Below, one piece after another: positions 1 through 31,660 of a stretch of DNA of 31,660 bases; positions within the stretch are counted from its first letter, which is position 1; each line of letters starts with the position of its first letter. Made by a program: the position numbers and the translations under genes. Origin of the DNA: Chiloscyllium plagiosum (taxonomy: Eukaryota); contig NC_057752.1 in assembly GCF_004010195.1 (NCBI RefSeq), positions 15,734,380 through 15,766,039 of the forward strand, given 5' to 3'. The notes below the pieces were generated by a model. That model made no database searches and was not told where the DNA came from. It worked only from the letters and a program-made list of their open reading frames with translations.

Positions 1-216
1 GGAGAAAGTGAGGACTGCAGATGCTGGAGATCAAAGCTGAAAAATATGTTGCTGGAAAAGTGCAGAAGGTCAGGCAGCATCCAAGGTGCAGGAGAATCGA
101 CGTTTTGGGCATAAGCCCTTCTTCCTGAAGAAGGACTTATGCCTGAAACGTCGATTCTCCTGCTCTTTGGATGCTGCCTGACTTGCTGTGCTTTTCCACC
201 ACACATTTTTCAGCTC
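1..216. mobile_element. Fold-back (inverted-repeat) Penelope-like short element, family A
   Basis: Left arm ~35-124 is the reverse complement of right arm 125-216 (GCTGGAAAAG..GGCAGCATCC / GGATGCTGCC..CTTTTCC). Same family recurs at 3270, 17063, 19820, 24756, 26095 and 29699. Hammerhead-like CTGAAGA (125-131) and GAAACGTC (145-152). Confidence 0.75.
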
Positions 217-317
217 ATTTGTTACATTATGCCAACAAGAAAATGACCAATAAAGTTTAATTGATTTTAGCCAGCCAGTCTTCTATCTATGCCAATACAT
301 TATCCCATGAAAGACAC

Positions 318-445
318 TCATGGGATGTGAACCAGCATGTAACAGTCATTCTTGAGAAAGTGGTGGCCAGCTGTTTTCTTAAACAGCTGCACTCCAATTG
401 GTGTAGGTAGACCAACTAGGAAGGGAATTCCAGGATTTTGATCCA
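318..445 (-). mobile_element. Degenerate CR1/L2-type LINE or SINE 3' tail
   Basis: Reverse complement resembles the tail seen on + at 21545-21675 (..GCAGCTGTTTAAGAA..CCACCACTTTCTCAAG..). Confidence 0.45.
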
Positions 446-484
446 TGTGCATGAATAACATTAAGCTTTGGTCTGCTGGCCAAC

Positions 485-1985
485 ATTTCAAAATTTGCAG
501 ATGATACAAAACTTAGAAGTATTAGGAAATGTGAAGAGGACAGTGTGGAACATCAGAACAACGTAGACAAGTTGGTGGAGTGGTCAAACAGGTGACAGAT
601 TAAGCATAGAAACGTGAAGTAATTAATTTTGGTTGAAAAAACAGGGTTAGACAATATAAAATAAAGGATATCGTTGTAAAGGAATCACCATACCACCCCA
701 GGTGCAGCATACACAATAATGCCCATCGGATGGCATGGTAATTCAGTGGTTAGTACTGCTGTCTCACAGTACCAGAGACCTGGGTTTGATTCCAGCCTCA
801 GGTGACTGCCTGTTTGGAGTTGGCACATTCTCCCTGTGTCTGTGTGGGTTTCCTGCAGGTGCTCCGGTTTCCTCCCACAATCAGGTGATGTGCAGGTTAG
901 GGTGAATTGGCCATGCTAAATTACCCATAGTGTTCAGGGATGTGTAGGGTAGGTGCATTACTCAGGGGTAAATGTAGGGGAATGGATCTGGATGGGTTAC
1001 TCTTCAGAGGGTCGGTGTGGACTTATTGGGCCAAAGGGCCTGTTTCTACACTGTAGGGAATTCTATGAACTGAGAGGGTACTAAGTTTGGAGGAATTGAG
1101 AGACTTTGGAGTGAATGTCCAAAGAATCCTCAAGGGAGAATGAAATGTTAATAATGTGGTTAAAAGTTACATTGAATAATTACCTTTCTCAGCTGAGGTT
1201 TGGAATATAAAAAAGCAAAGAGGCTTCACAGATGTTATTTAGACCACAACTTGAATATTATATGCAGTTCTGGCCATCTCATAAAGTAAAGGATATCATT
1301 ACTCCAAATAGGCCACAGAAAAGACTTGGAAGGATGTTACCAGGACCAGTACAATGCAACAATGAGGAAACTTCGAAAGGCAGGGGTGTTCACCTTGGAA
1401 GAGAAGGGAAATTTAATAAAGAGATTCAAGGTTGTGGGGAGCCTGGACAGAGGGCATTTACATCAGTTTGGCCTGTGTTTAAAGTGATTGATGGAAAGAG
1501 TTGAGGGAAGACAGGGTTGGATTCATCTCTGGGCTCCACACTGACGGAGGGATGTGAAAGCATTAGAGAAAGTACAGAAAAATATTCATTTCTCAGAGAG
1601 AAGACTGAGAGGAGATTTGACAGGAGTTTTCAAAATAAGGAGGGGTCTGGGTAGAGTAGTCAAAGAGAAACTGTTCTCACTGGTGAAAGGATCTGGAACG
1701 AAAACATAAAGAGATTGAAATTAGTAAAAGAAACAAAAGTATTACAATAAAAAGTGTTTTTCTTTCAGGCATGGAATGGTACGGGTGTGGAATGTGCTCT
1801 GTGAGACAGTGTAGGGGGCAGTTTCAATTTACAGCTTCATAAAACCATTAGACAGTTATTGGAAGAGGAGGAAGGTGCAGGGTCGCAGTGGTGAGGAGAT
1901 TCTGGGGGAGTGACTCTAAAGGAAAGGCTCATTTTGAGAAGCCAGTGTGAATATGATGGACCGAATGGCCTCCTTTCATGCCGCG
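485..1985 (+). mobile_element. Decayed CR1/HER1 LINE ORF2 3' fragments, interrupted by an HE1 SINE
   Basis: AAATTTGCAGATGATACAAAA = KFADDTK (RT motif) near 491; RPQLEYYMQFWP near 1240; CR1 3' tail GGACCGAATGGCCTCCT near 1960; many stops and frameshifts. Confidence 0.8.
728..1068 (+). mobile_element. HE1-type V-SINE (tRNA-derived head, V domain, LINE-like tail)
   Basis: tRNA-like head (CAGTGGTTAG..GGTTTGATTCC), V-domain GTGGGTTTCCTGCAGGTGCTCCGGTTTCCTCCCACA, tail GGGCCTGTTTCTACACTGTAGGGAATTCTATGA. Confidence 0.85.
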
Positions 1986-2259
1986 ATAATTATGTTATAT
2001 TTCAATTTCTATTATTCTAATCTGGTTTGAGAAGTTTCACCCCTGTGCCCTCGCAATTTCTGCTCTTTAAGGCGCCTTGTTCCGATGTCCTCACGGAAAT
2101 ATTGCTCCTCAGTTAGCGGATTTCAGTAACATCTCAGTAAAGCTAAAGATGGGATTTCAAGTATTTACGATAATTTGCAAATTCTAATAAAATATTTACT
2201 TATTCACCAAAAGATATTCTAAAAGCTGTGTAATGGGGGGGAAAAGGGTGCCACTGCTA

Positions 2260-2341
2260 GACGAGGTGGCCGAGTGGTTAAGGCGATGGACTGCTAATCC
2301 ATTGTGCTCTGCACGCGTGGGTTCGAATCCCATCCTCGTCG
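2260..2341 (+). tRNA. tRNA-Ser-GCT: tRNA-Ser (anticodon GCT), 82 nt
   Basis: GACGAGG/CCTCGTC acceptor stem, discriminator G, A box TGGCCGAGTGG, anticodon arm ATGGA-CTGCTAA-TCCAT, long variable arm GTGC-TCT-GCAC, B box GGTTCGAATCC; matches the vertebrate tRNA-Ser(GCT) sequence as I recall it. Confidence 0.98.
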
Positions 2342-2347
2342 TATACA

Positions 2348-2351
2348 TTTT
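2348..2351 (+). terminator. Pol III T4 terminator of the tRNA gene
   Basis: TTTT starting 7 nt after the tRNA 3' end. Confidence 0.7.
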
Positions 2352-2689
2352 AAAGCAGACCTTTGCAGAAGGACCCTCAGAGCTGTTAACCGTTCCTTGT
2401 GGCGAGCTGATTATTAGATTGAATTCAATATTCAGCGCAACCGCTTGCTGCCCTAACCTTCTTGATCTTGCGATGATGTCTGATATTTCAGCTCCACATT
2501 TGTTTTGTATTTGTTAATAGCTCAGCAGCGGTACATTTAATGGGACATAAAATATACATTGTTGAATAAAACTTCACTGAAAATTTTAATGTTTCAAATC
2601 GAGATGTTATGTAGTCTTCCACAAAAGCTGTTACTTTGCAAAAAGAGAAAAGGCTCTCTGTCTGAAGCTGGCGACTGACTGACACTTAG

Positions 2690-2880
2690 GGAAATTGGTG
2701 CAACTCTGATGGACAAAGTTAAAAAACACACACCAGGTTTATTTGGAAATACAATCTTCCGGAGCGCTGCTTCTTCATCAGGTAGCTCGCTTCTTCCAAA
2801 TAAACCTGTTGGCCTATAATCTGGTGTTGTCTGATTTTTAAATTTGTCTACCCCAGTCCAACACTGGCACCTCCTCATTC
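2690..2880. mobile_element. Fold-back Penelope-like short element, family B (degenerate)
   Basis: ACAAAGTTAAAAAACACACACCAGG..TTTATTTGGAA arm inverted against TTCCAAATAAACCTGTTGG..CTGGTGTTGTCTGATTTTTAA..CCCCAGTCCAACACTGGC. Confidence 0.7.
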
Positions 2881-3149
2881 ATAACTCTGAAGGCTGATCT
2901 CCCAATATCCAACTCGTGACAAGGTACAAGAATCTGGAGAAAGAAAAGTCTAGTGAAGAGGAGCAGACGACCAATACCTTCTGGATCTGCCGAGATCGCG
3001 GGGTGCAGACTCTGGTTCAAACCGCAGCTAAACTCTCTCACTGGAATTGCTCTTTGGCTTCTCCCGTCTCCGTCATCAATCAGGTTTCAATCTAATATTC
3101 AGCCACAGCCCGTTATTACGGAGGCAACAGGTTCTGTAGCGTTTACTGC

Positions 3150-3790
3150 AAGGGTAATTGAATAAAAAGAGTAGGGAAGTGTTCTCACATCCGTAAAGGG
3201 CTTTAGCGAGGCTGCATCTTGAGCTCTGTGTATGGAGCTGGTCGCCTTTCTCAAGGAAAAAATCAACTAGGCAAAAGTGAGGACTGTAGATGCTGGAAAC
3301 CAGAGTTTAGATTAGAGTGGTGCTGGAAAAGCACAGCAGGTCAGGCAGCATCCGGGGAGCAGGAAAATCGACGTTTCCGCCTCCATTCCTGATGAAGGGC
3401 TTTTGCCCGAAATGCCGATTTTCCTGCTCCTCGAATGCTGCCTGACCTGCTGTGCTTTTCCAGCACCACTCTGATGTAAACCCTTTCTCAAGGAAAAGTA
3501 CAATTACATTGGAGTAGGTCAGTGTAGGTTGATTCGGCTGATTACTGGGATAACAGCTGTATTCGCAGGAAAGGATTAACAGGTTGGCCTTGCAGCCACT
3601 GACATGGGGTAAGAACGAGAAGAGCTGACAAATTTACTTACTGAAACCTGTCAGTTTTTAAGGAGGGTTTCAAAGGGTGGATGCTGAAAGTGTTCTCATC
3701 CCTTATTGGAGACGAGAACTAGGGGTGCACATCCAAAATGAGGGGATCCTATTTAAAACAGGGGTGAGGATGGATTCTATTCCCTCAGAC
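3150..3790 (+). mobile_element. Decayed CR1 LINE fragment hosting a family A insertion
   Basis: Degenerate CR1 ORF2 C-terminal and 3' sequence on both sides of the 3270-3480 insertion. Confidence 0.6.
3270..3480. mobile_element. Fold-back family A element with target-site duplication
   Basis: Inverted arms; CCTTTCTCAAGGAAAA duplicated at 3245-3260 and 3482-3497; CTGATGA-A-GGGC-TTTT-GCCC-GAAA at 3389-3412. Confidence 0.8.
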
Positions 3791-4413
3791 CATAAGATTT
3801 TGGAGCAGAATTAGGCTCAGCCAATTGAGTGTGCTCGGCTATTCTCAATCACATTCTCCTGCCTTCTGCCTGTAACCCTTGAATTAGGAGAAAATAACTG
3901 CAAGTTCACGGGAAGCAGAGGTGGGGACTGGGTGGAATAATGGAAATGTCCCTGGGCTCGTAATCCAGAGACGAAAATAATGAATGGGGCGTCTTTGTGG
4001 CCTTGCGTCTTTGCCAAGCTGCCTTAGTTCAAGTCTCACCTGCTACAGATAGATAGAGCTGACAAACTGACAGAGGGACTACTCTGTAAACATCAGCTCC
4101 AAGGGTAGAGATTGTATCTCTGGCAGGCAGCAGCTCAGTCAACGCTCTGTTGCTTTCCTGTGTATGGGGTGGGGTTTTGAGGGGTGCGGGGTGAGACGGG
4201 GTAGGGAGAGGTGTCGATGGTGAGGTTCTCAGTCCGACAGGACACAATATCATCCAGTTGTTTTAATTAAAATAGAACGACGCAAATAAAGATCTTATTA
4301 AAATCTTTAATCCAAAATATACACAAGTGAAAAGCGGAACGTACGTAATAACGAGAAATATTAAAGAAAATTTAAACTAATCAAAACTCCCATCTTAAAA
4401 TAGTAGATAGGAT

Positions 4414-4419
4414 TTTATT
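4414..4419 (-). promoter_or_regulatory. Candidate polyadenylation signal (AATAAA) of the hes7-like gene
   Basis: TTTATT on +, about 85 nt past the stop codon; alternative ATTAAA signals at 4306-4311 and 4262-4267 in the AT-rich 3' region. Confidence 0.5.
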
Positions 4420-4503
4420 TGGATAAAGCGCAGGATTTAGTGATTTACAAACGTAAGAGAAATGCAATAATGTCAAAAGCAGAAAGGTCCTTCTCTCACC
4501 GAC

Positions 4504-5051
4504 CTACGGCCACGGTCTCCAGACACTGTGTGAAACAGTCCCTCTCGATGAGTCCTGGTGACCAGGGACTGGTTTTGGCGAAACAATAACTTTCTGGGGG
4601 CACTCTAGAAAAGGTGTTGAGCCGGAGTCATAAAGTTCATGATGTTTCGCTGTGAAGTCGCTGGGGTTTGGCATCTGATGCGAGACTGCGGACCGAGCGG
4701 CGAGGAAATGCGAAACATTGCTTGCGGGAGAGTTGCTAGCGACTGCGGGGACAACAGCCATTGGCCTCACGGCGTTGGAGGCGGCGGGACCGACATCCCA
4801 AGCCCCGGAATCTCGCTGTCCTGGTCGGAGAGGATCCAAAGTGGGGCCGGAGGGGCTCGGGCACTCCGGCATTCGGCGGTTACTGTTCTTCTCGGAAGCT
4901 CGCTCCAGGAAGACCGCTAGACCCTCCATCAGACCGCTCCGGGACTGCGAGTTGAACCTGGCGCAGCTTCGAACGAAGCTATTCACCTGCAGGAGGCACT
5001 CCTTAAAGCCAGCCTCGTAGTTCTGCCGTGTGATTTCTGCTCCCTGATGTT
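4504..5051 (-). CDS. hes7: hes7-like exon 4 (Orange domain, Pro/Ser-rich region, WRPWP-stop)
   Basis: Acceptor ..TGTTTAAACAG at 5053-5052; YEAGFKECLLQVNSFVRSCARFNSQSRSGLMEGLAVFL is Orange-like; TAG at 4506-4504. Confidence 0.92.
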
Positions 5052-6286
5052 CTGTTTAAACACAAGGTCGGTCAGTGATATGCGTTTGGGGACATCCGAA
5101 AATTGCCCCTGAGGACTATACTGAACGCACGATCCTGTACATTTTGGAACTGTACGTTAATATATTTACATTAATGGACGCCCCTTATTAATAGTGTTCC
5201 ACTTAAACCAATCTATAACCGATTACTTCGAAATTCCAAATAGGATCTCAGCAAAGAATCAATTCCGAGCTCCGGGTACAAATCCCGATCCGGGGCCCCT
5301 CTGGGAGGTGGGTTATGATTTTGCATGTCCCAGCTTTATTTTTGAACACAAGGTAGCGAACTAAAGGCAGGAGGAATCATTGATTACCAATACAACAAGT
5401 ATCAATGCCCAATCTATGCACACTAAAGGTATCGATTTTACCGAACGCAAACTGGATGTTTAAAGCCAACTCCGCAGATGGGATGGTGAGCAAAGACGCG
5501 CATGGAAACTGGAATCACTAGCCACAGCAGCAAGATCAAGGCAGATACCCACCCGGTCCATTCGCAAGCGCCGCGTTTTTCAGATATTGAACCGTCATTT
5601 CTAAGATTTCAGCCTTCTCCATTTTACCGTTTCGGAAACTCTAAACAGAAAGAGACAGAAACGGGGTTGGGGAAAGAGAAACGAAACCTGGGTAAAAGTG
5701 GAAGGACATGCGAGAGATATCAAGGTATCTTTTTGTTCGGAGCGCCACACACACTTCATACTAATCCCGGGAAATTTCACACTTAAGCCGCGGAAAGGTT
5801 CCTTCAACTGTGTCACTTCGCGACAAAAAGGTGCCCTCACCTCGTTCTGGGAATGCGTCAATAAGAAAGATTTCAGTTGGTCCAAACTGCGGTTCATTCG
5901 ATCGCGTCTCCGTTTTTCCACTAAAGGTTTAAGTAACTGTTGATATAGAATGGAAAGGGTTTTTTATATTGATGTGACCACACTTTGCATCCAGTTTGCC
6001 CGGTCCAGCTCGGAGCTGGGGGCTGTTGCTGCATCCGGGGGTTGGGGGCCTAAACTGCTCAAATCTGGGAGGAAACGTCCTGACTCCCTCCCAATTGTTT
6101 TCTTGCAATAATTTAAATAACACTTCAGTACCAACGAATAACTGTATCCTGGTTAATGCAGCTTTTAATACATATGAAAACAAAACAAAACGGGCTAATG
6201 TGGAGCACATTTCGTTTAGTCCATTGTCAAATCACTTTTACCTTTTTAACCTCCCTGACATCAGACGATTCTGCTGCCATCTTCAT
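4504..6286 (-). CDS. hes7: hes7/her7-like bHLH-Orange transcriptional repressor; join of 6286-6242, 5936-5841, 5640-5553, 5051-4504; 777 nt, 258 aa
   Basis: All three introns are GT..AG with consistent phases (0,0,1). Spliced ORF: MKMAAESSDVREVKK|LLKPLVEKRRRDRMNRSLDQLKSFLLTHSQNE|SFRNGKMEKAEILEMTVQYLKNAALANGP(E)|HQGAEITRQNYEAGFKECLLQVNSFVRS...SVWRPWP*. Basic-region proline, Orange domain and WRPW mark the Hes family; LKPLVEKRRRDR plus terminal WRPWP point to the Hes7 clade. Confidence 0.88.
5553..5640 (-). CDS. hes7: hes7-like exon 3 (loop and helix 2), 88 nt
   Basis: Polypyrimidine acceptor TTCTGTCTCTTTCTGTTTAG; KMEKAEILEMTVQYLK; donor G|GTGGGT. Confidence 0.92.
5841..5936 (-). CDS. hes7: hes7-like exon 2 (basic region and helix 1), 96 nt
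   Basis: Acceptor ..TATATCAACAG; LLKPLVEKRRRDRMNRSLDQLK; donor GAG|GTGAGG. Confidence 0.93.
6242..6286 (-). CDS. hes7: hes7-like exon 1 coding part, 45 nt
   Basis: ATG at 6286 (second in-frame ATG at 6280), about 65 nt downstream of the TATA box; donor AAG|GTAAAA; phase 0 joins exon 2. Confidence 0.8.
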
Positions 6287-6347
6287 CGAAGAGCTTGTCC
6301 TGGTGTCTTCGCCGGGGTTAAACATAAGGAAAACCTTAAAGGCTGCC

Positions 6348-6385
6348 TTTATTTATAGGGGAGGTACCGAGACACGTGAGATTGG
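6348..6385 (-). promoter_or_regulatory. Core promoter of the hes7-like gene: TATA box, CACGTG E-box, CCAAT box
   Basis: TATAAATAAA 6357-6348; CACGTG 6373-6378; CCAAT 6385-6381 (ATTGG on +). Confidence 0.75.
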
Positions 6386-6827
6386 GGGACGGGTCATTTG
6401 ATGTTCGCCCCCACCCCCCTCATCCTCCCCACTTGTTCCTATCTGCATGCATTTGTTTCCGGGGACTCCCGCAGAGCTGTGAAGGAAAAGCATCTAACAT
6501 TGAAATGCAAACTGCAGCGTCACTAAATCCTTTGCTACTTTCCAATCGAAATACAGTATTTGAAAAAGGGATTGTAGATTGCAGACCGCATTATACCGCA
6601 ATTATTAAACATCAATCATGTTTAACGAAAAATGTTTAATCTATTTAGAGTTTACAAGACTAAGATTTTAATTAATTGAATCCTTTAAACTTTTAAAAAA
6701 TTTATAAAACAAACAATTCCTCGGTTGGATTAAGAAAATACGGCCTCACAGCACTTAGAATTGTTCAGGGATGTACACAAATGATTGGATTAATATAACA
6801 ACGATGAAAGGTTTGGAATCCAGCCTT

Positions 6828-6976
6828 AATTCCCAGTACACTTTACCGAGCCAGGTGTCAGGGTGGGAAACACTGTAATTTGCATACTCGGCTCTGCACC
6901 ACACTTTCTCAGCTTCACTTCAATGGTGTGTGGGAGCTGTCGGGTGATCAAAGAGTTAAAGTTGAAAGCGAGTTTC
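6828..6976. promoter_or_regulatory. Candidate proximal enhancer (T-box + RBPJ + TCF/LEF motifs)
   Basis: AGGTGTCA 6853-6860, GTGGGAA 6863-6869, GATCAAAG 6946-6953, TTCCCAG near 6830; non-repetitive; motif evidence only. Confidence 0.5.
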
Positions 6977-7187
6977 GCACACGCTCTGTTTGTCATCTAT
7001 CTATCTACCTATAGAATCTGATGATTGGGATAAAGTGGCTGGCTATCATGTTGAGCAGGATAAAGTGCGATGTGACTTGTTTACAGATTTAAAGAGGAAA
7101 GTTTGATTGCGTTAATTTAGTGATGCAGTTGTACAGTGCTCAGGCAGGCTATTGGGTGTGAAATCTGCATTAGCCATTCTGAATCCT

Positions 7188-7388
7188 GATGTAAAGGCGC
7201 CGGTGTTGGACTGGGGTATACAAAGTTAAAAATCACACAACACCCAGTCCAACAGATTTATTTGGAAGCACTAGTTTTCGGAGCGCTGCTCCTTATGAAG
7301 TGCTCCACGTGATGGAGGAGCAGCGCTCCAAAAGCTAGTGCTTCCAAATAAACCTGTTGGACTATAAGGTGGTGTTATGTGAGTTTTA
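7188..7388. mobile_element. Fold-back family B element with 12-bp TSD
   Basis: Inverted arms (TTAAAAATCACACAACACC..GGAAGCACTAG / CTAGTGCTTCC..GGTGTTATGTGAGTTTTAA); ATTCTGAATCCT at 7176-7187 and 7389-7400. Confidence 0.82.
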
Positions 7389-7699
7389 ATTCTGAATCCT
7401 CTACGACTGATCGGCACTGAATAAATATTAAGCCGCTGGAACTAGCCTCAGGGGATGCAGGTGATAGGTTCTTGGTTCTTGGTCACAGAATCTTAGAGTG
7501 TTTGCGAAGCTGAAAGTCACACGGAGGTGACAACTTGTGCCGACCACACGCTCGTTTGATGCGACCGCCGTCTCTGGAATCAGAACAAAAGGCCGAGTCT
7601 TTATGTCCCGTGTCTCCTCTTCATTTGGTACTTTCAATTCTCTGTCCAGATATTATCATCCCAAAGATTATGCCGCACAGTCAGACCTACAGTCCAAAC

Positions 7700-8900
7700 A
7701 TCCTTCACAGTCAAACGTACAGTTACAGTCCCGATATCCTACACTGTCAGAGATACAATGCAGATACACTGCACAGAGTTACAGTATGCATTTCCTGCAC
7801 ATAGTTACTGTACACATTTCCTGCACAGAGTTACAGTACAGATATTCTGCACAGAGTTACTGTAACAGATATTCTGCACAGAGTTACTGTTTATATTTCC
7901 TGCATAGAGTTACAATACAGATATCCTGCACAGTTATAATACAGATAGTCTGCACAGAGTTACAGCACAAATATCCTGCACAGAGTTACAGTACAGATTT
8001 CCTGCAGAGTTAGTGTACAGATTTCCTACAGAGTTACTGTACAGACTTTCTGCACAGTTGCTGTAACAGATGTCCTGCACAGAGTTACTGGATGGATAGC
8101 CTGCACAGAGTTACTGTACAGCTTTCCTGCAGAGTTACAATACACTTTTCCTGCAGAGTTACTGTACAGATTTCCTGCAGAGTTACAGTACAGCTTTCCT
8201 GCACAGAGTTATGGTACAGATTTCCTGCAGAGTTATGGTACAGACTTTCTGCACAGAGTTACAGTACAGATTTCCTGCACAGAGTTACAGTACAGATTTC
8301 CTGCAGAGTTACTGTACAGATTTCATGCAGAGTTACAGTACAAATTTCCTGCAGTTACAGTACAGCTTTCCTGCAAAGTTACAGTACAAATTTCCTGCAG
8401 AGTTACAGTACAGCTTTCCTGCAGAGTTACAGTACAAATTTCCTGCAGAGTTACAGTACAAATTTCCTGCAAAGTTACAGTACACATTTCCTGCAGAGTT
8501 ACAGTACAGCTTTCCTGCAGAGTTACAGTACAAATTTCCTGCAGAGTTACTGTGCAGACTTTCTGCACAGTTGCTGTAACAGATGTCCTGCACAGAGTTA
8601 CTGGATGGATATCCTGCACAGAGTTACTGTACAGATTTCCTGCAGAGTTACAGTACATATTTCCTGTACAGAGTTACAGTACAGATAGCCTGCACAGAGT
8701 TACAGTGCAAATTTCCTGCACATATTTACTGTACAGATGTCCTGCACAGAGTTACTGGATGGATATCCTGCACAGAGTTACTGTACAGATTTCCTGCATA
8801 GAGTTACAGTGCAAATTCCTGCACAACCTGTGTTACAGTACAGATATCTTGCACAGCCAGAACTGCAGTGAGATACCCTGCACAACTAGACTTACGATGC
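7700..8900. repeat. Tandem minisatellite, 22-24 bp unit CCTGCA(CA)GAGTTACAGTACAGATTT
   Basis: About 50 head-to-tail units, homogeneous at 8100-8560 and increasingly degenerate toward both ends. Confidence 0.95.
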
Positions 8901-9346
8901 AGGTTCCTGACCAATCAGAATGACTATGCAGTTATCTTGCACAGCCAGACCACTGTAAGGTAATTCACACAACCAGGTTGATTGTGTAAGTATTCTATAC
9001 AGCCTGACTGTTGACTCTCTACTATGCTGAACTGGAGGTCATTTGGGAAAAGGGGAAATTTGATTCGGTTGGGCTGATCCCTGAGCAGAGTGTAAAACTC
9101 ATTTGGAAGAATGCTCCAATGTTGGAACTCTGAAGCAAGCACCAAAATGTTACTTGTCTGGTGGTGAGAAACGCCCTTCCCATTCAATCCTTCCTATATA
9201 ACCACTTCCTACAGTGATTGAAGTCACCTTAAAGATCCCATCAACTTGACCTTTCCACCATCTGAGTTATTATAATCCTCAGGTTAAACTCAACACCAGT
9301 CGTTCTCTCTCCCTAATGGGAGAGCAGTCCTTAGAGATGAATCTGG

Positions 9347-9505
9347 TTATTGGATGAAAGTAAATCTACAATTCCTCACCACATGACATATATCACTTGG
9401 ATATGAAAATGTAAATACAAATCGGCTATCTCTGCTCTAAAAGCAGTTGTACTGGATTCAAAACATTGAGCATTTTCGAGCATTTTTTGAGCATTCTCTA
9501 TTTTA
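9347..9505 (+). repeat. ~160-bp direct repeat, copy 1
   Basis: TTATTGGATGAAAGTAAATCTACAATTCCTCACCACATGACATATATCACTTGGATATG...TTGAGCATTCTCTATTTTA; second copy at 10435-10603. Confidence 0.92.
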
Positions 9506-9519
9506 ATTTGGGACCAATG

Positions 9520-9880
9520 CCCAGAGTATCACTTTTCTGCATATTGCCCTTGAGGGAGCTTTGGTGGGGAGGTGACTGTTGCAAACCTCCTCATGGAATA
9601 TGCCTTTGCAAAGAAGATCTAGAAAGAGATGAATTGGCTTTTTGGTGAGGTTCATTCTGTGTAGCTCCATGCTAAGGACTCTGAGACCTATGAATTGTTC
9701 CCTGAGGCACATACTTAGACAAACATCAACTGCAGTGGACAGCCATTAACCTAGTGAAAGACCATCTTCATTCTGTCTGAAATCTTGCTGTGCAAAGGGT
9801 GGTCCTTCACTGAGGATGTTGACCGGCTTATTAAAGTATCCTCTATACAACACGCTGCACTGTGAGGTGCCTTGGTACCT
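9520..9880 (+). mobile_element. Decayed Tx1/L1-clade LINE ORF2 C-terminal fragment
   Basis: Reads CP*GSFGGEVTVANLLMEYAFAKKI*KEMNW...LFPEAHT*TNINC..WTAINLVKD, a degenerate CCHC zinc-knuckle region typical of Tx1-like ORF2. Confidence 0.6.
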
Positions 9881-10434
9881 TTTGAACTGCTGATTTACAC
9901 CATACATTCCTCATAATCCACACAGCACAAGTGGTATGATTGTTCCAAGCCTCTTGAAACACAATGCCTGAAGGCCTTGGACAGTGACCTGTGACAGTGC
10001 AGAAGCTTGTGCAATCTTCATTGTAAGAGCAGTGAAACACTCAACAGGGTCAATGTACTGCATTTACTGAAAGTGCTCTCTCTCATATCATGTGAACAGC
10101 TAGGCATGGATTACACTGTGACTCTCTTTAACAAGTTTTATGTAAAAAAGACATTTTTGGAAGAATACACCTCATTGTCTGATTGGCCTGTTCCTGACTG
10201 TTTAACTGTCCATCACCAGAAAATTTGTAAATGCAGTTAACCTAATTGTGAGGCTTGACAGAGAGACAGTGAATACTGTCTTGACCTTACACTTTGCTAA
10301 TTCAGTACTCAACATTACAATGTCAGGTCTGTAAAAGTAAAAGAAGATTTAAGCATAGAATTGAAAAAGATATTGCTAATTTGTTCTCAAAGTTAAATTT
10401 CAACCAATTACTAGGAATTGATGAACGAATGTGA

Positions 10435-10603
10435 TTATTGGATGAAAGTAAATGGAAGTAAATCTACAATTCCTCACCACATGACATATATCACTTGGAT
10501 ATGATAATATAAATACAACTCATTTATCTCTGCTCTGAAAGCAGTCATGCTGGATTCAAAACATTGAGCATTCTCAAGGATATTTTGAGCATTCTCTATT
10601 TTA
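10435..10603 (+). repeat. ~160-bp direct repeat, copy 2
   Basis: Homologous to 9347-9505, with an internal 10-nt duplication (GAAAGTAAATGGAAGTAAATCTAC). Confidence 0.92.
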
Positions 10604-10769
10604 GTTTCAGCTATACCTGCATAGGATCAAAAATGATTCCCAGGGATTTAATTCAGTTTCACAATTATACATAGTCTGAGTAACTGATCCCTTGACCCCT
10701 GCACACCCCAAACGGGAGGTGAATGTTTCCATTGCCATCTCCTCTTCTTTTTGTAGTTTTTGGGAGAAT

Positions 10770-11700
10770 GATCAATACTGAGAGGGTTTAAGAGTTAGGA
10801 TCAACAAAAGGAGTTTTTAAAAATAGTCAATGATCCTGTCTTAGTGATCTCTGAGGAAGAGAATTCAACAGATTCATTGTCGTCTGAGAAAATTAATCTC
10901 CTCACCTACTAATGGGAGATCTCTTATGTTAAGATCATGGTTCCCCAGATCTCTCCCACAAGTAGAAACCACCTCTTCAACATTCATCCTATAAAATTCT
11001 CTCAGGATTTTTCTGTTTGAACAAGATCACCTCTCAGTTTTCTAAATGGCAATGGGTACAAGCCAAAGTTTTCCAACCTTTCATCCTGAGATAAAACCCA
11101 GCCCTCCATCCCAGGAATCAGTTGATGAGAAGTCTCTCTGTCTTGCTTCTGAAGGAATGAATTACCTCTCTTAGATACCACAATCTGCACACAATGCTGC
11201 AGAACTCACCAATTCCTGTAAAATGGTAGCAAAGCACCCTTATTCTTAGATTCCATTTCCCTTGCAATAAACCTCTGCAACTACAGTATACACAAACTTG
11301 TGATTACTGCTCCAGCATACTCACTTCCCTTTGTATCTCAGGATCCTGCATTCTCTCTCCATTTAAATTGCATAATGTTTTTCTAGTCTTCCTGCCAAAG
11401 TAGACAACTTCATTTTTTCCCTAATCATATCCCATCATTTTTTGTGCGCTCACTGGACCTGTCTCCATCACAATCTTTACATCAGTATTAAATGATCAAC
11501 TGTGTGGGTTGGGTTGCTTCAGTAAATGACTGGTACAGATTATAAATAACCTGCACTCATCCCTGTTACACTCCACTCTTATAACTGGCCAACATGAAAA
11601 TGTACTTATTGATCCCACTCTGTTTTTCTGTTAGTCTACCCATGTTAACATGTTGCACCCTACATTATTAATTTTTAGTTTGTATAGTAACCTTTGTGTG
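10770..11700 (-). mobile_element. Old CR1 LINE fragment
   Basis: Minus-strand remnant LSQDERLENFGLYPLPFRKLRGDLVQT matches the CR1 ORF2 C-terminus. Confidence 0.7.
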
Positions 11701-11765
11701 GAACTTTTGCCAGTTGGAGTGTGGGAGATAGCAGCTGATCAAAGAGCTCAAGTTGGAAAAGAATT

Positions 11766-11766
<1 letters not shown>

Positions 11767-11825
<59 letters not shown>

Positions 11826-11846
11826 CCTACCTACCTACCTACCTAC
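11767..11846. repeat. Compound microsatellite (CTAT)n(CTAC)n
   Basis: 14 CTAT units followed by 6 CTAC units. Confidence 0.97.
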
Positions 11847-12829
11847 CTTTAAGGCAGACTTGTTAGTTGGTTTTATGCTGATGCTGATGCTAATCATAAG
11901 CTCGTGAGTGAACTTACTGCAGCCTCCGGACCCCACACACCCTGATGACCAGATCCACTTTGATTCCAAACCCACCAACTGTATCCCTTTAGGTCACTTG
12001 TCAGTTTTTAAAATTAGCGTTAATTTGAAAAGAGAACTGTCTTATTTTATTAATTAAAAAGATCATAACACTCTGTTCATGAGAACCAACTGTCTCCCTT
12101 GTAATAAATTTTAATTCTGAATGAGAAAGTGCAGACAAATGGGAGAATTAGGATTTGATGAGGTTTCTTACAGTTTACAAACACACTTATCAGCAACTGG
12201 GTTTGGTCTCGGCATCAAAGTCAATGCAATTGAGATGAGAGAAGACATTTATTGGGGAGCTTTCTCAGAATTGTTCAGGTAGAATTTCAATTATTTCCCA
12301 GAGTCAATGGGAACATTTTAACCCCAGTGATCATCAATAACGAGCTGTTACTTTTCTTCATAAAGGACGGTGCTTAAACAGTTTAACTGGTCATTCCTGC
12401 TAATCCTCTGTCCGCTCTCGAACAGATGGCTCCCTTAAATTTGTTAAAGTTTTCAGCCGATAGAGCATTGTGTCTGCCCAGAAGGTCAGTGAGGCGGATC
12501 CACCTCTCTCAAAACCCAATCAGGGATTGAATGAACATCAAGAGGGTAAAAGGAAGGATTAAATCTCCCTCTGTCTGCAGCTCAATGTTCTTTCCTTTTG
12601 GAAAGGTTCAACAACACAAAATCCACACGAAACAGAGAGCAGATATTTTTTATTAAAAGAGCATTCTCTGAAAAGGGCATTTAAATCAAGGATCTGTGTT
12701 TGACAATGATTGTCAGAGGTGGCTTTGAATGAAGTGTTACCCCAAAACTCTCCATGAATTTTATGTTTCTTTATCAACTTTACTCTGCTCTCTGGACTGC
12801 TGACTCACTGCTAGAAAGAAGGAAGCAGT

Positions 12830-13390
12830 AAAACTAAGGGCAGGAGCAGGCCATTCAATAAGATTATGACCAATTCTTTATCTCAAGGCCATATTCCACT
12901 TTCTTCCCATATCCTTGATATCTTAAAAATTTAAAAACATATCTATCACTTGCTTGAATATATTCAATGAGTGACCTCCACATGCCACTCCAGTATTAAA
13001 TTGCATAAGTTTCACTAATCCTTGAAGAGATGTTTCCTCATTTCAGTCCTAGATAGCGTAATGTGTATCCTGAAATTGTATCCCATGATTCTAGACTCCC
13101 CAACATGGGAAGCACCCTCCCTGTCTCCTGCCCTTAGATCTTTATATGTTTTAATCAGATCCTCTCTCATCCCGCTAAAATCTGGTGAATACTGTCCTAG
13201 TAGAATCAAATTCTCCTAATAGGACAGTCCTGGCATCCCTGAAATCAGATTATTGAACCTCCTATGCACTCTCTTGATGGCATGTGTATCCTTTCTTAGG
13301 TAGGGAGACCAAAACTATACCAAGTATACCAGGTATGGTCTCACCAAGGCCCCATTTAATTGTACTAAGACAGCCATTCTTCTGATCTCA
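12830..13390 (-). mobile_element. CR1 LINE 3' fragment
   Basis: MREDLIKTYK..VGESRIMGYNFRI remnant and CR1 3' tail (GGAGCAGGCCATTC on +). Confidence 0.7.
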
Positions 13391-13499
13391 AACGATTAGT
13401 TTCACTCTCAACCGATAGTCCTTCGTTAAAATTGGGCAGGATGCTTCCTTGAGAATTTGTGGTCAACTCCTTGCATCAGACCATACAGACACACAGTTG

Positions 13500-14485
13500 T
13501 AAGAATATAAGAAATAGGAGCAGGAGCACACCAATCATCCTTTTGAGCCGTTTATCATTCAGTAAGTTGATGGCTGATCTGATTGTGGTCTCAGCTTCAC
13601 TTTTCTGCTTCTCCACTCTTTCTTGACTCTGTTGTTCATCAGAAGTTTGTCTAAGTAAACCTCTTTTGTCAGAGGGGTGGTGAATTATTTACTGCAGAGG
13701 GCTATTGATGCTGGGTCATTGAGCCCTGAGGTAGATTTTTAATCAGTAATGGAATCAAGGATTATGAGGAAAAGGCTGGAAAGTAGATTTGAAAAGGATC
13801 AGATCAGCCAGGTTGTCATTGAATGATGGAGCAGGCTTGATGGGTCAGATGGTTAAACAGCCCACTCCTGCTCCAACATCTTATGGAATGTATTTCACAA
13901 GACCAGGCTCCATGCCCTTCTACTCTGGGGAAGAGAGTTTCACAATATCTGAAATTCTTGAGGGAAGAAATTCCTCCTGATTTGCATCCTCAATTATTAT
14001 TTTTAAGTTGTGAGGAAACTTCCTCTTAACAGTCATTTTACCAAGTCTTCCTCAGAATCTTGTATGTTTCAATAAAATCCCTTCTCAATCCCAATTGATT
14101 CTGGCCCAACCTGTTGAAGCATTCTTCTGAGGCAATCCTTTCATCTCAAGAATTCAATGGTGTAAAGCTTTTTTGAACTACTTCTTCTGAAAGTAGCTCT
14201 CTCTTTAGGGAAGGAGATCAAAACTGCTTCCAATACTCCAGGTGTGGTTTCACCAGCACCTGATGTATTTATAGTAAAAATTCTGTTCGTTTTCATTTCT
14301 CCTCCTTTGCAGTGAGGGCTAATATTCCATTTGCCATTGTATCCAAAATGTCAACTCTCTTGCTCCTCAGATGTTGCTTGACCTGCTGTTCTTTTCCAGT
14401 GCCACATTTTTTGATCCTAATTGCTCAGTTGACCTAATTGATTCATGTCGAAAGACATTCAGATCCCTCTGAAATGCCCACACTT
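13500..14485. mobile_element. Mosaic of CR1 fragments (minus 13500-13650 and 13900-14485, plus-strand tail 13660-13890) with a family A half-copy near 14345-14415
   Basis: TAAGAAATAGGAGCAGGAG tail, GAATGATGGAGCAGGCTTGATGGG tail, AATACTCCAGGTGTGG (PHLEY) remnant. Confidence 0.6.
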
Positions 14486-14489
14486 CTTT

Positions 14490-14945
14490 TAGATAGTCAT
14501 AAAGTCATAGAGCTGTACACCATGGAAACTGACCCTCTGATCCAACTTGTCCATGCCGACCAGATAGCCTACATTCATCTCGTCCCATTTGCCAGCATTT
14601 GGCCTATATCCCTCTAATACCTCCCTATTCATATGCCCACCCAGATGTTTTCTAAACGTTGTAATTGTACCAGCCTCCATCACTTCCTCTAGCAGCTCAT
14701 TTCATACATGCACCACCCTCTGTGTGAAAAAGTTACCCCTCAGGTTCCTTTTAAATCATTCCCCTCTCACCTTAAACCTATGCCTTCTAGTTTTGGACAC
14801 CCTCACCCCAGGGAAAAAGACCTTGGCTATTCACCCTATCATGCCCCTTATGATTTTATAAACATCTATACGGTCACCCTACAGCCTCTGATGCTCCAGG
14901 GAAAATAGCCCCAGCCTATTCAACCTCTCCCTATAGCTTAAACAT
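14490..14945 (-). mobile_element. Relatively young CR1/HER1 3' end
   Basis: Tail ATAGTCATAAAGTCATAGAG on +; close similarity to the copy at 30973-31410. Confidence 0.85.
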
Positions 14946-15636
14946 ATTGATTTTCTATTCTTCCTCTTCATCAGATTCTTGTTGTTAAATTTTTGCCCAT
15001 TCTAATAGCTAATAGCACTGCTATCATGTAATACAGCAGTGAGTCTATGATCAGGAAAGTGTCAGGTGTAACTAGGGATGCCTCAAAGAGAGTTATGATA
15101 CACCATTCGGGTGGCAGTGAGGGATGTGGAGGGGACAGTCCAATGGATCATACTTCCTTCATCAAGAAGATCCTGTTTGACATGTAGATTCAAAAAGCTG
15201 AGTGTGAATATAGTCAGTGTGCACCAGGAATGAATATGGATTCAGTGTCCACTAGGAGTGCATTTGGATTCAGTTAGAATGCAACAGGAGTGAGTCTGCT
15301 ATAAAACGGATAACTTGTGAAGACTGCTGGAATGGTAAGGTATTACACCTTTTGAAACAACGGATGTAAATCGTGCATGTTGACCGAGACTGGTATCCTG
15401 TCTGGCAACAACTTTTCTTTATAGTTGTGGAAGTTTTACCTCATCAAAGTAGTCATTTCTCGTTTTAAAAGCAGACTTTCGAACAGTGCACGCCAACTGC
15501 TAAATTCTCTTCATATATATAAAAGGTTTTCTCTTCAATTCGCGGTTGCATTTTTGAGTCACCTTAAATACTGTCTATTGAATCTCGCTCCTTCCCACAA
15601 TGCCATATTCTATCTAGACCCATCAGGCATGGGGAC

Positions 15637-15830
15637 GTGATGACCTAATGGTATCATCACTTTACTATTAATCCAGCACCCTAGGTAGTGTTCAAATCCT
15701 GCCATGGTAGATTGTCGAATTTTAAAACTCCGGACTAAGAGTCTAATGATAACTGTGAAACTGTTGCTGATTGATAGAAAATCCTATGTACTTCTCTAAT
15801 GCCTTTAGGGAAAGAAATCTGCAATCCATA
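15637..15830 (+). mobile_element. Deu-domain SINE (SacSINE1-like), degenerate
   Basis: tRNA-like head (TAATGGTA..GTTCAAATCC) followed by GTGAAACTGTTGCTGATTG..CTAATGCCTTTAGGGAAAGAAATCTGC, which resembles the Deu core. Confidence 0.6.
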
Positions 15831-15845
15831 ATCCTTCTTCAGAAG

Positions 15846-16017
15846 TTAAAAATCACATAACACCAGGTTATAGTCCAACGGGTTTATTTGGAAGCACTAG
15901 CTTTCGGGGCGCTGCTCCTTCATCAGGTGATTGTGAAGCAGGATCATAAAACACAGAATTTATAACAGAAGATCTCAGTGTCATGCAACTGAAATGATAT
16001 ATTGAACAAACCTAGAT
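15846..16017 (-). mobile_element. Single-arm family B Penelope-like element with TSD
   Basis: TTCTTCAG(A/G)AG at 15835-15845 and 16018-16028; reverse-complement homologous to 20447-20597. Confidence 0.75.
15895..15929 (-). ncRNA. Minimal type I hammerhead-ribozyme motif (best-preserved copy)
   Basis: Minus strand CAC-CTGATGA-A-GGAGC-AGC-GCCCC-GAAAGCTA-GTG: stem I CAC/GUG, intact core CUGAUGA and GAAA..UA, stem II 4 of 5 bp, palindromic AGCU in place of stem III. Confidence 0.55.
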
Positions 16018-16124
16018 TTCTTCAGGAGGATTAAGAGTTAAAGAAGGGTCACTGGACCGAAACTCTCCTTTCTCTTTGCTGAGTTTTTCCAACGCTTTCT
16101 ATTTTTGTTTCTGAGCAATCTGAT

Positions 16125-16401
16125 TTTTTAAATTTCAAAAATATACTTTATTCATAAAATTATTTTGGTCATGCCATTCTTATACACACTGTGCATTTCT
16201 TTACACACAGAGATCGGAATTAATCATTCGCATATAAAAGTCTGTACATTGACCATCCAGATATTTAGCTGAGGCGCCAGCGGGGCCCAATTTCTGAGTG
16301 GGCCCCCTGTTCTTCTTAGGCAGGCAGATGTTACACGGTGGTCTTTCCCCACCGCGCCTTGGCAGCAGCTGCCCCAAGCTCCAGCGAGTCCCTCAACACG
16401 T
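16125..16401 (-). mobile_element. 5'-truncated Tx1/L1-clade LINE 3' end with 11-bp TSD
   Basis: Minus strand encodes YVLRDSLELGAAAAKARWGKTTV*, then a 3' UTR, AATAAA and an A-rich tail; AGCAATCTGAT at 16114-16124 and 16402-16412. Confidence 0.82.
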
Positions 16402-16849
16402 AGCAATCTGATGGGGTTCTGCGTCGGTTCTCCATTCTGGTTAAACTGACTCTGTCCTTGATCTCCAAACTCTTAAAGTACGTGCAAGTGTCCGCTCATT
16501 GCCACCGTCTGCTTCCCGATCCAGCCCCGAGGTCATTTTACCCGATTAAAGACAGAATTGGAGGACACGAGTTGTCAGTGACTTGCGATTCACACCCACT
16601 CCTTTGATGCACCGTTTGTTTGATATGTCCTTCCCCATGCTGCACTTTTGCGCCATGCTTTTAGCCGTGGCTGAAATTAACTTCAAACGATTGCAGTGAG
16701 GTGTTAGCTCGTGTGATTTTTAGCCAGTTTTCACAAGATTCCAGCTTCTTGAAGAATCAGAAGTTGCATTTCTGACTGGCTTGAAATGGGCCCAGGGCAT
16801 TGTTTCCAAAACCTCGAATTCTAAATGATTCCTACAACCAGTTAAAATA

Positions 16850-17900
16850 GAAAATTATACAATAGAAGGATTTGGACAGGTTAGGAGTGTGGGAAAAGAA
16901 GTGACAGATGTGGGAAAGTCTGACGTTATGCACTTTGGTTGGAGGAAAACAGGCAGATTGTTTTGTAAACAGGGAAATGATTCAGAAATCTGAATCATGA
17001 ACTGACTAAGGACTCCTAGTGCTAATTCTCTTAAGATGAACATGTTGGTTCAGTTGGTACTTAGAGGAAAAAGTGAGGACTGCAGATGCTGGAGATCAGA
17101 GCTGAAAATGTGTTGCTGGAAAAGCGCAGCAGGTCAGGCAGCATCCAAGGAGCAGGAGAATCGACGTTAAGAAGGGCTTATGCCCGAAACGTCGATTCTC
17201 CGGTACCTTGGATGCTGCCTGACCTGCTGCGCTTTTCCAGAAACACATTTTCAGCTCAGTTGGTACTTCGGAAGGCAAATACCGTATTAGCATTTATTTC
17301 AAAACGACTAGAATACAAGAACAGAAATGCACTGCTGGGACTGTATAAGGCTCTGGTTAGACCACATTTCGAACATTCTGAGCAGGTTTGGGCCCTGTAT
17401 CTAGGAAAGAATGCCCTGGTACTGGAGAAAAACCAGATGATGCTCCCAAGAATTATCTCAGGAATGAATAGCTTGTCATATGAGGAGTGGTTGAGGACTC
17501 TGTGCCTGCACCTGAAGGTGTTTAGGGGGATGAGCGTGGACCTTACTGAAGCGTACAGAACACTGAAAAGACCTGGAGGAGTGGGCATGAAAAAGATGTT
17601 TCTACTACCAGGAGAGTCAAGGACCCGAGAGCACTACCTCAGAATGAAGCGATGAGTGTTTAGAACTGAGATGAGGAGGAATTTCAGCCAGAAGGTGGTG
17701 AATTTGTGGAATTCATTATTGCAGAAGGCTGTGGAGACCGAATCATGAGTGTTTTCAAGGCAGATTTTATAGGTTCTTGATTAATAAGGGGATCAAAGGT
17801 TACAGGGAGAAGGCAAGAACATAGGGTTGAGAAACATATCATCCATGATCCAATGGCTGAATAGCTTAATTTTGCTCATAGTTTCATTGTTTCTGTGGTT
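16850..17900 (+). mobile_element. CR1 LINE ORF2 C-terminus and 3' tail, interrupted by a family A element
   Basis: KANTVLAFISKRLEYKN..LYKALVRPHFEHSEQVW..GESRTREH. Confidence 0.85.
17063..17255. mobile_element. Fold-back family A element with perfect 13-bp TSD
   Basis: TCAGTTGGTACTT at 17050-17062 and 17256-17268; near-perfect inverted arms. Confidence 0.88.
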
Positions 17901-18956
17901 TGATTCATAAATAGTTTTTGGTTTAGTACCGAAATTTGCTTCGTTGAGATAGTTAATGTTCACCCTGTAGGATTTTGGGCACATGTTAAACAACTATTAG
18001 TTATGACCAATTAGGACTCAGCTTCCTAGGTCAACGAAATGACTGATATTTTCAAGAAAAAACGGAGATAAAACTGAGGTACGGCTGTGAAGCGAAGCTT
18101 TTTTTCAAAAAAAGTGCTCTTTGAGGTGGTACCTGTCTGAAATGATTGATGAATGCGTGGCATTGTTCTCTGGTGAACACGATGAAAGTAGACTGGACAA
18201 TTCCACTTGAGGAAGAAGCCATCACCACGCCCGTAAATGATGGTATTCCCCTGTATCTGTTGCCCTTGCGCTAGAGCTAGTTACTGCCAATTAAATACTA
18301 CAGAAAGTGCAATAGAAATTTTCCTTATACAATGTCAATAGTCGAACCTTCTCTCTGATGAACAGAGTTACAGTTCAGTGGCAAACTGCTGTTCTGCTTC
18401 AGCATTCCTTTTCCATGCAATTTGAACACACGAAAATGTCAGCACTGAGTTAATGCTGACAGCACTGAATTGGGTGCTATTAAAATCTCAGAGGCAATGA
18501 GCGGTGTGGGAACATTTCTGTCTTGCGATGTCTGTTAAACTCTATCGGACCCTTAAACCATGTAAGAGTCAATAACACGTGTTTGGGAAGGAGAATAGAC
18601 CACACATTCTGTGTAGTAAATAATACCGGTGCTTCCCGTGGGAAAGGGCAGTCTTTCTTTCAGATCTCGCTCAGTCAGTGCTTTACTGGGAACCGTCTGG
18701 AGAACGGGTTGAGGAAGACGTTGGTAATTTCACACCGTGCCGCGAATTGAGCCGGGGTAACTGCAGCCGAATAGTTGAACATATTTTCACGTTGTTAAAG
18801 CACTTTAACATTTGCACAAGTACCAAACAACACCTTGCCTTTATGTAGTGGGTTTAAAATAGTAACGAAAGGTCCCTCTTCAAGGGACCGACTATGAAAA
18901 AAAATTACATGGAGTCACTGAGATTGGTAAAAGAAAAAGGTTTTAACTAAACAGAC

Positions 18957-19160
18957 TTAAAAATCACAGAACACCAGGTTGTAGTCCAACAGGTTTAATT
19001 GGAAGCACTAGCTTTCGGACCGCTGCTCTCTCACAACCACCTGATGAAGGAGCGACGCTCCGGAAGCTAGTGCTTCCAATTAAACCTGTTGGACTATAAC
19101 CTGGTGTTGTGTGATTGTTTACTTTGTCCACCCCAGTCCAACACCGACATCTCCACATCA
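18957..19160. mobile_element. Fold-back family B element
   Basis: Inverted arms; TAACTAAA(C/A)AGA at 18944-18955 and 19161-19172; hammerhead-like CAC-CTGATGA-A-GGAGC-GAC-GCTCC-GGAAGCTA-GTG at 19038-19072 (GAAA mutated to GGAA). Confidence 0.82.
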
Positions 19161-19299
19161 TAACTAAAAAGAGAAAAGCAAGGTAGAGGGGAGGAAGGTT
19201 TCGGGGAAAGAATTCTGTGTGGTTTCAGGCCTGGATACTGGGCTGCAGGGAGAGGAAGCTGCAGTCCAGTCATGGATGTCTCTGCATAAATCAAAAACA

Positions 19300-20740
19300 A
19301 ATCTCAGGAGACAGGTTGGTCAGCGCTCTTGCTTTCATTGCTCTGACCTTTGAGTATAGGAGTTGGGAAATCATGTTGAGGTTGTATAGGACATTGGTGA
19401 GGCCTCTTCTGGAGTACTGTGTCCAGTTTTGGTCGCCCAACTATAGAAAGGATATTATTAAACTGCTGAGGGTTCGGAAGAGGCTTATCAGAATGTTTCC
19501 AGGAATGGAGAGTTTGAGTTATAAAGAAAGAATAGATAGGCTGGGACTTTTTTCACTGGAGCATAAGAAGTGGAGAAGTGACCTCATAGAGGTTTATAAA
19601 ACAGGGTTAATAGTGTCTTTCCCCTAGGACGTGGGATTTCAAGACTAGAGGAACATTTTTAAGGTGAGAGGAGAGACTGGAAAAAGACACAGCGGCATTT
19701 TATTTTACACAGAGGGTGGTTCATGTGTGGAATGAACTTCCTAAGGAAGTGGTGAATGTGGGCACAACTACAATGTTTACACTCTCTCTCACTCACACAC
19801 TCTCTTACACAGGCCAGTCCTTTTGGCCGAAACGTCAATTTTCCTGCTCCTTGGATGCTGCCTGACTTGCTATGCTTTTCCAGCACCATTCTAATCTAGA
19901 CTCTGATTTCCAGCATCTGCAGTGCTCACTTTTGCCTACTCTTACATAGGCAGTCATGCAGACTCTCTCATACACAAGCTCTCCCTCTCATAAGCGCACA
20001 CATACACACCCCACACTCTCACCCACACATGCACCCTCTCACAGGCTTATACCCCTACATACTCATACACGTTACTTATACACACATGCATACACACACT
20101 CTCTCACATGCACTCACACCACACTCACTCTGTCTCTCCTGCATGTGCACACATATAAGTTTATAAGGTGAATTTGTATTTGCAGAATTTTGTTTTATTT
20201 TGCTCAAGAAATGCATAACCTGCAGTCAATCCATGTAAGATTCTGTAAATCCCACTTTAGAAATAGAACCAGTTAAGGCCACTGACAGACTTTAACCTCA
20301 CACCTTTAATGCATTGTCTGAGCTGAAATGGAACTTATTGTTAGAAAACCTGAAATTATCTTGAGAATGTAACTTAAAAGAATTGGGGAATTTACAAATT
20401 AAAGAACTGAAACGAACAAACCCATTCTAAATGATGAAAGACTTAATTTCAGCTCCATGACACTGCAATCCTTCTGCTACAAGCTCTGTGTCTTATGGTC
20501 CTGCTTCACAACCACCTAATAAAGGAGCAGCGCTCCAAAGGCCAGTGCTTCCAAATAAACATGTTGCACTATAACCTGGAGTTGTGTGATTTTTAACTAT
20601 GTTTAAAAGACATTTGGATAAATACATGATCAGGAGAGGTTTGGAGAGATTTGGGCCAGGAGCAGGCACTGATACTAGTTTAGTTTGGGATAACTTTTGG
20701 CATGGACTGTTTCTGTGCTGTATGACTATGATTCTATGGC
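19300..20740 (+). mobile_element. CR1 LINE 3' part, split by a nested insertion at 19780-20595
   Basis: LYRTLVRPLLEYCVQFWSPNYRKD; the 3' UTR resumes at 20599 and ends in a CTGTATGACTATGATTCTATG tail. Confidence 0.85.
19780..20595 (+). mobile_element. Longer family B Penelope-like 3' segment (CA-rich tract, AT-rich body, family B terminus) with a nested family A half-element at ~19820-19937
   Basis: AC(A/T)ATGTTTA duplicated at 19770-19779 and 20596-20605; ends in the family B terminus; the inner element is flanked by CTCTTACA(C/T)AGGC duplicates. Confidence 0.7.
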
Positions 20741-20759
20741 TTGGCCCCGAGCATTGATT

Positions 20760-21010
20760 GTTATGACACTACAAGGCCTCATCCCTGTACTTATGAGATT
20801 ATGTGATTTTCTGCCTCTACTACCATTCCAGGCAGTTCATCCAGATTCTCACTATCCTCTGTGTAAAAGATTATTGTGTAAAATCTCCTCTTAAACCCCT
20901 TGCCTTTCCCTTTGAAATGATGCCCCTTTTTTGACCAAAGGGAACAGATGCTTCCTATCCCTCCATTCCATGCAAACCTCTTCAGAAACTCCTCAATCTC
21001 CTCTGTCACT
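20760..21010 (-). mobile_element. Old CR1 3' fragment
   Basis: CCATTCCAGGCAGTTCATCCAGATTCTCACTATCCTCTG and following sequence are typical of the minus-strand CR1 3' region. Confidence 0.6.
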
Positions 21011-21544
21011 CCAAGTGAAGTTTGACAACTGCAGTTTTGCACATGTCCCATCAAGGTAATGAGAAACTGGCTTTCCTCACATTGATCCACCTGGATAGAC
21101 AAACTGACAAAGACAAACCATTGTCAGGAGCAAATCCACAATGCAGCATGTTTGGGCTACTCCAGCATCATTTTCTGACTTTTGTTAGGAATTCAAAACA
21201 TTCATCCTCTGTATGTTATTATCATGTCATATATTATACTATATTAGCAGAACATGTACAGAACCTGATCAATAACATGGCTGGATGGGGGACACTATGT
21301 AGAAGTAGATTTGAATATAAAGAACCAAATATAATGGATTATTTTATGAAGCAGAATTGAGACTAGCAGATTTTCTCTATCCATGAAATATTCCAAGTTT
21401 ATTTTTCTTTCATTCAATTTCTCTTGTTTCTCTATAAAAAAAATCTGTGGATCAGATGAATAAGCTCAAGACTCTATTATCTGTCAATCTCCTTGACATT
21501 GTCCAATGATACCCTTCTCAAAGGCCCCTCCATAGCAATACTGG

Positions 21545-21675
21545 AGGTCAACCTCCAGCACATGAACTGCAACAGTTCTAGAAGATAGCTCACCATCTTC
21601 TTCTCACAGGCAACAATGGATGGATAATAAATGCTGGTTCAGAAAGTGACACCCCACATCCGTTGAATAAATAAG
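21545..21675 (+). mobile_element. CR1/L2-type 3' tail
   Basis: ..AGCTCACCATCTTCTTCTC..GATGGATAATAAATGCTGG..CCCACATCCGTTGAATAAATAA. Confidence 0.55.
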
Positions 21676-22519
21676 CAAAGTCACTCCTTATCACGACAGA
21701 TTGCCATTCCTGACATCTTCCTGGTGAATAGGTGCTTTAATATCTGTTTCACAGTGGAGTGTCCGAAACTGCAAACTTACACCTTATGACTGTCTTCTGA
21801 ATATAAACACATTATGGTCTTGGCACCATCTTATTTTCTCGCAACATAAATTTAGAGAGTTGCAACTCTGCCATTAATTTGCACTTCCTATTTTTCACAG
21901 GGGGAGCAACTTTCTTGAGATGATTTTTGAGGAGATCATTGAGAATAATACAGAGAGTGTGTGAGTAATGTAGAAGAGGTATTTAACAGGAGGAGTCCAT
22001 ACAAGAGAAACATTGTATAGTGGTAATTGATGGAAACTTGTGATCAGAACCAAGTTTCTGAAACTCAGATTGCTGATATCTAGCTGTCACCAAACTTGAA
22101 CCATTCACTCTGTTCCTCTCTCCATCGGTGAGGCCAAAGGTTGGGTTTCCACAGCACTTTCAGCTTTCATTTCAGATTTCCAGCACCTGCAGTATTTTAT
22201 TTTTATGATAATTAGAAGGAAGGTGATCCAAAAGCAGTCCAAAGGACAGTGTAATCTCTTCTGGGTGAATTACTGAGGTATGTATTAACCTACATTGGGG
22301 CCTGGTGGCACAGGAAGAATCCATTTGGGTCCAGTGGCTTTTTGAAACAAATTGGAATCACCTCCCTGCTTGCCACAATCAGGTCTACAAACTTCTTCCT
22401 CATAAATTTCCTTCAGAAAATTACCATTCAACATTTTGCCCACTACTTTGTCAGGACTTCCAAGTCATAACACCTGGTCAGGAAGAAGAAGAAGTAGGCA
22501 TACATTGCGCCTAAGCTAT

Positions 22520-24605
22520 CAGGGTTAAGTGAATTCCCAGAAGAATCTTAAGAAGGAAATAAGAAGAGCAAAAAGATGTTATAAAATGGATCTGGCAGAT
22601 AATCCCAAGAAGTTCCATATCTATATTAAGAGTTAAAGATCAGCATGAACATCTATGTATGGAGCCACAGGAGATGGGGACATTTTTAATGAATATTTCT
22701 CCTCACTGTTTACTGAGGAGAGAATCATGGTTGCTAAGGAAACAAGGGAAACAAGTGATGATGTTTTGGACTGCATTCGTATTATCACTTAGGAGTGTTT
22801 GCAGCCTTAGAGCACATTAAGATGGATAAATCCCCTGGGCCTGACCAAATCCATCCTTGAACACTGTGGGACGTTGGGGAAGAAATTGCAGAGGCCTTTG
22901 CAGAGATCTTTGCTTCATCTTTAGCCATGGGTGATGTTCCAGAAGCCTGGAGGATGGCTAATGTTGTTCCATTGTTTAAAATGGTAGCAAAGACAAGCCA
23001 GGGAACTACAGGCCAGTGAGCCTGACATCAGTGGGAGGCAAGTTGTTGGAAAGGATACTAAGGGACAGGATTAACGAATTGGATAGTCAAGGTCTGATTA
23101 GGGATAGTCAGCGTGGATTTGTGCATGGAAAGTCATGTCTGACAAATTGGTTACAGTTTTTCAAAGAGCATAGATGAGGGTGGGGTGGTGGATGTTGTCT
23201 ACGTGGACTTTAGTAAGGCCTATGGCAAGTTCCCACACAGCAGGCTAGTCATGAAGATTAGGTCACATGGAATCCAGGGAGAGCTAGACAATTGGATTCA
23301 AAATTGGCTTGATGGTAGGAAGCAGCGGGTGATGGTTGAAGGTTGTTTGTTATTTGTTACTTAGATGAACGATCTGGATGTGAATGTACAAGGCATGATT
23401 AGTAAGTTTGTGTGGATGATTCAAAATTAGGAGGTATCATTGATAGCAATGAAGGTTACCAAAAATTACAGAGGGATCTTGATCAGATGGGGAAGTAGGT
23501 TGAGGATTGGCAAATACAATTCATTACAGAAGGCGTGAGGTGATGCACTTTGGAAAGTCAAACCAAGGTAGGACTCATACAGTAAATGGTAAGGTCCTGA
23601 GGAGTATTGTATTCAAGGGAGACCTAGGAGTACAACTACATAGTCCACTGAAAGTGGCATCACAGGTAGACAGGGTAGTGAAGAAGGAATTTAGATTAGA
23701 TTACTTACAGTGTGGGAACAGACACTTCAGCCCAACAAGTCCACACTGACCCTCTGAAGAGCAACCCACCCAGTCCCATTCCCCTACACCTAACACTACG
23801 GGCAATTTAGTATGGCCAATTCACCTAACCTGCACATCTTTGGACTGTGGGAGGAAACCGGAGCACCCGGAGGAAACCCACGCAGACATGGGGAGAATGT
23901 GCAAACTCCACACAGACAGTTGCCTGAGGTAGGAATTGAACCCGGGTCTCTGGTGCTGTGAGGCAGCAGTGTGCCACCGTGCTGCCCACTGACCTTCATT
24001 GGTTGAGGCATTGAGTATAGGAGTTGGGATGTTATGTTCCAGTTGTATAAGCCATTGGTGAGGCCACACTTGGAGTATTGAGTACAATTTTGATCATCCT
24101 GTTGTAGGAAAAACATAGTTAAACTGGAAAGCGTTCAAAGAAGATTGATGGGGATTGTCAGGACTATTAGGTTTGAGTTACAGGGAGAGGTTAGCCGGGA
24201 TAGGACTTCATTCCTTGGAATGTAGTGGAATGAGGGCTGACTTTATTGAGGTGTATAAAATCATGAAAGGCATAGATAGGATGAATGCATATAGTCTTTT
24301 TCCCAGGGATGGGGAATTGAAAACTAGAGGGCATAGGTTTAAGGTGAGAGGGAAAGATTTAAGAAGGACCTGAGGGGCAACTTCTTCATGCAGAGAGTGA
24401 TGTGTATATGGAATGTCAGAGAAAGTGGTTGAGGCAGTATAATAAAAAATTTAAAAAACATTTCAACAGGTACATGGATGGGAAGAGTTTAGAGGGATAA
24501 GAACCAAATGCAGGCAATTAGAATTAGCTGAGTGAGCACCATGGTCAGCACAGACCAGTTTAGGCTAGAGGGCCTGTTTCCATGCTGTATTACGGTGTGA
24601 TTTTA
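22520..24605 (+). mobile_element. ~2-kb CR1/HER1 ORF2 pseudogene (RT domain to 3' tail)
   Basis: DKSPGPD, GNYRPVSLTS, VDVVYVDFSKA, WIQNWLDGRKQRV and ..DDSKL remnants with stops and frameshifts; HE1 SINE nested at 23691-23987. Confidence 0.9.
23691..23987 (-). mobile_element. HE1 V-SINE nested in CR1
   Basis: GTGGGAGGAAACCGGAGCACCCGGAGGAAACCCACGCAGAC (V domain, reverse complement); head ends GCCACCGTGCTGCCC. Confidence 0.9.
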
Positions 24606-24719
24606 TAGCAACGTGAAGTTAGTTTATTGCTGGGGGCAGTTGCTTTATTATGAAGTGCACCATAACAGGTTGTGAATGGTGTTCCTGGAAAGACATTGAA
24701 AGAAGTGACCCCTCCCCCT

Positions 24720-24720
<1 letters not shown>

Positions 24721-24755
<35 letters not shown>

Positions 24756-25141
24756 GGAGAAATTGAGGACTGCAAATGCTGGAGATTAGAGTAAATAATA
24801 CAACTAGGCCATCACCTCCCCCACTAAAATTCTTGATAAAGAGCTTATGCCCGAAACATCGATTCTCCTGTGCCTCGAATGCTGCCTCACCAGCTGTGCT
24901 TTTTCTGCACAACACTCTCAACACACACACACCCACACACAAATACCCATACACACCCATGCCCCCCCCACAAACACCCACACAAAAATACCTACCCACA
25001 CCCACCCCCCACACACATATTCACCCATACACACACATGTGCACACACACATGCATACACCCACCCATATACACACATACACACACACGTGCACGCCCAC
25101 ATGCACACACCCACCCATATACACACACACACACACACACA
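24721..25141. repeat. (CA)n and CA-rich low-complexity tract with a family A remnant at ~24756-24915
   Basis: Pure (CA)17 at 24721-24754; degenerate CA tract 24911-25141. Confidence 0.9.
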
Positions 25142-25644
25142 GACTCCAGCCTGAGGCTTTTATATCTTAAAAAGCCAGTATGATCAAAGGGGAGTGGCCA
25201 GCTAGCTGTGTAGCTAACCTTCATTCAGATTAGAGTTTTTGATTCAGTTCAGCAGCAGTGTGGGTGAAGAAAGGCTGCTGAGGCAAGCCCAGCAGGTACT
25301 CTCTCTCTCTCTCTCGAACTTAAAGCCTGTTTGTCCTGGGTAAAGCCTGTGCAAACAGATGTGTTTATTGAGACTGTTGCTAATATTTATGGAACAGCAT
25401 TATTAAGTCGGGATAGTCTGCAGGGTTTTTTTAATAGGATAAGTTATCTGGTATTCTACTTTCTGTTCTTTGTTTTTCATTCTGTAATTTTGTAAATAAA
25501 TTCTATTTGTTTAAAACTTGGCAGTCAGACCAATTGATTTGCTCTAGGAATATCCACTATACACTTACCTAAAACAAATAGCAAAGTTACGGTCTGGGCT
25601 ACCTGCTTAAAAATGTTTTGTGGGGACAAGCCTGGTACATAACA
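25141..25644 (+). mobile_element. Probable solo LTR (5' end not visible) embedded in the CA-rich tract
   Basis: About 500-bp unique block with a (CT)n run, AATAAA at 25495-25500 and terminal ..CCTGGTACATAACA; CA-rich sequence resumes immediately after. Confidence 0.5.
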
Positions 25645-25770
25645 CCACCACACCCACATACCCATCAACACACACCCATCCCCACGCCCATACACACACA
25701 ACCACATACCCAGCAACACATACAATACACATACCCTCCACATGTACACACCCACCCACCCATACACATG
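25645..25770. repeat. CA-rich low-complexity tract
   Basis: Degenerate CACACCCATA-like units. Confidence 0.85.
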
Positions 25771-26005
25771 CTATGAACTGGTGAATGTTACAATCTCACT
25801 TTTAAAAAGGTGCCAAATATTTGATGCAGTAACAGAGCGTCCAGTGTGTGAGAGGACAAGTAAATGGCTGAAGCAGGATAATTGTCATCTTTCAGAATGA
25901 GGCATGTTAGAATGACTGTTGATAACTTGTGTGGCCCCGGAACTGCGATGAGAGCATTTATCAAGAGCAGTTAACCGAATTAATCAAATCACATCTTTTC
26001 TAACT

Positions 26006-26320
26006 GACCACCTGATGAAGGAGCAGCGAGCTTGAAAGCTAGTGCGTCCAAATAAACCTTTTGGGACTATAAACTGGTGTGATGGGATTTTTGGGGGAAA
26101 GTGAGAACTACAGATGCTGGAGATCAGAATCGAGAGCGTGTGGTGCTGGAAAAGCGCAGCAGGTCATGCGGCATCCGAGAAGCAGAGAATGGACCCTTCG
26201 GGCAGGAACCCTTCAGAAGGATGCTGCATGACCTGCTGTGCTTTTCCAGCACCACACACTCTCCACTCTGGTGTGATTTTTAACTTTGTCCACTACAGTC
26301 CAACACCGGCATCTCCAAAT
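26006..26320 (+). mobile_element. Family B arm with a nested fold-back family A element (~26095-26268)
   Basis: CAC-CTGATGA..GAAAGCTA-GTG at 26009-26044; CTGGTGTGAT duplicated on either side of the inner element; family B terminus resumes near 26268. Confidence 0.75.
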
Positions 26321-26837
26321 CCTTTCGAACTGGGATTTGCACTAGGCTGGATCATTTCTAATCTGCATGACCGCTCTAGCCGAGTAGCCACATTGAAAAC
26401 ACAGGGGAGTAGGGCAGGGTGTCAGATTTTCCCGGGAGTGTGTGAGAGAGTGAGGTAATGAACACAGTCGCGCAGATTTGCTCAGAGTCATACAGTGCTG
26501 AAAAGGCCGTTCGACCCATCGAGTCTCACCTACAATAGCCACTAGTAAATGTCAGATGGCTCTTAGCGGGATAAACTCGCGGTTATAATAAGGTATTGAA
26601 CAGCATAGACCAGCTCTTGTTGCTATCAGCGCATTCGAACTGAAACCATATTAAAACTTGCTCAGCCTGTCCGGATTATTTATATATCTGCCGATAAGAT
26701 AATCAGTCCAACCCCAACCAAGACTTAACGTCTGCGATAGGAACACCATTTGGCAAGCGAACCATATAAAAGATGCTTCGAGGATCAAGGAGACAGAAAG
26801 TAAAAACAAGCAACGACTGACAGAAAGACTAAAGTAG

Positions 26838-27010
26838 GAAGTGCTGGAGGAACTTAGCAGGTCTAGCAGCATCTATGGAGTGAAACAGTCAGTGTTTCGG
26901 GTCCAGTGACCCCTCCTTCAGACTCGAAAAATTAACAGATTTTCTCTCTTCACAGATGCTGCCAGACCTGCTGAGTTTTCATTTCGGATTTCTAGCATCT
27001 GCTTCCTTTG
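26838..27010. mobile_element. Fold-back Penelope-like element, family C (older; remnants also at ~16035-16112 and ~22090-22200)
   Basis: AGCAGGTCTAGCAGCATCTATG / CACAGATGCTGCCAGACCTGCT arms; minus-strand CTGAAGG-AG-GGGTC-ACTG-GACCC-GAAAC. Confidence 0.65.
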
Positions 27011-28365
27011 TTTAGAGTTAGACCTGACGTTCAGCCGTTTCACTCACAACAACAGGTTCCAGTCCCCACCAATACATTCAGTTTCCAAATATTTATTTTA
27101 CTGGCGTTGGAGGTTCGCCTGGATGCCTTTGTGCTTTTGCATACACTTCTAAGGAGTCAACTGGACAAAAGGTTAGGCCCTGACTGCTTGATACACATTT
27201 GGGCTCAATTTGTCGACAGCTCGTGTCGACACGTGGCTGTGCCTGCAAGGTGTGAACAGCTTTCTACAGACAGACCGAGCAACACACAGCAAACGGTGAA
27301 CAAAAGCTGGCGCCATCCCCATCCCGCCTTCCCAACAATTAGATCAGTTTCCACGCGATGTCTGAGCCGGGTACTTGCCACTGTGCAGAAAAAAAAACAG
27401 ACCATTCGAAATTCCACGGACAAAAACAATGCAGGTCTTACAACGTGCTTTTATAAATTCACACAGTTCCACATTCCTAAATATCCTTATATTCCTCCCC
27501 ACCCCCACCCCCACCCCCCCTCCACCGCTCAGGACCCTGAATTACAATCACTGGAAGAAAACCTATCTCCCAAATCAGGGACAGTTCGCACTTCTGTGGA
27601 ATTGCCTTCTGAAATGAATCTATCCACATTGGACATTCAACAGCCTAGCGCTGACCCATTTCCCATTGACGATGAGAAGCTTTCCATCATTAGACTGCAC
27701 TATCAACCCAGTTTTCTTTTCTAATTACTTTATCCAGAGGGAAAACAAAACAGAGAATTCACTAAGAGACTTGCAAATTCATAATTGTCACCACATTATA
27801 AACAAAGCACCACGGAGGATAACAGAGTTTAGAAAACGTACACTCAGTAAATCAAGAGAGATGAAAGCTGTCTCATTAACTTGTAGTCTCCACTCACTGA
27901 ACTATCTTCCTTAATACGCTACACCGCTCCTTTTCTGAGAAAGATTTGTTCTTCTTTAAAACACAACAGAGTTATATTGAAGGTTAAACTGGAAAGTTGT
28001 GCCTCTGGAAATCAATTCCTGAAATGCTTGTTGATATCTTGAGGGAGGACACAGATTCTCACCTTTAATCCTCTTCACTGTTAACACCTTTCACCTTTCA
28101 GATCCTCTATGTGCTATGAGAGAGGTGTCATGTAAACCTGGTAGCTATGTGTCAGCCACGCCTCAGGACCTGAGGCCAGCCTGGGAAGCGGAGTTTTACA
28201 TGCTCCCAGGGTGCCGACCTGAATTAATGCATCTGAGGTGACTGGGGTTCGTTTTAAGTGCAACATTGCCTCTTAGTCAGTGAATACAGCACTCAGTTCT
28301 AAGACAGAAACTTTATGATCTGAAAGCCAGGTCTATAATGTAAATTTAATACTGAGAGTGTTGGT

Positions 28366-28595
28366 TGGGAACAGTGTAGAGAAAGCTTTACTCTGTATCC
28401 AATTCCTTGCTGTCCCTGTCCTGGAAATAGTTGATGGGGACAGTGCAGGGTGAGATTTACTCTGTATCTATCCCAATGTTGTATCTGTCCTGCAGTGTTT
28501 GATAGGGACAGGTGTAGAGAAAGATTTACTATGTAACTAACCCTCTGCTGTACCTATCCCAGAGTGCAAGGAGCTTTACTCTGGATCAAACCCTG
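28366..28595. repeat. ~69-bp tandem repeat, about 3.3 degenerate copies
   Basis: GGGACAGTGTAGAG..TTTACTCTGTATC..TGCTGT.CCTGTCCTG units starting near 28367, 28437 and 28505. Confidence 0.85.
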
Positions 28596-29032
28596 TAAAA
28601 TGTAAAAATGTTCCTGCAGACAGAAAGGAATAAATGTAACCTGCAATTAAAAGGGAAGGAGGGTGGAAAATCATGGATCATGTAGTTTCCTGTCAACAAC
28701 TGGAAACCATTCGAATTGATTTTAAAGGATGGGATAACTAGACACTTAGAAAATTGGCGAAAATTGTGCAGAGTCAATATGGATTGATAAAAAGGAAGTA
28801 ATATTTGACCAATCTTTGAGATTTTTGTGGATGCCACTTGCGACACTTGTGATAAGATTCCACATATGTAAGCAAATAAAATTAGATCTCATTGGATTGA
28901 GGAGAATGTACTGTATGACATGAAAATTGGTTAAAGAAACAGAAAGCAGAGAGCAGGAATAAATTCATAAATTTGGGGTACAGACTATTACTTGTGGGAT
29001 AGTGCTAGATGCAGAGTTGCTCATAAGCTATG

Positions 29033-29350
29033 GAATCATAGAATCTCTACTGTGTGGGGACAGGCCCTTCGGTCCAACAAGTCCACACTGACCCTCCGAA
29101 GAGTAACCTACCCATTTCCCTACCCTATTACTTTACATTTACCCCTGGCTAATGCACCACATCCCTGAACACTGGGCAATTTAGCATGGCTAATTCACCT
29201 AGCCAGCACATCTTTGGATTGTGGGAGAAACCAGAAAACCCAGAGGAAACCCACACAGACATGGGGAGAATGTGCAAACTCCACACAGACAGTCGCCTGA
29301 GGCTGGATTCGAACCCCGGTCCCTGGCACACTGAGCCACCGTGCCACCCC
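29033..29350 (-). mobile_element. HE1 V-SINE
   Basis: Tail AATCATAGAATCTCTACTGTGTGG, V domain, B box (GGATTCGAACC on +), head GAGCCACCGTGCCACCCC. Confidence 0.9.
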
Positions 29351-29698
29351 TGACTTAGAGATGGGGCCAAATTGTAACATTTCCAAACAAGAGTGTGTAT
29401 GAAAGTAAAGCGTGAGGTGGGTGCATAGAGGCTTCAAGGGTCATGGAGAAGCTAAGTAAATGGGTCAGCACATGGTGTAATATAATATGAATAAATGTGA
29501 AGCTGTTTGCATTGGAGTAAGACAACGTTAATGCGAAGCTATTCACATTGATAGAGCAACAAGACAGAATTTTTCTTACATGGTGGAGGTTGCAAAGTGT
29601 GAGTGTTTGAAGGCACCTGGTTGTCCTTTCCCATAGGTCACTGAAAACTGGCATACAGGCACATAATTCCAAAAATGTTTGCTACAGTTGTACAGAGC

Positions 29699-29859
29699 TG
29701 AAAATGTGTTGCTGGAAAAGTGCAGCAGGTCAGACAGCATCCAAGGAGCAGGAGAATTGATGTTTCGGGCATGAGCCCTTCTGTGTGCCTGACCTGCTGT
29801 GCTTTTCCAGCAACACATTTTCAGCTCTGATCTCCAGCATCTGCAGTCCTCACTTTCTC
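29699..29859. mobile_element. Fold-back family A element with ~17-bp TSD
   Basis: CTAC(A/T)GTTGTACAGAGC at 29682-29698 and 29860-29876; the full terminus is on the right arm. Confidence 0.85.
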
Positions 29860-29913
29860 CTACTGTTGTACAGAGCCTTTGTGAGATCATACCTGGAATA
29901 TTGTCTACGATTT

Positions 29914-30972
29914 TAGAGTCATAGAGTCATAGAACATAGACCATAGAAACGTGCAGCACAGAACAGACCCTTAGGCCCACGATGTTTTGCCGAGGTTTAA
30001 TCCTAATGTAAAATATAATAACTTAACCTACGCACCCCTCAACTCACTGCTATCCATGTGCACGTCCAGCAGTTGCTTAAATGTCCCCAGTGACTCTGCT
30101 TCCACCACCACAGCTGGCAATGCATTCCATGCATTCACAACTCTCTGCATAAAGAACCTACCTCTGACGTCTCCTCTATATCTTTCTCCTAATATCTTAA
30201 AACTATGACCCCCTCAAACCAGTCAATCCTGCCCTGGGGAAAAGTCTCTGGCTATTGACTCTATCTATTCCACTCATTATTTTGCATACTTCGATCAGGT
30301 CTCCTCTCTTCCTGCTGCTCTCCAGAGAGAAAAGTCCAAGCTTATTTAAACTTTCTTCAGAGGGCAAGCCCTCCAGTCCCGGCAGCATCCTGGTAAACCT
30401 TCTTTGCACCCTCTCCAAAGCCTCCGTAATCTTTCCTATAACAGGACGACCAGAACTGGACACAATATCCCTAGTGTGGTCTCATCAGGGACTTGCAGAG
30501 GTGTAACAAAACCTCATGGCTCTTAAACTCGATCCCCCTGTTAATGAAAGCCAAAACACCATATGCTTTCTTAACAACCCTATCCATTTGGGTTTGTAAC
30601 TTTGAGGGATCTATGTACTTATACACCCAGATCCCTCTGTTCCTCCACACTGCCAAGAATCCTGTCTTTAATCCTATATTCAGTATTTGGGTTCGACCTT
30701 CCAAAATGCATCACTTCGCATTTATCCAGGTTGAACGCCATCTGCCATTTCTCAGTCTAGCTCTGCATCCTGTCTATGTCGTACTGCAACCTGCAATAGC
30801 CCTCGATACTATCAACGACATCTCCAACCTTTGTGTCATCTGCAAATTTACTAACCCACCCCTCAACCTCCTCATCCAAGTTATTTATAAAAACTACAAA
30901 GAGCAGAGGCCCAAGAACAGAGCCCTGCGGTACCCCACTCATCACTAACCTCCAGGCAGAAAACTTTCCATG
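29914..30972 (-). mobile_element. CR1/HER1 LINE 3' kb, including RT C-terminal motifs
   Basis: SGVPQGSVLGPLLFVVFINNLDEEVEGWVSKFADDTKV; ALERVQRRFTRMLPGL; tandem short-unit tail at 29914-29950; frameshifted. Confidence 0.93.
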
Positions 30973-31660
30973 ACAGATCATAGAGATGCACAGCACAGAA
31001 ACAGACCCTTCGGTCCAACCCGTCCATGCCGACCAGATATCCCAACCCAATCTAGTCCCACCTGCCAGCACCCAGCCTATATCCCTCCAAACCCTTCCTA
31101 TTCATATACCCATCCAGATGCCTTTGAAATGTTTCTATTTTATTAGCCTCCACCACTTCCTCTGGCAGTTCATTCCATACATGTACCACCCTCTGCATGA
31201 AAAAAATTGCCCCTTAGGTCTCTTTTATATCTTTCCCCTCTCACCCTAAACCTATGCCCTCTAGTTCTGGACTCCCCGACCCCAGGGAAAAGATTTTGTC
31301 TATTTATCCTATCTTTGCCCCTCATGATTTTATAAACCTCTATAAGGTCACCCCTTAGCCTCCGACGCTGCAGGGAAAACAGCCCCAGCCTGTTCAGCTT
31401 CTCCCTGTAGCTCAAGTCCTCCAACCCTGGCAACATCCTTGTAAATCTTTTCCGAACCCTTTCAAGTTTCACAACATCTTTCCGATAGGATGGAGACCAG
31501 AATTGCACACAATATTCCAACAGTGGCCTAACCAATGTCCTGTACAGTCACAACATGACCTTCCAACTCCTGTACTCAATACATCGACCAATAAAGGAAA
31601 GCATACTAAACGCCTTCTTCACTATCCTATCTACCTGCAACTCCACTTTCAAGGAGCTAT
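30973..31660 (-). mobile_element. Young CR1/HER1 LINE 3' end (continues beyond the window)
   Basis: Largely intact VRPLLEYCVQFWSPSYRKDVVKLERVRKRFTRMLPGLEDLSYREKLNRLGLFSLQRRRLRGDLIEVYKIM; 3' tail at 30973-31010. Confidence 0.93.

Follow-up and report, generated by a model that had tools for sequence, protein, structure and literature searches.

The window, the whole stretch of 31,660 nt from Chiloscyllium plagiosum analysed here, contains a hairy/E(spl)-type bHLH gene on the minus strand (4507-5963), with a Pfam HLH match and a last exon ending in WRPWP, and a tRNA-Ser(GCT) gene on the plus strand (2260-2341), 2.2 kb from the bHLH gene. The bHLH gene is probably HES7-like, and human HES7 is likewise flanked by tRNA genes. 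Repeated sequences include a minisatellite whose 24-26 bp unit recurs about 42 times (7774-8823) and in which the hammerhead pattern had no match, a 156-bp direct repeat whose copies are 90% identical and 1.1 kb apart (9354-9509 and 10452-10607), and a roughly 300-bp SINE-like repeat present in three copies that are 75-79% alike (755-1068, 23700-23978 and 29036-29348). The window also holds short insertions of three families (A, B and C) that carry hammerhead motifs. In a self-comparison, about 25 arms belonging to these families fell into 13 intervals, which together cover 3,103 bp or 9.8% of the window (Table 1). All the copies listed in the first-pass annotation were found among them, and its list proved incomplete. 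The LINE fragment around the longest family B copy is presumably CR1-like.

Table 1. Positions of the hammerhead-bearing insertions and their parts in the window.
Feature	Position	Strand	Details
Family A fold-back, window edge	1..216		hammerhead 125-152 with complete core and a mismatch in stem II; minus arm tailed
Family B fold-back	2713..2882		degenerate hammerhead 2750-2784 on minus arm; tail on plus arm; duplication 8-11 bp
Family A fold-back	3261..3481		hammerhead 3389-3416, mutated palindrome and U16.1; tail on minus arm; 16-bp duplication
Family B fold-back	7188..7388		degenerate hammerhead 7306-7340 on plus arm; tail on minus arm; 12-bp duplication
Old family A fragment	14343..14411	+	starts at GAAA box
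Target duplication of the 15846..16017 copy	15835-15845 and 16018-16028		11 bp, 1 mismatch; flanks the copy
Family B single arm, no tail	15846..16017	-	172 bp
Family B minimal hammerhead	15895..15929	-	all core bases; stem I 3 bp; stem II one A·C mismatch
Predicted cut of the 15895 hammerhead	between 15898 and 15897	-	
Family A fold-back	17063..17255		both arms without CUGA box; tail on minus arm; 13-bp duplication
Family B fold-back	18956..19160	+	plus arm: hammerhead 19038-19072 (A13 to G) and tail; minus arm: truncated in stem II, no tail; 12-bp duplication
Longest family B copy	19780..20598	+	about 680 bp without nested A arm; 5'-truncated in CA-rich stretch; sits in LINE fragment; hammerhead 20513-20547 dead; duplication weak (7-10 bp)
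Family A single arm with tail	19821..19938	+	starts inside stem II; nested in B copy; 13-bp duplication
Family A insertion in CA microsatellite	24756..24915		degenerate hammerhead at about 24833-24860
Family B copy with tail	26007..26321	+	interrupted by family A fold-back; hammerhead 26009-26044, core complete, stem II shortened
Family A variant fold-back in B copy	26094..26267		degenerate hammerhead on minus arm; 10-bp duplication
Family C fold-back, related to A	26805..27005		minus arm: dead hammerhead about 26890-26921 (A9, G16.2, U16.1 changed); no duplication found
Family A fold-back	29699..29859		minus arm starts in first core box; plus arm tailed; 17-bp duplication

The hammerhead cores that had been assigned to the three families all lie at the places given for them, namely the three cores and the three degenerate cores of family B, the two cores of family A together with a partial one at 17169-17193, and the family C core on the minus strand. 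The consensus published for the minimal hammerheads (min-HHRs) in the end repeats (pLTRs) of metazoan Penelope-like elements (PLEs) comprises CUGANGA, an extra base before stem II, G10.1-C11.1, GAAA, a palindromic 15.2-16.2, NUH and a short stem I (PMC4209133). The family majorities of the motifs match this consensus of Cervera and De la Pena (2014, PMC4209133) position by position, with the extra base after A9 included, and the view that they are PLE-type minimal hammerheads of type I is upheld. Both the one unpaired base between A9 and 10.1 and the G10.1-C11.1 pair are present, the palindromic stem III reads AGCU in B and ACGU in A and is mutated in the C copy, and stem I has 3 bp in all five family B arms that cover both of its strands and only about 2 bp in family A. 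Compared with the min-HHRs of that study, stem II is 4-5 bp here. The turtle and shrimp PLE motifs in its supplement have a G-C palindrome in common with the present motifs, and the shrimp motif also has the CAC/GUG stem I and the CUA cut. The cut sites predicted after GCUA in family B and after CGUC in family A follow from the published consensus.

The sequence of stem II changes between the families while its pairing is kept (GGGC/GCCC in A, GGGTC/GACCC in C, GGAGC/GCTCC in B), as had been claimed, and this comparison is one of three families only. Within family B, two-sided changes were seen in none of eight stem II pairs, nor were any seen in the consensus folds. The three stem II types do not correspond to three separate families: since A and C have their downstream sequence in common (72-79% identity), which they do not share with B, they are two branches of one lineage, with B standing apart. 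At 22150-22195 lies a short piece that resembles the tail and is related to A and C, but lacks the hammerhead part.

Most single copies are mutated, as the first-pass annotation had noted, and none of the 10 arms with both core boxes is perfect (arms 7262, 97-124 and 26189 lack the first core box and fall outside this count). The copy at 15895 had been singled out for keeping its full core and stem I. Its core and its CAC/GTG stem I are indeed kept, but stem II reads GGAGC/GCCCC rather than GGAGC/GCTCC, which leaves one A·C mismatch. Nor is it the only such copy, because all core bases are present in three of the 10 two-box arms (15895, 26009 and 125), in each of which stem II is damaged. The majority family B motif is predicted to fold into stems I and II (-9.1 kcal/mol), which the 15895 copy is not.

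Single copies are weak evidence, and what counts is the majority within a family. Being homologous, the copies are not independent of one another, and a state held by the majority across many of them lends stronger support. This bears on the suggestion that the motifs are chance matches inside unrelated repeats, which draws on the descriptor scans of the window. No copy passed the strict hammerhead descriptor, which had 0 matches in the window, and the hammerhead is absent among the 16 Rfam matches up to E=10, in which the microRNA-family matches are the fold-back hairpins. With one core mismatch allowed and no stem I condition, 10 matches were obtained against a shuffle mean of 5.6 and maximum of 9. 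The loose pattern CTGANGA-N5-30-GAAA likewise gave 10 matches, only four of which are family cores, against a shuffle mean of 3.4, and none of 100 shuffles reached 10. Allowing one stem mismatch returned two matches (one family copy and one unrelated site; shuffle mean 0.12), and one core mismatch combined with a stem I of at least 3 bp returned four (three of family B and one unrelated), where 25 shuffles had a mean of 0.48 and a maximum of 2. Against chance, the majority letters include every consensus position in two unrelated lineages, with an equal spacing to the tail.

The majorities were also read in public contigs. The interval 19740-20640, with the dead family B hammerhead and the nested A arm, was compared with four public runs, of which three are contig runs (two from one organism and one from another) and the fourth is a raw single-cell RNA run that placed 0 reads. 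At 82-98% of depth, the majority letter of the contigs is G at 20518, G at 20521, A at 20540 and T at 20543, which restores these mutated positions, and the family B core is thus intact in most copies at the four sites reported. At 20537, the fifth mutated position and the G of the GAAA box, which is outside the contig rows listed, G is present in six of the eight window arms that cover it. Alignments within the window give the full core for B, and stem II, the GAAA box and the ACGU palindrome for A; the missing half of the A hammerhead, with the CTGATGA box and the beginning of stem II, is read in the loose contig ends before the A arm. The CUGANGA and GAAA boxes and NUH are present in the family majorities, and they are complete in 3/10 two-box arms. 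These contig letters largely refute the chance explanation, which is scarcely credible.

The carriers have the anatomy of retrotransposed insertions of a known kind. Endonuclease-positive PLEs insert with 5' truncation, an adjacent inverted copy, an optional tail of 30-40 bp at one end (PMC3846280, PMC8557442) and a target duplication of about 8-10 bp (Arkhipova 2013, PMC3846280; Craig 2021, PMC8557442). The same four traits, truncation, inverted copy, tail and target duplication, are found in the window. Target duplications scoring at least 8 (8-17 bp) flank nine of 16 intervals, with one microsatellite match not counted, against six of 131 random intervals. Among those that fall short are the copy at the window edge, the family C copy, the old fragment and two rows whose boundaries are disturbed by nesting; the long B copy (19780..20598) has a duplication score of 7. 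A 5'-truncated inverted copy stands beside the arm in the fold-backs, and a tail of 33-40 nt is present on one arm only in all nine two-armed insertions of A and B. The 3' ends fall into two classes, at about 50-66 and 90-97 nt past the predicted cut. Unlike full endonuclease-positive PLEs, almost all units here measure 70-320 bp and lack an ORF, and the duplications reach 17 bp. With a probability of roughly 0.8, these short mutated insertions with hammerhead motifs are cut-short pLTRs of endonuclease-bearing PLEs; the duplications, the inverted arms, the two 3' ends, the varied 5' ends and the decay are the observed part of this explanation.

Another known group of hammerhead-bearing sequences is formed by the non-LTR retrozymes, which are likewise non-coding, carry type I hammerheads and are related to the pLTRs of PLEs (Cervera and De la Pena 2020, PMC7229834; Li et al. 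2026). If the copies were retrozyme monomers, they would have spread through small circular RNAs produced by double self-cleavage. Retrozymes derive from PLE pLTRs and have been reported in the one chondrichthyan sampled (bioRxiv 10.64898/2026.07.22.740005), but in animals they form head-to-tail tandem units (PMC7229834; bioRxiv 10.64898/2026.07.22.740005), and none of the 13 tandem-repeat rows of this window is a head-to-tail array with a hammerhead in each unit. The absence of head-to-tail repeats from the window argues that these are not retrozymes. In contrast to retrozymes (PMC7229834), the arms here are single or inverted, with tail and target duplication, and the cut site does not form both of their ends. 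Paired arms being inverted, the cores lie on opposite strands and could not dimerise within one transcript. A retrozyme origin is accordingly very improbable.

Among the arms that reach the cut site, nearly all span it intact, the family C plus arm alone starting there, and the templates were therefore mostly uncut RNA. This is in line with the Anolis Poseidon element PAc, for which uncut RNA was the main template in vitro (PMC11167929). In PAc the ribozyme cuts 26 nt into the ORF and the main RT start is at 111-118 nt, so that the two are 85-92 nt apart (PMC11167929), a spacing close to the 90-97 nt tail ends observed here, and the tail lies between two internal RT start sites (Frangieh 2024, PMC11167929). 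The PAc ORF starts at stem II, whereas in families A and B the core-box ATG meets a stop within the pLTR, which implies that the ORF starts elsewhere or is spliced.

By analogy with Anolis Poseidon, the PLE protein would nick the target and start RT at an internal site of the RNA, of which there are two, lying about 55-65 and 90-97 nt downstream of where the cut is predicted. RT would then copy back through the uncut hammerhead and would usually stop near the upstream edge of the ribozyme, a second, inverted arm often being added on insertion. The ribozyme itself may work weakly and only in parent transcripts, either as a dimer formed through the AGCU or ACGU palindrome or with help from the protein. 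The inverted arms put cores on opposite strands, so that these insertions cannot form the dimer themselves, and the window copies are likely inert and decaying.

The observation that the templates were uncut could also mean that the motif no longer cuts RNA and is kept as a structure that binds protein or stalls RT. Published min-HHRs show no activity as monomers and low activity as dimers (PMC4209133), and Anolis mutants with a dead ribozyme still insert in vitro, with no reads ending at the cut (PMC11167929). In addition, the 5' strand of the family B stem II is predicted to pair just past the cut site (15870-15920 on the minus strand, and other B arms), and this pairing is a possible candidate for an off-state of the ribozyme. 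Such a loss of cutting is nonetheless rather unlikely, given that the catalytic boxes are kept across otherwise unrelated families (A/C versus B) and that the Anolis motif does cut when the protein is present (PMC11167929).

The first-pass annotation had regarded all these insertions as non-autonomous derivatives, a description that finds no support in family B. Its copies measure 172 bp (15846-16017), about 680 bp (19780-20598) and mostly about 90-130 bp, and their 5' ends range from inside stem II to about 620 nt upstream, most starting within about 40 nt of the cut, with no shared fixed start. All 30 bins of the long B copy are covered by contigs from three runs. The varied 5' ends, together with this contig cover, fit 5'-truncated copies of a longer element. 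In run X1 the contig depth, which is a summed depth and not a copy number, drops from about 1.4 million beyond the hammerhead to 0.5 million over it and then, in the two following bins, to 62,000 and 4,800, with values from 280 to 230,000 further upstream.

For family A, and perhaps C, a non-autonomous unit may be considered. Such a unit would measure about 130 nt, have its start just upstream of the hammerhead, be transcribed alone and be moved in trans by a PLE protein, and non-autonomous PLE derivatives have been described (Chlamys MRC1; retrozymes). A long A copy is absent from the window, and contig loose ends show family A copies piling up at one 5' edge, as a discrete short element would also be expected to do: at 19820-19829, in three runs, the ends are alike for 5-10 letters before the CUGA box, after which agreement falls (0.52-0.61). 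Within the window, starts about 20-41 nt before the cut were counted in 14 of the 25 arms, an approximate figure from local alignments with references ending at -45 and -37. The remaining arms start at scattered places (about -17 to +22), however, and the scattered starts of family A in the window contrast with its single contig edge. The centres of the fold-backs vary between copies, which argues that the hairpin is not the replicating unit, and family B has a similar pile-up although long copies of it exist. A non-autonomous family A is unlikely.

A tentative reading of the pile-up, which we hold to be possible but less probable than its absence, places the start of the parent RNA slightly upstream of the hammerhead, by a few bases. 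Internally primed RT would then run off the 5' end of the RNA and leave large numbers of "strong-stop-like" copies, 90-130 nt long, in which the ribozyme is uncut; the family A stub might in this case be self-propagating. The 5' pile-up seen here agrees with such a run-off, and a pile-up alone is compatible with more than one cause. If it were true, the copies would map the transcript start and indicate that the hammerhead is held inactive until after copying.

The search for an autonomous partner covered 173 of the 200 ORFs of at least 55 aa in the window, those left out being located in simple repeats or wholly within the first copy. Among these 173 ORFs no RT/GIY-YIG ORF tied to these ends was found; the scan returned three RVT_1 matches in LINE-like fragments away from the arms, one HLH gene and one weak unrelated match. 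The likely link to an RT/GIY-YIG element is accordingly one of insertion anatomy only. An open frame in family A was considered as a PLE N-terminus and rejected: it had 0 matches among 3,098 longer candidates, its protein search gave one spurious match (a repeat inside a lancelet P450), and two family A copies have a stop in this frame. Exact scans for stretches of families A and B returned nothing in metagenome contigs, nor did those of GTDB genomes (family A only) or viral contigs (family B). When viral contigs were scanned with a 17-base match, 94 loci were obtained, of which the longest alignment to the A arms was 54 bp at 76%, and these were taken as chance.

The insertions represent a kind of sequence that has been known since 2014, with new members, and are probably not a new class of short mobile element. 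Min-HHRs occur as several families per genome, mostly as single motifs, with some close pairs on opposite strands (PMC4209133). The searched part of the supplement of that study has no shark row, and a term search of the PMC8557442 supplement returned neither the family motifs nor four shark genus names. No paper describing shark PLE hammerheads was found in the literature, where supplementary lists may include shark families. The present families add shark-like members to the known PLE hammerheads, densely packed into about 10% of the window, and such copies are ordinary PLE debris to be annotated as such. They also touch the question of what the PLE hammerhead does in vivo; in most copies the ribozyme is uncut, and the copy starts at the upstream edge of it.

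Two family A insertions are nested in family B copies (19821-19938 and 26094-26267), a hint that older PLE copies are preferred as targets or that A was active more recently. Downstream of the A hammerhead, the sequence is predicted to form a conserved fold of two hairpins, with the tail pairing back on the pLTR. This fold has 19 pairs, with no two-sided changes among the copies at 1-124, 3270-3381, 17066-17168, 19821-19939 and 26094-26216, and is a candidate structure for protein binding or for the start of RT.
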